Assembly: GCA_963808625.1 (NCBI GenBank)
Contig: CAWEHK010000043.1
Location: 1-64,000 of the forward strand
Direction of reading: 5' to 3'
DNA length: 64,000 bases
Source: an uncultured delta proteobacterium
GTDB taxonomy: Bacteria; Desulfobacterota; Syntrophobacteria; Syntrophobacterales; Syntrophobacteraceae
Part shown: positions 1 to 64,000 of the stretch, piece after piece
Position numbering within the stretch: the first letter of the stretch is position 1
How the letters are laid out: every line of letters begins with the position of its first letter
Notes under the pieces: model-generated
Database searches by the model: none
Told to the model about the DNA's origin: nothing
The model's input: only the letters and a program-made list of their open reading frames with translations
Position numbers and translations under genes: made by a program

Positions 1-8
1 GCAAGGTT

Positions 9-2086
9 TCATCGTTTCCGTATTCTACAGGGCAGGACCTTCATGTTGGGCGTCCCGAACTCCCTGCCCAGCTTTCCGATAGAGTGAGCATGTTGAAATT
101 CGATCTTCGCCACGCAAACTGTTCGGCCGCATCCCCTTCCGGGAACCACCACCCCATGGCCGCACTGACCACACGCGGGTGAACGATATCGGTGATCCTC
201 GCCACCTGCCGGATTTCGCCGTACTTCGTCGAGACGACAACCTGGTCACCATCGCTGATCCCATAGGCCGCTGCCGTGTCGGGGTGGATTTCGACCAGCG
301 GGTGGGGGCGCTTTCGACGGAGCTTCTCCAGCCAGCGATAGGAGGAGTGGAGATAGTAGCGACTCTTGGTGCTGATCAAAATCAATGGATAATCAGGGTC
401 CTCCTCTTCGGGTAGACCAGTGAATTCAGGAAGCGGTTTCAGTTTGAACTTTTCAGCCGTGCTCAGTTTCAATTCCACCTTTCCGGTGGGGGTGCGGAAG
501 CCCACTTCCTCATATTGCCGGAAGCGATCAGGCCCCTTGAGATATCCTCTGGCCACGAATTCACGATAGGTCAACCCGGCCGGTCTGACCACCGCTTCCA
601 GAAACTCCTCAAAATCATCATGCCAGTATTGGGGATCTGATACCCGTTTTCCCAGTTCATTCATAATCTTCATGTCGGGCCAACACTCCGGCGGGGGCTC
701 CACAAGCTTTGGCCGGGCGAGGATCATGCCGTGGCCAATGCCGTAGTGACCGATGTCATTCATTTCATACTGGTGCGCCACCGGGAGGACAATATCGGCG
801 AGGGATGCGGTCGGTGTCATGAAGATCTCGGCCACGGCGACAAAATCGAGGCTCATGAAGGTATCAAAAGTGAGCGCACTGTCAGCCCAGGTAACCAGAG
901 GATTGGTGCAGATGCCATAGTATCCCCTGACCGGGTATGGCTTGTCTTCGAGTACGGCCTTCCGGAAATAGGCCGGCGCCACCGTCATCAGCCTCGGAAT
1001 GATGCCGTGGTAGGTACTGATCATCTCCTTGCGTTTCTCGGGGATGAGATCGGCCCTCACGAATTCGCCCAGTCCCATGATTTTCGGCTCGTGGGCATTG
1101 ATGTTACCGCCGGGCACTTCGAGGTTTCCGGTGATGGCCATGAGGCAGACCAGGGAGCGGGCGGCATCGAAGGCGTTGACATTATGCTCGATGGCATTGC
1201 CCCACTGGAGCGCAGCAGGTTTTGCTGAAGCATAGAGCCTTGCCGCCTTGCGAATGAGCTCAGGCGGCACCCAGGTGATTTCCGAGACCGTCTCGGGGCT
1301 GTAGTGCTTCACATGCCGCGCCAGGTCGTCGAATCCATAGGTATATTTTTCAACAAAGCCATGGTCGTGAAGCGCTTCCTCGATGATCACATGCAGAAGA
1401 CCCAAGGCGAGGGCCTGAGACGTTCCAGGGCGGAGTTGCAGCCACAGCTCGGCCCGGTCGGCAAGCTCCGTCCTGCGGGGATCGACGACGATCAGCCGCG
1501 CGCCGTTCTTGAGTTGTTCGAGGGTGAGGCTGGCAATCTGCCCTTCCTCGCTGGTCGAAAGCACGTTGCTGGCCCATGCAAGGATGAGCCTGGTCGGATG
1601 GTGGAGATCGGCAACCGGGTAAAACCCGCAGGTGTGGATGCCGGTGATCTCGCGAGGGGCATGGCACACATCCTGAGAGGCAACGACATTGGGGGAACCG
1701 AAAATATTGGCCAGCCGAATCAGAACGAAATGCTCGAGCCCTTTCGGCATGCCCACCCCAAAACCAACCGCTCGCGCGCCGTACTTTTCTTTGATGGCAA
1801 GCAGTTTCTCGGCCGTCTCGGCGAGCGCTTCATCCCAGGAAATCCGCTGCCATTTCCCCTCCCCGCGTTTCCCTGTCCGCCTAAGAGGATAGCGAAGCCG
1901 GCCGGGATGGTTCAGACGATCGGGTGACACCCTACCCTTGTAGCAGGTGTACCCCTTATTGAGGAACCCTTCCGGGTCCCCTTTGACCTGAACGATCTCA
2001 TTGTCCTTGACACTGACCAGCAGCGCACAGCCGCCATGGTCCATGCGTGCGCAATGAGTCTTTACCCAGCGAGTCTCTTCCGACAT
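9..2086 (-). CDS. Molybdopterin-dependent oxidoreductase (DMSO reductase superfamily, acetylene-hydratase-like)
   Basis: N-terminal Fe-S motif CARMDHGGC...CYKG, RL-YPL-R-G-RGEG-WQRISWDEA, LIVVDPRRT, C-terminal molybdopterin dinucleotide-binding domain (HSSYRW, VEIHPDTAA). ATG at 2086; frameshift near 85 restores C-terminus ...GKLGREFGTPNMKVLPCRIRKR* ending at 9. Confidence 0.88.
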
Positions 2087-2636
2087 CTCGAATAAACCTC
2101 CTTGGCTCGTTGACCGAGAGGGCTTGTCACAAAACTTCGCCTCAAGCTTCCAGATCACTATGGGGGCACAAAGGGTCAATGTTCATCAACAAATTCCAAA
2201 ATAACATTTCATTGCACGAAGGCTACGAAGAATTGGAACGGACTTCCTGACCGTCTTTGCTCAGCACAAGATCAATGAAGCGTTATGCAAGATCCTTCAT
2301 TTGAGTCGATGCTGCCTTAGAGAGCGTCCCAAAGCAACTTGCATTCATTTCAGCTCCTTTTCGAACCACGAAGGACACGAAGAGCACGAAGACATCACTT
2401 CGTGTTCTTCGTGCTCTTCGTGTCCTTCGTGGTAAAAGAAGGCCTTTTGTCTTTGGATGCCCCCCTTGGCAATTGCCCGACAACACTTTCTGTGCCTTTT
2501 CGCAGTAACGGATTCAGGTTACTCTTAACGCGCAGATTTCATCGGCAGGCTCACGGCTCATTCGGGGACCGTTGACCGCACATCGTTTCGGCCGGAGATT
2601 GCGAGAGGTCCCACGGCAGCGCAAAGGAGCAGCGTT

Positions 2637-3794
2637 ATGGAAAAGACGGTCAGCAGGCGTGAGTTTCTTTCGCAGTGCGGGCGGTGCGCCTTGTTCCTGG
2701 CAGGGCTGAAGGCATCTGAGTGGGTTTCGCTGCCGTCCGAAAGCTTTGCGCAGGGCCTGGAAAAGGGATTCCTGGGGAAGAAGGTTTCGCCTTATTTTAC
2801 GGCGTTGAGCGATGGGGGGCGGGTCCGGTGCGAGCTCTGTCCCCGCCTGTGCCAGGTGGAAAAGGGGAAGCGCGGCTACTGCCGGGTGCGGGAAAACATC
2901 GACGGCAAGTATTATTCGCTCGTTTACGGTAATCCCTGTTCCGTGCATGTCGACCCGATTGAGAAGAAAGCCCTTCTTCCATGTGCTCCCGGCGACCCTT
3001 TCGTTTTCCCTTGCCACCGCCGGCTGCAATCTGAACTGCAAATTCTGCCAGAATTGGGAGATTTCTCAGGCAAGACCGGATGACACCCTCAATTACGATC
3101 TGCCCCCCAAGGAAATTGTGGAGGCGGCGAAACGCAACCGCTGCCAGTCCATCGCGTCCACTTACGTCGAACCCACCATCTTCATCGAGTACATGCTCGA
3201 AATCGGGCAGTTGGCCAGGGAGCAAAAGATCCTCAAGGTCATCCATTCCAACGGCTACATCAATGCCGCCCCGCTCCGGGACCTCTGCCGATACCTCGAT
3301 GCCGCCTGCATTGATTTGAAAGGTTTTACGGACGACTATTACCGCGATCTGACCGAGGGCAGCCTCGAGTCCGGTTCTGGCGACCCTGAAGCAGGCTCAA
3401 GCAGAGCAAGGTACACACCGAACTGGTGACCCTCATCGTCCCGGGGAAGAACGATGACATGGAGCAGGTCCGGGCCATGTGCCGCTGGATCAGGACCGAG
3501 CTGGGCCCTGACGTGCCGCTGCATTTCAGCCGCTTCTACCCGCTCTACAAGTTGAAAAGCCTCCCGCCAACCCCGGTCGCAACCCTGGAGCAGGCCTGGA
3601 AGACCGCCCTGGATGAAGGCCTTCATTTCGTCTACATCGGCAACGTCCCCGGCCATGATGCCGAACACACCAACTGCCCCCAGTGCAAAACCCGTCTGAT
3701 CGAGCGCACCGGCTACCGGGTCCAGGTACTGCAGCTCCAGGAGGGCAAATGCGGCAAATGCGGTCAGGCCATCCCGGGGATCTGGAAGATCTAG
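2637..3794 (+). CDS. amrS: AmmeMemoRadiSam system radical SAM enzyme with twin-arginine signal peptide (frameshifts near 2965 and 3370)
   Basis: SRREFL Tat motif; CELCPRLC...GYCRVR; DPIEKK; CNLNCKFCQNWEISQ radical SAM motif; PLHFSRFYP; C-terminal CPQC...CGKC; three ORF pieces join. Confidence 0.85.
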
Positions 3795-3979
3795 AACGCG
3801 GTCTGCTGGGAAGCGCATGTGAAGGTCACGAACGACAATGAGGCCAGGGCCCTCAGATCTTTCTACGCGAAGGACCGAGAACTTTGGGCCGGTTGCATCT
3901 GGTGGAAGATTTATGAGGTCATGTGACCCGCAAGAACGTGACGATTGTTACCAACAAGGAAAACCTGGAGATGAGCCGC

Positions 3980-4101
3980 GTGGCCAGCTGAACGCCACCG
4001 ACTCCCTGCAGGCGGCCTTCAGCGACGCCCTCAACCGCCATGGCCCCGATGCCAGGGTACCGTTTGTGCCCTGCGGCCGCTATACCGTGCTGGATGTATA
4101 G
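3980..4101 (+). pseudogene. Possible orphan C-terminal fragment of a LarA (lactate racemase)-like gene
   Basis: Translation QLNATDSLQAAFSDALNRHGPDARVPFVPCGRYTVLDV* resembles LarA C-termini; no upstream body. Confidence 0.3.
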
Positions 4102-4229
4102 GCGGTCAGGTTTTGGCGGGATACGGCCTGATTGAGCCTTTCCTGACATCGCGGGCTCAAATCAGGCAGGACCGAGTGATGAACAGGGGCTGTGGGAAGC
4201 GATCCACAGCCCTTTATTGCTGGGACATC

Positions 4230-4454
4230 TCAAGATGCCTTCTTCAGCCGTTCTGCCACCCAAAGCTTGATGATGGACTGCCGTGGCACGCCCATACGTT
4301 TTGCTTCTTTATCCAGGAGTTGGATCATCCATAAGGGGAAATCTACATTGACCCTTTTCTGTTCCTGGACTGGTCTCCTGGCTTTAGAAATATCAAGATT
4401 CTGAGAGACATCCTCGCCTTCGTCAAACTTCTTGTCAAATTCTTCAGCTTTCAT
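4230..4454 (-). CDS. brnA: BrnA/CopG-family antitoxin
   Basis: MKAEEFDKKFDEGEDV...KRVNVDFPLWMI..LDKEA..GVPRQSIIKLW; overlaps the upstream brnT. Confidence 0.85.
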   Translation of the reverse strand: MKAEEFDKKFDEGEDVSQNLDISKARRPVQEQKRVNVDFPLWMIQLLDKEAKRMGVPRQSIIKLWVAERLKKAS

Positions 4455-4704
4455 ATATCTGAATCTCCTCTTTGCGGGATCGACGTACGGAAATTATTCT
4501 GATCTTGTCGCTACGACAGGTTGTAATTCCCGACCAAAACTGATCGGCTATCCTGCCGACGACCATAAACCGGGGTTCATCAGTCGTTCTTGCCGGAATC
4601 TCAATCACGTCGGGATCATCCCACAATGCTTGGGCTTCACAAAAATCGATCCCATGCTTTTCCTTGTTCTTCTCGCTTTTTTCCGGATCAAATTCAAATC
4701 GCAT
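4444..4704 (-). CDS. brnT: BrnT-family toxin
   Basis: MRFEFDPEKSEKNKEKHGIDF.EAQALWDDP...IRIISVRRSRKEE. Confidence 0.87.
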   Translation of the reverse strand: MRFEFDPEKSEKNKEKHGIDFCEAQALWDDPDVIEIPARTTDEPRFMVVGRIADQFWSGITTCRSDKIRIISVRRSRKEEIQIYES

Positions 4705-4839
4705 AGTATATAAATTATACCTTTTGTATACCTTTGTGGCAATAATCTCGGCCAATCATGTCTTCTTCCTTTTGGCTCCAACATCAGCGCTCAGCTGCGC
4801 CGCCTTTCCGGCGTTGGTTGGAGCTGTTCCGCGAATCCT

Positions 4840-4962
4840 TCACCTGATTGGAGGCACACCGAGGTCACGGCAGAGCTCCTTGGCGAGATCGTTGTCGATC
4901 TCGGTATGCCGCAGGACGGCAAATCGCTTGTTGCGTGCCGGATTATGCCACCACGAATGGCG
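4840..4962 (-). pseudogene. HicA-family toxin C-terminal remnant
   Basis: RHSWWHNP....AVLRHTEIDNDLAKELCRDLGVP matches the HicA C-terminal half; N-terminus absent. Confidence 0.6.
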
Positions 4963-5069
4963 GAGCTGACTGACGATCTCCGCCGCAGGCGTAGTGCTGA
5001 ACAGCTTGGCGTAATCCAGAGGTGGCACATTAAAATCGGCCTCTGAGCCATAGGCATCGCGCACAGCTG

Positions 5070-5135
5070 TAACTTGGGCAGAAACTCCTTTTCATGACAG
5101 CCATGCGTGATGTGCCAGGCATATCCGGGGCTGTA
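5070..5135 (-). pseudogene. Fragment of a REP-associated/IS200-like tyrosine (Y1) transposase N-terminus
   Basis: Minus strand reads YSPGYAWHITHGCHEKEFLPKL, resembling the PG.vWHITHRCH.kEFLL start of RAYT-like transposases. Confidence 0.5.
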
Positions 5136-5576
5136 TCAGGCGTCTCCCTCGCCTCCCCCTCACCCTTGATCACCTTTAAAGCTTGCGGCAAATCCTCCCC
5201 TTCCATGTGTCCTCCTCAAAGCTATTTCGATGGCGAAGCACGATTCGCCTGATCGTTTCACTCCGGTATTTTGAAATGCTTCCCCAAGGTTAGATCATGG
5301 ATCTTATCCCGTTACTCGACGCTATGCATGCTCGCGAAAGTATAAAAGCTTCATTCTCACGCCGGGGCGCAGAGTCTTATGCCAAGGGCTTTTCTCCGCG
5401 ATCTCCGCGTCTTTGCGTGAGGCAAGAATGGTAATTTTTCAAGCCAAATAAGGGTGCATTTCGCACAAGACTCGGTGACCTTTGTACCGGCGTTTGGACA
5501 AGCTACCGCAATCCCTGGAGATTTCATCCGAATCGGAACCAATCCGAGGGGAAAGGGAAATCCTCACTCCAGTTCG

Positions 5577-6650
5577 TCACCGGCCCTGGAAGGGAATTTG
5601 ACCGAGGTCGACCGGAAAATCAGGAACCTCCTGCTGCGCCAGAGCGGCCTCGACAATCTCCCGGGGAAACATCCGGAGTTCCTTTGGATCAAGACGGTAT
5701 TGCGGGAGAAACTGCGTGATGAGCCCCAGCACCGCGGCAGCTTGACTACGGTCCCGTTGTTTCTTGACGGGCTCCCGGTCCTCCCGGTTTGAAAGCCATA
5801 ACTTGTGGATCAGGAATCCCCTCGGGTCGATGGTCGCCATGAGCGCCGGGAAGCCGTCGTCTCCGATGACGATCTGCTCGAATTTGGGCGAAGAAAGCAA
5901 CCACTCGAGTTTGCCGACATCGGCGGCGGTGAGGTCGCCCTCTTCCGCGAGGCCGCGGGGCTCGCTCTTCCACGGGGGAGAGGGCACGGGCCGGATCAGG
6001 TCGACCATGTATCCGTCACGGTTTGCGGCTCGATAGGAACCCTTGCCGAGCACGTCGAAAGACCGATCCACTGATCTCAGGAGCTCGATCAGGCCCTGAA
6101 ATCTGAGGCTGCCTCGCGCTGCAAGGGCAAGCTTTTTCCGGCTGTCGAGCAACAGGTCGAGGTCCATCGTCGCGGTCATCATGGGATCCAGCAGAACGCC
6201 GGCGGCAGCCTCGTAGGCATAAAGTGCGTGCGTTCCAACCACCAGGAGCCGGTCACCGAGCAGGCTGTGGCGCCGCAGCACCCGAAGGATGGCGGCAACG
6301 AGGCGTGGGACTCGTTGAATATGCACGGCGCGGCAGAGCCTGGCCTGCTCTGCAAGGCGCTCGCGAAGAGCGCCCTGGCGTTCTTCCACGGCGGCCTTGC
6401 CCTCCCGAAACCGCGCCAGGACGTCTTCGGTTTCGGAGCCCCTGGGACCGAGGCTTTTTCCGCGCCCGGTGCGATCAGTGGTTCGAAAGAGATACTCCCG
6501 GCCTTTAGACTTCTTCCAGTGCATGCCGCCCCGGTACGACTGCACCCGGTCTTCGGCTTCCAAGAATGCCTCGAAGACTTGGGTAGCATCCAGATAAATG
6601 CGCCGTTGCGTATCAGACAAGACCTTGAAAATCAATGTGTTTTCCTTCAA
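5577..6650 (-). CDS. GSU2403-family nucleotidyltransferase-fold protein
   Basis: GGMHWKK..GREYL, SLGPRGSETE, VVGTHALYAYEAAAGV, ATMDLDLL, DPR.FLIHKLWLS.R.DR.P.K..RD..QA. Confidence 0.75.
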   Translation of the reverse strand: MKENTLIFKVLSDTQRRIYLDATQVFEAFLEAEDRVQSYRGGMHWKKSKGREYLFRTTDRTGRGKSLGPRGSETEDVLARFREGKAAVEERQGALRERLAEQARLCRAVHIQRVPRLVAAILRVLRRHSLLGDRLLVVGTHALYAYEAAAGVLLDPMMTATMDLDLLLDSRKKLALAARGSLRFQGLIELLRSVDRSFDVLGKGSYRAANRDGYMVDLIRPVPSPPWKSEPRGLAEEGDLTAADVGKLEWLLSSPKFEQIVIGDDGFPALMATIDPRGFLIHKLWLSNREDREPVKKQRDRSQAAAVLGLITQFLPQYRLDPKELRMFPREIVEAALAQQEVPDFPVDLGQIPFQGR

Positions 6651-6855
6651 AGCGATAAAGTGTTGTTAGTGAAGGAAACCTGCCGCATTATTCGAATGTT
6701 GTCAAGATCATCATCAGCTGCCATTCAAGATCACGCTCTGTGACCTCGAACAATGAATTTCGTCCGCCTCTTCCTTGTATCCGTGTTTGTTCGATGAGCC
6801 GGAAAACCGCGCCACCGGGACAAACCTGTCCAAGCGGCCGGTTGTCGGATTCCCC

Positions 6856-7921
6856 CTACCTGGCCATCCGCTCGATAGCGATTTTTTTAAAGGTTTCGTG
6901 AAAATGGACCGGAGGCGTGGTGCGGTCGCCTTCCGGCTTTGCCACCAGGGTGACGGCCTCTTCGGGGCAGGTCGGGACGCAAAGGCCGCAGCCGATGCAG
7001 CGGTGGCGCTGGACCTCGCGCGGTCTCATCGAGTTGTATTGCCTCCATCTGGCAGCGCTCGACACAGACGCCGCAACCGGTACAGAGATCTTCATCGATC
7101 TCGGCATAGTAGTTCGAGGCGACATACTCGGCTGGATTCGGGAGTCGTTTGAGGTTCTTCAGAATCTGGCAGCAACACCCGCAGCAGGTGCAGATGTTGA
7201 CGACTTTTTGCGCATTCGAGGGCTGCAAGACCAAGCCTTGCTTCTCGGCTTCATCCAAGATGCGCAGCGCCTCGTCGTGATCAATCCGTCGCCCGAGCCC
7301 GTTTTCCAAATAGTAACGCGCTCCCGAACCGAACACCAGGCACGCTTCCTGGGGCCGGTTGCAGGCTTCCCCCATGATCTGCCGTTCCTTCCTGCAAATG
7401 CATGGGGCCACAAGGATCTCCTCCTGTCCCATGACGATCTCTCGCGCCCTTTCGTAGCCCATTATCTGCTGTTCCAGCGGCAGCGCCGCAGCAATCGGGA
7501 TGGTTCGAAGCTGGGGCGTCTTCAGCCGGTTGCGGTCTGCAAAAAAATGAGGCAGGTATTCGTCCACGTCTTTGATGAGCTCCGGGTCCAGATCGTTGAC
7601 GTGGTATTCCCAGATGCCAATCACAAACTGGGCCGCCACGTATCGCACCTCGTCCCCCTTGCGATGGCGGGAAATGAGCCCTTTCCTGGCCATGGCTTCC
7701 AATTGCGGCCCCAACGCTTCGGCGCTCTTCGAGGTACGAGCGGCAATCTGGTCCACGCTTTCCGGCTTCGGCGTGAGGAGCTGAGCCAGGGCAGCTTCCT
7801 CGGGAGAAAAAAGACGCCGCAGAATGCGCATCTCCACCCCGGTGGAAGTCCTTGGAAAACCCGCCGGCAAACGATCCAGATGAGCTGCCAGAGACTCGTA
7901 AACCTTCTGTTCTTGTTCCAT
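6856..7921 (-). CDS. 4Fe-4S dicluster ferredoxin-domain protein with N-terminal HTH-like region (frameshift near 7020)
   Basis: LA.HLD.LPAGFP.T..GVEMRIL..LFSPEEA; PCICR; CTCCGCCC; CTGCGVCVERC and CIGCGLCVPTC. Confidence 0.8.
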
Positions 7922-8241
7922 AGATCTATTCTCCCGCATCGAGGTTGTGGTGATGATCTGAGAAGCTTTTCTCCCGCCCTTCCTGTGCTCCTGCAATCTT
8001 AGCACAAGTCCACGTAAATGAGCGTCCGATATCCAATCCGTCATGCCCGCGGAGGCTCGCATCCAGGCTTCTCTTCTGGATTCCCGCTAAAGGCATGCGG
8101 GAATGACGACCGGGGACACTGAACACTTTGTTCTGCTGTGCTGTACTTAGAACTTCCAATCAGTTATGGCACGAGGAAACGCGCCTATCCCTCCCTGAGC
8201 TAGGGATTCTTATTCTTCGTATAACGTGCATGGTCTGCGGC

Positions 8242-10739
8242 TCAGACTGAACCAAGCCGTTTCCCATCCTTTACCGCGCCCAGCATAAGCGTCAGAACCC
8301 CAACCAGGCAACAGGCGACGAGGGCCAGCATGGTGGTGGTCAGTCCGTAAATCGGCAGAACAAAGAGCGAGGCGGTCAGAACGCCGACGGTCGCTCCGAC
8401 GAGATCCAGAGCATAGAGTCTCGGTCCCGAGGCTGCCGGCAGGAGCGGTGAGCTCGAAACGGCCTGCACGCATAAGGAAAAATGAAGACCGCTCAGAACC
8501 CCGGAAGTGAGGGCGAGAAAAGAAAAGATCACACTCGTTGGCGGCGGCTTCCGGGGGATGGTTTGCAGTTGCTGTTGAAGCAACAGCAGAAGCCCCAGGG
8601 TGCCAAGAATATATAGAGCCAGGACGGACTGAGTCAAGATGAGCCACCGGCTCGGGGTTCCGATCCGGGACGGGAACAAGGCGATCAATCCTGCGCCCAG
8701 GGCCAACCCGGCCATGAAGAAGGCGATGATCAAGGCCAGTTGCGTGTAGACAAACCCTTCGAGAATTTGGAACCCAAGCAGCAGGATGATTTCCAGAACC
8801 ATTTGCACGCCGCCCACCACGAACACATTCAGCATCACGGCCGCTCTTGTGGTCCCGCGGCTTTTCCAGAAAAGGCACAGCAGGCCCAGGGAGAGCATGC
8901 CCACCACGGTCCAGAACAGCGGACGCCCCACCTGCGAGATCGCCGTGAATGCCCCTCCCAGCGCGGGATAGACCTGCGCCGTCCAGACGAGCAGGTTGTT
9001 GAAATAACAGGTTGGCTCAAAGTCCCGGTTGACCGGGACGGAGGACGACTGTTTGAGGACGGCCTGCATATAGTCCAGGCGCATCGGGTTCAGGTAGTCG
9101 AAAAGATAGTATTCCCGGACATACCGAAGATCGAGCTCGCGCGCGGCGATCCGCCGGATCAGTTCCTGCGGGTCCGCGGTAAGGATTCCGGGCCTCAGGC
9201 CGGCAAGAAACCGGGCGTTTTCCCCTGGAATGACGAGGACTTCAGGGAACACGCTGCGAAGCGTAGCGTAAACGGACTGGAGCAGACGGGCCTCGGCGCG
9301 CCCGACCATGTCCGGTGAAGAGGTGATGCCGAAGGAAAAGATCCCATCGGGATTGAGGAGCCTCTCAATGCGGCGGAAGAATTCGACCGTGTAAAACCGG
9401 TTCGTTTCCGCATTAACCGGGATCGCCAAGCTGCATGATGACCACATCATAGGGGGCATCAGCGGCCCGGATGAAGGTGCTCGCATCGGCATGAAACAGG
9501 TGCACCCGTTGATCGAAGAGCGCGGCCGTCGCCGGGGCGGGCACGTATTCCTCGGCCAGCTCAAGCACTTCGGGATCAGGCTCCACATAGTCAATGCGTT
9601 TGATCCCCGGATATTTCAATATTTCGAAGAGAAGACCTCCGCCACCCTCCGCCAATAAGCAGAACCTTCCGGGGCTCAGGATGTTGAAGCATGGCCGGGT
9701 GCACGGCGTATTCGGCAGTCTGCGGGTCCGGGGTTGAAAAGAAGAGCAAACCATTGGCAAAGAGGCTGAACTGATTGGCGTCGGCGAGAAGCGCCAAATT
9801 CTGGAAGGGGGTGTCACGAACCGCCAGCACGTTTTGCCCCCACTGCCAGCGACGACTCAGGCTGTCAAGGTTTCTGGAAGAAATAAGGGCTGTCGTGACG
9901 AGGACCAGGACCGCCCCCAGGATGACTAAAGCCTGGCCGGGTTTTCGCCTGGAAGCATTGAAGGTTTTGATCTCGTGGGGAGAGGATGGTGGTGACTTAT
10001 GAAAAATCCCCCTAAATCCCGCTTTAAAGAAGGGGGACTTCCTGTGGGCTTCTCCTTTGGAAGAAGGGGATTTACCCAGCATCTCTCTTTTAAAAAAGGG
10101 TGATTTCCAAATGGTTGCCCCTTTCCTAAAAGAGAACAGAATGACGGCGATCACCAGGATGATCAGCGCCGTGAGCAGGGTGGCGGGGTAAATGGAAAAC
10201 CGCGGAAGCAAGACGAAATAAAAGAAAAGCCCTCCCATCGCCGCTCCCAGGGCTTCGCCGAGATAGATAACGAGCGGCCGCCCCGATCCCTTCTCGAAGG
10301 AACTCGCCAGCCCCGCCCAGGCGAACCCGAAGAGGGCCCCCGAAGCCAGACAAAAAGGGCCGGTTGCCGAAAAGGATATCCAGAGCATCGAGAGGGGGCC
10401 CAGCATTTCTCCTCTGGGGATGGCCCAGATGATTCTCGCCGCCCTGATCCAGAGGACCGATGCGGGCAGAAGCAGCGCCAGCAGGGTCAGAAGCAACGGC
10501 AAAACAAGCGGGTGCCGGGACCCGAGCGCAGCATAACGGCCGGCAGCACTGCTTCCCAACGCCGTCCAGAGCAGCCAGCTTGCGAAGATCAGGCCGGTGG
10601 AAAGTTCATTGCCATAAAAAAGCACCAGGAGTTCCCTCAGGATTACAATCTGACCGATGGCCGCGGCAAAACCGCATGCTGTTATGCTGAGAAAGGAAAA
10701 ACGCGATCGCTCTTTACCCATTCCGTTATCGGGAATCAT
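8242..10739 (-). CDS. Membrane-bound spermidine-synthase-like (fused TM/SAM-dependent methyltransferase) protein, frameshifts near 9640 and 9420
   Basis: N- and C-terminal TM bundles (GQIVILRELL...GNE; YALDLVGA); central DTPFQNL, HPAMLQHPEPRKVLLIGGG, YVEPDP, DA..FI, YDVVI..L.DP, NRFYTVEFF, N.DF.P. Confidence 0.8.
10002..10108. repeat. Three tandem palindromic units (CCC/CTC-TTT-n-AA-n-AA-GGGG-ATTT) inserted in frame inside the spermidine-synthase-like gene
   Basis: aaaaatccccctaaatcccgctttaaagaagggggactt; ctcctttggaagaaggggattt; ctcttttaaaaaagggtgattt; translated KSPFFK/KSPSSK/KSPFFK. Confidence 0.65.
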
Positions 10740-11281
10740 GGGGCCTTGACCTTTATGGAGGAATAGATCCGGACACCCACCTTCGGAAAAGTCCCCGAGG
10801 TGTTGTTGAAACGATCTACCATTCGGTTGAATTTTTAGCATCAATTGTCTTGACCTGACAACCGCACCGGTATACATTGACTCGGTTTTTTTGGGAACCA
10901 TCCAGGCACTGTCGCATCGGGCAGTGCTGGAGTTCGCTGGATGGCAAAAAGGTTGCGCACCCGTTGTTAAAGTTGATTCTGAATACGAACCAGGCTTCTA
11001 TTTTCCCCTGCCCGCTCTCCTCGTTGCGATAACCGGTCGATCCCTTCGGCTCTCGCTGCCGGCATTGGTGCGGCTTTGTTTTACGCATGCCCCCGGCGGT
11101 GGCTTCCGTTTGCCGGTCGCCGATGCGCAATCCTCATTTTGAATTGGGATGCCCCCCTGACGTGTGGCAAAGAGGAAGACAAATATTGAGTATATCGGGT
11201 CCTGGCAGACCTGACTGAGGTCCTGCCGGCCTTTGGTGCGATTTGCTTGTGTGTCGCGTGTTGTCTATGGAGTAAAGGTTC

Positions 11282-14200
11282 ATGAACACAGGAAGCGCGT
11301 TAAATCCCGTAACGGGTGCGGTAATGGTAGTTGGGGGTGGGATTGCCGGGGTCCAGGCAGCCCTCGATCTTGCTGATTCAGGCTACTACGTGTACCTGGT
11401 GGAAAGAAATCTCTCGATCGGCGGCGTCATGGCGCAACTGGACAAGACCTTCCCGACCAACGACTGCTCCATGTGTATCCTCTCGCCAAAGTTGGTTGAG
11501 GGAGGCCGCCATCTGAACATTCAACTGATCACCAACGCCGATATTCTGGCCCTTGAGGGCGAACCGGGCCGTTTTGCGGTCACCGTGGAGGAACGGCCGC
11601 GCTTCATCGACGAAGACAAATGCATTGCCTGCGGAGTGTGCGCCGAGAAATGCCCCAAAAAGGTGGACGACGCCTTCAATGAAGGGCTCGGGAAGCGCAA
11701 GGCAGCCTATGTTCAGTACCCGCAGGCGGTGCCCCTGAAGTATGCCATCGACAAAGATAACTGCATCTATTTCAAGAACGGCAAATGCCGCGCGTGTGAG
11801 AAATTCTGCCCCGCCAGTGCCGTGAACTTCGAGCAGCTGCCCAGGGAACACCGCTTCGAGGTGGGCTCGGTGATTCTGGCACCCGGTTTCAAGGCATTCG
11901 ATCCCAAGAGTCTACGATACCTACGGTTTTGGCAAGTACCCTAACGTCATCACCAGCATGGAATTCGAGCGCATCCTCAGCGCCTCCGGTCCTTTTGAAG
12001 GCCACCTGGTGCGCCCTTCGGACAAGACCGCGCCCAAGAAAATCGCCTGGCTGCAGTGCGTCGGTTCCCGGGACATCCATCACGGCGCGCATGGCTACTG
12101 CTCCGGCGTGTGCTGCATGTACGCCATAAAAGAGGCCATCATTGCCAAGGAGCATGCCAAGGAGGGCCTGGATACGGCGATCTTCTTCATGGACATGCGC
12201 ACCTACGGGAAGGATTTCGAACGGTATTACAATCGCGCCAAGGATGACATCGGGGTGCGCTTCATTCGTTCCCGAATCCACAGCGTGGAACCCGCCGGAT
12301 CGGGATCGGACGACCTCCTGCTGGTTTATGCCGACGAGAGCGGGCAGGTTCAGAGTGAAGTTTTCGATCTCGTCGTGCTCTCGATCGGTCTGGAAATTGC
12401 CGACGACCTCCGGGAACTCGCCGAAAAGCTGCAGATCAAGCTGGATGAAAGCGGTTTTGCCGCAACCGACGATTTTGCGCCCGTCGCGACTTCGCGGCCC
12501 GGAGTTTTTGTCTGCGGCGCCTTCCCCGGCCCCAAGGACATCCCCTACTCGGTGATGGAAGCATCGGCTGCTTCCGCGGCTTCAGCCACCCTGCTCTGCG
12601 GAGCGCGCAACACCCTCACCCAGGAAAAGACCTATCCGCCGGAGGAACCGGTTACCGACGCGGAACCCCGCGTGGGCGTCTTCGTCTGCCACTGCGGCAT
12701 CAACATCGGCAGCGTGGTCGATGTGCCCGGCGTCCGCGACTACGCCAGGACCCTGCCCCATGTCGTCTTCGTTGCGGACAATCTTTTCACCTGCAGCCAG
12801 GACACCCAGAAGGTGATCCGCGAGGCGATCGCGGAACATCGGCTCAACCGCGTCGTGGTCGCAGCCTGCACGCCGCGCACCCACGAACCGCTTTTCCAGG
12901 AGACCATCCGGGAAGCCGGGCTCAACCGTTACCTCTTCGAATTGGCCAACATCCGCGACCAGGATTCCTGGGTGCACCAGGCGGAACCCGAAAAGGCGAC
13001 GGAAAAAGCCAAAGACCTGGTGCGGATGGCCGTCGCCAAGGTGACCCTGCTCGAACCCATCGAGGATCTGCGGGTCGACCTGAACCAGTCGGCACTCGTT
13101 GTGGGAGGCGGCGTGGCGGGAATGAACGCGGCGCTCAGCCTGGCGGACCAGGGCTTCAAGAGCTACCTGATCGAGGAAATGGCCGAACTGGGTGGCCACG
13201 CCCTCAAAGTCAAGCACACCTGGAAAGGCGACGAGATCAGGCCTTACATCGAAGGTCTGCGCGACCGCGTGATGCAGCATCCCAATATCGAGGTTCTCAC
13301 CGGGACCAAAATCAAGACATGTGCAAGGTTTTGTCGGCCAATTCACGACCACCGTTGAAGCCGACGGCGCCGAGCGTGACCTGGAGCATGGGGTGGCGAT
13401 TCTTGCCACGGGTGCGCATTCGTTGAAACCGGAACTCTACCTCTACGGTCAGAGTGAGCGGGTGACCCGCTGGCACGAACTGGAGGACCTTTTCGAGAAG
13501 CAGCCCGAGCGTCTCCAGGAAGCGGAGGCGATCGCCTTCGTCCAATGCGTCGGGTCGCGCGAACCGGATCGTCCCTACTGTTCCAAGATCTGCTGCACCG
13601 CTTCGGTGCAGCAGGCGGTCGAATTCAAGACCAGGAACCCGGATCTCGATGTTTATATCCTGTACCGCGACCTGCGCACCTATGGGCTCCGCGAGGAGCT
13701 TTACAAAAAGGCCCGCGAGCTTGGGGTCCTGTTCATCCGTTTTGCTCAGGATGAGAAACCCATCGTTGAAAAGGCATCCCTTGCCGGCAAGGAAAAATTG
13801 CAGATCACGGTGAAGGACCACGTGCTCGGCAGGCCCATTCAGCTCTATGTGGATTACCTCAACCTGGCTACCGCCATCATTCCCAAAGGACTGGAAGAGC
13901 TCTCCAAATTCTTCAAGGTGCCCGTTAATGCAGACGGGTTTTTCCTGGAAGCCCACATGAAGCTGCGCCCGGTTGATTTTGCCACGGACGGCGTCTTCGT
14001 CTGCGGCCTGGCGCACTATCCCAAACCCCTTGAAGAATCCATCGCCCAGGCGCAGGCAGCGGCGGCGCGCGCGGCAACGGTGCTCGCCAAACCCTACGTC
14101 GAGGTTGCTCCGGTCGTCTCCATGGTCGACCAGGACCTCTGCATCGGCTGTGCGCTGTGTGAGGCATCCTGTCCGTTTCGGAGCAATCAGGGTCCATAAG

Positions 14201-14357
14201 GTTATCGGCAAGGGCTTCCGCGCCGAAACCATCATCGGCCTCGTGCAAGGGCTGTGGCGTCTGTTCCGCTTCCTGCCCGCAGCAGGCCATCGACATGATG
14301 CACTTCCGGGGACGGCAGATTGTTGCCGCTATCCGCGCGGGGGGAGAGCGGGGATAG
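11282..14357 (+). CDS. hdrA: Large heterodisulfide reductase subunit A family protein, copy 1 (Cys form; several frameshifts)
   Basis: [74 protein letters not shown], second GGGVAG FAD motif, terminal ferredoxin ending ...AIRAGGERG* at 14357. Confidence 0.9.
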
Positions 14358-14532
14358 AGAAGTAAGGAGTAGGGAGTAAGCAGTAGGGAGTAAGGAGTGA
14401 GAGGACAGGAGTCAGAGAGATCAGAAGACAGGAAGGCAGAAGGCAGAAGGCAGAAGGTCGGAAGACGGAAGAGTAGAAGAGAGAAGTCAGAAAATGGAAG
14501 CCATATAGCTACAAACTTCGAGGAGATTCAGA

Positions 14533-15292
14533 ATGAACGAGGCGTTCGAGCCTAAGATCCTGGCTTTTTTGTGCAACTGGTGTGCCTATGCCGGGGCGGA
14601 TCTTGCCGGAGTATCCCGGTTTCAGTATCCACCAACCATCCGTGTCATTCGGACCATGTGTTCCGGACGCGTGGACCCCTTGCACGTCATCGAGGGGCTC
14701 AAGAGCGGCTTTGACGGCGTCTTTGTCTTTGGGTGACACCTCGGCGACTGCCATTACCTGGAGGGTAATGTCTACACCCAGAAGCGGATGGAAGTGGTTG
14801 ACCAGCTCATCAATCTTTCGGGAATCGGCGTGGACCGGGTGAAGCTCCGCTGGGTGAGCGCCGCAGAAGGCCAGTTGTTTGCCAACCTCGTCACCGAATT
14901 GAGCGGCGTAATGCGGACCATGGGACCCTTTGATTTTGAACAGATACAAGCTGCCCCTGGCGGCGGTCGAAGGCGCTCTGAATTCACCCCGGTTGCGCTG
15001 GCTTATGGGCATGGAGCGGCAGCTCATCGAACACGAAAATGTCTACCATACGAAGATTGATGAGGCGGAATACAAACAAATCCTGAAAGTGGCAACAGAA
15101 GAGGAATACCAGAAAGCCTTTATCCTGGAAGTGCTCAGGGAAGGGCCGCAGTCCGTGAGAGAGATTGCTGGCAAGAGCGGGTTGCCGGTGTATACCGTTT
15201 CGATCCTCTTGAGCGACATCGAAAGAGCCGGCCAGGTGGATCTGCATGGGTACGAAGGCACGACCCCCAAGTTTGTCAGTCTGGCGGCGTAG
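14533..15292 (+). CDS. mvhD: MvhD-like hydrogenase iron-sulfur subunit, selenoprotein, with C-terminal winged-helix extension (frameshift near 14943)
   Basis: FLCNWCAYAGADLAG, RTMCSGRVDP, then G-UGA(14734-14736)-HLGDCHY where homologs have GCH.GDCHY; WVSAAEG; RBS AGGAG. Confidence 0.87.
14752..14770 (+). promoter_or_regulatory. SECIS-like hairpin after UGA 14734
   Basis: CATTACC-TGGAG-GGTAATG, 7-bp stem starting 15 nt after the UGA. Confidence 0.7.
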
Positions 15293-15427
15293 TAGTGGCT
15301 AGTGATTAGTGGTTAGTGGCTAGTGGTCAGCGAGCATGAACTTGAAAGAAATAATATGTTTCCTTCGTGTGTCTTCGAAGTCCTTCGTGTGCATTCGTGG
15401 ATGAAATAGGATCAATAGGAATAGGTG

Positions 15428-18400
15428 ATGGCAAATTTAGATAAGAGCAACAGGATTGGTTCCGTGATGATCGTGGGAGCCGGCATTGCCGGGATGCAAG
15501 CAGCCCTCGACCTTGCTAACACCGGATATTACGTCCATCTGGTGGATCAGTCGCCAACCATTGGCGGCTTGATGGCCCAGTTGGACAAGACCTTTCCGAC
15601 CAATGACTGTGCCATGTGAGTGATCTCACCGAAACTGGTCGAGGTCGGCCGGCATCACAACATCAACATCATTACCAATACCGAAGTCGAAGCACTCGAA
15701 GGTGAGGCGGGACGGTTTGTCGCGAAGCTCATCAATCATCCGCGCTATATCGACCGCGCTCGCTGTACGGGCTGTGGCGCAGTGCGCCCGCGTGTGCCCG
15801 GTGACTGCGGTCAGTGAGCACAATTGCGGTCTTGACCGCCGTGCGGCCACTTACATTCGCTATGCCCAGGCCGTGCCCCTGGTATTTTCCATCGACCGCA
15901 ACGCCTGCCTCGGCTGCGGACTGTGCGAAAAGGTCTGTCTCGCGGAAGCGGTTTGCTACAACGATGAACCCCGCCGGTCCGAGCTCGAGGTGGGCGCCGT
16001 CATCCTGGCTACCGGCAATGAGGTGTTCGATCCGTCGTCCTTCGATACCTATCGCTATGCGCGCCTCCCGAACGTCATTACAAGCCTCGAGTTCGAGCGC
16101 ATCCTGAGCGCCTCCGGACCCTTCCGGGGCCACCTGATGCGGCCTTATGACCGCGAGGAGCCGAGCAAGATCGCCTGGTTGCAGTGTGTCGGCTCGCGCG
16201 ACCTGCACCACTGCGACAATCCTTATTGCTCGGGGGTTTGCTGCATGTACGCCATCAAGGAGGCGGTAATCGCCAAGGAGCATGCTCACGGCGATCTCGA
16301 TACCGCGATCTTCTTCATGGACATGAGGACCTACGGCAAGGATTTCGAGCAGTATTACAATAATGCCAAAGACCACCACGGCGTGCGCTTCATCCGTTCC
16401 CGCGTTCACACCATCGACGCGACCGGGGACGGCGATCTGGAAATCAGCTATGTGACCGAAGATGGGCAGATCCAGTCGGAAGTCTTTAATTTGGTCGTCC
16501 TTTCCGTCGGCTTCCAGATGAGCCAGGGGACCATGGAACTCGCCCGGACTCTGGGCATCGATCTCAATGAGAACCGTTTTGCCAAGACGGCGAGCTTTGC
16601 CCCGGTGTTGACCTCCCGCGATGGGGTCTACGTCTGCGGCGCCATCCAGGGCCCGAAAGACATCCCGCAATCCGTCATGGAAGCCTCGGCAGCTGCATCG
16701 GCATCAGCACTCCTGCTGAGCGACTCACGTTGGACCGAGGCCACGGTGAAGGAGAAGCCGGTCGAGACCAACGTCATCGGCGAACCACCGCGGGTCGGCG
16801 TCTTTGTCTGCCAGTGCGGCATCAATATTGGCGGCGTCGTGAACGTACCGGCAGTGCGGGACTACGCCAAATCGCTGCCCTATGTCGTTTACGTGGAAGA
16901 CAATCTCTACACCTGCTCCCAGGACACCCAGGTGAAGATGGCCCAGGTGATCAAGGAACAGGGCATCAACCGGGTGGTGGTTGCGGCCTGTACGCCGCGA
17001 ACCCATGAACCGCTGTTCCAGGAAACGCTGATCAACGCCGGCCTGAACAAGTACCTTTTCGAGATGGCCAATATCCGCAACCAGGATTCCTGGGTGCATA
17101 GCGGCGACCCCGTCAGAGCCACCGAAAAGGCCAAGGACCTTTTGCGGATGGCGGTATCCAAAGTGGTGCTGCTCGAGCCGCTCAAGGAACCGGAACTGAG
17201 CGTCACCCGGAAGGCCCTGGTAGTAGGCGGCGGCGTCGCCAGCATGGTGGCCGCCCAAACCCTGGCGGACCAGGGATACCCGGTTTATTTGGTGGAGCAG
17301 TCACCGGAGTTGGGCGGTCAGGCCCGCAACCTTTACAAGACCTGGCGCGGGGAAGTGATTGGGTCTTATGTGCAGGAACTGGCTCAGAAGGTGCTCGCCC
17401 ACCCGCAAATCAAGGTATTCCTGTCCAGTTCCATCACCCAGGTGGAAGGGTTTGTCGGCAACTACAAGACAACGATTAAAAACGGCGCCGAACCCGAAAC
17501 GGTGGACCACGGGATCGCCATTGTCGCGACCGGCGGCAAGGAATTTCAGCCCTCTGAATACCTCTTCGGCCAGGATCCCAGAATCGTGACCCATCAGCAA
17601 TTGGATCGGCGGTTCAGGGAAAAGGACCCCAGTCTGAAAGATGTTGAGACGGCAGTCTTCATTCAGTGCGTGGGTTCCCGCGAGCCGGAGCGTCCTTATT
17701 GCAGCCGCATTTGCTGCACCCACTCGGTGGAAAGCGCGCTGGAGCTCAAACACCTCAATCCCGACTGCGATGTTTACGTCATTTACCGGGATATGAGGAC
17801 CTACGGGGAGCGCGAGACGCTCTACCACGAAGCCAGGAAGGCCGGGGTCATCTTCATTCGCTACACGCTCGAGGACAAACCGGTGGTGGCAAAGGTCGAC
17901 GGCAAAATCCATCTCACGATCCTCGATAAGATCTTGCAGCGGCCGATTACCCTGGTACCCGAATCTGATTACGCTGGCTACGGCGGTTGTGCCCAATGAG
18001 TCGCAGACGCTGGCCCAGTTTTTCAAAATTCCCGTGAATGCTGAAGGATTTTTCATCGAAGCCCATGCCAAGCTGAGGCCGGTTGATTTTGCCACGGATG
18101 GGGTGTTCCTGTGCGGGCTGGCGCACTACCCCAAGGCCGTGGACGAGAGCATCGCCCAGGCCCAGGCGGCGGCCTCGCGCGCGGGGACCTTCCTCGCCCT
18201 GGATACCCTCATGTTCAGCGGGACCGTGGCGATCACCAGCCAGATGCTCTGCAGTGCCTGTGGCACCTGTGTGAGCATCTGTCCCTATTCGGCCCCGGCC
18301 TTCAATGATAAGGGCAAAGCCGAGGTCAACCCGGCTCTTTGCAAGGGCTGCGGCCTCTGTGTCGCATCCTGCCGCTCCGGCGCGATCCGTCTGCTGGGCT

Positions 18401-18441
18401 TCGATGACGCTCAGATATTTGCCATGATTGATAGTGTATAG
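15428..18441 (+). CDS. hdrA: Large heterodisulfide reductase subunit A family protein, copy 2, selenoprotein (frameshifts near 15780 and 17960)
   Basis: [15 protein letters not shown](15617-15619)-VISPKL aligns with DCSM-C-ILSPKL of copy 1; same domain series as copy 1. Confidence 0.9.
15620..15658 (+). promoter_or_regulatory. SECIS-like hairpin after UGA 15617
   Basis: GTGAT...CTGGTCG-AGGT-CGGCCGG...ATCAC: upper stem with G-U pairs and a G-containing loop, lower stem GTGAT/ATCAC. Confidence 0.65.
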
Positions 18442-18462
18442 TCTGGATGAGGAGAAGGATTC

Positions 18463-18894
18463 ATGTCTGATTGGGAACCGAAGATTATCGCCCTGTTGTG
18501 CAACTGGTGTTCGTACGGTGCTGCGGACCTTGCCGGCGTGAGCAGGATGCAATATCCGCCGAACTTCCGGATTATCAGAGTGCCCTGTACGGGAAGGATC
18601 AACCCCAAGTTTATCCTTGCCGCCTTCCGCAAAGGGGCCGACGGGGTGTGGGTGTCCGGGTGACACCCGGGAGACTGCCATTACCTGGAAGGTAATCTGT
18701 ACGCACGGCGCAAATTCACCCTGTTGAAAAACCTCCTCGAACACACTGGAATGGAACCGGAGCGGCTGCATTTTTCGTGGATTTCCTCCGCGGAAGCCAC
18801 CAAATTCGCCGAAACGGCGCGCGGGGTGGCCAAAGCGGTCAAGGCAGCAGGACCATCGCCACATTTCATCAAGAAACATGCTGAGGTGGTGTAG
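18463..18894 (+). CDS. flxD: MvhD/FlxD-like [2Fe-2S] subunit, selenoprotein
   Basis: [29 protein letters not shown](18661-18663)-HPGDCHY; frame continues to TAG at 18894; hairpin ATTACCT-GGA-AGGTAAT downstream. Confidence 0.88.
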
Positions 18895-19845
18895 ATGCAA
18901 GCATATACCGAACGGATTCAAGAGGCGGCAAGGCGCCTGCTGGCTGAGAAACGTGTGGACGTCGTGATCGGTTTCCGCAAAGGCACCGTTCCCTTGATGA
19001 ACGAGCCCTTTCTGGCAAATAATCTCGACCAGGTGAGACACCTCTACTGGGATGGCAACTGCGGGATTAACCTCGCCAATTATGTGGTCAAGAGACCGGA
19101 CCGGGTCGCCATTGTTGCCAAGGGCTGCGACTCTCGAAATATCACCGTCCACCTTTTGGAATATCAGATCAAACGCGAGCAGATCTACATCCTGGGGGCG
19201 CCCTGCCATGGGATGATCGATCGGCGGCGAATTTTGGCATCGCTGGATGGGAAGGACCCGGTTCACGCGGAGGAGAGGGATGGCTTGATTCATGTCTCCG
19301 GATCGGATTTTGAAACGACCTTGGACCGCCGGGAATATCTTCAGGAAAATTGCGCGATCTGCACGCACCGAAACCCGGTGGTCTATGATGAGCTGGTTGG
19401 GGAGCTGGTGCCCGAGCAGGAGAATGTTGACCGGTACGAGGATGTACGCCAGGTGGAAGCCATGTCTCCCGAGGGGCGGTGGGAGTATTTTGAAAACCTC
19501 ATCAGCACCTGTATTCGCTGCTATGCCTGCCGGAATGCATGCCCGCTCTGCTATTGCCCCACCTGCTTCGTTGACGAGGCGCGTCCCCAATGGGTGGGAA
19601 AGAGCATCGATCGGACGGATACCAGGACCTTTCATTTCCTGAGGGCTTACCACGTTGCGGGACGCTGCACCGACTGCGGCGCTTGTGAACGGGCCTGTCC
19701 GGTTGGGATCAAAATGCGCCAATTTACCAAGAGAATGGAAAGAGACCTCAAAGAGCTCTATGGATACGAAGCTGGAGTAATCCCGGATCAAAGGCCTCCG
19801 CTGGACACTTACCGACCGGATGATCCGCAGCAGTTTATCAAGTAG
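18895..19845 (+). CDS. flxC: FlxC-like 4Fe-4S dicluster protein
   Basis: AKGCDSR, CIRCYACRNACPLCYCPTCF, RAYHVAGRCTDCGACERACP; abuts flxD. Confidence 0.8.
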   Translation: MQAYTERIQEAARRLLAEKRVDVVIGFRKGTVPLMNEPFLANNLDQVRHLYWDGNCGINLANYVVKRPDRVAIVAKGCDSRNITVHLLEYQIKREQIYILGAPCHGMIDRRRILASLDGKDPVHAEERDGLIHVSGSDFETTLDRREYLQENCAICTHRNPVVYDELVGELVPEQENVDRYEDVRQVEAMSPEGRWEYFENLISTCIRCYACRNACPLCYCPTCFVDEARPQWVGKSIDRTDTRTFHFLRAYHVAGRCTDCGACERACPVGIKMRQFTKRMERDLKELYGYEAGVIPDQRPPLDTYRPDDPQQFIK

Positions 19846-19920
19846 TGGTCAGTATTCAGTGATCAGTGGTCAGTGACCAGTGGTCAGGCGCCCATCGAGT
19901 TTACATAAAGGGACACACCA

Positions 19921-20974
19921 ATGAGGGAAGTCTACATCACCAAAGAGAAATTTCCTGAAGTTCTCAAGACACTCATGAACCAACGGCGGGTTTTCGGGCC
20001 GGTTTTTCAAGGTCAGTATCACGAGTTTGCGGAGCTTACAGCAACTGACGAGCTTGATCTCGGTTATCAAAACACACGCCTTTCCCCCAAGGGGCTCTTT
20101 CATCCCCATTCCGAGAGGATGTTCCAATTCTCCCTTGCCAAAGACGATCCTGAAGCCGGAATCGTGAAGGAAGCACCGAAGGATTACTCCCCCAGGATCA
20201 TTGTGGGAATCCGCCCTTGTGATGCCTCGGCCTTTCGCCTGGACGATGCAAACTTCGATACCACAGCCTTCAAGGACCCGTGGTGGACCAGGCGAAGGGC
20301 CACGACAACTCTCGTGGGATTAGGCTGCAACCTGCCCTGCCGAAGCTGCTTCTGCACGTCAGTGGGAACCGGCCCGTTTGACCCTTCGGGGCTGGACGCG
20401 CTCCTGACAGACGTGGGCGATGGTTTCATTCTCCAGGCCATTACGGAGAAAGGGAAGGAATTGCTCGACGCCATCTCGCTTGGGCGAACCGGTTCCTCCG
20501 GCAGCATCCGAAAAGGCTGCACAACTCAAGAAGTCCGCCGAAGCTGCTATTCCGAATCAGTTTGAGCCGCAAGCCATCGCCGAAAAGGACATGCTCGAGT
20601 TGTTCAATGCCTCGTTCTGGGATGAAGTGCAGTTCTCCTGCATCAACTGCGGGACTTGTACCTTCCTTTGTCCCACCTGCTGGTGCTTTGACATCCAGGA
20701 TGAGGTTTGCGAGGACCAGGGTGATCGGATCAGAATTTGGGATTCCTGCATGTTTCCCCTGTTCACGCTGCACGGGTCGGGACACAATCCGCGCACTCAG
20801 AAGCTCCAGCGCGTGCGCCAACGCTTCATGCACAAGCTCAAATACTATCAGGACAAGTACAAGGACGGCGTCGCGTGTGTCGGGTGCGGCCGCTGTGTGA
20901 AGTACTGTCCGGTGAATATTGATATCCGCGAAGTGGCGCGCCTGATGACCGCCGCCTGCGTATGCCCGGCGTAA
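19921..20974 (+). CDS. flxB: FlxB/AsrA-like 4Fe-4S protein (frameshift near 20484)
   Basis: GIRPCD, C..PC.SCFC, CINCGTCTFLCPTCWCFDI, R.WDSCM, RQRFMHK, CVGCGRCVKYCP. Confidence 0.82.
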
Positions 20975-21190
20975 TTTGGATGAGAAGTCAGGAGTCAGAA
21001 GACAGGAGTCAGAAGACAGAAGTCAGAAATCAGCATGGAAGACGATTTCTTCGTGTGACTTCGCAATCCTTCGTGTGACTTCGTGGATGAAAGAAAAAAG
21101 AAGTCAGAATAGGATTTGGACGATGATTAATCCGTCTTCCGCCCCGTATACTCTGGCTTCGTCAAGACCCTTATCGGATCATGGAGGTTA

Positions 21191-22039
21191 GTGACGGTGA
21201 ATAACCCCTATCTGCCCTATCCTGTCCGCATCGAGTCCATCGTGACCGAAACGGAAGATCGCAACCTCAGGACCATCAAGCTGCTTTTCCTGAATCCTGA
21301 GGATGAAGAGAAGTTTAAGTATACCCCCGGCCAGTTTGCGGAGCTCTCGGTGGCCGGCCTGGGAGAAATCCCCATCGGGATTGCCTCATCCCCGACCGAA
21401 AAGGGGTTCCTGAAATTTACGGTGAATAAGGTGGGGAAAGTTTCCAGCCACATCCACAACATGCAGCCGGGCGACATCATGGGCGTGCGAGGGCCATTGG
21501 GGAACTGGTACCCATGGGACCTGCTCGAGGGCAAGAACATCGTGATTATCGGCGGGGGATTCGCTTTCACCACGCTCCGGTCTTCCATTGTTTACATGCT
21601 CGACCCTCGTAATCGGTCACGCTTCGGGGAAATATCCGTCGTTTATGGGGCTCGCTTTCCGGGACTTCTGCTCTACAAGGAAGAGCTGGCCGCATGGGAG
21701 CAGCGGGACGACATCAAAATGCACATCACCGTGGATTCCACCAATGACCCGAACTGGAAATATAATGTCGGCTTCGTCCCCGCCGTGACGAAACAGAAGG
21801 CCCCCGATTCCGAGAACTCCTACGCCATCATCTGCGGCCCTCCGATCATGATCAAGTTCACGCTGCCGGTCCTGACGGAACTGGGGTTTCCGCCGGAGCG
21901 GATCATTTCCAGCCTGGAGATGCGGATGAAATGCGGGATTGGGATCTGTGGACGATGCAATATCGGCACTGAGTATGTGTGCAAGGATGGACCGGTGTTC
22001 ACCTTGGAGCAGTTGTCGCGGCTGCCCAACGAATATTAG
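21191..22039 (+). CDS. flxA: FlxA/AsrB-like FAD/NAD(P)-binding subunit
   Basis: PGQFAEL, GEIPIGIASSP, VRGPLGN, IGGGFAF, CGPPIMI, MKCGIGICGRC...CKDGPVF. Confidence 0.85.
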   Translation: MTVNNPYLPYPVRIESIVTETEDRNLRTIKLLFLNPEDEEKFKYTPGQFAELSVAGLGEIPIGIASSPTEKGFLKFTVNKVGKVSSHIHNMQPGDIMGVRGPLGNWYPWDLLEGKNIVIIGGGFAFTTLRSSIVYMLDPRNRSRFGEISVVYGARFPGLLLYKEELAAWEQRDDIKMHITVDSTNDPNWKYNVGFVPAVTKQKAPDSENSYAIICGPPIMIKFTLPVLTELGFPPERIISSLEMRMKCGIGICGRCNIGTEYVCKDGPVFTLEQLSRLPNEY

Positions 22040-22231
22040 CCATATGTTGAGCACTTGGCAGGCTGGAAAGCCTGCCCCACCTCGCATGGTAATGAAGCAG
22101 GGCGCATCGCGGGCTTTCGAGCCTGGTTGATCAAGCAGGCTTGGGTATGACAAAGGAGTGTATGAGTAAGGTATCTTCGGACCGGCTCTTGGGAAGAGAA
22201 GCATAGGACTTGCATCTTTTTGGAAAACACT

Positions 22232-22259
22232 TTGACAGAGAGAAGCGTTGTGTTATAGT
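22232..22259 (+). promoter_or_regulatory. Sigma70-type promoter upstream of the hdrD-like gene
   Basis: TTGACA(22232-22237), 16 bp spacer, TGn-TATAGT(22254-22259). Confidence 0.55.
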
Positions 22260-22449
22260 CGTGGCGCAGGTGTTTGCGAGGGCGACTGCCAGGCAGTGAT
22301 GCCGGCAGACCTCATCCTGTGAAGACGTTAGCCTCATACCGCGAATCCCAGTTGCTTTTCCTGTTTTCCCCCGGTGCTGCCGATACTTTGTAAAGGTAAT
22401 TTTTTGGCGTTGTGTTGTCATCAATGAGCTAAGTTTAAGGGAGAGAGTT

Positions 22450-23682
22450 ATGGAGCCGTTGTTAATCTCCAAGCGCGAGAAGCGCAGACTGGCCAGCCAG
22501 TACGCCGATCTGTGCCTGACCTGCGGCACCTGTGCCGGAGGTTGTCCGGTCACCGGGGTGGATGGACTGGATGTCAGGAAGGTGGTGCGTTTGGCCCTGC
22601 TCGGCATGGACCAGGAAGTGATTGATTCCAAGTTCCCCTGGGTCTGCACGCTTTGCGGTCGGTGCGAACATGCGTGCCCGATGAATATCGACCTCCTGGC
22701 CCTGCTGCGGTCCGCCCGGGGCATGAGGCCGAGGGACCAGGTGCCCGGAGTGCTTCACAAGGGTGTCGCGCAATGTCTGAAGTCCGGCAACAACGTGGGG
22801 ATTCCCAAGGAAGATTTCTTGTTCCTGCTCGAGGATTTGAGTGCGGAACTGGCGGAAGAGCTCCCCGGCTTCGAGGTCCCGGTCGACAAGAAGGGCGCCA
22901 AGTATCTGTTCACGATCAATTCCAAGGAACCCTTCGCGGAGCCTGAGGATATGTTTTTCTGGTGGCGTATCCTTTACGCCGCCAAGGAGTCCTGGACCGT
23001 TACCTCGGAGAATTGGGAAGGGGTCAACTGGGGTTTGTTCACCGGCGACGATGCGGCAATGAAAGAGATTGTCGGCAGAGTCGTCAAGAACTACAAGGAA
23101 ATGGAGGCTGAATACCTGGTCTTGCCCGAATGAGGGCACGCTTACTATGCGACCAGGCTTGGTCTGCAAAAGTGGTATGCGAACGAAGGCGTCAAGTTTT
23201 TGAGCATTCACGACCTTTTGAAGCAATACATCGAAGAGGGACGCATCAAAATCGATAAGACCATCCACCACGAGTTAACGACTTACCATGACCCGTGCAA
23301 TTACGGTCGCAAAAGCGAGCGGATGTTCGGCCATGGCTATTACGAAGAACCGCGGTGGGTGGCACAGCAGTGCTGTGAGAATTTTGTTGACATGTACCCC
23401 AATCGGGCCAACAATTTCTGCTGTGGGGCGGGAGGCGGCGCCTGGGCGGCGCCATATGTCGAGGAACGCACCTTCTATGGCCGCACCAAAGCGAAACAGA
23501 TTAAGGACACCGGTGCGAAACTGCTGATCGCACCCTGTCACAACTGCCGTGATATGATCATGAAGAGCCTCCGCAAGGAGTACGACTTCATGGATGTGGA
23601 AGTTAAATATCTGTGGGAGTTGGTCGCAGATTCTCTGGTCATTGAACCGCGGGAAGATGAGGGAGAAGCCGAAGAAGAGTAG
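22450..23682 (+). CDS. HdrD-like (Fe-S/CCG domain) oxidoreductase, selenoprotein
   Basis: CLTCGTCAGGCP, CTLCGRCEHACP, LPE-UGA(23131-23133)-GHAY at the conserved ECGH motif, in frame with YHDPCNYGR, CCGAGGG, PCHNC; hairpin TGC-GACCA-GGCT-TGGTC-T-GCA follows. Confidence 0.87.
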
Positions 23683-23788
23683 ATCCCTTTTTCCTGTTGT
23701 TACGAGGCCCCGGAATCACGCCGAAAAGGGTGATGATGGGGCTTTTCTTTGTGCATTTCCTGTGAATATTCGAGGGGCGGAAGGACAC

Positions 23789-25012
23789 ATGAGCAGAAAG
23801 CTGGATCTCAAGAAGAACAAGAACCCTGAATTGCATCTGAGCAATGAAGAATCCCAGGAACTCGGGATGATTCTCGATCGCCTGTCCGTGCAGGACCCGG
23901 AAGGCACCAGTCTGGACAACTATCTCCAGTCCCTGCAGAAGGTCCTGGGGAAACGCCAAAATCTCGTGGCTGCGCTCCTTGAACAACTGAGCAGGAAACC
24001 CTCGAAAGTAGGTTTCCAAACTTATCTTGTGCTCAAGGACATTGTTTCCGACAAGAAGCTCATAAAAATCTTGAAACAAGCGGCTTACCGGTTTTCTCAG
24101 CGGGGCTTTGCCGGGGAACAGCAGACTCGACCGCCTGATAATGTCGTGCTGGTGCAAAAAGAAGGGAGAAAACCGGTCGCTCATATTCTGCCCGTGGATG
24201 GGACCTTCCTGCTCTTCGCGGCGCTCATTCCCGAAGCCGGCTATGCCACCCCAACCCTGGTCACCGCCCTCATGGAGCAGGGCTTCGAGCGGGTCTATGT
24301 CAAGGTTGCCGAGGGTACTCAGAAGACCTACCGGGATTACCTCCAGAAAGTCGGAGCACGCCATGCTGACAGGAAACCTTTCGAGGTCCCCGTTTATCAT
24401 GCTGCCAGGCTCTTCTTTGAACTCATCGAGTTCTCAAAGCAGGAAGGGACATCTCCCGAGCAGGACCAGGCAGGCAAACTCCTCAGTCCATTCCACGATC
24501 CGGAAAAACCGCCCTATGCCCATGAACTGATGGCTCCCCTGGAAGATCCCGGGCAACACCTGGAAGAAGTGGACGAAGTGGAGCTGTTGAAGGCAGTTGA
24601 TTGGTCCTGGCTCGTTTTTCCAGAAGAAGAGGTCGTTCCCTATTGGCAAAAGATGCAGTCTCTGGAAAACCCGGTCCTCGTAATCCCCAAAGAGGTCCAG
24701 GAAGAGCGCATGACCGAGCTTGCGAAAAGGGCCGCGAACGAGCTCTGTGTCGGAAAGGTGAGACTGCTCTATCAGAGGTTCTTTGAAGAGCAGGCTCTGT
24801 GGTTGAAAGTTTCATCCAGAGACGACCTGGCATGGTCCGCATGGGTCGCCGCTCAACACCTGGGAAGCGCCGCGGCGGCTGCCGACAACCCCGTCGTCAC
24901 ACAAATGGTCTCCCTCTCCATGCATCACTATTGGCCCCAGGAGCTCGCGGAGAAGGAACCTCCCGCCGAACCCTTCCGTCGCACCGAATCCGGATTGATC
25001 GTGCCGTCATGA
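23789..25012 (+). CDS. Hypothetical protein
   Basis: Long ORF, RBS AAGGA before ATG 23789, no recognisable catalytic motif. Confidence 0.7.
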   Translation: MSRKLDLKKNKNPELHLSNEESQELGMILDRLSVQDPEGTSLDNYLQSLQKVLGKRQNLVAALLEQLSRKPSKVGFQTYLVLKDIVSDKKLIKILKQAAYRFSQRGFAGEQQTRPPDNVVLVQKEGRKPVAHILPVDGTFLLFAALIPEAGYATPTLVTALMEQGFERVYVKVAEGTQKTYRDYLQKVGARHADRKPFEVPVYHAARLFFELIEFSKQEGTSPEQDQAGKLLSPFHDPEKPPYAHELMAPLEDPGQHLEEVDEVELLKAVDWSWLVFPEEEVVPYWQKMQSLENPVLVIPKEVQEERMTELAKRAANELCVGKVRLLYQRFFEEQALWLKVSSRDDLAWSAWVAAQHLGSAAAAADNPVVTQMVSLSMHHYWPQELAEKEPPAEPFRRTESGLIVPS

Positions 25013-25120
25013 GGCAGCAGAAATGAGTGATCAGTGGCCAGTGGTCAGTAGATTGAGGGGAGGAGTCTTCTTGGGTTTCCGTCCTCTGGCGGGAGGGGTT
25101 GGGGGAGGGGAAAAGAAGCG

Positions 25121-25275
25121 ATACTGGGTAAGGATGAAAGGTTTCTTTTTTCACCGCGGAGAGCGCAGAGAGATTTCGCTCTGAATTCATTAAGATTTCT
25201 CTGCGATCTCAGCGTCTTCTGCGGTGAATTCCTGAGTTACCAAAATGAAGGTTTTCAGCCAAAACAAGTATAAGA
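25121..25275. repeat. Dispersed ~155-bp intergenic element (inverted copy at ~49085-49247, partial copy ~30290-30412)
   Basis: Its reverse complement matches 49085-49247 (e.g. CTCAGGAATTCACCGCAGA...TTCAGAGCGAAATCTCTCTGCGC...TTCATCCTTA). Confidence 0.75.
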
Positions 25276-25297
25276 GCTGCAGGGGACAGGAGAGCGC

Positions 25298-25699
25298 ATG
25301 CTGGAAATGGTGCAGGTGAAGACACCCAAGCGGAGTGCGATGGTGGACGTGACCGATCTGATCTCGCACAAGGTTCAGGAGAGCGGGATCAAGAGCGGGT
25401 TTTGCCTGCTCCACGTGCCTCATACCACGGCGGCGGTAATCGTCAACGAGGGGGCTGATCCGGCGGTCATGGAGGACGTCATCAGGACCCTGGATGGACT
25501 CATTCCCCGGGAGGCCGGATACCAGCACCACGAAGGCAATGCGGCGGCTCACATCAAGGCAGTCCTGGCCGGGGGCAGAACGTTCCTGGTGGTTGAAAAT
25601 GGGCGGCTCATGCTGGGCACATGGGAGCGTATTTTCTTCTGCGAGTTCGATGGTCCGAGAACTAGAAAAATCAACCTGAAGATCATCGGCGACCGGTAG
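25298..25699 (+). CDS. yjbQ: YjbQ / UPF0047 family protein
   Basis: VPHTTAAVIVNEGADP, H.EGNAAAHIK, LGTWERIFFCEFDGPR.R. Confidence 0.9.
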   Translation: MLEMVQVKTPKRSAMVDVTDLISHKVQESGIKSGFCLLHVPHTTAAVIVNEGADPAVMEDVIRTLDGLIPREAGYQHHEGNAAAHIKAVLAGGRTFLVVENGRLMLGTWERIFFCEFDGPRTRKINLKIIGDR

Positions 25700-25948
25700 T
25701 TCTCCCGGGGCTACTGATCTCGTACAGCCAGGCAAGAGTCCTTGGTACAGCTCAGCAACATAAAGTGTCCATTACCATTCGGGCGTCATTCCCGCCAGAA
25801 ACATGCGGGAATGACGAGAGGCATTCGGACACCCATTTATGCGGGGGCGTACTTAGCAGGTTGTGCTCGTAGGGGCGGCCGGCTGATCGCCCCTACCCAA
25901 GCGGGTTCAATTGTGGTCAAACTGGTAAGACATGTTCGCCGAAGAATA

Positions 25949-27253
25949 CTAGGGACGCCCCTCGCACTTCCTTTTCCTGCTCAGAAAAATAGCCGCGATT
26001 CCAATGAGCAGCGCGGTAAAGCTGATCATGGAGATACCGCTCAACGCGGGGACTGGCGCGGGTGGGTGCGGAGGTTCAGGATGAGGAGGCACCTCATCTT
26101 TCTTCGAGGTAACCAGTAAGGATTCCGACATTTGGTATTCCTCGCCCGCCTTCACTGTAATCGCTTCGCCTTCGGTCTGACCAACGTAGTACAGAATCAC
26201 CGCATCTCCGCCGTTAAAATTGCCGCAACAGGAATCTGCTGTTGATGCTATGCAAAGGTTCGGGGTAATTGGGCTCTCAAATACAGGAGAAACGGACTTG
26301 TAAAAACAGGAATACTTAAAGACGGCGGGAGGGGTCGGCTTGGGACGAACCCAGCTCGGGCCGGTATTGGTAGCAAATACATGGTATGTTGGCGGCTCAG
26401 GATTCATGTCGTTGTCTACAAGCCGATACATCACAAACTGCGGCGCCGCGTATTCGACCTCCGTTTCGAGAACGCCTCCGGCAGGGACCTCATCCATATA
26501 GGGTTGCAGGGTTGGTCCGTCATCGTAGCCAATCGCCAGGTCCCAGCGATATCGGATTCCTATCTTGACGTCGTTGGCCCCCGTATTCTTGACCCTGGTG
26601 GTGACTTCGACCGTAGAATCCTCGTAGGTCGTCCCGTTAACGTTGACAACCTGAGTGACCTGGAGATTAACTGGTGCTGGAATTTCATAGGTTGTGGCAA
26701 ACCCGGTTGGGAAGCCGGCCGGGCCTATGGGAGTCACCGTTCCGCCGTCCGCCTGAATTACGACATATGAACCAAGGGACCCCAACTGATAACCCTCGGT
26801 CGGTTCATGAAATTGCGGAGCGTCAGAGCCCTGAACATATTCGATGCCAAGCTTTGTCGGCTCCAGGTCACGGTTGTAAACTCGAATGGTAAGGAAGGAA
26901 CTTTCCGGATACCCCCCTCCGCCCCCCGTCAAAGCGCTCTGATCGGGGCCGGCAGGATGCTCAGAGCCGGTGCCAACGGTATACTGACCCGCGTCAAGAT
27001 TAGGCGGAGGACGATTTTTGACATAGACCTTATACAGACCGTTAGTGCCGCATCGGATCTCCGGGACCTCTGTCCCGAGGGTTTCGCAGGAAAAGGGTCC
27101 GGCTCCAAGTTTAACACCGTTCACTACAACGTTCGTTTGTGAACCCGGAGCAGTCACGGCCAAGCAAGAAGTACTGCCGGGCATAAAGCACGAGAAAAGG
27201 CTCAGGATGAAACCCAACGCCAAAACACTTGCCGCAAAGCAGGACCTTTTCAT
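25949..27253 (-). CDS. Secreted surface protein with IPTL-CTERM-like sorting signal
   Basis: N-terminal signal peptide; Pro-rich linker then VPALSGISMISFTALLIGIAAIFL-SRKRK (motif, TM helix, basic tail); RBS AAGGAGG. Confidence 0.8.
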   Translation of the reverse strand: MKRSCFAASVLALGFILSLFSCFMPGSTSCLAVTAPGSQTNVVVNGVKLGAGPFSCETLGTEVPEIRCGTNGLYKVYVKNRPPPNLDAGQYTVGTGSEHPAGPDQSALTGGGGGYPESSFLTIRVYNRDLEPTKLGIEYVQGSDAPQFHEPTEGYQLGSLGSYVVIQADGGTVTPIGPAGFPTGFATTYEIPAPVNLQVTQVVNVNGTTYEDSTVEVTTRVKNTGANDVKIGIRYRWDLAIGYDDGPTLQPYMDEVPAGGVLETEVEYAAPQFVMYRLVDNDMNPEPPTYHVFATNTGPSWVRPKPTPPAVFKYSCFYKSVSPVFESPITPNLCIASTADSCCGNFNGGDAVILYYVGQTEGEAITVKAGEEYQMSESLLVTSKKDEVPPHPEPPHPPAPVPALSGISMISFTALLIGIAAIFLSRKRKCEGRP

Positions 27254-27568
27254 GCGTGTTCCTCCTTACTCGTGGCCGGTCAGGCGGCCTGCCGGGGCGC
27301 AAACTCATGGACGCAAGGGAGTTTGCTGAGAGTCGGCTCAGTGACAATTGGTGAATAACTGACTGTTGCTACAATTCCGCGTCAGTGCTTCAATCCTAAA
27401 GCGAAAGAAACGGAAAAGCAACAAATATTGGAGCACTCACCGCAATGGACCCAAGCATTCCGGCTTACTTCCAGTACCTCTTGCCAACCCTTTCCGTTCC
27501 TTGACACAATTGCTTCGCCATGGTATGCCATTGTCAAAATTAGGACTTTTTAGAATCAGGACTCTGGC

Positions 27569-28129
27569 GTGGCTGACATAAGGGTTTTGCTCCAAAATTT
27601 GAGGCATTTTTTTTCCTCCTACCGACCGGAGATCCTATTCAGCTTCCGTTTTCTTGTGATCCTGGCGTTACTCAATGGTATTTACTACCTTTTTGCCAAA
27701 ACGCCGGTCGAGGAATTCATCCTTGGCACCTTGACCGCCAAGCCTCCGGCCTTCATCATCAACTTCCTCACTCCGGCGGAAAAGGTAGTCGTTGCCGGAA
27801 ACCAGATCACCTCGCAGCATGTTGTCTTCAGTATTGTCAGTGGCTGTGAAGGCATGGGAGGAATACTTCTGATCATCTCCGCCGTGAGCGCCACCAGCGT
27901 CAAGCTCAGGGACAAGCTCATCGGGTTGATCGAGGGGGTGGTATTTATTTATCTTTTGAATATTCTTCGCATAGTTGGTCTCTATTATGTGATGAGGCAT
28001 TACGGCAACATTTTTAACTTCGCCCACTATTTCGTGGGACAAACGATCATCATTATTTTGGGGTGTGCCTTCTTTGTACTGTGGATTTCCAAAAATATGG
28101 GCAAAGGGGATCGGGAGGCAACGAGCTAG
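27569..28129 (+). CDS. Exosortase/archaeosortase family transpeptidase
   Basis: Multi-TM protein with Cys (IVSGCEG), Arg (LNILRIVGLY) and His (FAHYF) triad motifs; TTGACA at 27501 upstream. Confidence 0.82.
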   Translation: MADIRVLLQNLRHFFSSYRPEILFSFRFLVILALLNGIYYLFAKTPVEEFILGTLTAKPPAFIINFLTPAEKVVVAGNQITSQHVVFSIVSGCEGMGGILLIISAVSATSVKLRDKLIGLIEGVVFIYLLNILRIVGLYYVMRHYGNIFNFAHYFVGQTIIIILGCAFFVLWISKNMGKGDREATS

Positions 28130-28660
28130 TTCTCATCCGGAAAGTGGCGCCTTGTTCTGTAGGAGGGGCTTCCAGCCCCGATCTCGGCTGGAAGCCCCTC
28201 CTACAAAATGGGGTTTCCGGATGGACATAAGCTAACAGCCTCTGCGGTCGTTCTGCCGAGGGTTTTGAGGTGAAGTCCCATATCCTCGTGATAAGGTTGT
28301 CCCGTGCTTTCTCATCATTCCAGGAAAAGTGGTGATCCGCGAGCATTGCTGGAGCGGAACCGGCCGCGATCCCCCTGCGCGAGCCTCGAGCGACTTGATC
28401 ATCACCGGCAGGAGAGACCTCTGAATTTTTTTCTTGAACTTGATTCCGAAGTATGCTAACCGGTACCAACACCTTAGTCATCCCAGGCAAAGAGCGAGCT
28501 TACAATGCTGAGCACTATAACATACAAGTAGTTGTATTTCTTGGTTTTCATATAAGCAGAGAGGGGGGATGTTTTTCTTACCTTGCTAACGGCGTATAGA
28601 CAGAGTGGTGTTTTTGTTTATTTTTGGACAGGCAGATCGGTCTTTTAGAAGGAGGGATTT

Positions 28661-29581
28661 ATGCGAAAGGGAATGATCTCGGTTATTTTGCTTAGTCTGA
28701 TTATTGGGGGCGCTGTACCCTCAGTGGCGAGCGCTGCTACACTTTATTACAGCACTTATGTCCTTGGTACCACCGGCTCCCAGTATGGACAAATCTGGTC
28801 GGTCGACACACCAGGAGGCGGGGGGCAGGCTTTCGTGATGGGCGTTCCTCAGGTCGACGGCTTCAACAAGCTCATGGACATGGCACCCGCCAGACTGCGG
28901 GACACCTTCTATGTCTCACTCTACAATTATACCACTCCCACCGCTTCAAGACTGCTCATCATAAACACTGCTCTCCAGACTTCGGATGTGGTGGGTGAAT
29001 TCGGTCATCCGGTGCGGCAGCTGGCCCTCGACAGGCTGAACAACGTGCTGTACGGTGCGGGAGGGGAGCCTAATGTCCCTAACCTCGGTAATGCCGACGA
29101 GAACTTTTATGTAGTTGATATGGGGACGGGAGCTGCAACCCTGATCGGTCCGTTTGATCCCGTCAATAATTCAATTCGAAAAATGGTTGGGCTGGGCTAC
29201 GACCCGAATAACGACACCATCTATGGGACAGATTCGCTTCTAAAACAGCTGTTCACGATTAACAAGGCTACGGGCCAGGCAACGCTTGTTGGCTCCACAG
29301 GGGTATGCATTTTCGACATCTATTTTGACCCGGGCACCCAGGCCATGTATGGCGTTGGGTCCCCAAATGCGCAGCTCCCTTTTTATTTCTATTCGATTAA
29401 CCTGGCAACAGGCCTCGCGACTCAAATTAGTCCACTGGCCACTGCAGACTATGCCTACGGGCTGGCGGGGTATCTTTTTAATGAATTCGTTCCTGCCAAC
29501 ACCAATGTGGGATTGTTGGTTTTCTCCCTGCTTCTCCTTGCTGTAGCTTTTGTTGTCCTGAGGCGCAAGAGGGTGGCATAA
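28661..29581 (+). CDS. Secreted beta-propeller-like protein with IPTL-CTERM-like sorting signal
   Basis: Signal peptide; repeats ending in D/N..TG.AT.IG; C-terminus VPANTNVGLLVFSLLLLAVAFVVL-RRKR; RBS AGGAGG. Confidence 0.78.
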   Translation: MRKGMISVILLSLIIGGAVPSVASAATLYYSTYVLGTTGSQYGQIWSVDTPGGGGQAFVMGVPQVDGFNKLMDMAPARLRDTFYVSLYNYTTPTASRLLIINTALQTSDVVGEFGHPVRQLALDRLNNVLYGAGGEPNVPNLGNADENFYVVDMGTGAATLIGPFDPVNNSIRKMVGLGYDPNNDTIYGTDSLLKQLFTINKATGQATLVGSTGVCIFDIYFDPGTQAMYGVGSPNAQLPFYFYSINLATGLATQISPLATADYAYGLAGYLFNEFVPANTNVGLLVFSLLLLAVAFVVLRRKRVA

Positions 29582-29764
29582 GCCTGAACCATGTGATCAT
29601 CGTTTAATGACGCTTTTTGGCTCAGGGAGAACGTCTGTTCTCCCTGAGCCATTTTAGCCGCCGTACCCCTGTGAGGTGGCTCTCTTCGCCCTTGGTGACA
29701 GTGACCCACCTTTTTCTCATGCGGTTTACCCTGGACCCATCTCGGGACCCGTTGCTCCGTAATC

Positions 29765-30256
29765 ATGCTGGCCGACGAATTAAAGCAAATTCTTGATGAA
29801 CGCATCGCCCGCGCCGAAGACCCTCGCGAACAGGCAGTGGACGTCATGTTCGAGCTTCAGGACCACTATGGCTACATGAGCGATGAGGCCATGGAGGAAG
29901 CCTCGCAACTGCTGGGGATGACGACGCTGGAACTGGAGGAACTGGCCACTTTTTACGATCATATTTACCGGGAACCCGTAGGAAAATATGTGATTCACGT
30001 ATGCGACAGCGCCATTTGCTGGATGCACGACCATCAATTGGTTATCGACCATATCCGTTCCCGGCTCGGGGTCGAGATTGGGGGAACCACGGCCGATGGC
30101 CTCTTCACGCTGCTGCCGGTCTGCTGCATCGGTTATTGCGACCGCGCTCCGGCAATGACGATCAATCGCCGCGTCTTTGGCCGTCTCACTCCCGAAAAAA
30201 TCGACCGTATCCTCACCCGGCTTAAAGATCAGGCCAGGTATGTGGAAACCGAGTGA
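29765..30256 (+). CDS. nuoE: NADH-quinone oxidoreductase subunit E
   Basis: ELATFY..IYREPVGKYVIHVCDSAIC...TTADGLFTL..VCCIGYCDRAP. Confidence 0.88.
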   Translation: MLADELKQILDERIARAEDPREQAVDVMFELQDHYGYMSDEAMEEASQLLGMTTLELEELATFYDHIYREPVGKYVIHVCDSAICWMHDHQLVIDHIRSRLGVEIGGTTADGLFTLLPVCCIGYCDRAPAMTINRRVFGRLTPEKIDRILTRLKDQARYVETE

Positions 30257-30435
30257 ATGCCGCACTTCCAGCAGCTGACCTCAGTTTACTTTTCCACCGC
30301 AGAGAACAGAGAGGGCACAGAGAGAATCATTGTCTTTCTCGGCGATCTCAGCGTGCTCTGCGGTTAATTGCCAAGTCCACCAAAATGACGGTTTTCAGCC
30401 GAAACGAGCATAACAGCTAAGAGCTAACATACACC

Positions 30436-31713
30436 ATGCCCTCGTATCCGCAGGTACTTTTTCGGAATCGTCAGCCGAACCGCACCGCTACCCTCGATGA
30501 ATATCGTCAGAGCGGCGGCTACCAGGCGCTCGAAGACTTCATCGGGAAGCGCTCGCCAGGTGAGGTGATTGCCAGGGTCGAGGAGGCCGGGCTCAGGGGG
30601 CGGGGGGGCGCCGGGTTCCCGGCCGCAAAGAAATGGTTGGCGGTCCCGGCAGATGGAGCGTTTCCGAGGTATCTCGCCGTCAACGCCGATGAGATGGAGC
30701 CCGGCACCTTCAAAGATCGCATGCTCATCCATGCCGACCCGCACCTCATCATCGAAGGAATGATCCTGGCCGCGTATGCCTTTTCGGCATCCAAAGCGTT
30801 TATCTTTGTGCGCCCATCCTATGAAAGCAGCGCCGTGATCCTCGAGCGGGAACTGGAACAGGCTCGGCAGGCGGGCTACCTGGGTTCAAATATTCTGAAC
30901 AGTCGATTCTCCTTTGATATCTCTGTTCACCGCAGCGGCGGACGCTACATCTGCGGTGAGGGCACGGCGCTGCTCAATGCCCTCATGGGAAAGCGGCCCA
31001 ACCCCTCCAAACCGCCGCCCTACCCCACGGTAAGGGGACTCTGGAACCGCCCCACGGTCGTGAACAACATCGAAACCCTGGCGAATGTTCCGCACATCCT
31101 GAGAAATGGTGCGGAATGGTTCAAGGGTCTGGCCCTATCCGAAGGGGGAGCCGGGACCAAGCTTTTCTGCGTCAGCGGCAAGGTGAACCATCCCGGATGC
31201 TTTGAACTGCCGATGGGGGTCCGTTTGCGTGGAATCATCGAGGAATCTGCCGGAGGTCTTCCGGCCGGTTCGGAATTTAAGGCCTGCCTGCCCGGCGGCG
31301 CCTCGACCCGGTATCTGACCAAAGAACACGATAATGTCGAGATGGACTTCGATACCCTCGCGGCCGTCGGACATCGCCTGGGCACTGCAGCGATCATGGT
31401 CTTCGATCACAAGACGTGCCTCGTCGGGGTCACCCTCAACCTGATGCAGTTCTTCGCGCGCGAATCGTGCGGTTGGTGTACGCCCTGCCGCGAAGGCCTG
31501 CCCTACATTCGCGACCTCCTCTGGCGCATCGAACACGGCGAGGGCCGGGAGGAATTCATTCCGATGATTCGGGACATGTGTAAAAACTCCTGGAATTCCT
31601 ACTGTGCCCTGGCTCCCGGAGCGGCTTCGCCCGTGGAGAGCCTCCTCACCTGCTTTGAAGATGAAGTGCGCGAGCATATCAGGCAGAGGAAGTGCCCGTA
31701 CGGTGCAGCCTGA
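30436..31713 (+). CDS. nuoF: NADH-quinone oxidoreductase subunit F
   Basis: GLRGRGGAGFP, NADEMEPGTFKDR, YICGEGTAL, PTVVNNIETL, ESCGWCTPCREG. Confidence 0.92.
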   Translation: MPSYPQVLFRNRQPNRTATLDEYRQSGGYQALEDFIGKRSPGEVIARVEEAGLRGRGGAGFPAAKKWLAVPADGAFPRYLAVNADEMEPGTFKDRMLIHADPHLIIEGMILAAYAFSASKAFIFVRPSYESSAVILERELEQARQAGYLGSNILNSRFSFDISVHRSGGRYICGEGTALLNALMGKRPNPSKPPPYPTVRGLWNRPTVVNNIETLANVPHILRNGAEWFKGLALSEGGAGTKLFCVSGKVNHPGCFELPMGVRLRGIIEESAGGLPAGSEFKACLPGGASTRYLTKEHDNVEMDFDTLAAVGHRLGTAAIMVFDHKTCLVGVTLNLMQFFARESCGWCTPCREGLPYIRDLLWRIEHGEGREEFIPMIRDMCKNSWNSYCALAPGAASPVESLLTCFEDEVREHIRQRKCPYGAA

Positions 31714-31853
31714 CACAGTGGTTCCGTTTTTTGGGGTATCACCTTCAGGCCGACCTTACTGATATGCCTGTTGAAACGATAATCCAGGATAGTTTAGGAT
31801 AGTTTGGTGATGATGCAACGCCGTGGTCTGAATTGCGTTTAAGGAGATTTGGT

Positions 31854-32144
31854 GTGGGCACGGCAGAGATTCTCTCGGCGAAACGCGAAGATATCCTCAG
31901 TATTGCGGCCCGACATGGGGCGCACAATGTCCGCATATTCGGTTCCATGGCCCGCGGCGAAGCCACTGAGAGCAGTGACGTGGATTTCCTCATAGACCTC
32001 GAACCGAACAAGTCTTTGTTTGAATTGAGCGCTTTGCTCGTGGAGCTGGAAGAACTGCTTGGGCGGAAGGTCGATTTGATCACGGAAGACTCCATTTATT
32101 GGCTTTTGAGACGGCGCATTCTCAAAGAGGCAGTGCCCCTGTGA
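31854..32144 (+). CDS. MntA-type minimal nucleotidyltransferase antitoxin
   Basis: FGSMARGEATESSDVDFL (GSx10DxD), LEELLGRKVDL; RBS AAGGAG; GTGA overlap with HepT. Confidence 0.88.
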   Translation: MGTAEILSAKREDILSIAARHGAHNVRIFGSMARGEATESSDVDFLIDLEPNKSLFELSALLVELEELLGRKVDLITEDSIYWLLRRRILKEAVPL

Positions 32145-32512
32145 GCAAAGATCCGCGGGTTTACCTGGCCCATATTGTTGAGTGTATCGATCGCATCCAA
32201 GACTACACGAGCGGAGGCCGAGAGGCTTTCTTCCTAAGCCGCCTGACTCAGGATGCTGTAATGCGGAATTTGGAGATCATTGGCGAAGCTGCACGACGTG
32301 TAAAGGAGGATTACCGTCAGGCCTATCCCGATATTCCCTGGCGTGAGATGGCTGCTTTGAGGAATGTGCTGATCCATGATTACGAAGGGGTGGATATCAG
32401 AAGGGTCTGGCTGGTCGTTGAAAACGACCTGCCCTCACTCAGGATTAAGCTGAGAGCGCTCTTACCACCGTTGGAACAGCTCGAAGCGGAGCTTTTCAAT
32501 GGCACAAGCTAA
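32141..32512 (+). CDS. HepT/DUF86 HEPN ribonuclease toxin
   Basis: DAVMRNLEIIGEAA, IPWREMAALRNVLIHDY (Rx4H). Confidence 0.88.
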   Translation: MSKDPRVYLAHIVECIDRIQDYTSGGREAFFLSRLTQDAVMRNLEIIGEAARRVKEDYRQAYPDIPWREMAALRNVLIHDYEGVDIRRVWLVVENDLPSLRIKLRALLPPLEQLEAELFNGTS

Positions 32513-32592
32513 ACCGTTGACATTTCTGAACCAACACCGGTAAATCGCCATAATGACCCGGAGACTACTGCGGTAGATTATTCTAATCACTT

Positions 32593-34176
32593 ATGATCAA
32601 ACGGCTCAAAATCAAAGACTACATGGCCCACAAGGAGACCGAGCTGGAGCTGGGCATCGGGGTGACGGTGCTCACCGGGCCGAACAATTCCGGAAAGAGC
32701 GCGGTCGTCGAGGCGCTGCGTTCCGTGGCGCAAAATCCCGCTCCCCATCACGTCATCAGGCATGGCGCAGCGAAGGCCGAGGTCCGGGTCGAGCTGGATT
32801 CCGGGGAGGCTGTTGAATGGGTCCGAAGCCGCGGCAACACGGTTTATCAACTCTTCAAAACCGCTCAGGATGGCGGCGGTCCTGAAGACTCGCCGGAGGT
32901 CTATGCAAAATTCGGCAGAACACCGCCCGAAGACATTCGCCGCCGTCTCCGGCTCGACCTTGTCGAAACCGAAAGCGGCACGGTCGACATCCATATCGGC
33001 AATCAGCGCTATCCCATTTTCCTCCTGGACCAGACCGGTTCGCAGGCTGCGAGTTTCTTTGCCGCCTCGACGGAAGCGGAATATCTCCTCCGGATCCAGC
33101 AGGCACTGAAGACAAGGACTGATCGCGCCAGAGGCCGGCGCAAAGATCTGCTCCAGGAATGCACGGAACTGGAGGAGGCCCTTGGTCTTTACCTCCCCGT
33201 GGACGACATCGACCTTGAACTCTCGCATACGGAAGAACTCTACGCGGGGCTGATTGCTTTGCAGCAGGCCCTGCCCCTCTTGGGTCGGACCATTGATGTG
33301 GTGCAGGAGGCAACCGTGCAGCATACCAGAAAGGCCGCATCTTTTGCCATTCTCGAAGGGCTTGCACCGCCACCCCAGACCCTGGAAACGAAAGGCCTCG
33401 AGCTGACCCTGCACGATCTTCGGGGCACCCTGCCGCAGCTCGGCCTGGTTGCGGCCGGCACCGCAGCCATGGAAGCTCTGTCTGCCCCCCCGGCACTGCC
33501 CGACACGACTCTTCTGGATGCCCTGCTCAGGGCTCTTGACAGCAACCGGATCACCCTCGACTATCGCTGCCTCGCAGGAGAAAGTCTCGCATCTCTGGAA
33601 CCACCCCCGCCGCTGCATGAAATTACCAAGCTCGAGGAGACGACCCGGGGCCTCGAGCTCGTGGGTCTCAACCGGAATCGGGCCGCCGCCGTCACCCGGG
33701 TCCTTGACGTGATCCAAACGCCGCCCGAAACTCACGCCACGACGCCCCTCCAAACCTTGCTCGAGCAGTGGACGGCCGGCGCCAGGTCGCGCGAATTCCA
33801 TGCTGCCAGGGGAGGCGTGCTGGAAAACTTGCCTGAACCGCCGCAACTTCACCCTCTCCGACCTCTGGAAGAGCTCACCGCGGCTTTGCACCAAAGGGAG
33901 CGGCGCATCGCCGAAACGCACGACCTCACGGCGGCTCTCGCGCAATTGCGTACCGCTCCGGAACCGGCGCCGATGGCTGTTGGCGATGAGCTCCTGGATC
34001 GCATGGCGCTCTTGCACCGTCGGTTCGAAGCCAGCACCCGACTCCAGGACGAACTGGCCTCTGCCCTCGCCTCGAAGCGCCGGGAAATCGCGGAGGTGAT
34101 CCAGGGTCTGGGATTGTGCCCCGTATGCGGACATCCGTTCGATACGGACCATTTCCTCGAGGAAACCCATGCCTGA
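32593..34176 (+). CDS. SbcC/Rad50-like ATPase, N-terminal half only (Walker A, Q-loop, repeat arm, terminal CxxC hook)
   Basis: MIKRLKIKDYMAH...LTGPNNSGKSA; GNQRYPIFLL; ends CPVCGHPF; no signature or Walker B. Confidence 0.8.
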   Translation: MIKRLKIKDYMAHKETELELGIGVTVLTGPNNSGKSAVVEALRSVAQNPAPHHVIRHGAAKAEVRVELDSGEAVEWVRSRGNTVYQLFKTAQDGGGPEDSPEVYAKFGRTPPEDIRRRLRLDLVETESGTVDIHIGNQRYPIFLLDQTGSQAASFFAASTEAEYLLRIQQALKTRTDRARGRRKDLLQECTELEEALGLYLPVDDIDLELSHTEELYAGLIALQQALPLLGRTIDVVQEATVQHTRKAASFAILEGLAPPPQTLETKGLELTLHDLRGTLPQLGLVAAGTAAMEALSAPPALPDTTLLDALLRALDSNRITLDYRCLAGESLASLEPPPPLHEITKLEETTRGLELVGLNRNRAAAVTRVLDVIQTPPETHATTPLQTLLEQWTAGARSREFHAARGGVLENLPEPPQLHPLRPLEELTAALHQRERRIAETHDLTAALAQLRTAPEPAPMAVGDELLDRMALLHRRFEASTRLQDELASALASKRREIAEVIQGLGLCPVCGHPFDTDHFLEETHA

Positions 34177-35152
34177 GACGCTCCTTGACCTCACCCTCGA
34201 GCCCAAAGCATATGCCGGCATCCTGTTCGTCGGCGATCCTCACATTGCCGCTTCGCCGCCGGGTTTTCGGCTGGATGATTACGCCGAGACGGTCCTGCAC
34301 AAGCTTGCCTTCAGCCTGGAGACGGCGGCACAACGGGCATACCTCCCCATCATCCTGGGCGACCTCTTCCATGTGCCCAGGGACAATCCCAATTCCCTCC
34401 TCGTGGCCCTCATTGAACTGTTTCGGCTGCATAAGCCGTGGGTGCTGGTCGGCAATCACGACAAATATGAGGCGCGGCTCACCCGCGATGTCTCCCTGGC
34501 AGTGCTCGATGCCGCCGGGGTCGTTCGACTCCTCGACCGCGACGGCCCGGTAGCTTCGGTACCCGTTGCGGGTCGCAAGGTCCTCATCGGCGCCTCGCCC
34601 GATTGGACCCCCCTTCCCGGCACGGTCAATCCCAATGGCCATGACCATGTGATCTGGTTGACACATCACGATTTAGCTTTTCCCGGCTACGAATCCGCCA
34701 GGACCAACTTGAGAGAAATCCCCGGAGTCGACCTGGTGGTCAACGGCCATATCCACACGCCCAAAGCTCCCCAGCGCTACGGCCGGACCCTCTGGTTGAA
34801 TCCCGGCAGTCTCACCCGCATCAGCCGCAGCCAGGTCACGCGAAACCTCAAGCCCGTGATTACCGCGTGGGTCCCGGCGAAGGACGAATTCGAAGTATTT
34901 GAAGTGCCTCATCAGCCCTTTGATGAAATTTTCCCCGCGCTCGACGAGGCGGATGCGGATGATCACGCGCCGGTGGATGAATCCATGTTCATCCGCGGGC
35001 TGGAGAACCTGGCGTTGCGCAAGACGAGCGAGGGGGTGGGACTGAGGGCCTTTCTCGACGTGAATCTTGCGGGCGAAAATCTCGTCGACAAAATCATCTG
35101 GGAATTATACGAGGAGATCATGCAGCATGGTAAAGAAAGAGATCAAGACTGA
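34169..35152 (+). CDS. SbcD/Mre11-like metallophosphoesterase nuclease
   Basis: GDPH, LGDLFH, VGNHD, THH, NGHIH, NPGSLTR; PGFRLDDY; overlaps upstream ATPase. Confidence 0.82.
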   Translation: MPETLLDLTLEPKAYAGILFVGDPHIAASPPGFRLDDYAETVLHKLAFSLETAAQRAYLPIILGDLFHVPRDNPNSLLVALIELFRLHKPWVLVGNHDKYEARLTRDVSLAVLDAAGVVRLLDRDGPVASVPVAGRKVLIGASPDWTPLPGTVNPNGHDHVIWLTHHDLAFPGYESARTNLREIPGVDLVVNGHIHTPKAPQRYGRTLWLNPGSLTRISRSQVTRNLKPVITAWVPAKDEFEVFEVPHQPFDEIFPALDEADADDHAPVDESMFIRGLENLALRKTSEGVGLRAFLDVNLAGENLVDKIIWELYEEIMQHGKERDQD

Positions 35153-35468
35153 AGCTCAGGCGGGCAAGGCATCACCGCGTGACCAGCAGGTTGAGAACAA
35201 GCTCCTTGCCCTCCGGGAGGAGTATCGCAAACTTCACGAAAAGAAAATCGCCACCGAGAGGGACCGCCAGAACCTGGAAGAACGGCTCCGGGAACTGCGG
35301 GAGCAGGCGGAGCGGGAATACGGCACGAGCGATCTTGAACAGCTGCGCCAGCTCCTGGAGCAGCGGCGTCGGGAGAACGAACGGATGGTCGCGGAATACG
35401 AGGAGCATGTCCGCACCATCAACGAGCGGCTGGGTGAAATCGAGGGCACCGTGAAGGAAGGACTTTAA
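35127..35468 (+). CDS. Small coiled-coil protein
   Basis: Heptad-rich E/R/L sequence, overlaps the end of the nuclease gene. Confidence 0.75.
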   Translation: MVKKEIKTEAQAGKASPRDQQVENKLLALREEYRKLHEKKIATERDRQNLEERLRELREQAEREYGTSDLEQLRQLLEQRRRENERMVAEYEEHVRTINERLGEIEGTVKEGL

Positions 35469-35679
35469 TCCCGAGAGCATCCACGAATACACACGAGTGG
35501 ACACGAATAGACTGACAACATGCTCCAAACCAAGGAGCGGTCGAAAAACAAGGCGCCTTCTTTTACCAAGAAGAGCAGCAGGATGACGGAGGAAAGGAAG
35601 TGATTTCTTCGTGCTCTTCGTGTCCTTTGTGGTTTGAAACAGAGTCAAAATGAGAGCAAGTTATTTTTGGACGAACCCA

Positions 35680-35820
35680 AATACTACAACGAGGTTTCCG
35701 CAGGGGGCCTTAATCTGTGGGGCAGGCTTTCCAGCCTGCCTTTTGGGCAGTTCAGCATGGCAGGCTGGAAAGCCTGCCCCACGCAGTTTGAGGCTTGCTC
35801 AAATTACCGTTGCAGTGCTA
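35680..35820. mobile_element. MITE-like ~140-bp element (second copy 49307-49449) containing a GGCAGGCTGGAAAGCCTGCC REP doublet
   Basis: Imperfect terminal inverted repeats AATACTACAACG...CGTTGCAGTGCTA; near-identical interior in the second copy. Confidence 0.7.
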
Positions 35821-35834
35821 AGGACCGTTAATTA

Positions 35835-36500
35835 ATGAAAGACGTCGAACTCGAATCCCAGGGGGTTCCTGAGCCGGGCCCGCTGCGCAAGCGCCTGGAC
35901 ACTCTCCGGTGGCGGCAGAAAACCCTTCACCAGAAGCTGCTGAAGAACCACGAGACGCTCCAGGACCTGGATGCCTTCCTGGAAATTCAGCCCCGCGTCG
36001 CAGAGCGTTTGGATGAGCTTTCCCGCCAGCTTTTTGGGAACATCCTGGAAGAAATCGAGCGGAACTTGACGTATGCTCTGAGGGAAATCCTGGGGCAGGA
36101 CCTGCGGGTGGTTTCCCAGAAAGAGATGAAGAACCGGAAAATGCACGTCACCTTCGGGATTGAACGCGAGGGAAAGCCCGAGGACATCCTTACCGGCCAG
36201 GGAGGCTCCGTCTGCAACGTCATTTCGGTGGGGTTGCGCTTGATCGCTCTCTCGCAGCTTGATGAACGGGAACATCGCCGGTTCCTCGTGCTGGACGAAC
36301 AGGACTGCTGGCTCAGGCCGGACCTGGTGCCCCGTCTCATGGCGATTATTCATACCATCGCTCGGAAGCTGCAATTCCAGGTACTCGTGATCAGCCATCA
36401 CAGCATGGATCTCTTCCGAGAACATGCCGACCGCATCTACCGGATTGTACCGGCTGTGAGGCCCGATGCCGGAGTGCGGATCGAACTGCTGAAAGAATGA
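35835..36500 (+). CDS. SbcC/Rad50-like ATPase, C-terminal half (short coiled coil, ABC signature, Walker B, H-loop)
   Basis: DILTGQGGSV (signature variant), FLVLDEQDCWL (Walker B), QVLVISHH (H-loop); no Walker A. Confidence 0.8.
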   Translation: MKDVELESQGVPEPGPLRKRLDTLRWRQKTLHQKLLKNHETLQDLDAFLEIQPRVAERLDELSRQLFGNILEEIERNLTYALREILGQDLRVVSQKEMKNRKMHVTFGIEREGKPEDILTGQGGSVCNVISVGLRLIALSQLDEREHRRFLVLDEQDCWLRPDLVPRLMAIIHTIARKLQFQVLVISHHSMDLFREHADRIYRIVPAVRPDAGVRIELLKE

Positions 36501-36740
36501 CCTCACCGCAGAGACGCAGAGAGCGCAGAGAAAGGCATAACCTAAAGCAAAATCCTGACAGAAACCCAAGGAATTGTAGGTTGGCAATGCAAAGGAAAAA
36601 GGCTGACTTGCTTCAATGCAGAGGACTCCTAACGCGCATCAATAAGAAATTGGCTTCGATTTTTCTGTATCTTATGGTTTTCTCTGCGCTCTCTGCGTCT
36701 CTGCGGTGAACTTTTGCTTTCAAAAAATCACAGGTAGGCC

Positions 36741-39221
36741 ATGCCAAGACTGGTAATTGATGATCTTTCGATCGAGGTCCCTGCCGGGACCAAGGTCATC
36801 GAGGCTGCCGAACAACTGGGCATAATGATTCCGCGGTTCTGTTACCACAAGGCTCTGGGATCGGTTGGCGCCTGCCGCATGTGTGCGGTGAAGTTCCTGC
36901 AGGGCCCGTTCAAGGGGGTCCAGATGAGCTGCCTCGTAGACGCCCAGGACGGCATGGTGGTTTCCACCACCGATGACGAGGCGGTGGCGTTTCGCAAGTA
37001 CATCATCGAACTGCTCATGCTGAATCACCCTCACGACTGCCCGGTCTGCGACGAAGGGGGACAGTGCCTGCTTCAGGACATGACGGTTTCAGGCGGGCAC
37101 GGCATGCGGCGTTATCTCGGCAGGAAGAGGACTTATCGGGACCAGGACCTCGGGGCGTTCATCGCTCATGAGATGAATCGCTGTATTCACTGCTATCGGT
37201 GCTCCCGGTTTTACCAGGAATTTAGCGGGTATCGCGATCTCGGGCCGATGCAGATTGCCAGCCGGGTGTATTTTGGCCGTTTTCAAGACGGGCAACTGGA
37301 GAGCCCCTTTTCCGGGAATCTCGTTGATCTGTGCCCGACCGGCGTTTATACGGACAAGCCGGCGCGCTTCAAAGGGCGGCGATGGGACTTCGAGCGGGCC
37401 CCGTCGCTGTGCCTGCATTGTTCGCTCGGCTGCAATACCACGGCCAATGCGCGCTACCGGACGATGGTGCGAGTTGAAGCGCGATCCAATGAGTTGGTCA
37501 ATGGCTTCTTCATCTGCGACCGGGGCCGGTTTGGCTTCTCCTATGCCAATCATCCGGAGCGACCGCGTCACGCCAGGGTTGACGGGAATGAGTCCTCGCT
37601 CGAGGAGGCTCTTCAAGCCGCCCGCAGCCGGCTCGCAACCATTCAGGACCAGGCGGGCCGCCATGCTGTCGCCGGCCTCGGCTCTCCGCGCAGCAGTCTG
37701 GAAACGCAGGGGATGCTCAAACGCTTATGTCGGTTGATGCAGTGGCGCGAGCCCGACTACTTTCTCGACCCTCGACTCAAGAAGAAAGTCCAGAGCGCCA
37801 TTTCCCAACTGGATAGCCGGATGGCAGTCTCGCTGCGCCAGGTCGAGACGGCGGATTGTATCCTGGCGGTCGGCATCGACCCCCTTAACGAAGCTCCGAT
37901 GCTGGCGCTTGCCATGAGGCAGGCTTATCGCAGGGAAGCAACCGTAGCCGTGATCGATCCCCGGCCGCTTTCCCTGCCTTTCCCCTTCGCCCACCTGGCG
38001 GTTCCAACCTGGAACCTGGACCGCTGTTTGCGCGTGCTCTTTCAGGGGGGCAGGGAGGAGCTTCATTTGAGTCAAAGGGACCAGGACGACGCATCACTTT
38101 CCCCCGAAATCCACCGGCAGATTACGGAAGTTGCCGCAGCGTTCAGGGCGAGCGGCAATCCGGTCCTGATCTGCGGCACGGATGTGGTCCCTGAAAGCAC
38201 CCCGGCCCTCATCGGCGCCCATGCGCGGTTGTTGCTCCAGGAGAAAGGGACCTGCGGCCTCTTTTATGCGCTTCCCGGTGCCAACGCCTTCGGTGCCGGG
38301 CTCCTCAGTTCTGCCGGCGATCAGACGTTCCTCGAAACCGTTGAGGCCATTGAACGGGGTGAGGTCAAAGCACTGATCGTTGTTGAATCGGACCCTTTCG
38401 GGCAATTTCCCGACCGGTCCCGGCTCGAGCGGGCCCTTGCGAAGCTGGAGTGTCTGCTGGTGTTGGATTATCTGCCGTCACCGCTCACTGCCCGAGCCCA
38501 CATTGTGCTGCCAATTTTGACCATGTTCGAAACCGGCTCCAGCTTTATCAACCAGGAAGGCAGGGTTCAATTTGCGCAACCGATTTATCACGGAGGGACG
38601 CCGGTGTCTCAGGCGATGGCGGGTGGACATCCGCCGCGGCTTTATGCAGAGGACCTTTCCGGCGGGGAACTGAAGCCTGCCTGGGAGCTCCTGGCCGACC
38701 TGGCGGACGCAATGTCGACGGGGCAGAAAATCGGGCCGCAGGATAACCCGCTTTCCCGGGCTGCCCTCGAGCATCCTCTGCTTGCCGGACTGCGACATTT
38801 GGACTACCCCATTGACAACGTCCGGTGTATACCTGTTTCGGTTGAGGCGGAACCGTTCCCCTCAGTCGTTGACTCCTTCATCGGTCCCGATACTCAAAAG
38901 GAACTGCAGCTCCTTCTGGTGGAGTCGAACCCGGGCTCTGAAGAGTTGTCTCAGTATGCGGACCTCATCCAACAGGTGGAACGTGAACCCGTCCTTGCCA
39001 TGCACACCGACGATGCGGCAAAGCTCGGGTTTTCGGAGGGTGACCGGGTCTTGCTTACCTTCGAGGGAGGAACGATCCAAACAAGACTCAGGGTCGCAAA
39101 AAACATGGCACCGGGGACCCTGATTTTGCCTCGCCACCGGAAACTCGCATGGCAGCAGGTCGGGGACTTTTCCGTAATGCTGCCTTTGGATAGGCTAAGA
39201 AGAGAGCAATGGGGTGGTGCC
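36741..39221 (+). CDS. nuoG: NADH-quinone oxidoreductase subunit G (stop not seen; reads through into the next gene)
   Basis: IPRFCYH..L..VGACRMC, NHPHDCPVCDEGGQCLLQD, RCIHCYRC, CPTG, CLHCSLGC, ICDRGRFG. Confidence 0.88.
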
Positions 39222-39776
39222 ATGAGAAGACTCGTTATTCTTGTTCTGCTGTTTCCTGCGATTGCTCTCAGCGGAGAATGTGAAAATCAAGGCGGAAAAT
39301 GTGTTCCGTTTGCTCCCGACCAGGTGTGTCCTTCCGGGGGAAAGGGAGTCCCGGGGCTTGGATGCGCAGTGGCTGAAATATGCTGCAAAGCAGACGAGAA
39401 GTGCTGCATCGTGGTTCCCTTTCAAGAATGTTTCAATGCGGATACTCCTGCCAGGGTAGCCAACTGCAAAGGCCGAATCATTAACTGTTCGTGTCCTCCT
39501 AATTGCACCGCCCGATGCGTGGAAAGCGAGAAATGCTGCACCCACGGCAGCAGGCTGGCGGAAATTCCCTATGGGATAACGGAAGAGGACTGCATCAAGA
39601 ATGGTTGGACCGTTAATCCGATTTCCTGCGAGAAAGTCGAACAGCAGCTCACCAGAAAATGCTGTCTCACAGACAGTACTTGTATGAGCATACCACACAG
39701 AATTGCAGAAGAAGAATGTTTGTCCGAGGGCTGGGCGGTGATCTATTGTCGATTTGGCGATAGCTGCAAAAGGTAA
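39222..39776 (+). CDS. Cysteine-rich secreted protein (24 Cys in 184 aa)
   Basis: MRRLVILVLLFPAIALSG signal peptide after GGTGG; in frame with nuoG in this assembly. Confidence 0.65.
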   Translation: MRRLVILVLLFPAIALSGECENQGGKCVPFAPDQVCPSGGKGVPGLGCAVAEICCKADEKCCIVVPFQECFNADTPARVANCKGRIINCSCPPNCTARCVESEKCCTHGSRLAEIPYGITEEDCIKNGWTVNPISCEKVEQQLTRKCCLTDSTCMSIPHRIAEEECLSEGWAVIYCRFGDSCKR

Positions 39777-39830
39777 CCGAGTCATGAGCGGGTTAGACCT
39801 GGCGGTCAACCGGCAGTGCTAAGGGTAGTG

Positions 39831-40540
39831 ATGAAAGCGATAAGTATACAGCAGCCATTTGCGTTCGGGATTGTCAGCGGTCAGAAAACAATCGAGGTCA
39901 GGACCTGGGACACCCATCACCGGGGGGACCTTCTCGTCTGTTCATCGGGAAAACCCGCCTTCTCCAGGATGGAAATGGAAGAGATGGAGGAGGAGTACGA
40001 CTGTACTTTCCTCTATGGACATGCGCTTGCTGTCGTTAGCCTTGTGGACGTCCGGCAGGTGAGAAGAGGAGACGAGGAGAAGGCGCTCATGGACGAAATC
40101 GATCCCGAAGCCTGCTGTTGGGTCCTTGCGGACGTTCGTCCCGTTATTCCGTTCCCCGTCAAAGGGAGGCAGGGCCTCTTCGAGGTCGATGACAGCCTCA
40201 TCACCGAAGCGCCTTTCAAATTCGATCAAACGATTGTCGTAAGAGGAGGGACCGTCGCAGAAGATTTAGGGATCGATTTCTCCGGTTGGCATGGCCGGGT
40301 TTCCGAGGTCCTTCTCACCGAAGAGGGCGAGCCCCGGGCCCATGTAACCTGGGACAGTGTGTCTCTGCGCAGCATGCCGCTTACGGTGATCGAGAAATGC
40401 GTGAGGGAAGGCTTTGACTGGACCGGGGTGCTGGTGCGCCTCCATGAGATCGAACATGCCGAGCCGAGGGATACGTGGGATGATGTCCGGAATGCAATCG
40501 AAGACCTCGAGGCGGAGCATTTCTCCATCTTCCAGGTGAA
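39831..40540 (+). CDS. ASCH-domain protein with acidic C-terminal domain (3' end uncertain)
   Basis: MKAISIQQPFA..IV.G.KTIEVRTW.T.HRGDLLVCSS...PVKGRQGLF. Confidence 0.75.
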
Positions 40541-40606
40541 GAGACAGTTAGGTCCGAGTTACACGAACATCGAAGAGAAGCGTTGGAAGAACTCAGGCTG
40601 GAAACT

Positions 40607-40622
40607 GGGGGCCGAAGCCCCC
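40607..40622 (-). terminator. Putative terminator hairpin after hup
   Basis: Minus strand GGGGC-TTCG-GCCCC followed by CAGTTT, 17 nt after the stop. Confidence 0.5.
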
Positions 40623-40639
40623 TGTTGGCTGGCAATGCG

Positions 40640-40933
40640 TTACTTCTTTTTGCCTTTCTTGACATTCAGGCTTTCTTTGAATGCCTTTCCAGCAGTAAAC
40701 TTTACCGCCTTCTTGGCAGGGATCTTCAACTTCTTGCCAGTCGCAGGATTACGGCCTTCCCGGGCGGCTCGTTCCACCATTTTGAAACTTCCAAACCCGA
40801 TAAAGGTTACTGTCTCACCGGCACGGACAGCCTCCATGATCGAAGCCAGAGTGCTGTCGATTGCTGCATTTGCTGCCTTTTTGGTGACCTCAAGATCCTT
40901 GGAAACCTTTGTTATAAGCTCGGCTTTTGTCAT
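40640..40933 (-). CDS. hup: HU DNA-binding protein
   Basis: MTKAELI...GFGSF....RAAREGRNPATG..LKIPAKKAVKFTAGKAFKESLN. Confidence 0.95.
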   Translation of the reverse strand: MTKAELITKVSKDLEVTKKAANAAIDSTLASIMEAVRAGETVTFIGFGSFKMVERAAREGRNPATGKKLKIPAKKAVKFTAGKAFKESLNVKKGKKK

Positions 40934-41461
40934 GTCCCTCTCCTCCATTTAAGGTTAAAGTTTTACGCCGACAACCACATGGTGCATCTCATGAAGAACA
41001 TCTTTAAACCATACTGGTGATTAAAACTGATTAAGCTTCCCGTAAGCTATTGATGCTTTAGAGCCTGCGTCTTTAGATGGCCGCAGAGGTTTCACCACCC
41101 AAGATATTGGAACATAACCGAGTCCATAACTTGCAGCAGAACCGGTCGTTATGAAAAATTCACAGGTATATGAAGCGCCTGAACCTTGCAAGAGTTAGTC
41201 TATTCACGGATTATTGAAAACAACAATCTTTTCGATAAGTCAAGGAGAAAGAACACAATAGGGGGCTTCTAGGGCAATAAAAGTCTCGGATACCTGCTAC
41301 GGGGAGGCCTGAAGCCGGGAAGAACTGCCCCGGAACAGGGAATCAACAGAGTAACGGCTTCCCCAGAAAGTCGTTCGGCCAAACGCTGACAGCGTATCGT
41401 ACGGGCTCGAACGGTATTGGCTATCGCTCGAAAGCAGCCCATCCGAGCGATGCAGTTGGAG

Positions 41462-42010
41462 CTAAGGTGATTTGCGGAAGCTGAAAAAATCCTGGCCGGC
41501 CGTGACCGGATTTGCGGGACTGCTTGCCGGGCCGACGGAGAGGTCCGGGACATCGGCAGCCAAAGGATTGGCTGTCGCTGGACCTGAGGGGACGAAGGGA
41601 TTGACCGTTGCTTGGCTCACACCGAAAGGATCGACAACCGGTCCCGGCATAAAAGGCGGGTTCGACAGACCGCCCGGTGAGGTCGCCACAGCAAAGGGAT
41701 CGATGACCTGGGCATTGGCATCAAAAGGCCGGTCAAGGGATGGCGCAGCGGGTGCGCTCATCAAAGATGAACTGGTGCCCGGAATGGCTCCGTTGGCGCT
41801 TGAGAGAGAACCGAATTGGCTCGTCTTCCGGCCCCCCGGAGAAGTGGCGACACGCTGTTGGTTGGCGCGATTCATCCGGTTGTAGGCGTTCAGGACCTTT
41901 GCTAAATCGCGATTGTACTGAGGCCCACCGGCGTTGGGTCTTGCCCGCTGGGCAAGGGCCGGGTTGAAAAACATAAGGATGGCGGCAGTCAAGATTATCG
42001 TCTTCTTCAT
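41462..42010 (-). CDS. Secreted Pro/Ala-rich hypothetical protein
   Basis: Signal peptide MKKTIILTAAIL...ALA; repeated (V/I)DPF/NPF motifs. Confidence 0.65.
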   Translation of the reverse strand: MKKTIILTAAILMFFNPALAQRARPNAGGPQYNRDLAKVLNAYNRMNRANQQRVATSPGGRKTSQFGSLSSANGAIPGTSSSLMSAPAAPSLDRPFDANAQVIDPFAVATSPGGLSNPPFMPGPVVDPFGVSQATVNPFVPSGPATANPLAADVPDLSVGPASSPANPVTAGQDFFSFRKSP

Positions 42011-42179
42011 CTGCGGACCCTCACACAATCATCATTGTCGCTTTAGAGTGTCGTAAAGGAATCAATACCTGCCATAGCATCCCTGGAAATCATGTTAATT
42101 CTGACTCACCTATGATAATTGAAATATGAAGGACCGTCGACCGGTTTCTGTATACAAATCCGGGGGAGAATGAGTCAGC

Positions 42180-42512
42180 ATGAAACAGTACGTCATCGAT
42201 CAACTGCGCCAATCTGATTTTGCCGAGATCCGGGAGTTCCTTGGCAGGAATGCCGAAAGCACCGGTGTCGAGGGCATTTACTGGGTGAACCTCCCGGCCG
42301 CCCTGTATAGCGTCATCCAGACTGAACATTCAAAATGTAACCCCTTCTACTTTGCCGTGAATCTTACCTGGAACGACGTCGCATTCGAACTGCTCATACG
42401 CAGCCGCCAGGTGATCAGGTGCCATTGCATCGCTTACGCCACCCCGCAGCAGCGGGAATACATCATCCATTTTGCAGACCGCATGATCGAGGAGCTGGGA
42501 TTGAAGCTCTAG
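42180..42512 (+). CDS. Hypothetical protein
   Basis: ORF with RBS GGAG; H..C.PFYFA, ELLIRS....RC.CIAYAT..QR. Confidence 0.7.
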   Translation: MKQYVIDQLRQSDFAEIREFLGRNAESTGVEGIYWVNLPAALYSVIQTEHSKCNPFYFAVNLTWNDVAFELLIRSRQVIRCHCIAYATPQQREYIIHFADRMIEELGLKL

Positions 42513-42525
42513 GTCGTGGAGGGAA

Positions 42526-42577
42526 GTGATGAGTAATGAGTGATGAGTGATGAGTGATGAGTGATGAGTGATGAGTG
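42526..42577. repeat. Heptamer tandem repeat (TGAGTGA)n
   Basis: Directly visible; similar heptamer arrays at ~14360-14490, 15291-15330, 19843-19886, 20985-21030, 42820-42866, 44465-44525, 47866-47980. Confidence 0.85.
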
Positions 42578-42858
42578 CCGGATGCTGAGAGGATGTCCAA
42601 AAAGGCTGAAAAGGTGCCGCTGTAGTGATTGCCGCGAGCCGCCATGACAGCGTAAACAGTCCGAGATCGTCATTCCCGCATGGTTTAAGCGGGAATCCAG
42701 GTGCCTTCTGATCCCTGGACCCCCGCCAGAAGCATGCGGGGGTGACGACTGGAGGATCTTTTTGGACACGCTCTGAGTTATGGACAAGGGAATCCTCATC
42801 ATTCGCAGGTGACACCCCAACAGCCAAGAGCCAAGAGCTAACAGCTAACAGCCAACAG

Positions 42859-43913
42859 CTAACAGCTTCTCCTCGGATACGGGTGCAGCATGAAATCGGC
42901 CAGGACGAGGAGCACCATTGCTTCACAAACGGGGATGATGCGCGGGATGGCGGAAACATCGTGGCGTCCCTTGATCTGGATGGTTACCGGCCGGCCATCG
43001 GCAGTTACCGTCACCTGCGGCTTGGAAATGGATGGAATCGGTTTCACCGCCACGCGCGCGATGATCTCCATGCCCGTTGAGAGGCCGCCAAGAATGCCGC
43101 CGGCACGGTTGCCGGAATAGCCCTCGGGAGTTACCGGGTCGTTGTTTTCACTTCCCAGCATAGCGGCGGCGTTGAAACCCTCGCCGATTTCGACACCCTT
43201 GACCGCCCCGATCGACATCAGCGCTCCAGCGAGTCGGGCATCCAACTTATCGAACACCGGCTCGCCCAAGCCGGCGGGACAACCGCGAGCACAGATTTCC
43301 ACAATGCCGCCCACGGAATCTCCCGCCTCTTTCACTTCGCGCAAACGGGCTTCCATGGCCCGCGCACTTTCCGCATCCGGGCAAAACAAAGGATTCCGAT
43401 CAATTTCCTCCCCGTCGAAATGCTTGCAGCGAATCCCTCCCAGGGCCAGCGTGTAGGCTTGGACCGAAATGTCATGCCGGTTAAGAACTTTCTTGCCACG
43501 GCGCCCGCCGCCACCCGCGCGACGGTCTCACGAGCAGAGCTCCGGCCGCCGCCCCGCCAGTCCCTGATCCCATATTTCTGTTCGTAAGTGCGGTCCGCGT
43601 GGCCCGGGCGATAAACCGCCGCAAGCTCATCGTAATCGCTGCTGCGAACGTCACGATTAGACACCACGAGACTGATCGGGGTCCCGGTCGTAATCCCCTG
43701 AAAAACGCCGGAGAGGATTTCCACGTGATCCGGTTCGCGACGGCGGGAGGTGAGGGCCTTTCCCGGCCTGCGGCGCTCCAGATCGCGCTGCATGTCTTCC
43801 GCGGTCAGCGGAATCCCCGGCGGGCATCCGTCAATAACAACCCCGAGGGCCGGGCCATGGGATTCTCCCCAGGTTGTGACCCGAAACAGGCTACCAAAAG
43901 TATTGCCAGGCAT
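42859..43913 (-). CDS. aroC: Chorismate synthase (frameshift near 43470)
   Basis: [57 protein letters not shown]. Confidence 0.95.
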
Positions 43914-43960
43914 GAGCGCTCCCTTCCCGTTTTCAGTGATCATGGCTCAGTGAGCCGACC

Positions 43961-43988
43961 TTGACAGTTAACTGGAAAAAGTTATTGT
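43961..43988 (+). promoter_or_regulatory. Sigma70-type promoter for clpS-clpA-aat
   Basis: TTGACA(43961-43966), 16 bp spacer, TATTGT(43983-43988). Confidence 0.45.
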
Positions 43989-44130
43989 TCATAACGAGAT
44001 AAAGATCAAGGAAAGGATTTGGCAAGCAGCCGTTTTGATGCCATCGAGGCGGCAGGGCGAAAGACGTGGGAATCCGAAGCGTGTTCAAGGGCACAGGAGT
44101 GAGGAGCTTCAGCAGAGTGGAGGAGTGAGG

Positions 44131-44448
44131 ATGAGCGACGAGCATCATCCGGATTTTGGGGAGGACCTGGAGAGCAGGGTCGAAGAGGACCTCGAAGAGC
44201 CCCCGATGTATCGAGTGCTGCTTCACAACGATGACTACACCACCATGGAGTTCGTCGTCGAAATTCTGCAACTGGTCTTCCACAAGTCGCCTTCAGAGGC
44301 TACCCGGATCATGCTGCTCGTGCATAAGAGCGGGGTTGGGATGTGCGGCGTATTCACCGCTGAAATTGCCGAAACGAAGGTCGAACTGGTCCACCATCTG
44401 GCGAAGAAACATGGGTTCCCCTTACAATGCAGCATGGAAGAGGCTTGA
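44131..44448 (+). CDS. clpS: ClpS adaptor
   Basis: PPMYRVLLHNDDYTTMEFVVEIL...IMLLVH..G.G.CG.F..EIAETK...FPL.C.ME. Confidence 0.95.
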   Translation: MSDEHHPDFGEDLESRVEEDLEEPPMYRVLLHNDDYTTMEFVVEILQLVFHKSPSEATRIMLLVHKSGVGMCGVFTAEIAETKVELVHHLAKKHGFPLQCSMEEA

Positions 44449-44559
44449 TGATCGACGGTTTCCGCTCTTGGCTGTCGGCTCTTGGCTGTTAGCTCTTGGC
44501 TCTTGGGTGTTGGCTCTTGGCTCTTAAGATTTGAGCATATGTGAAAGAAAGAAAGACTG

Positions 44560-46900
44560 ATGATCAATCGCGAACTGGAAATCACGCTTGCCGGCGCCAT
44601 CAAGGAAGCAAAAGTGAGGCGCCACGAATACTTTACCCTGGAACACATCTTATTCGCCATCCTCCACGATGTGACGGGACGGCGTATCCTCTATCACTGC
44701 GGCGCTGACCTGGAAAAGCTCAAAGCCCGCCTCGAGAAGTACCTCTCTGAGCGGATCGAGAAACTTCCCGCCGAGGTCGACCAGGACCCGATCCAGACCA
44801 TGGCCGTCCAACGCGCCATCCAGCGGGCCATCATGCACGTTCGCAGCGCTGAAAAGAAAGAGGTGGATGCAGGCGATATTCTCGCAGCCATGTTTTTTGA
44901 AGAAAATTCCTATGCCGTCTACTTCCTCAAGGCTGAAGGCGTCACCCGCCTGGACGTGGTGAGTTACATCTCCCACGGTATCTCCAAAGTGGTTGACCCC
45001 GAGGAGGAAGAATTCGGCGGACGAGCCTCGACGGTTCCTTCCCAGGAAGGCAAACCGGAGCAGAGGAAAGCCAGCAGCCCTGGAAAGCTTCACCGTCAAC
45101 CTGATCCAGAAGGCCGCAGACGGGTTGATCGATCCTCTCATCGGGCGCGAAGACGAGATCTTAAGAACCCTGCAGATCCTTGGGCGGCGGAGCAAGAACA
45201 ACCCGATCTTCGTGGGTGATCCCGGGGTCGGCAAAACCGCCATCGCCGAAGGATTGGCTCTCAAGATTCATCACCGGGAGGTCCCCGAGACGTTCTGCAA
45301 TATCGAGATTTTCGGCCTGGATATGGGAGCGCTCCTTGCCGGGACCAAGTTTCGAGGCGACTTCGAGGCGCGCCTCAAGGGTGTGCTCCAGGAGCTCAAG
45401 AAGAAACCGGGGGCCATCCTCTTCATCGATGAGATTCATACGGTGGTGGGGGCGGGAGCCACGAGCGGGGGCTCCATGGATGCCTCGAACATCCTCAAGC
45501 CGGCCCTGGTCGCCGGTGGGCTTCGCTGCATGGGGTCGACAACCTACGAGGAATACAAGAACCATTTTGAAAAGGATCGAGCCCTCAGCCGCCGCTTCCA
45601 GAAGGTCGAGATTCATGAACCGAGCGTCGACGAAACCTACCAGATTCTTCAAGGCTTGAAGCCATACTACGAGCAGCATCACGAGATCCGCTACGCCGAC
45701 GCCGCGCTCCGGACCGCGGCGGAACTGGCGGCGCGGCACATCAACGACCGCTATCTTCCGGACAAGGCCATCGATGTGATCGACGAAACCGGCGCGAGCC
45801 TGCGTCTGAAAAAGGACCGCCGTGTGCGGCGCGTCGTGGGTCCGAAAGACATTGAACAGGTCGTGGCCCGTATTGCGAGGGTCCCCCCGCGTTCGGTTTC
45901 GGCCTCGGACCAGTTGCGCCTCCAGAGTCTCGACTATGAACTGAGAAGCCAGGTCTTCGGGCAGGACTCGGCCATTCAAGTTCTCGCCAAAGCCATCAAG
46001 CGCTCGCGGGCCGGGTTGCGCATCCCCGAAAAACCCATCGGCTCGTTCCTGCTCATGGGCCCGACCGGGGTTGGCAAGACCGAAGCGGCAAGGCAGTTGG
46101 CCCGGATTCTTGGAGTAAATTTCCTGCGCTTCGATATGAGCGAGTACATGGAAAAGCATACCGTATCCCGCCTCATCGGCGCCCCGCCCGGATACATCGG
46201 CTTCGACCAGGGAGGACTGCTGACCGACGCGATTCGCAAACAGCCCCACACGGTTTTACTCCTGGACGAGATCGAAAAGGCCCATCCCGATCTTTTCAGC
46301 ATCCTCCTGCAGATTATGGATCATGCTACCCTGACGGACAACAACGGCAAGAAGGCCGACTTCCGCAACGTCATTCTGCTCATGACCTCCAACGCCGGGG
46401 CCCGGGAGATGAGCAGCCCCTCCATCGGGTTCGGCCAGAAAGAGGATGACCATCGTGCCGCGAAAGGGATGAAGGCCATCGAGAACCTGTTCAGTCCTGA
46501 ATTCAGGAACCGCCTTGACGGCATCATTACCTTCAACGGGCTCTCCATCGAAATCATGGAACGGATTGTGGACAAATTCATCACCGAGATGGAAGGGCAA
46601 CTGGCGGAAAAACGGGTGCGCCTCGAGCTCAGCCCGGCAGCACGCCTGTGGCTGGCGGAACGGGGCCATGATCCGGCGTTCGGAGCCCGCCCGCTTTCCC
46701 GGCTGATCCAGTCCGAAATCAAGGACGTCCTCGCCGATGAGATCCTCTTCGGACGCCTCCGGCAGGGCGGCATGGTGCGGATTGAGCGGCCGGAGGACGG
46801 CCCCCCGGCGGCGGACCAAACGTTGAAGACCGAGAACCTCTGTTTTCTGATCACGGAAACCTCCCCTTCGCGAGCGTCATTGGTGGTCAGTGAACAGTGA
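44560..46900 (+). CDS. clpA: ATP-dependent Clp protease ATP-binding subunit ClpA (frameshift near 45075)
   Basis: RHEYFTLEH; DPLIGR; GDPGVGKT; LFIDEIH; LPDKAID; GPTGVGKT; RFDMSEYME; LLLDEIEKAH. Confidence 0.95.
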
Positions 46901-46910
46901 TCACAAAACG

Positions 46911-47618
46911 ATGCCCGTTTTTCGCCTGACCCACAAACTCATCTTCCCCCCGGCTCACCACGCCGACCCTGACGGCCTGCTGGCCGTCGGCGGCGATCTC
47001 TCCCCCGAACGGCTGCTGCTCGCCTACCAGCAAGGGATCTTCCCCTGGTACTCGGCGAACATGCCTATTCTCTGGTGGTCCCCCGACCCGCGCCTCGTTC
47101 TTTTCCCCGATGAATTGAAGGTCTCAAAAAGCCTGCACCGCGCGCTGAAAAAGGGCGTCTTCAAAGTGACCGCGGATCGGGCCTTTCTGGAAGTGATCCG
47201 GCATTGTGCGGCGGTGAAGCGGGAGTATGGGGAGGGCACCTGGATTGTGCCGGAAATGGTCGAAGCCTATCACTCGCTGCATCGGCTCGGCTATGCCCAT
47301 TCCGTAGAAAGCTGGCAGGAAGGGGAACTGGTCGGAGGTCTCTACGGGGTGGCCATGGGGCATGTTTTTTTCGGAGAATCCATGTTCACCGAAAAGACCG
47401 ATGCGTCCAAAGTCGCGCTGGTCCACCTCGTGAGATTGCTCCGGCAATGGCATTTCGAACTGATCGACTGCCAGGTCACCACAGCCCATCTCAAAAGCTT
47501 CGGTGCGCGCGAGATTTCTCGCCAGGATTTCTTCGAGCGCCTCGCCGCAGCCACTGCAGAACCTGACCGTCGCGGTTCCTGGTCCGGTTTTTTCGAAGAC
47601 CCCCCCGATGAGGCATAG
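46911..47618 (+). CDS. aat: Leucyl/phenylalanyl-tRNA--protein transferase
   Basis: GLLAVGGDLSPERLL.AY..GIFPWY, WWSPDPR, AHSVE.W, FFGESMF, DASK, IDCQ. Confidence 0.95.
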   Translation: MPVFRLTHKLIFPPAHHADPDGLLAVGGDLSPERLLLAYQQGIFPWYSANMPILWWSPDPRLVLFPDELKVSKSLHRALKKGVFKVTADRAFLEVIRHCAAVKREYGEGTWIVPEMVEAYHSLHRLGYAHSVESWQEGELVGGLYGVAMGHVFFGESMFTEKTDASKVALVHLVRLLRQWHFELIDCQVTTAHLKSFGAREISRQDFFERLAAATAEPDRRGSWSGFFEDPPDEA

Positions 47619-48015
47619 ATTCCTGCTTGTCCCGAGGCAGCAAGTCCTTTAAGCTTGCTCGACCCTGATAAGCATCTCACCGCAGAGACGCAGAGGTCGC
47701 AGAGAAAACCATATCATGGAGCAAAATCTTGACAGAATTGCCGGAAATCAGAGGTTAACAGTGGAACTCCGCCAGCATACAAAACCCCTGCGGCGCGGGC
47801 ATTCCTGCCCGCGTACCCTGTGTTCCCCGCAATAACAAAAATAAGCCCTGGAGCATGCGGGTGTTACCCATCACCCATCACCCAGCACTCAGCACCCATC
47901 ACTCATCACCCATCACCCAGCACCCAGCACTCATCACCCAGCACTCATTACTCAGCACCCAGCACCCAGCACTCAGCACTTTTTTTATGCCCCATGATCC
48001 AACTGGAGAGAACCG

Positions 48016-49077
48016 ATGAAAACTGAAATGCCCACGATTGGAAAAATATCCGCCGAGATTTTTGATGAGATCATTCTGCCGCAACTCGGCAAAAGCCGCC
48101 CGGAGATCCTTGCCGGGCCGCAGCACGGGGTGGATGTCGGGGTGATCGACATCGGCCACGGCCAGGTTATGGTGACGACCACCGATCCCATCTTTGTGGT
48201 CCCTCCCTACGGCTGGGAACGCTCGGGGTGGTTCGCCGTGCACATCCTGGCCTCGGATGCGGTCACTTCGGGCCTCCCGCCCAAATACATCACCATGGAC
48301 CTCAACCTGCCGCTTGCCATCACCCGGGAACAATTCGAAGTCCTCTGGGGGGTCATGCACCGGGAATGCGAACGCCTCGGGATGGCGATCATTTCGGGTC
48401 ACACGGGCCGCTACGAGGGCTGCGATTACCCGATGATCGGCGGCGCCACCGTTATTTGCGTGGGTCCCAGGGACCAGTATGTGACCCCCGCCATGGCCCA
48501 GGTCAATGACGCCATTGTCATTACCAAGGGCGCCGCCATCGAGGCGTCGGGATTGTTCGCCGTAACCTTCCCCGGAAAAGTCGCCGAACGCTATGGCGAG
48601 CAGTTCGCCGCCGAAGCGGAACAGATTTTCTGGCAGATGTCCGTCGTCGAGGATGCCCTGACAGCCGTTACCGTGGGCGTTCGCGAGAACGGCATTACGG
48701 CCATGCACGATGCTACGGAATGCGGGATCTGGGGAGGCCTGTTCGAGATCGCGCAGGCTTCCGAAGTGGGCATGGTGGTTGATAAGGATAAAATCATTGT
48801 GCAGGAACCGGTGCGGAAAGTCTGCGACCTCTTTGGCATCGACCCGTATATCTCGATCAGTGAAGGCACCCTGATCACCACCTGCCGGCCCCACAAGGCC
48901 GGGGAACTCATCACGCGGCTCCAGGACAAGGGCATTCCCGCCAGCATCGTCGGGGAGATAACGGAAGCCGGTCAGGGCCTTCACTACTTCGAGGGCGGCC
49001 GCAAGCACGAGCTCATCCACCCCCGCGTCGATCCGTTCTGGGCGGCCTTCGGCAAGGCGGCATCGGAGAGCGCTTGA
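48016..49077 (+). CDS. AIR synthase-related (PurM/HypE-like) protein
   Basis: GP.HGVDVG, TTDP, ASD, SGHTG, AMHDATECG, SEGTL. Confidence 0.85.
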   Translation: MKTEMPTIGKISAEIFDEIILPQLGKSRPEILAGPQHGVDVGVIDIGHGQVMVTTTDPIFVVPPYGWERSGWFAVHILASDAVTSGLPPKYITMDLNLPLAITREQFEVLWGVMHRECERLGMAIISGHTGRYEGCDYPMIGGATVICVGPRDQYVTPAMAQVNDAIVITKGAAIEASGLFAVTFPGKVAERYGEQFAAEAEQIFWQMSVVEDALTAVTVGVRENGITAMHDATECGIWGGLFEIAQASEVGMVVDKDKIIVQEPVRKVCDLFGIDPYISISEGTLITTCRPHKAGELITRLQDKGIPASIVGEITEAGQGLHYFEGGRKHELIHPRVDPFWAAFGKAASESA

Positions 49078-49306
49078 TTGGTTCTATAATTGTTTAGGCT
49101 GAGAACCTTCGTTTTGGCAACTCAGGAATTCACCGCAGAGTACGCTGAGATCGCAGAGAAATCCTAATGATTTCAGAGCGAAATCTCTCTGCGCACGCTG
49201 CGCTCTCCGCAGTGAAGAAAGAACCGGTTCATCCTTAACCAGTATAACTCATGGCGCGAGGTGATTCGGATTCATCGCATCCGAGATGATTTTTCTCGAC
49301 ACACTC

Positions 49307-49449
49307 TAATACTGCAACGAGGTTTGCGCAGGGGGCCTTAATCTGCGGGGCAGGCTTTCCAGCCTGCCTTTTGGCCGCTTCGGCATGGCAGGCTGGAAAG
49401 CCTGCCCCACGCGGATTGGAGTTTCACACAAAGTACCGTTGTAGTACTA
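49307..49449. mobile_element. MITE-like element, second copy
   Basis: TAATACTGCAACG...CGTTGTAGTACTA ends; terminal CTA (49447-49449) is the TAG stop of the adjacent minus-strand gene. Confidence 0.7.
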
Positions 49450-49893
49450 AGGTTTCTTCAGTTGGTTGATATCGATGGGGAGTGCCGCCGTCCGGCCTTC
49501 CTGAAGGTCAAAAAAAGCCCTGAGTTCGGCCTCAGTCAGCACCTTGGCATACTCGTCCACGAGGTATCCTGCCAAACCCTGGGCATCCCGGGCCAGCCCC
49601 TTTGCGAAAAACCTTCGCAGGGGGTACTTGAGGGCAAGCCAGAGCCGCCTCTTTTCCACCTTCTGCTGGATGGCCCAGAGGGCCTCGCGACGCGCCTGCG
49701 GGAAGTCACACCCCAGGCGGTGGTCGATGGCAAGGTCCAGCTCCAACCGGCGCACCTGCCTCTCCTGGTCCTGGGTGGGCAGGGGAGGCAAGTCGCGGTG
49801 AAGCTCGATTATCCTTCTGTCGTATTCTTCGTCGCTAAGACGAGGGCCGTACTTAAATTCTTCCTGCATCGTCCGGACCCGTTCCTTCGCCAT
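49447..49893 (-). CDS. Hypothetical protein
   Basis: 148-aa ORF starting 26 bp downstream of 49920-50804, same strand. Confidence 0.6.
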   Translation of the reverse strand: MAKERVRTMQEEFKYGPRLSDEEYDRRIIELHRDLPPLPTQDQERQVRRLELDLAIDHRLGCDFPQARREALWAIQQKVEKRRLWLALKYPLRRFFAKGLARDAQGLAGYLVDEYAKVLTEAELRAFFDLQEGRTAALPIDINQLKKP

Positions 49894-49919
49894 GTTGTTT
49901 CACGAGGCGGCAGACCAGT

Positions 49920-50804
49920 TTATTTTTCGCCGTATGCTTGCGCGACGATACTTGGGTCAGCCAGGACCACTCTTTCGCTGCGTTTCAGTCCAAAGAGCAA
50001 TTTGTACTGAGCCGCTTTGAGAGCGCCGGCTGCGGCGTCCTGGAAGAGAACCGTCTCCCGGTTGAAGGCTTCCACGAATTCGCCGACCTTCATTTCTCCG
50101 CTGTTGAACAAATCCTCGACTTTCATCCGCGACCACTCCGCCGACAAGCGTACATCCCGCAGTTTGGCAGACACGGACTTATCAAGTTGGGCACCCAGGC
50201 TGTATTCTACCTGGTACATGAACAGCCTGAGATGGAAGTTCGCCAGGTCAGGCCCGGCCAATCCCCTGGCAGACCGGAGTACGCGATCATCCTTCTTGTA
50301 GATGGCCAGTACGCCCTTAATGTATTTTTGCTCACTCTCACTCTCCTCTGCCAACCGAGCGAGGGCCTTTGGGCTGGCCTTCTTGACTGCCGGCTGTGCT
50401 TCAACGCATTCCGGAAGGTCGCCGGTCACCTCAGGGTGCTGATGGAAAGGCGACAGGCATGTGCCGAGCGGACCCCTCGGCCGGCCGTAGGTGCCGTACA
50501 TGGCTTCTGAGACACCATATCCGCGAGCGCCTCGAACCGTAATGGTCGCCGGAAAAAGAATGCGGTTGGCAGCCTGGTGGCATACGCCGTTTATGAGATA
50601 GCACTTGATGCCGGCGCGTTCGTCCGGTCCGGCGATGGCATCAGCCCGCTTGGTGCTGCCGGTGCCCCGGCGCAGTTCGGTGCCACCCGTCTTGCCCCCC
50701 CAGCACCCCCAGGCCTTACCGCCCGTCCCGCACATGACGTACGTATGGTCGGCAAGGTCCGCAAACAAATCTGTCGGATACGTCATTACCACAAGTGTTC
50801 CCAT
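49920..50804 (-). CDS. Hypothetical protein with putative His/Cys papain-like N-terminal domain
   Basis: DHTYV...WGCWG...YLINGVCHQAANRIL; helical C-terminal half. Confidence 0.65.
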   Translation of the reverse strand: MGTLVVMTYPTDLFADLADHTYVMCGTGGKAWGCWGGKTGGTELRRGTGSTKRADAIAGPDERAGIKCYLINGVCHQAANRILFPATITVRGARGYGVSEAMYGTYGRPRGPLGTCLSPFHQHPEVTGDLPECVEAQPAVKKASPKALARLAEESESEQKYIKGVLAIYKKDDRVLRSARGLAGPDLANFHLRLFMYQVEYSLGAQLDKSVSAKLRDVRLSAEWSRMKVEDLFNSGEMKVGEFVEAFNRETVLFQDAAAGALKAAQYKLLFGLKRSERVVLADPSIVAQAYGEK

Positions 50805-51111
50805 CGATTCATTTCTCCTTTCTTCGACCAGGATTCGTCTTTTCCAGCCCACAGGAAAAAAGTCGACCGCGCCCATTTCGGTGGTAAAGCTGGTTTTCTC
50901 AACAGAACTTCGATAGAGTAGATGCTCCGCATGGGAAATGCGATGACGCCGAAGGAGTCAACTTCAATTTCGCTGGGCCGTGCCCGAGAAAAACCGAGAG
51001 TGAAAAAAACAGACGAGTACTTGTCAGTTGAGAACACCCCCAATAGAGACCGAAATGAAGGCAATGTCAACTCATATCAGTCGAAGAGAGTCTTCTTGAA
51101 AGGAACGATAG

Positions 51112-52581
51112 ATGAAGAAATCCATTTCCATTCTCATCCTCCTGGTGCTGCTGGTTTTGGGGCTATGGGGAGGCACCACTTACTGGTTTGGGGTAAAGAC
51201 CGAGGAACGCTACCGTGAACTGCTCGAGGAAGGCTCCCAGGGGCAATATGTAAAACTGCGGAACGAAAGCTACAACCGCGGATTTATGGAATCGCAGGCA
51301 CGAACCATCGTCGACTTTCGCCCGCCGTCTGATGTGGCGGCGGCAAACCCGCCGATACGGCTCATTCTGGCGCACGACATCAGTCATGGCCCCTTCCCTC
51401 TCCGCAAATCACCGGACGGAAGATGGCACATCAAACCCGTGATGGCAATTTGGCAGACGACGATCATGCTCAGCCCGGAGACTCGGGATCGCCTCGCGGG
51501 GTTCTTCGCCCAAATCCCCGAAATGCCGCCAGTGCAAGACCATACCGTTATTGATCTCGACGGGAGCGGCGAGGAGCATCTGGTCATCCCTGCTTTTCAG
51601 CATGTCCTCGGCGGCGAAGACAAGGCAGCGGTGGATTGGAAGGGACTGTCCCTGCAAGGCCGTTTCAGTGCCGACCTGAAAGCGCTCTCCGGTGCTCTGA
51701 GCGCCCCGGGTCTGGAAGTCGTCGCGAAGGACCTCGCCCTGAGGATCAGCGATTTGAAATCAGCCTTTCGTTCTCAGGAGGGGATTAGTGGCTTGTCGCT
51801 GGGGGACGTTTCCTTCGATCTTGCCGCCCTCGAATTCGCCGGAAAGGACCAGGCGAACGAACCTCAGGCCCTGCTGATTCGAAGCCTGGCCTTGAATACT
51901 TCCAGCAAAGCATCCGGAGATAACATCGATAGTCGGCTTACGGTCAGAGCCGATCGCGTGGACGTCGGCGAGACGTCTTACGGCCCGGGAGTCCTTGCAA
52001 TGGAACTGCGGAACCTCGATGCCTCTTCGGTCGTGAGACTCCAGGAGGCGGCCCGCGAGTCCCAGTCGCAACCTCCGGAGCAGACGGCAGAAGCGACGCA
52101 GTTGCTGATGCTTGCCCGGATGGGGGAAATCCTGCCGGCGTTGCTCAAGAAGTCCCCTGAGCTCGAAATCACCCAGCTTGACGTAAAAACCACCGATGGC
52201 GACTTCTCCGGCCAAGCCCGGATCGCCTTTGACGGGAAGAAGGGGGGACCCACGCTCAACCTGGTAACGCTCTTCAACGCCCTCGAGGCACAAGCCGAAT
52301 TCAAGGTTGGGGATCGCCTCCTGCGCCGTGTCGCTTCAGGCATCCTGAAAGAGAGGACCATTGCGGAGAGCAGAGAGCAGCAGCGAGCGGTTCCCGGTAC
52401 CAAAGAGCTCGATGCCATCGCCGCCGCCGCCGTCGATGAACAGCTGAAAACCCTGATGGCGCAAAACATTCTCGTCAGGGAAAATGGAAACTACCGGGCC
52501 GCTGCCGGCTACAAGGCCGGGCAGATTGTCTTGAACGGCCGTCCTCTATCACTTGGAGATCTCCTACAAGGAACCCCTTAG
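51112..52581 (+). CDS. YdgA/DUF945 family protein
   Basis: N-terminal anchor with W.G.TYWFG, YNRGF..S.A, H.I.HGPFP, C-terminal Y..G.I.LNG. Confidence 0.8.
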   Translation: MKKSISILILLVLLVLGLWGGTTYWFGVKTEERYRELLEEGSQGQYVKLRNESYNRGFMESQARTIVDFRPPSDVAAANPPIRLILAHDISHGPFPLRKSPDGRWHIKPVMAIWQTTIMLSPETRDRLAGFFAQIPEMPPVQDHTVIDLDGSGEEHLVIPAFQHVLGGEDKAAVDWKGLSLQGRFSADLKALSGALSAPGLEVVAKDLALRISDLKSAFRSQEGISGLSLGDVSFDLAALEFAGKDQANEPQALLIRSLALNTSSKASGDNIDSRLTVRADRVDVGETSYGPGVLAMELRNLDASSVVRLQEAARESQSQPPEQTAEATQLLMLARMGEILPALLKKSPELEITQLDVKTTDGDFSGQARIAFDGKKGGPTLNLVTLFNALEAQAEFKVGDRLLRRVASGILKERTIAESREQQRAVPGTKELDAIAAAAVDEQLKTLMAQNILVRENGNYRAAAGYKAGQIVLNGRPLSLGDLLQGTP

Positions 52582-52745
52582 TGCAGTGTTGCATCAATAA
52601 GTGTCCGAAGTCATTTCGTCATACCGGCGAAAGCCGGTATCCAGGCAATTTTTCTGGATTCCGGTTTTCACCGGAATGACGCGCCAGGTATATCGTCACT
52701 TTATTGTGCGAGCCTGTGCTCAGCAACCTAGCGGAGCCGAACCGG

Positions 52746-54002
52746 ATGAGCACCCCTTCAAAGATTGCCGTCGCCGCGAGCAACGCTTTTATCGATACCT
52801 GTGAATTCCCGCCCACCGGCTCCGGCCCGCTGGACGGGTTGCGGTTTGCCGTGAAGGACCTGATCGAGGTGGCGGGCGTGAAGACCGGCTGCGGCAACCC
52901 GAGCTGGCGCGACTCGCATCCCCCGGCCGTCGCCCATGCCGTCTGTGTCGAGCAGCTCCTGCGTGCGGGCGCCCGCGGCGTCGGCAAGACCATTTTGGAT
53001 GAATTGGCCTTCAGCCTCATCGGCGAAAATCACTTTTACGGAACACCGCTCAATCCTGCCGCTCCGGACCGCGTTCCCGGAGGCTCGTCGAGCGGGTCGG
53101 CGTCGGCGGTAGCGTGCGGCCTGGTCGATTTTGCCCTGGGCACGGATACGGGTGGCTCCGTGCGCGTACCGGCGAGCAATTGCGGCATCTATGGCTTTCG
53201 ACCGTCACATGGCTTCATTTCGGTGGCCGGCGTCAATCCCTTGGCCCCCACCTTCGACACCGTCGGCGTTCTTGCGCGGGACGCGGCCGTGCTGGCACGA
53301 GTCGCCGCGGTCTTGCTCGCCTGGGAGCCTGCGCCTGCGGCCGCGGAACCACCCGCCACCGTTCATCTGCTGCGCGACGCCTTCGACCTTGCCGACCCGG
53401 AGGTTCAAGAGGCGCTGGCCGAGCCGGTGCAGTGGCTCAAGGCCCAATTCGGCGAGCGCTTCCGCGAAATCTCCCTCCGCGATATCGACGGCGATGAGAC
53501 CGGTGCGGGCCTCGCGGCATGGTGTGACACGTACTGTGTGCTGCAATGGGCCGAGATCAGAAGCTCCCTCGGGGCCTGGATCGCCGACGCCAAGCCGATT
53601 CTTGGCCCGACCATCGCCGCGAGTTTTGAGCTGACCGCTCAGCTCGACCGCCGCCGCCTTGCCGAAGCCGTGGCGCAACGCGAACGCACCTATCGATGCC
53701 TGCAAAGGTTTTTCGGACCCCACGACCTCATCTGCATGCCGACCGCACCGACCCCGGCCCCGCTCAAGGGCCAGCCCCTCGTGCGCACCCCGAGCGGCAG
53801 CGGATACTATCCCCATACCCTGGCCCTGACCAGTGTCGCCGGCATCGGGCGCCTGCCGCAGGTATCGTTGCCGCTGGCCACGGCCTCCGGCCTGCCCATT
53901 GGCCTGTCTTTGCTGGCCGGGCGTGGGCAGGACGCCCTTCTGCTCCAAGTGGTGAAAGGCCTGGGTTCGGCAGGCTGGCATTACGCCCATGCCGTGCTTT
54001 AA
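52746..54002 (+). CDS. Amidase (amidase signature family)
   Basis: GPLDGLRFAVKDL, PGGSSSGSA, GTDTGGSVRVPAS. Confidence 0.92.
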   Translation: MSTPSKIAVAASNAFIDTCEFPPTGSGPLDGLRFAVKDLIEVAGVKTGCGNPSWRDSHPPAVAHAVCVEQLLRAGARGVGKTILDELAFSLIGENHFYGTPLNPAAPDRVPGGSSSGSASAVACGLVDFALGTDTGGSVRVPASNCGIYGFRPSHGFISVAGVNPLAPTFDTVGVLARDAAVLARVAAVLLAWEPAPAAAEPPATVHLLRDAFDLADPEVQEALAEPVQWLKAQFGERFREISLRDIDGDETGAGLAAWCDTYCVLQWAEIRSSLGAWIADAKPILGPTIAASFELTAQLDRRRLAEAVAQRERTYRCLQRFFGPHDLICMPTAPTPAPLKGQPLVRTPSGSGYYPHTLALTSVAGIGRLPQVSLPLATASGLPIGLSLLAGRGQDALLLQVVKGLGSAGWHYAHAVL

Positions 54003-54040
54003 TATTTCAGCCGTCAGTCAAACGATACGAAGGAGGTCCC

Positions 54041-54532
54041 GTGAAAAAATCAAACACACAACACTTTGGAGACCTGGATCCCAGATATCATTATTCTTTG
54101 AACCCATATCCTGATTTGCGGTTTTCCGGCAAGTGCCCAACATGCGGAGGAAAGACAGGGCAAAAAACGCTGCCTTTACTTATCCACGTTGATCCTCAAA
54201 ACCTGATCACCCTGAATTACACAAACCGATATTGTCGCCGTTGTGACACGCTCATCGGCCACAAAGACGAAATCGAGCATTTGTTGTTTGCGGTGTTTTC
54301 CCAGTCTCGCCCTGATGTTGTTGGTAACCCGTATGTCATGATTGGCACGGTGGAGACTAAAGCGTGCCGCAAAGCTTTGACCCAACCCCAGCCGGTCACT
54401 GAAATTCGGAAGTATGCCCACGATTTTGAGACCTTTGAGGAGCTGCGCATGACCATGGCGGGTTGGTTCCACAAAGACCAGGAGCCTCCGGTGTGGCAGC
54501 CGCCGCCATCCGCAGAGTGGGTCAAACGTTGA
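54041..54532 (+). CDS. Hypothetical protein with two CxxC motifs
   Basis: RBS AAGGAGG, GTG start; CPTC and CRRC. Confidence 0.7.
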   Translation: MKKSNTQHFGDLDPRYHYSLNPYPDLRFSGKCPTCGGKTGQKTLPLLIHVDPQNLITLNYTNRYCRRCDTLIGHKDEIEHLLFAVFSQSRPDVVGNPYVMIGTVETKACRKALTQPQPVTEIRKYAHDFETFEELRMTMAGWFHKDQEPPVWQPPPSAEWVKR

Positions 54533-54633
54533 CCAAGAGATTATCCGTGGAAAGCCAGGAGGATTCTAGTTTACAGAGCATCCGAGGGCAGACAATCGCT
54601 GAATGTGCCAGGACACAAAGGGAAGGAGGCGGT

Positions 54634-55365
54634 ATGGGGGAGCAGTCGAACGAGGAAAAAATAGGCTTGCTTAAGGAAAAACTGGCAGGATGTGAACGGG
54701 TCGCGGTTTTGACGGGGGCGGGAATCTCGGCGGAGTCGGGGGTCCCCACCTTCAGGGGTCAGGACGGGCTTTGGCGGCAGTATCGGGCCACCGATCTCGC
54801 CACCCCCGAAGCCTTTGCCGAGGATTCGAGGCTGGTTTGGGAATTCTACAACTGGCGCCGGCAGGTCCTCGCTCCCCTCCACCCCAATCCCGGCCACCTG
54901 GCCCTTGCCGCCATGGAGAGCCGCTTTCCCCGGTTCACCTTGATTACGCAAAATATCGACGGCCTCCACCAGACCGCCGGCAGCCGCAAAGTGATCGAGC
55001 TGCACGGCAACATCTGGTGGGTGCGCTGCACCGGTTGCGGGAACCTGACCGAAGATCGCCGGGTGCCCCTGCCCGAGCTCCCGGCCTGCGAGGCCTGCGG
55101 CGCCCTCCTTCGCCCGCACGTGGTGTGGTTTGGCGAGATGCTCGACCCGAAAATCCTCGACCAGGCTTACCGGGCCCTGGAAACCTGCCAGGTGATGATG
55201 GTGATCGGCACCTCGGGAGTGGTCCAGCCGGCCGCCTCGATGGGCGCGGCCGCCAGGCGTCGCGGCGCCTTTGTAGCCGAGATCAATCTGGAACCGACTC
55301 CCTACACCGACATCTACGATCTCAGCATCCTCGGCAAGAGCGGCGAAGTGCTGCCTCTGCTTTAA
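54634..55365 (+). CDS. cobB: NAD-dependent protein deacylase (sirtuin)
   Basis: TGAGISAESGVPTFRG, TQNIDGLH, ELHG, CTGC/CEAC, RPHVVWFGE, IGTSG.VQPAA. Confidence 0.93.
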   Translation: MGEQSNEEKIGLLKEKLAGCERVAVLTGAGISAESGVPTFRGQDGLWRQYRATDLATPEAFAEDSRLVWEFYNWRRQVLAPLHPNPGHLALAAMESRFPRFTLITQNIDGLHQTAGSRKVIELHGNIWWVRCTGCGNLTEDRRVPLPELPACEACGALLRPHVVWFGEMLDPKILDQAYRALETCQVMMVIGTSGVVQPAASMGAAARRRGAFVAEINLEPTPYTDIYDLSILGKSGEVLPLL

Positions 55366-55544
55366 GGGCTTGCCCAATGGTAACTTGCTCTCATTTCGCC
55401 CCCTTTTCAAATTTTCAAACCACGAAGGACACGAAGGACACGAAGAAATCCTCTTCTGTCCTCGGTCATCCTCGTACTCTTCATGGTAAGAGAAGGTGTC
55501 TTGGACACATGGAGACCCGATGAAGTTCCTTCGCTCGTTCGTTC

Positions 55545-55860
55545 GCTCGTTCCCAAGCTCCAGCTTGGGAACGCAGGCCGGAAGCTCCAGCTTCCCGTGC
55601 CTGTGAGTATCAGGACCCATCGCCACATCCGACGAAGCTGGAGCTTCCAAGCAGGTCGGTCCCCAAGCCAGAGCTTGGGGACCAGCTTTGGCTGGCTTGA
55701 ACCGTTGCCTTGAACCAAAGCGCCCGATCAATCATTCTCGAACAGCCTCCCAGGCTCCATCCGGAAACACGTGTGGCTGTGTAGGGGAGGGGTTTATCCC
55801 CTCCCGAAAATTGACGCTTTCTCGCCAGCTTGCGGGCGGGAATAAATCCCGCCCCTACGA
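55545..55860. repeat. Cluster of palindromic REP-like elements
   Basis: GTTCCCAAGCTCCAGCTTGGGAAC; GAAGCTCCAGCTTC/GAAGCTGGAGCTTC; GTAGGGGAGGGGTTTATCCCCTCCC...GGGCGGGAATAAATCCCGCCCCTAC. Confidence 0.7.
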
Positions 55861-55920
55861 CTTGTGGGGTTTGTGGATGAACACTGACCATCCGACCCTC
55901 GACCGGACATGGAAGCACCA

Positions 55921-56835
55921 ATGAAGGTCCTCTACTCTTCCGACACGCATGTGCATCCGGGTCACCTTCGCCGGTTCCTGCAAGCGGCGAGAGAACTCGC
56001 GCCGCAGCTCCTCATCATCGGGGGTGACATCATTCCGGACTGGAAAGGATCAATCGCCGCATCCATTGAACCTCATAAACTCTGGGTACGGGATGTATTG
56101 CTGCCCCGGCTCCGGGAATTCCGCATTGCCCACAGCGAGGCAAGGGTTCTTATCGACCTGGGAAATGACGACATTGCCGCTGCCAGGCCCCTGATGGAAG
56201 CGGCTGACGGCAGCGACCTCGACCTGCTCCACCTGCGCGTGACAAAGGTGAGCGAGAATTTGGCGGTCTTGGGCTACATGGCGGTGAATCCGACGCCCTT
56301 CTTGATCAAGGACGCGGAAAAACCCGACTGCCGGGACCACGACGGCCTTTCCGACCGGCGAGTCGCAAGAGCCGGCTACGTTACCCACTCGGGCGCAGCC
56401 CTGCCGCACGTTCTGGATCCTTCAGCCGGCACCATCGAGGACGATCTGGCGGCGCTTTCTTCGACCATGGAAGACCCCCGGTGGGGCGATTCCTCTTTCA
56501 TCTTTGTGTGTCACGCACCCCCGAAAGATACTGCCCTTGACACGATCCAGAGCGGGCTCCATGTCGGCAGCCTGGCGGTGAGGCGCTTTATCGAACGCTG
56601 GAGCGGCATCGGAAGACTGATCCTCTCTCTCCATGGGCACATCCACGAAGCGCCCTGGAAGAGCGGGCGGGCCTGGCAGGTTATCGGCGACGTCCCCTGC
56701 TTCAACGTCGGTCAGACCGCGAAAATGCTTCGCGCCTTGCTCGTGAACACGGAAGCCCTTCCCGACTCAGCGCGGCTGGTCACCGTCAGCCGTGATGGGC
56801 AAGTAACCGTTGGGGGCGAGGGGGAATGGCTGTGA
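55921..56835 (+). CDS. Icc-like metallophosphoesterase
   Basis: SDTH, GGD, GNDD, HAPP.DT.LD, HVGS.AVR, LHGHIHE, N.G. Confidence 0.85.
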   Translation: MKVLYSSDTHVHPGHLRRFLQAARELAPQLLIIGGDIIPDWKGSIAASIEPHKLWVRDVLLPRLREFRIAHSEARVLIDLGNDDIAAARPLMEAADGSDLDLLHLRVTKVSENLAVLGYMAVNPTPFLIKDAEKPDCRDHDGLSDRRVARAGYVTHSGAALPHVLDPSAGTIEDDLAALSSTMEDPRWGDSSFIFVCHAPPKDTALDTIQSGLHVGSLAVRRFIERWSGIGRLILSLHGHIHEAPWKSGRAWQVIGDVPCFNVGQTAKMLRALLVNTEALPDSARLVTVSRDGQVTVGGEGEWL

Positions 56836-57530
56836 GTCGTTGCCAGTCGGAACATGACTGCCCTAAAAGCTACCGGCCAGTATACAAGGCGGTGTGGGAA
56901 GAGAGTGACTGGCTGCCACTCGGAACATGAATGCCCTGAAAGGGCTGTATAGAACAGCCCAGGGTCAGCAACCGCGCCACCCTGGGAGGAGAAAAGCCCA
57001 ATCCTTTTTGCCTTTACCCTGAAAGGGTTGGATGAATCGCAGTGCCGCTGTGTTCTATGCAACTCCTTCAGGCTAGTACACGTGGGCCGAAATAAGCCAG
57101 TTCCGGTGGGCACGGTGAAGCTGTGCCCACCCTACAGTGTTCCCGGATCCGTAGGGTGGGCAGGTTTTTTTGCCCACCGCAAACATGCACGAACTTATGC
57201 CCATGTGCACTAGATGTTCGTGTTGCACTCGAATGGTCACCGTCAGCCCTGATGCGCAAATCACCGTTGTGGATGCAGGGGGAATGGCTGTGAGTCGTTG
57301 CCAGTCGGAACATGACTGCCATGAAAGCTACCGGCCAGTATACAAGGCGGTGTGGGAAGAGAGTGACTGGCTGCCAATCGGAACATGAATGCCCTGAAAG
57401 GGCTGCATAGAATAGCCCAGGGTCAGCAAACGCGCCACCCTGGGAGGAGAAAAGCCCAATCCCTTTTGCCTTTACCCTGAAAGGGTTGGATAAATCGCGG
57501 CACCGGTTTGGTTTATGCAACCCCTTCAGG
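56777..57530. repeat. Direct duplication of ~295 bp (56777-57071 and 57234-57530) including the 3' end of the phosphoesterase gene
   Basis: Both copies read tggtcaccgtcagcc...gggggaatggctgtgagtcgttgccagtcggaacatgactgcc...tttaccctgaaagggttggat...cttcagg. Confidence 0.85.
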
Positions 57531-57748
57531 GTAAATGTCTTTGTTGTACCTGGCTTCCCAGGGTGGCGCTATCGCTGACCCTGGGCTGACTTATCGAGCC
57601 CCTTCAGGGCAAAGAAATCAGGTTGATACATTTGGGGTGGTGTTTGAAGGCAGGCTGGAAAGCCTGCCCCACATCCTGGCTGCGGCGGACAACGGGCTCC
57701 GACAGGAACCGGGAAACGCCCTCTATGACCGTGCGTCGCACACTCCTC

Positions 57749-57815
57749 GCGTCGCTGGAGTCGTGATCAGGCCGCCTGCTAACGCGACGGCGGCCTGATC
57801 ACGACCCAGCGACGC
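57749..57815. other. Long GC-rich hairpin downstream of DGR-like target 1
   Basis: GCGTCGCTGG-A-GTCGTGATCAGGCCGCC / GGCGGCCTGATCACGAC-CCAGCGACGC, 27 paired bases, 69 nt past the stop. Confidence 0.8.
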
Positions 57816-57884
57816 TCGATACAAGCATCCGGGACTGGCGGAAGCGCCTGCGCCAAGAGCCGGAACTGCCAAGGGTACAAGGGC

Positions 57885-60800
57885 TCAAGGGCCAAGGGCA
57901 ACATCCCTGGAGAGGCGAAAGCCCAAGTTGTTGTCGCGGACGTCGGGCAAGTTGCCGTAGCGAATCGCCGACCGGCAGGACTGCGCAACGTTGAACCAGC
58001 TGCCGCCGCGGACCACCCGATGGGAGCCCCGCGGGTCATCAACCCAGGGGCGCCCATCGTCGGGCGCACCGTTGTAGCTGCTGTGCGAATCATCCTCGGT
58101 CCATTCCCAAACATTGCCGTGCATGTCGTACAGCCCAAAACGGTTGGGCTCCTTCTCCCCGACGGCATGGGTCTGGTCGCCGGAATTCGCCTCATACCAG
58201 GCCGCCCTTTTCAGATCGTCCTCCGTGTCACCAGTATAATATCGAGTGGTCGTCCCGGCCCGGCAGGCAAACTCCCACTCGGCCTCGCTCGGCAACCGCA
58301 AACCGGCCCACTCCGCATAGCCTTGAGCATCCTCCCAACTCACACCCACCACCGGCTGCCGGGGCTGGTTGAAACGCCGGTCAGCCCAGTACCCCGGTTC
58401 GACTATCCTCTGGTTTTCCTTCAAAAACTGCGCGTACTGTTCGTTGGTCACCGGGTAGCGGCCCATGTAGAAATTCGGCACTCGCACCTCGTGACGCGGC
58501 CCTTCGTCATCCCAACGGCCCTCTTCCGTTTCGAGCGACCCCATCATGAAGACGCCCCCGGGAATCCTCACCAATTCGTAGCCGCCCCCCTCAGCGAAGA
58601 CCACATCCTGCTGCGCCTGCCTGCTGCGCTCGGCAAGCCAGTTGCGGATGTCCGCCGATGGGTGCTGCACAAGGCCTGGGCGTAGCCTTCAACCGCCCCG
58701 ACATCCAGGCGTTCCAACACCTGTAGCGCCAGGAGTTGCCGCCGCCATAGGTCCGGGTCGTTCCCGTCGACCGCTTTCAGCAGTTCGACAAAGGGCTCGG
58801 GACTCTTCCCTGCGGCATCGTCAAGACACATCTCGACCAGGTGTGAGAACTCGGCAAACGCCGGCTGACGGAGCACTTCGCGCATGTATGGCGTGAACAG
58901 GAGAATCTTTCTCGATCGCCAGCAAGAGCAGCCCCACTTCCTGCCACCAGGAATCCCCAAAGTGGCTGGCTAAGTCGCACAACGCGTGTTGGTCACCTTC
59001 GAAGGCACGGCGATGGATCTCCCTGGCCGCCAGATACTCCTGAAATCCCAGGTGCATGAAGCCGTATTGCTCGTGGTCCCAGCCGGTCAGCAGACCACTT
59101 TCATCCCGAATGGTGCGCAGAAATGCGTCGCACTGAGTCCGCTCCGCTTCCTCCGAGACAGCCAGGAGACCAACTTACGGATGCCGCTCAGGGACTTCTC
59201 TGTGCTGCCCCAGGACCATTTCGTCTCTTTCAAAGCCGGCTCGATATGGGGCGCCAGTTCAGCCGCCTTCGCTCGGGTTCGCCCCTCCTCGCTGTGGAGC
59301 CACAGGGCCGTCGGCTGCAGCACGCGCCGCCCGGCTTCGGCGCTGACGCTGACCGGTAAGCGCTTGTTTTCCGCCACCGCTCCAGCAACACCTCGATGCA
59401 TTCCTCATACAGCTGTGCGCGCTTGTGAGGCAAACCTCCCTGGTGGCGGTGCACCAGACAGATATTGGTCAGCAGCAAGGGATTGCGCGTCAACTCGAAC
59501 ACCCGACGGGCGCGAAATTCCGGTTCCCGCAATTTCTCTATGAGGTTGTCAGCCTTTTCCCTGGCGATCCCTTCAGCCTGCTCAGGATCTTTTCCCAGCT
59601 CTTTTTCGACGATTCGATACCAGTTGGTAACAAATCGCTCCATCTGGTCGCCGCTCAAAGGGCGAATGTGCATCTCGAGAAAATCTTCGCTCAACCGCAC
59701 GCTGGGGCTATAGCCTGCAAAGCGGCTGGTTACAACAAACAGGCAGGTGGGGTGAGACTTCAGGGCATCACCGATCCATCTCGCCACCCGTTCCCGCAGA
59801 GGAAGGTCCGCCACTTCATCCAGACCATCCAGTAAAAACAGCAGATTCCCACGGTTGAGCAGACGATCTCCAAACCCGCGCCGGGTTTGGAGATGGGGAC
59901 TGTCCAACTGGCTCTGGATGAAAGCCTCCAGCCCGTGGTCAAGGTCGCGCAGGTCCCGAAGGGGCAAGAATACCGGCAATATGTCCGCAGGCAGGGACGT
60001 GTTCTTACGCCCTCCTGGCAGGCACCAGAGCAACAAGCGTTTCAGGTGCGTGGTCTTTCCGGACCCTGGGTCACCGAGGATGACCACTCCCCTTCTGCAG
60101 CGCATTTCTAACTGGCGAAAGGCTTCCGGCAGAGAAATCTCGATGGCCGCATCACACTCCCGCAGGGCTTTTTCAGCATGGTCCGCATCGGCGAAACATT
60201 TATCCGCCACCGGTCTGAGGTCCACCATGGCACGCAGAGGAATGTAGATGTCTTCAATGTCGATGGACACTCTAAGCTCAGTGACGAAACCGGTCACCGG
60301 CAATTTGGCATGGACGGCACCCGCCTTCAAACAATAACGGCGGATCTCTTCTTCAAGCGGCTCACCATCTCCCTCGCGGTCAGCGCGCCAATCCTGCAAT
60401 GCCTTGAGCACCTTGGCCCCAAGGTTCGTCTCGGTGAACCGGGCCGGCATTTGATCCAGAGACAGGCGAGCTTTGAAGGCAGCAAGCTTGTCCTGTTTGA
60501 TCCACTTTTCGGGTCCTGGGTCACAGTCTTTTTCAGAATCGAACACCGTGGATTGCGGCACAAACATCAATCGTTCTCTGGCGGCATCGTACTCCATCTC
60601 GGTGATGGACGTGTCGCTGTCCTCCGGTATCCAGCCGTAGCACCAGGCGATGATCCCGACCAGCACGTCCGCCTCGCGGGCGTAGCGCAGGCATTCGTCG
60701 ACCGTCGGGCGGGTGGTGGCGGTAAAGATTTCCATGCCATGCCAAACCATGTCGGCCATCGTGATGGCCTCCTCGACCACTTTGCGCCTTTCGACATTGT

Positions 60801-60885
60801 CCAGGTAGGTGCTCGATACGAAGACTTTATACCGGCGAGGAAAACTCAACGGGGCTTTCTCTGCTGATTCCTTGGTAATTGGCAT
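57885..60885 (-). CDS. DUF4062-NACHT-FGE-sulfatase (CLec) protein, putative DGR target 1 (about four frameshifts)
   Basis: KVFVSSTY.D...GME.F...S.TE.EY (DUF4062); GDPGSGKTT and LLDGLDE (NACHT); NPLLL; FMHLGFQEYLAA; RLPSEAEWEFACR, GLYDMHGNVWEW, RGGSW, GFR (FGE). Confidence 0.85.
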
Positions 60886-61128
60886 AGGATCCTCTGAAGT
60901 AATCCACCAAGTCACACGAACACCTTTTTCATCCACTAATGAACACGAAGACACACCAGGAAGAGAACGGCATAACCAACTCGTACGCATTCATCTTTCT
61001 TCGTGTCTCTTCGTGTCCTTCGTGGCAAAGAAAGTCCTATACTATGAGAGCGAGGACCGTCAAAACATTTCTGGAATAACGACTCGGATCGAGGGGAGGC
61101 CGGGCGGCGATGTTCGAAGAGGCGTGGG

Positions 61129-61206
61129 CGTAGGTTGGGTTTCGTTCTTCGATCAATCACAGCGTTGTAAACCGCAATCATGGCAGGGAACGAAACCCAA
61201 CCTACG
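61129..61206. repeat. REP-like inverted repeat pair truncating the HRDC gene
   Basis: CGTAGGTTGGGTTTCGTTC (61129-61147) and its perfect reverse complement (61188-61206). Confidence 0.8.
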
Positions 61207-61626
61207 AGGTTCGCCGTATTTGGCGGCTTTTCCTTCCCCGATGCCTTCTATGCCGCTGAGCGCCGATCGAGTCGCGGCCTTCAGTCGAATCATTTTGGCA
61301 AGGTGCTTGTTGGTGGCAATCAGGTAAGGGGGAATCCCCTCCATTTTGGCCCTCGCGGCACGCCACTCTTTGAGGGCGTCGAAAGCCTGCCTTTCTACGT
61401 CGTCCAGTTCGAGGCGGGGATCAGGGCCGCGGCTCGGCCGGCGCTTTCATCGTCCGTCTGCGAGCGGTAGGCAAGAACCACCGTGAGGTAGGGAGTGCGG
61501 TCGTGAACAAAGAAGTGCTGCGAGAACTCGATCGACTTCCTTGTCAGCAAGAAACTCCTGAAGCGGCTCGTCACTGAAACCACCGGCATTTTCGGAGAAA
61601 CGAAAGGTGAAGAGTTTCAGCTTCAA
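61153..61626 (-). pseudogene. HRDC-domain protein (DGR accessory type), frameshifted and 3'-truncated
   Basis: RBS AGGAGG, TTG start; MKLKLFTFRF...GGFSDEPLQEFL...HFF...YLTVVLAY...AFDALKEWR..RAKMEGIPPYLIATN...IEGIGEGKAAKYGE then breaks into the REP. Confidence 0.75.
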
Positions 61627-62246
61627 ATCACCGCCCTCCTATCGATAACCCATTCGTTGGCCTGCTCTCATGATGGGCAACCCTGGACACTCAAGCAGGT
61701 GAACCCGCAAGTCTTCTCATAGGGGTTCCGAAATGGCAAAAAAATGCGCTTTCACGGTTATCCCTGCCAACTGTTTCATGTTGGCAAAAAGTCCGGGATC
61801 GTCATTCCCGCATGCTCCAGGCGGGAATCCAGGCGCGTTTTCTCCTCTGGGCTCCCGCCAAAACTGGTCCCGGCAAGCTTTGGGCGGTCAACCCGCAGGG
61901 GTGACGGCCGGAGGACCTTTTGAAACACACCCTTATCCGGGGATGGTAAACGCCAATCCCCCTTTTCCCTTACCCTGAAAGGGTCAGATACATCGTTGTG
62001 GCGGGATGTTTTATGTAACCCCTTCAGGGTAAATGTCCGTATTGTGCCTGGCTTCCCAGGGTGGCGCTATCGCTGACCCTGGGCTAATTTATGCAGCCCC
62101 TTCAGGGCAGGAAAGGTACCTTGATGCGTGTGGGGTGGTGTTGTGACCGCAGGCTGGAAAGCCTGCGCCACCAATTGGCTGCTGCGGGACAATGCGCCCA
62201 CAACAAGTTGGAAGCGCCTGCCATGGTCATGCATCGCACACACCTC

Positions 62247-62313
62247 GCGTCGCTGGAGTCGTGATCAGGCCGCCTGCTGACGCGACGGCGGCCTGATCAC
62301 GACCCAGCGACGC
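62247..62313. other. Long GC-rich hairpin downstream of DGR-like target 2
   Basis: Same arms as 57749-57815 and same 69-nt spacing from the stop; short hairpin CTGGCG-GGAA-CGCCAG at 62333-62348. Confidence 0.8.
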
Positions 62314-62382
62314 TCGCTGCGAGCATCCGGGACTGGCGGGAACGCCAGCGCCAAAAGCCAAAACTGCCAAGGGTACAAGGGC

Positions 62383-64000
62383 TCAAGGGCCAAGAGCAAC
62401 ATCCCTGGAGAGGCGAAAGCCCAGGTCGACGTTGCGGCCGCCGGGCGGGGCGCCGCCGCGAATCGCCGACCGGCAGTTCTGCGCACCGTCGTGCCAGCCG
62501 CCGCCGCGGACCACCCGGTAGGAGCCCCGCGGGTCATCGATCCATGAACGGCCATCGTTGGGCGCACCGTTGTAACTGTCATGCCAATCATCCTCAGTCC
62601 ATTCCCAAACATTGCCGTGCATGTCGTACAGGCCAAAACTGTTCGGCTCCTTTTCACCGACCGGATGAGTCTGCTCGCCGGAATTCGCCTGATACCAGCC
62701 AACCCGAGCCAAATCCTCCTCCGTGTCACCTGAATAAAACCTGGTAGTCGTCCCCGCGCGGCAAGCATACTCCCACTCGGCCTCGCTCGGCAACCGCAAA
62801 CCGGCCCACTCCGCATAGCGTCGAGCCTCCTCCCAGCTCACCCCCACCACCGGCTGCCGGGGCTGGTTGAATCGCCGTTCAGCCCAGGATTCCGGTTCCC
62901 TGACCTCCTGGTTTTCCTTTAAGAATTGCGCGTACTGTTCGTTGGTCACCGGGTAGCGGCCCATATAGAAATCCGGAACGCGCACCTCGTGGAGCGGCTC
63001 TTCCCAATCCAAATGCTCTTCTTCCGATTCCGCTGAGCCCATCCCAAAGACGCCCCCAGGAATTCGCACCAGCTCGTACCCACCCCGCTCAGCGAAGACC
63101 ACATCCTTCTGTGCCTGTCTGCCGCGCTCGGCAAGCCAGTTGCGAATGTCGGGCGAAGGGTGCTGCGCAAGCAGTGGCCGAAGTTTTTCAGCGGCCTCGG
63201 TGTCCAGCCGATCAAGGACCTGCAGCGCCGCAAGCTGCCTTTGCCAAAGGCCCTTCTCGCTGTCGGCGGCAGGGCTGGATGCGGACTCGAACCGCTCACC
63301 TGAAAACAGCCGCCGCCAAAAGCCCATGTTGCTGCGGGGGGCAGTTTCGAGCAATTCGACAAAGGGCTCGCTTGAAGTCTCGGCAGCATCGACCAGGCAC
63401 ATTTCCACGAGGTTGGGAAATTTGGCGAATGCCGGCAGTCTGACCACCTCGCGCATGTATGGCGTGAACAGTGATGGCTCATCGAGCGCCAGCAGCAACA
63501 GCGCAACCTCCTGCCACCAGGATTCCCCGAAGTGGCTTGCCAGGTCGCGCAATACCTGCCGGTCGCCTTCGAAAGCGCGGCGGCGGATCTCCCGCGCCGC
63601 CAAATACTCCTGAAACCCCAGGTGCATGAATCCGTAATGCTCCTGGTCCCAGCCGGTCAGGAGGCCGCTTTCGTCCCGGATGGTGTGGAGGAAATCCTCA
63701 GCGCTGCCCCCCTTCCAGTTGACGGCTTTCAGAGCTGGATCAATGGCGGGCGCCAGTTCGGCAGCCTTGGCCCGGGTCCGCCCCTCTTCCCCGTGCAGCC
63801 AGAGGGCCGCCGGCTGCAGCACCCGCCGCCCCGTCTGAGCGCCAACCCCAACGGGCAGGCCCTTGGCTTTCCGCCAGTGTTCGAGCATGACGTCAATGCA
63901 TTCCTCGTAGAGTCGGGCGCGTCCTTCGGGGAGCTCGCGCCGGTGGCGGTGCACCAGGCAGATGTTGGTCAAAAGCAGCGGGTTGCGCGTCAATTCAAAC
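62383..64000 (-). CDS. NACHT-associated + FGE-sulfatase (CLec) protein, putative DGR target 2 (5' part outside window)
   Basis: TRNPLLLTNICLVH, FMHLGFQEYLAA, RLPSEAEWEYACR, GLYDMHGNVWEW, RGGGW, GFRLSR; colinear paralog of 57885-60885. Confidence 0.88.
   Translation of the reverse strand, partial: FELTRNPLLLTNICLVHRHRRELPEGRARLYEECIDVMLEHWRKAKGLPVGVGAQTGRRVLQPAALWLHGEEGRTRAKAAELAPAIDPALKAVNWKGGSAEDFLHTIRDESGLLTGWDQEHYGFMHLGFQEYLAAREIRRRAFEGDRQVLRDLASHFGESWWQEVALLLLALDEPSLFTPYMREVVRLPAFAKFPNLVEMCLVDAAETSSEPFVELLETAPRSNMGFWRRLFSGERFESASSPAADSEKGLWQRQLAALQVLDRLDTEAAEKLRPLLAQHPSPDIRNWLAERGRQAQKDVVFAERGGYELVRIPGGVFGMGSAESEEEHLDWEEPLHEVRVPDFYMGRYPVTNEQYAQFLKENQEVREPESWAERRFNQPRQPVVGVSWEEARRYAEWAGLRLPSEAEWEYACRAGTTTRFYSGDTEEDLARVGWYQANSGEQTHPVGEKEPNSFGLYDMHGNVWEWTEDDWHDSYNGAPNDGRSWIDDPRGSYRVVRGGGWHDGAQNCRSAIRGGAPPGGRNVDLGFRLSRDVALGP

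Follow-up and report, generated by a model that had tools for sequence, protein, structure and literature searches.

A conserved four-gene operon with a divided Rad50-like ATPase and an arm of 39-residue modules in an uncultured delta proteobacterium

Four genes between nuoF and nuoG

What kind of machine is encoded where a Rad50-like ATPase is divided between two genes, and does it repair the cell's own DNA or defend against foreign DNA? The defining feature of Rad50 and SMC proteins is one chain that doubles back on itself, and the way hook and head signal to each other through the arm is, to our knowledge, an open question. The locus lies in the window (the whole 64,000-nucleotide stretch of contig CAWEHK010000043.1 that was analysed), where four forward-strand genes sit between the end of nuoF (31713) and the start of nuoG (36741). 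An initial annotation had read them as a Rad50 head split over two genes that part nuoF from nuoG, and both statements stand: the motifs of an N-half and a C-half are present, the arrangement is conserved, and the coordinates place the operon in a site common to five relatives.

Gene 1 (P0001, 527 aa; 32593..34176) comprises a Rad50-like N-lobe with Walker A GPNNSGKS (residues 29-36; 32677-32700) and a Q-loop (Q138), an outgoing helix, six 39-residue modules (residues 252-481; 33346..34035), each an amphipathic helix of about 28 residues plus a proline-rich linker, and a hook motif, CPVC, near the C-terminus (residues 509-512; 34117-34128). Gene 2 (P0002, 327 aa; 34169..35152) is an Mre11/SbcD-like metallophosphoesterase. 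Gene 3 (P0003, 113 aa; 35127..35468), whose Shine-Dalgarno sequence GAGGAG (35111..35116) falls within the 3′ end of gene 2, encodes a small protein of no known family with a probable helix-turn-helix around YGTSD. Gene 4 (P0004, 221 aa; 35835..36500) supplies a returning helix and a Rad50-like C-lobe with the signature GQGGS (residues 121-125; 36195-36209), Walker B LDEQD (residues 153-157; 36291-36305) and the H-loop SHH (residues 187-189; 36393-36401). The earlier description of the genes as lying in different frames needs correcting for genes 3 and 4, which share a reading frame across a 366-nt gap containing repeat elements. An MntA-like nucleotidyltransferase and HepT-like pair (31860..32512, forward strand) precedes the operon as annotated; it lies outside the conserved unit and is a variable neighbour, the upstream neighbours differing among relatives. 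The operon had also been credited with its own promoter. The letters TTGACA (32517) and TAAATC (32541) are present, but a promoter there finds no support: TAAATC fits TATAAT at three of six positions, the site is absent from the list of a promoter scanner, and it showed no conservation in the five relatives compared.

Gene 2 scores above the Pfam cut-off for Metallophos, has all five phosphoesterase metal-binding motifs (GDPH, GDLF, GNHD, THH and NGHIH), and its best solved relatives are Mre11/SbcD entries. It is short, its C-terminal segment is conserved, and it matches neither the curated sbcD model TIGR00619 nor the SbcD_C domain.

Could the four genes simply be an ordinary sbcC gene that is broken or was assembled wrongly? 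The proline-rich, poorly conserved middle would suit such an origin, as would the degraded operon copies in three genomes (G004, G014 and G033). However, all four genes occur in the same order and on the same strand in 69 of 80 related loci (of the other 11, eight are cut by a contig end and three have the C-half gene alone), the breakpoints are identical in those 69 loci, which span several phyla-level labels, and no open reading frame among the 80 loci fuses the two halves. The catalytic motifs are likewise invariant or nearly so: LDEQD is found in 80/80 and GQGGS in 79/80 C-half homologues, GNHD in 72/75 nuclease homologues, and Walker A in 60/69 gene 1 homologues (eight of the rest are open at a contig end and one is in two frames), 68/69 of which also have a CxxC 19-64 residues before the C-terminus. 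Values of dN/dS for the operon genes against two relatives (0.05-0.28, all below 0.3) indicate purifying selection. Shared breakpoints, invariant motifs and selection together rule out a broken sbcC, an origin to which we give practically no weight, and the annotation was right to deny a frameshift or assembly artefact.

A predicted composite head and a quantised arm

In the mechanism that we propose, two separate proteins would assemble each ATPase head. The N-terminal helix of gene 4 and the first outgoing helix of gene 1 would very probably pair antiparallel and so join the lobes. The gene 1 N-lobe has a fold match to Rad50; in Pfam, residues 2-83 alone match AAA_27 (25.2 bits, cut-off 22), and the zinc-hook match is under the cut-off. 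Conservation speaks for a composite head, as do relatives that carry both halves on one permuted chain. Among the 150 best profile matches, 87 are such one-chain proteins, in which the C-half precedes the N-half and which end in CxxC in 84 cases, and none is a full-length chain in the textbook order. The predicted fold of one such chain (pLDDT 86, pTM 0.65) matches both Rad50 lobes, the C-lobe through Rad50 C-lobe chains. In the permuted chains, a single antiparallel band holds 12 of the 20 strongest covarying pairs (5-8 in eight shuffles); between the halves of the split family covariation gives no signal (6/20 against 4-6 shuffled). A model of the three proteins in complex, the small protein serving as partner, scored 0.29 against a mark of 0.32 with controls not folded, and speaks neither for nor against such a complex.

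The system resembles SbcCD and Mre11-Rad50 (P. furiosus Rad50, T. maritima Mre11, E. coli SbcCD, phage T4 gp46/gp47) in the folds of the head lobes, in the CxxC at the arm's distal end and in an adjacent nuclease that is nearest to Mre11/SbcD. It differs in that two genes, one on either side of the nuclease gene, encode the head, the chain stops at the hook with no full returning strand, the arm consists of proline-broken 39-residue modules, there is an extra small subunit, and the nuclease falls outside the two SbcD models named above. Textbook Rad50 and SbcC have an LSGG signature and a D-loop, instead of which GQGGS and DEQDCW are found here. The intramolecular antiparallel coiled coil within one polypeptide that characterises Rad50/SbcC is missing from the split system.

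What is new here, as read from the homologous sequences, is that the distance from head to putative hook is quantised in 39-residue modules. In all 55 measurable homologues of 60, the distance from Q-loop to hook is 259, 298, 337, 376, 415 or 454 residues (within 4), so that arm length varies among species in exact 39-residue steps and the number of modules differs. The C-half core is 108 aa in 52/60 homologues and the small-protein core 77 aa in 60/60. Because the arm is quantised while the other pieces stay constant, the modules appear to have no returning strand. The permuted forms follow a looser step of 33 residues.

A published parallel exists in exonuclease VII (XseA4-XseB24), whose proline-interrupted helical arm grows in quantised steps and keeps a hydrophobic pattern with little sequence identity, and whose small helical partner, XseB, leaves quantised arm length as the signature of its copies on XseA (PMC10835039). 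The likeness in arm and partner is one of analogy only: exonuclease VII has no ATPase, the small protein was rejected as an XseB homologue (hhalign probability 0.2%), and the genome has xseB matches of its own. By that analogy, several copies of the small protein may grip the module helices as XseB does on XseA, a step we hold at slightly short of an even chance. Beyond it, the arm of 39-residue modules would lead to the C-terminal CxxC, a predicted zinc hook, and two head units would probably join at their heads and hooks into a dimer bearing the nuclease, whose trimming of hairpins and blocked ends would be controlled by ATP as in SbcCD.

The small protein

The initial annotation had spoken of a three-part Rad50, a description that goes beyond what the sequence shows: the small protein may be a subunit of its own, present in several copies, and not a third piece of the chain. 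Its Shine-Dalgarno sequence is the strongest of the four, exceeding that of gene 1 in 51/59 loci, of gene 4 in 47/56 and of gene 2 in 21/32, and the Glu codon at this site is GAG in 66/66 cases against a background of 56%. A strong Shine-Dalgarno sequence of this kind may reflect translational coupling and gives no copy number. Database searches place the protein nowhere, with no match in Pfam and generic coiled coils only in a PDB sequence search.

We also considered a complex with the same repair function and another arm. In it, one copy of the small protein would form the third piece of the returning coil, either lying next to the hook helix or spanning from hook to head, and the modules would pair in parallel between protomers or loop out. 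In both gene orders, gene 3 lies immediately 5′ of the sequence that codes for the C-half, which is where a returning strand would be expected; the first helix predicted in its product, of about 45 aa, equals in length the unpaired hook helix of gene 1 (residues 462-506); and its far stronger conservation (dN/dS 0.05-0.08, against 0.23-0.28 for the modules) suits a conserved partner surface. Against this stand the strength of the Shine-Dalgarno sequence, the gene 3 homologue that adjoins permuted ATPases on megaplasmids and remains a gene of its own despite the fusion of the halves, and, as weak evidence, the lack of any longer protein containing the small protein among 7988 scored candidates. 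Covariation of the small protein with any partner, the hook helix included, was at shuffle level. We regard this arrangement as possible and lean away from it. Two further observations concern the small protein. Covariation within it gives a weak, uncontrolled hint of antiparallel helices, and its charge is anti-correlated with that of the arm, weakly after tree correction (r -0.32; 30 opposite vs 21 same) and in one of six regions tried.

Repair, defence or mobile DNA

The function had been put as either repair or anti-plasmid/anti-phage defence. Repair is favoured because the operon tends to replace SbcCD/SbcEF, its tree follows host genus for the most part and its neighbours are mostly housekeeping genes. 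SbcCD/SbcEF-type genes are found in 2/11 operon carriers against 84/90 non-carriers in one order, and in 3/17 carriers against 38/58 non-carriers in its own family (within-genus permutation p 0.009), counts in which related genomes are not independent. Two of those three family carriers have operon remnants only. Replacement is incomplete: three genomes (G241, G258 and G238) have both systems intact or nearly so, and it is absent in Pirellulales, where an sbcD-like gene occurs in 2/5 carriers and 29/56 non-carriers. Neither system is found in 20 of 75 family genomes, so either both are dispensable or the searches overlooked some copies. The genome studied here (84.6% complete), for which a check for canonical sbcCD had been suggested, has one copy of the operon and no sbcD, SbcC or YhaN/YhaO match, including by tblastn with YhaN/YhaO of its kin.

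Most examined non-carriers have an AAA_27-type ATPase/nuclease pair of the YhaN/YhaO type. In Bacillus subtilis this pair, SbcEF, is an SMC-like ATPase with an SbcD-like nuclease and is reported to act in double-strand-break repair (PMC2811018). The pairing is shared with our operon; YhaN-type proteins in the examined genomes are single chains of about 925-1210 aa, and the SbcEF layout, in which a 420-aa nuclease is followed by a long, undivided AAA_27 ATPase, is not found here.

A Lamassu- or Wadjet-like system against phages or plasmids, which would sense and cut foreign DNA ends, would fit the patchy presence of the operon (21/41 relatives; 7/201 in a phylum sample), its remnants, the adjoining toxin-antitoxin pair and the few defence candidates or integrases among neighbours elsewhere. 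Wadjet (JetABCD) combines a hinge-type SMC, a kleisin, a KITE protein and a toprim nuclease. No such match appears among those listed for genes 2-4 or among the best 25 of 72 families for gene 1, and neither LmuA, LmuC nor any Jet subunit is among the matches listed for genes 2-4. Lamassu (LmuABC), which also has a CxxC, is reported to derive from SbcCD (PMC12663957). Both systems share with the operon an SMC-like ATPase with a nuclease, and differ from it in that the ATPase here is split and has no defence-island context. PADLOC matches are confined to generic ATPase stretches (for LmuB, residues 2-168 only), with none for genes 2 and 3. Although 15/124 nearest neighbours match PADLOC at 1e-10 (no control set was scanned), these are mostly partial methyltransferase, helicase or HD domains, and Pfam assigns the neighbours chiefly to metabolism and signalling. 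The genome's single copy, the stable site in five relatives, the exclusion of repair genes and the genus-level clades of a quick tree (55/60 rows), which groups mostly by host genus, also speak against defence, and we consider it unlikely. Of the non-canonical four-component SMC-nuclease complex first proposed, the complex with a composite head is retained and the defence function is not.

It is more improbable still that the operon is a recombination module of phages or megaplasmids, passively carried or serving only resident mobile elements. Permuted relatives do occur on 21 large plasmids, where the loci retain the small gene and the nuclease, split relatives occur in Bacillus and Microbacterium phages, and look-alike lone C-halves fall in phage-dominated clusters. 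Yet scans of viral contigs with the split and permuted alignments confirmed no close relative, the G+C of the operon region (0.55-0.63) is inside the range of the window, and the genes are under purifying selection among housekeeping neighbours. Compared with the profile of the small protein, the small phage genes next to split ATPases gave no match (2.2% and 0.5%), and a search of sequencing runs listed no RNA run and gave small DNA shares only. Half-Rad50 proteins are hinted at in print: proteins that fuse Mre11 and Rad50, from Bacillus phage 0305phi8-36 and Anaerostipes, are described as being without one of the two P-loop NTPase segments, and the passages describing them mention no separate partner half, small subunit or modular arm (PMC3175470). 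The phage member matches P0001. A mobile origin fits the best explanation; passenger status today is not supported.

The best reading of these comparisons is that the operon encodes a DNA-end nuclease-ATPase with a housekeeping role and an arm unlike the textbook one, and not a defence system. The four genes are likely the cell's Mre11-Rad50-type DNA-end nuclease, working where the usual SbcCD-type complex would otherwise act, with two-protein heads, a one-stranded modular arm possibly coated by the small protein, and the C-terminal CxxC as a putative zinc hook. More tentatively, they may represent a second type of SMC-like arm: one strand, built of 39-residue modules and ending in the hook, to which many copies of a small helical subunit would add the missing part in trans, their number setting arm length as happens in exonuclease VII. 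The repair complex with this arm would have taken the place of SbcCD/SbcEF in many anaerobes, with a circularly permuted form on megaplasmids. The split family keeps head, hook and nuclease and drops the returning strand, and its natural ladder of arm lengths in exact steps, together with the permuted single chain, makes arm length and continuity directly testable. If correct, this reading would explain the many Syntrophobacterales and Desulfovibrionales genomes without sbcCD and would name four unannotated gene families.

The split operon, its conservation and its neighbourhood

ORF calls and translations place the four genes and their motifs where the initial annotation had them: gene 1 (32593-34176 (+), 527 aa) encodes the Rad50-like N-half, gene 2 (34169-35152 (+), 327 aa) the Mre11/SbcD-like nuclease, gene 3 (35127-35468 (+), 113 aa) a small helical protein and gene 4 (35835-36500 (+), 221 aa) the Rad50-like C-half. 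The operon occurs once in its own genome. In Pfam the gene 1 product matches AAA_23 (and the Rad50 zinc hook below cut-off) and the gene 2 product Metallophos, genes 3 and 4 match no family above cut-off, and NCBIfam gave only partial matches, far under cut-off, for the four products. The overlap is 8 nt between genes 1 and 2 and 26 nt between genes 2 and 3; genes 3 and 4 lie in one frame, 366 nt apart. Their junction tolerates insertions, since 0.85-2.1 kb intervenes in six loci (L059, L061, L063, L068, L069, L099). REP-like repeats occupy the gaps 3′ of genes 3 and 4 (35717-35782, 35605-35634 and 36490-36722), and near copies of the repeat arms number 130, 50 and 63 genome-wide.

Homologues of the C-half with similar length number 2181. 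Genome searches found 331 loci, and among the best 80 the full four-gene set stands in the same order in 69, a contig end cuts 8, gene 4 is alone in 3 and the halves are fused in none. Record titles include Syntrophobacteraceae, Desulfobaccaceae, Desulfovibrionaceae, Pirellulaceae, Phycisphaerae, Acidobacteriota and one Clostridiales genome. Catalytic motifs are almost invariant among homologues in the fetched loci, and in comparison with two relatives whole genes give a dN/dS of 0.05-0.19, the module region (39-residue arm repeats of the gene 1 product) 0.23-0.28 and nuoF 0.08. These sequences indicate that the split is a conserved design. A quick tree of the operon groups mostly by host genus, and a mobile origin is plausible because distant split relatives are present in phages. 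In Bacillus phage vB_BboS-125, the nuclease profile picks out an unannotated ORF (L107:10109-11224) downstream of the split ATPase genes. Five C-half proteins (P0135, P0137, P0141, P0145, P0146) carry a C-terminal extension of 270-330 residues with no match to any of the four profiles.

The site between nuoF and nuoG is shared by close loci (nuoG immediately 3′ in five, nuoF also upstream in four), but the content between nuoF and gene 1 varies. At other loci the flanking genes vary, with metabolic and signalling functions predominating (103 neighbours scanned); PADLOC matched 15 of 124 nearest neighbours, about three of them plausibly defence-type (heuristic gene calls, no control set), so the survey does not bear out the proposed defence association. 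In Desulfovibrionaceae a DUF3795 or methyltransferase-like gene is often upstream (L059:3680-4120, L065:5014-5463, L068:3958-4452, L070:4411-5313; also L064, L074, L076, L079, L081, L093, L099). The nuoG ORF (36741-39776) has 1011 aa versus 833-886 in relatives; it continues in-frame past the usual end into a cysteine-rich segment with a signal-peptide-like start, possibly through a lost stop or fusion. No other nuo genes flank nuoE, nuoF and nuoG (29765-31713; 36741 onward) within 26000-42000, and contigs C8 and C39 carry more distantly related nuoF/nuoG paralogues. At 25949-29581, an exosortase-like membrane gene (27569-28129) is flanked by genes for secreted proteins whose C-termini consist of a VP-motif, a hydrophobic stretch and a basic tail.

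Permuted relatives and a proposed composite head

A C-half profile search of cluster representatives gave 1643 hits. Among the best 150, 87 put the C-half ahead of the N-half and arm in a single chain (84 of the 87 ending in CxxC), and the sole example of the textbook order is a 118-aa fragment. Permuted chains are present on 21 plasmids of 0.25-1.3 Mb. Two permuted loci have the order small gene, permuted ATPase, nuclease; the gene 3 profile recognises the small gene of each (97.5% and 78.8%), and the nuclease from one is 36% identical to the gene 2 product. One permuted chain has a predicted fold (pLDDT 86, pTM 0.65) matching both Rad50 lobes. Across 80 permuted chains, 12 of the top 20 covarying pairs fall on one antiparallel band between leading and outgoing helices, versus 5-8 in eight shuffled controls. 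The same test between the halves of 60 split pairs gave no signal, so the case that they form a composite head, as first proposed, rests on relatives rather than on the operon itself; from the permuted chains we infer that the two halves would reassemble.

A quantised arm and its possible partner

The gene 1 model (pLDDT 75, pTM 0.34) comprises a head best matched by P. furiosus Rad50, a long helix, helices of about 28 residues with proline-rich linkers, a 45-residue helix and CPVC. In the 55 measurable of 60 homologues, the Q-loop-hook distance is 259, 298, 337, 376, 415 or 454 (tolerance 4 residues), a periodicity of 0.99 at 39 matched by none of 1000 jittered controls; in permuted chains the step is looser, at about 33 (0.48; 0/1000 controls). 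The tree shows at least 13 changes in module number, and modules keep their hydrophobic pattern with little sequence conservation. Core length is 77 aa for the small protein in 60/60 homologues and 108 aa for the C-half in 52/60. In the textbook folded-back coil the returning strand would have to change length in step with the outgoing one. Because it does not, the module helices would need another partner.

A comparable arrangement is described in PMC10835039: the proline-interrupted XseA arm of E. coli exonuclease VII is also quantised, with one further XseB bound per arm step. Like XseB, the gene 3 product is small and helical, and it is separate from the ATPase in both gene orders. It has the strongest ribosome-binding site in the operon (mean -10.3 kcal/mol vs -4.2, -7.8 and -6.3), which synonymous choice favours (GAG 66/66 vs 56%; motif not found in 9/75). 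By analogy, multiple copies might coat the module helices, a model to which we give slightly less than an even chance. Against it, the gene 3 product has no homology to XseB and no covariation with any partner, the arm/small-protein charge anti-correlation is weak after tree correction, and the small protein's high conservation would equally suit one conserved site. The genome has two xseB matches (C19:84296-84451, C36:114391-114543).

Apparent displacement of sbcD-like genes and probable function

The genome (84.6% complete) contains no match to TIGR00619 and no tblastn match to relatives' SbcC, SbcD, YhaN or YhaO, so canonical sbcCD, which the initial annotation proposed to look for, was not found there. 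With sbcD-like defined as a TIGR00619 match at E 1e-5, such genes occur in 2/11 operon carriers versus 84/90 non-carriers in the order around genome G236 (101 genomes; Fisher 1e-7; 2/10 carriers with the centre genome left out), in 3/17 versus 38/58 in the own family (75 genomes; Fisher 7e-4; p 0.009 permuted within genus) and in 3/21 versus 14/20 in an overlapping 41-genome set; kin genomes in these counts are not independent. Two family exceptions (G004, G014) retain only operon remnants in the stretches fetched, with an intact YhaO/YhaN (SbcEF-type) pair elsewhere, and the third (G008) owes its hit to a short phosphoesterase at the end of a contig. Operon copies decayed by internal deletions lie at L127, L126 and L128 (G004, G014, G033), with YhaO/YhaN in two of the three genomes. 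The 14 sbcD-like loci inspected are mostly YhaO/YhaN-type pairs, with one canonical SbcCD. Both systems coexist in G241, G258 and G238, Pirellulales show no exclusion (2/5 carriers vs 29/56 non-carriers), and 20 of the 75 family genomes show neither.

Full-text literature (main articles) yielded no description of the operon, permuted form or modular arm, nor did passages of PMC7824862, PMC5105663, PMC12663957, PMC12153180 and PMC2147016; PMC3175470 notes fusion proteins without one NTPase segment. The operon is a real, conserved and apparently undescribed Mre11-Rad50/SbcCD variant, although, unlike that family, its Rad50 is not a single folded-back chain. SbcE is described as a break-repair protein in PMC2811018, and displacement of SbcEF/SbcCD-type genes therefore points to repair, one of the two functions first suggested, as the role of an operon whose product likely works like SbcCD.

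Follow-up and report, generated by a model that had tools for sequence, protein, structure and literature searches.

The kind of system analysed here is already described, as far as the available parts of the sources go, in Kaur 2021, Kibby 2022 and Doré 2024, degenerate loci and Desulfobacterota hosts included. Kaur 2021 (PMC8195603) presented STAND NTPase-FGS conflict systems, whose effectors include TIR, DRHyd and calcineurin and which have a diversity-generating retroelement (DGR) nearby or elsewhere. Kibby et al. (bioRxiv 10.1101/2022.07.19.500537) described FGS-tipped NACHT proteins of bacteria as an 'antigen receptor type' and named DrHyd, TIR and SIR2 as NAD+-targeting effectors; the available text reports no test of an FGS-tipped member. 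The datasets of Doré 2024 (PMC10907252) include Desulfobacterota hosts, some with NACHT, and according to this study there are no experimental tests of CLec-tipped STAND proteins. In KpSwz, DUF4062 was recently described as an NADase with an essential glutamate (bioRxiv 10.64898/2026.05.01.722283, 10.64898/2026.06.25.731849), and TEP1 is the sole human DUF4062-NACHT protein named active in the available part of the Osinski preprint.

The idea of hypermutated bacterial NLR-like receptors has been in print since 2020-2021, and the locus described here leaves it unchanged. The novelty implied by an initial annotation of this DNA could not be upheld, as the three studies already describe STAND NTPase-FGS proteins whose effectors process NAD and whose DGRs lie nearby or at a distance. 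A literature search for 'diversity-generating retroelement' with DUF4062 returned no paper (bioRxiv supplements lay outside the search); this is no proof of novelty, as DRHyd effectors are named in Kaur 2021. In the available text of Kaur 2021 (PMC8195603) the name DUF4062 is used 0 times and 3' repeats or a hairpin are not analysed, and neither DUF4062 nor HRDC occurs in nine supplementary files of Doré 2024 (PMC10907252). The locus contributes a well-populated family in which sensor, switch and putative NADase (DUF4062, now characterised) are joined in one polypeptide.

Domain layout of the gene pair

The window, the stretch of 64,000 nt of contig C43 that was analysed, ends in two tandem genes, copy 1 and copy 2, with the following features:

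57749..57815, minus strand: long GC-rich hairpin/cruciform behind VR1, apex GC-GNNA-GC (z=-9.7)
57870..57900, minus strand: four short tandem CCCTTG-type repeats over the copy 1 stop codon
57885..60885, minus strand: copy 1, DUF4062-NACHT-helical-CLec gene without in-frame stop
57907..58024, minus strand: variable region VR1, extent given by likeness to a relative's template repeat (TR)
57912..58577, minus strand: FGE-sulfatase/C-type-lectin-fold (CLec) domain of copy 1 (TvpA 2y3c match, E=8e-28)
near 59366, 59125-59195, 58901 and 58686, minus strand: four frame breaks of copy 1 in the assembly
59617..60087, minus strand: NACHT of copy 1 (Pfam E=5e-17)
60580..60828, minus strand: DUF4062 (TIR-like NADase family) of copy 1 (Pfam E=5e-18)
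61129..61206, no strand: MITE-like inverted-repeat element cutting off HRDC (11 loci in the genome)
61210..61626, minus strand: truncated HRDC gene, a DGR accessory gene of the lineage (Pfam HRDC E=5.8e-16)
61790..62180, no strand: cluster of dispersed short inverted-repeat elements, the two main ones with 74 and 94 loci genome-wide
62247..62313, minus strand: hairpin/cruciform behind VR2 (z=-8.4)
62368..62398, minus strand: four short tandem repeats over the copy 2 stop codon
62383..64000, minus strand: 3' half of copy 2 (end of NACHT, helical part, CLec)
62405..62522, minus strand: variable region VR2

The effector-NACHT-sensor order of bacterial NLRs was found in copy 1, with Walker A and Walker B motifs of NACHT intact, and the NACHT-CLec reading of the initial annotation was borne out by the Pfam and TvpA matches. 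DUF4062, which had been noted for copy 1, was detected there but is not peculiar to it: copy 2 continues past the window to about C43:65444 and carries NACHT and DUF4062 as well (DUF4062 at C43:64038-65498), all of its four frame breaks lying past the window. The predicted structure of an intact orthologue (alignment-based, pLDDT 86) matched the NLRC4 fold (E=9e-15) and also FGE/TvpA folds. Among 8,000 scored there are 937 homologues at E<=1e-50, and 91 of the best 120 combine DUF4062, NACHT and CLec. An identity as formylglycine-generating enzyme (database label SUMF1/EgtB/PvdO) was rejected, as matches to all curated enzyme family (NCBIfam) models stayed far below cut-off and the would-be active-site segment of the FGE-type domain is the hypervariable segment; the label 'sulfatase-modifying enzymes' is misleading for DUF4062-NACHT-CLec proteins.

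Six genes of the genome, these two included, end in a VR of the same kind. DUF4062 is clear at the N-terminus of three and weak in one (E=0.022), two carry TIR, and the architectures comprise DUF4062-NACHT, DUF4062-like-nSTAND1-TM and two TIR forms. We take the DRHyd effector class to cover DUF4062. The genome contains what Kaur 2021 (PMC8195603) described, namely an N-terminal effector, NACHT or nSTAND1 and a C-terminal FGS/CLec domain, in several copies per organism with differing NTPases and effectors. The tripartite NLR layout is likewise that of the proteins of Kibby et al. (bioRxiv 10.1101/2022.07.19.500537), for which an FGS tip diversified by a DGR was proposed.

Variable regions and template repeats

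On the minus strand, a gap-free alignment of 57924-58022 with 62422-62520 shows 22 differences in 99 nt, affecting 15 codons. Twelve differences fall on first, 9 on second and 1 on third codon positions, in exact agreement with the initial count of 21 at positions 1-2. The reported contrast with the upstream sequence was also recovered: third positions account for 36 of 65 differences between the copies in the 145 codons adjoining the VR, versus 0 of 20 in VR codons 947-982. Between the copies, the VR gave a pN/pS of 0.231/0.02 and the preceding CLec part one of 0.102/0.414. As in DGR targets, the VR closes a CLec-fold domain at its 3' end and changes at codon positions 1-2. All six VRs have one scaffold in common, nearly without non-adenine drift (pS 0-0.02), and their flanks have diverged (pS 0.4-0.6).

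Because the genome's own TR was not found, TR-VR identity was assessed with the TRs of relatives only, which differ from the window's VRs at 7-17 non-adenine positions. Variable columns coincided with TR adenines at 26 of 29 positions for locus L100 (p=3e-20), 25 of 29 for L075 and 27 of 30 for L106; p ranged from 3e-20 to 4e-16 for these three, whose TRs were found by protein search. The L024 TR gave 27/32 in a partly circular comparison. As a counter-example, one varying column, which opens the codon preceding the GFR motif, has G in 3 of 5 TRs compared. The relatives' own TR-VR pairs have zero non-adenine mismatches in 10 of 18 cases and <=3 in 16 of 18.

An intact 989-aa orthologue in L024 adjoins Avd, reverse transcriptase (RT) and TR. 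Complete cassettes with intact orthologues are present in L024, L075 and L087 and provide a practical test case. RT and TR were detected at 7 of the best 40 of 77 loci, with HRDC too at 5 of these 7, and the gene order in L100 and L075 is target-HRDC-Avd-RT-TR. Taken together, the VRs are almost certainly of DGR origin. The proposal that both genes were diversified from one shared TR is supported by the variable columns on relatives' TR adenines and by the DUF4062-NACHT-CLec orthologues in DGR cassettes.

A matching TR was not found in the 84.6%-complete assembly (54 contigs) by blastn, fuzzy patterns, a generic scan or the TR spacers of relatives. The spacer of the L100 TR, which has a strong match in 1 of 400 phylum genomes, left no trace in the genome, and no TR was seen at the contig end upstream of a third full copy on contig C37. 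Genome scans recovered two TRs only, on C43 and C38, unrelated to the window's VRs; with 22-28 non-adenine mismatches they were rejected as templates, and the genome's two DGR RTs pair with other TRs. A TR pattern allowing 2 mismatches was found in 0 of 80 other family genomes. The exact TR-type pattern gave 0 stretches in the genome contig collection and 4 in the metagenome contig collection, three of them the same element, and RT searches of genomes G007, G008, G018 and G031 yielded distant RTs only (best E=5e-26). The initial annotation had counted the absence of a TR and RT from the genome or close relatives against itself; no matching TR was found in the genome or the 80 family genomes, but TRs of more distant relatives still account for the pattern.

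Cassette remnant and elements behind the variable regions

Between the copies no match to RT or Avd was detected, and the truncated HRDC gene stands there alone. It resembles the HRDC gene of the complete L100 DGR (52% aa identity over 139 residues, E=2e-36; 69% DNA identity over 422 nt) and occupies the interval where relatives have Avd, RT and TR, the target-HRDC order being kept. By position and similarity, it is the apparent remnant of a lost DGR core. The HRDC-type DGR of Treponema denticola TvpA (Wu 2018, PMC5758913) likewise combines an HRDC accessory, an FGE-type CLec fold and remote targets, although TvpA (PDB 2y3c) is a surface lipoprotein, unlike the window proteins. The locus also resembles the clade 5D cellular DGRs of Doré 2024 (PMC10907252), which have two targets per locus with variation at codon positions 1-2, genomes with several classes of DGR, remote targets, and degenerate loci in which MITE-like repeats replace RT or TR. 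Two targets with a single CLec and a central STAND NTPase are present here, and the cognate RT is missing. The VRs of that study were shown to vary in reads, whereas the variation described here comes from the assembly; one DNA sequencing run, matching at 5% of words, gave short contig pieces mostly of other organisms, and no RNA run with the sequence was listed.

Tandem repeats of at least 3 units follow 27 of 29 VRs versus 0 of 3 TRs, and the hairpin motif was found at 22 of 29 VRs and 0 of 3 TRs, being kept in all six VRs of the genome. As in the BPP-1 target hairpin (Guo 2011, PMC3240598), it lies downstream, its stem sequence is free and its loop is constrained. The BPP-1 type has a 7-10 bp stem and a GRNA loop 4-34 bp from the VR, whereas here a two-pair GC-GN(N)A-GC cap sits on an internal loop, the stem measures 6 to >30 bp, and the element follows four short tandem repeats at a distance of ~85-180 nt downstream of the GFR codons. 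The hairpin/cruciform is a probable DGR target-recognition element, and repeats plus hairpin may form the target address.

We consider it likely that the locus is a degenerate DGR cassette whose targets form a fixed repertoire of differently tuned putative immune sensors. The ancestral layout would have been target - HRDC - (Avd) - RT - TR - target, from which Avd, RT and TR would have gone, with short inverted-repeat elements at the break. As long as the core existed, RT would have copied the template RNA, miscopied its adenines and overwritten the last ~118 nt of six genes in the genome, each followed by the same tandem repeats and hairpin. The locus would also illustrate how such loci decay. 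Hypermutability as a present state, claimed initially, is unsupported, given the degenerate local cassette and an assembly in which neither a matching TR nor its RT was found; a true loss of both is slightly favoured.

It is possible, if doubtful, that the system is active still, with TR and RT in unassembled DNA or in a subpopulation with an intact locus, serving six genes in trans. The incomplete assembly leaves room for this, and the lack of drift in the VR scaffolds together with the hairpin motif in all six points to recent rewriting. Doré 2024 (PMC10907252) saw activity in trans and, at degenerate loci, structural variants that were intact; remote targets were described by Wu 2018 (PMC5758913). 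Against it stand the visibly broken local core, the TR spacer without trace in the genome, the C37 contig end without a TR, and the searched family genomes lacking the TR. In a speculative extension, one surviving template would rewrite six dispersed sensors of four architectures, addressed by a cis code specific to the lineage, made up of tandem heptamer repeats and the GC-GN(N)A-GC-capped cruciform, and DUF4062-NACHT-CLec proteins would be single-gene 'adaptive' NLRs with NADase output. If true, the DGR-immune-sensor hypothesis would be directly testable through the measurable NADase output.

Putative function and integrity of the genes

DUF4062 of copy 1 matched PDB 10wc (E=2.4e-6), and one of its glutamates aligns with the alanine of the KpSwz E97A construct in this entry; via the numbering offset it would correspond to KpSwz E97. 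This glutamate is invariant in 82 of 82 homologues, is present in all three copies of the genome, and is likely the catalytic residue. The Swarozyc/Evangelion NADases (bioRxiv 10.64898/2026.05.01.722283, 10.64898/2026.06.25.731849) share the DUF4062 core and a conserved glutamate-tyrosine motif. They are short, consisting of DUF4062 plus an auxiliary domain, respond to a fixed trigger (the phage portal for KpSwz) and, unlike the window genes, are described without NACHT switch, CLec tip or DGR.

We infer an NLR-like immune function of the proteins, and an anti-phage NADase role is putative but somewhat favoured. A phage or mobile-element ligand would bind the variable CLec tip, NACHT would exchange nucleotide and oligomerise, and the clustered DUF4062 domains would destroy NAD+, so that the infected cell would die (abortive infection). 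The DGR targets might instead be used for signalling or cell-cell recognition, which we regard as rather unlikely. PADLOC defence-system models gave zero matches, CLec-STAND proteins are without experimental tests according to Doré 2024 (PMC10907252), and the same study cites arguments that DGR targets of cyanobacteria have a signalling role. However, DUF4062 and TIR N-termini are cell-death effectors in tested systems, and EruA, a NACHT protein active against phage, is weakly similar (E=8e-9, with the match far below the EruA cut-off).

Both copies are broken in the assembly, with four frame breaks in 3.0 kb (copy 1) and four in 3.1 kb (copy 2) versus ~1/kb in housekeeping genes; the C37 copy has 8 (P=0.018 versus this baseline). 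The baseline used was at DNA level, with 31 breaks in 28.8 kb (28 in 28.1 kb minus one doubly counted tuf match). Pooled, the three full copies have 16 breaks versus 9.8 expected (P=0.04). The excess would be larger against a protein-level baseline of only 0.46/kb (14 in 30.3 kb), which misses compensating pairs and took in off-frame ORFs. That both genes are true pseudogenes, decaying since DGR loss, is nevertheless improbable, although this mild excess and the HRDC gene cut short by a repeat element are in its favour. In the three copies every break is an indel of 1-2 nt (one of them borders a 71-nt insert), the same error type as in rpoB, which the assembly holds in five pieces, and rpoC, which is split as well. 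Nonsense codons were absent from ~2,900 codons, and dN/dS was about 0.07-0.18 (0.12-0.18 for the region outside the VR). Assembly errors are the most likely source of the frame breaks, and in the cell the genes are probably intact.

A variant of three bases behind the VR is common to three of the six members and suggests some gene conversion. Positive selection on a binding loop plus conversion among paralogues, with no DGR involved, is an extremely improbable account even with the matching TR and RT missing from the assembly, as the columns that vary match adenines in independent TRs, the HRDC gene next to the target has its closest likeness among DGR accessory genes, and orthologues are targeted directly by DGRs. 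The Desulfobacterota label of the initial annotation fits the organisms named as carriers of the closest gene relatives.

Variable regions of two tandem NLR-like genes

Two DUF4062-NACHT-CLec genes, each ending in a variable region (VR), flank a remnant of a diversity-generating retroelement (DGR):

57885..60885, minus strand: copy 1, with VR1 at 57907..58024
61626-61210: HRDC accessory gene between the copies
62383..64000, minus strand: 3' half of copy 2, with VR2 at 62405..62522

Both genes have the domain order DUF4062-NACHT-helical-FGE/CLec, the DUF4062 of copy 2 being situated beyond the window. The helical region of each copy contains a separate insert of ~24 codons (59125-59195 and 63270-63340), in both cases with a basic, amphipathic-looking segment. 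Two ORFs of 318 aa and 148 aa at 49447-50876 gave no match in a Pfam search.

The minus-strand 99-nt segments 57924-58022 and 62422-62520 were aligned without gaps and differed at exactly the 22 nt in 15 codons described in the initial annotation, with the bias towards codon positions 1 and 2 that it had claimed (12 differences at position 1, nine at position 2 and one at position 3). Upstream of the VRs, where ordinary third-position changes had been described, 36 of 65 differences between the copies were indeed at third positions, compared with none of 20 in VR codons 947-982. Between the copies, pN/pS in the VR was 0.231/0.02, and dN/dS outside it was 0.15 in DUF4062, 0.12 in NACHT and 0.18 in the CLec region ahead of the VR. 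The difference pattern of the VRs is real. Further paralogs, which the initial annotation had proposed to count, were detected: the VR scaffold is common to the 3' ends of six genes of this genome, namely the two window copies, C37:140650, C43:143842, C50:60850 and C30:8696. Their N-termini are DUF4062-NACHT in three members, nSTAND1 with a weak DUF4062-like head (E=0.022) in one and TIR in two.

Compared with L083, a locus of a relative, four frame breaks were found in copy 1, four in copy 2 and eight in the C37 copy. The assembly is error-rich, with rpoB in five pieces, and 35 housekeeping genes contained 31 breaks in 28.8 kb, a figure that falls to 28 in 28.1 kb once a tuf match counted twice is removed. 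The breaks of each window copy fit this baseline (P about 0.4 each), and the three DUF4062-NACHT copies jointly show a mild excess (P=0.04), which is larger under the lower baseline estimate. No nonsense codons were found in the DUF4062-NACHT-CLec copies and purifying selection is strong; the genes are probably intact in the cell. Assembly-wide, there is ~1 indel error per kb, rpoB and rpoC included; apparent pseudogenes elsewhere in the genome need caution.

The degenerate cassette and the search for its template

The HRDC gene between the copies, which the initial annotation had missed, shares 52% identity over 139 residues with the HRDC of the complete DGR at L100; at L100 and L075, both loci of relatives, the cassette order is target-HRDC-Avd-RT-TR (TR, template repeat). 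The window gene is cut short by ~25 codons at an inverted-repeat element present at 11 loci in the genome, and no trace of RT, Avd or TR was detected between the truncated HRDC and the start of copy 1, ~250 nt further on. The truncation at a repeat and the missing traces mark the window locus, as judged from its sequence, as a degenerate DGR cassette.

The genome encodes four RTs, two of which are DGR RTs (C43 and C38). A complete DGR lies 30 kb past the window (C43:89555-100485) in the order NACHT-FGE target, Avd, TR, intact RT and Metallophos-NACHT-FGE target; between its TR and its VRs there are 0-1 non-adenine mismatches, and the DGR, which also contains a transposase-like gene, is apparently working. 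The genome's third DGR (C38:13596-23266) comprises HRDC, a frameshifted RT, a TR and two local targets, and probably three remote targets on C12, C33 and C37. The TR of this DGR is poor in adenines and mismatches these targets at 4-16 non-adenine positions, as if the TR itself had been altered. As template for the window VRs, the C43 and C38 TRs were ruled out by 27-28/76 and 22-24/83 non-adenine mismatches, respectively. The single shared TR proposed in the initial annotation was not recovered, as the search of this genome for TR and RT gave no third TR, and no matching TR was found in 80 other genomes of the family. At C54:90526-94050, a long frameshifted RT gene unlike DGR RTs, possibly a defence-associated RT, is followed by a segment that looks nitrilase-like by eye.

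Templates were present in relatives. RT and TR were found in 7 of the best 40 of 77 loci (one RT partial), five of them with HRDC and four with Avd, while many other loci among these 40 are short contigs or lone targets. At L024, an intact 989-aa orthologue of the window genes directly precedes Avd, RT, TR and a second NACHT-CLec target. The VR of this second target differs from the TR at 14/28 adenines and 0/90 other bases. The L024 TR has adenine at 27 of the 32 variable columns of the six VRs described here, a test that is partly circular since L024 was found with a TR-type sequence pattern in which seven adenines were fixed. With TRs of relatives found by protein search, 26/29 (L100), 25/29 (L075) and 27/30 (L106) variable columns of the six VRs fell on TR adenines, in line with the adenine-specific mutagenesis originally proposed. 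Ten of 18 TR-VR pairs (10 loci) lacked any non-adenine mismatch. At L024:4155-5402 (L023 is listed as well) the RT reading frame continues across the TR with no stop codon, and the TR would thus be translated as a CLec-like tail. At L080:9290 a VR is followed by TR-like 3' spacer sequence, and an RT search of the locus gave no match; here a TR may have become joined to a target or turned into one.

The DGR signature on NLR-like genes is real, and the mutator is lost from the locus in this assembly. Of the hypermutable immune-like sensors initially suggested, the signature and the NLR-like genes stand; present hypermutability is not supported, no fitting TR having been found in this assembly.

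Predicted function and related systems

Among 8,000 scored proteins, 937 homologues were obtained at E<=1e-50, and DUF4062, NACHT and CLec were all present in 91 of the best 120 (counted from the table). An alignment of 82 members shows invariant Walker A and Walker B motifs and one invariant glutamate in DUF4062; in the VR, fixed and highly variable columns alternate. For a model of the L024 protein (pLDDT 86, pTM 0.69), matches were to FGE-fold proteins, TvpA among them, and to NLRC4; DUF4062 matches KpSwz (PDB 10wc). By our reading of the numbering, the conserved glutamate faces the alanine of the KpSwz E97A construct. According to the consulted parts of the Swarozyc / Evangelion DUF4062 preprints (bioRxiv 10.64898/2026.05.01.722283, 10.64898/2026.06.25.731849), E97 is required for NAD+ depletion and defence. 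Most likely, we infer, the variable CLec tip would bind a ligand, upon which NACHT would oligomerise and NAD+ depletion would lead to abortive infection. The NADase-headed family is worth keeping as a test case.

PADLOC has no model for CLec-STAND proteins. The DRHyd effector class, we assume, covers DUF4062. STAND-FGS systems with TIR, DRHyd or calcineurin effectors, nearby or remote DGRs and several copies per genome appear in the consulted part of Kaur 2021 (PMC8195603). Likewise, from the parts consulted, Kaur 2020 places DGR-linked FGS within ternary systems, Kibby 2022 (bioRxiv 10.1101/2022.07.19.500537) lists an FGS 'antigen receptor type', and Wu 2018 (PMC5758913) describes HRDC-type DGRs with remote targets. 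Loci with two targets, activity in trans, decay driven by MITEs and hosts from the Desulfobacterota are covered in the sections seen of Doré 2024 (PMC10907252), where Thiohalocapsa DGR 4, 5 and 7 are degenerate like the window locus. No literature pairing DGR with DUF4062 was found by those names, and preprint supplements may list the architecture. DGR-diversified STAND-CLec genes and degenerate DGR loci are an already described kind, of which the window locus is a further example.

Repeats and hairpin 3' of the variable regions

In this genome four short tandem repeats, with a hairpin beyond them, follow the stop codon of each family gene, an element worth keeping from this locus; target hairpins are described in the consulted part of Guo 2011 (PMC3240598). 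The apex motif was found 3' of 22/29 lineage VRs versus 0/3 TRs and, with a stem of at least 10, at six places genome-wide, five of them family members. Stem positions 3-10 were paired in 118/152 cells versus 83 +/- 5 with shuffled arms, and 0 of 5,000 shuffles reached 118. All these figures are descriptive and do not amount to an independent test, because the sequences are mutually related and had themselves served to define the motif by eye. Within the window, 3' of copy 1, a repeated block of dispersed inverted-repeat elements (56712-57620) belongs to families of 40-62 loci genome-wide. In other DGR lineages (VRs at C43:89555 and 97398, L087 and L102), CTCTG-type or pyrimidine-rich short tandem repeats lie over the target's stop codon, and such repeats may therefore be a general feature of DGR targets.
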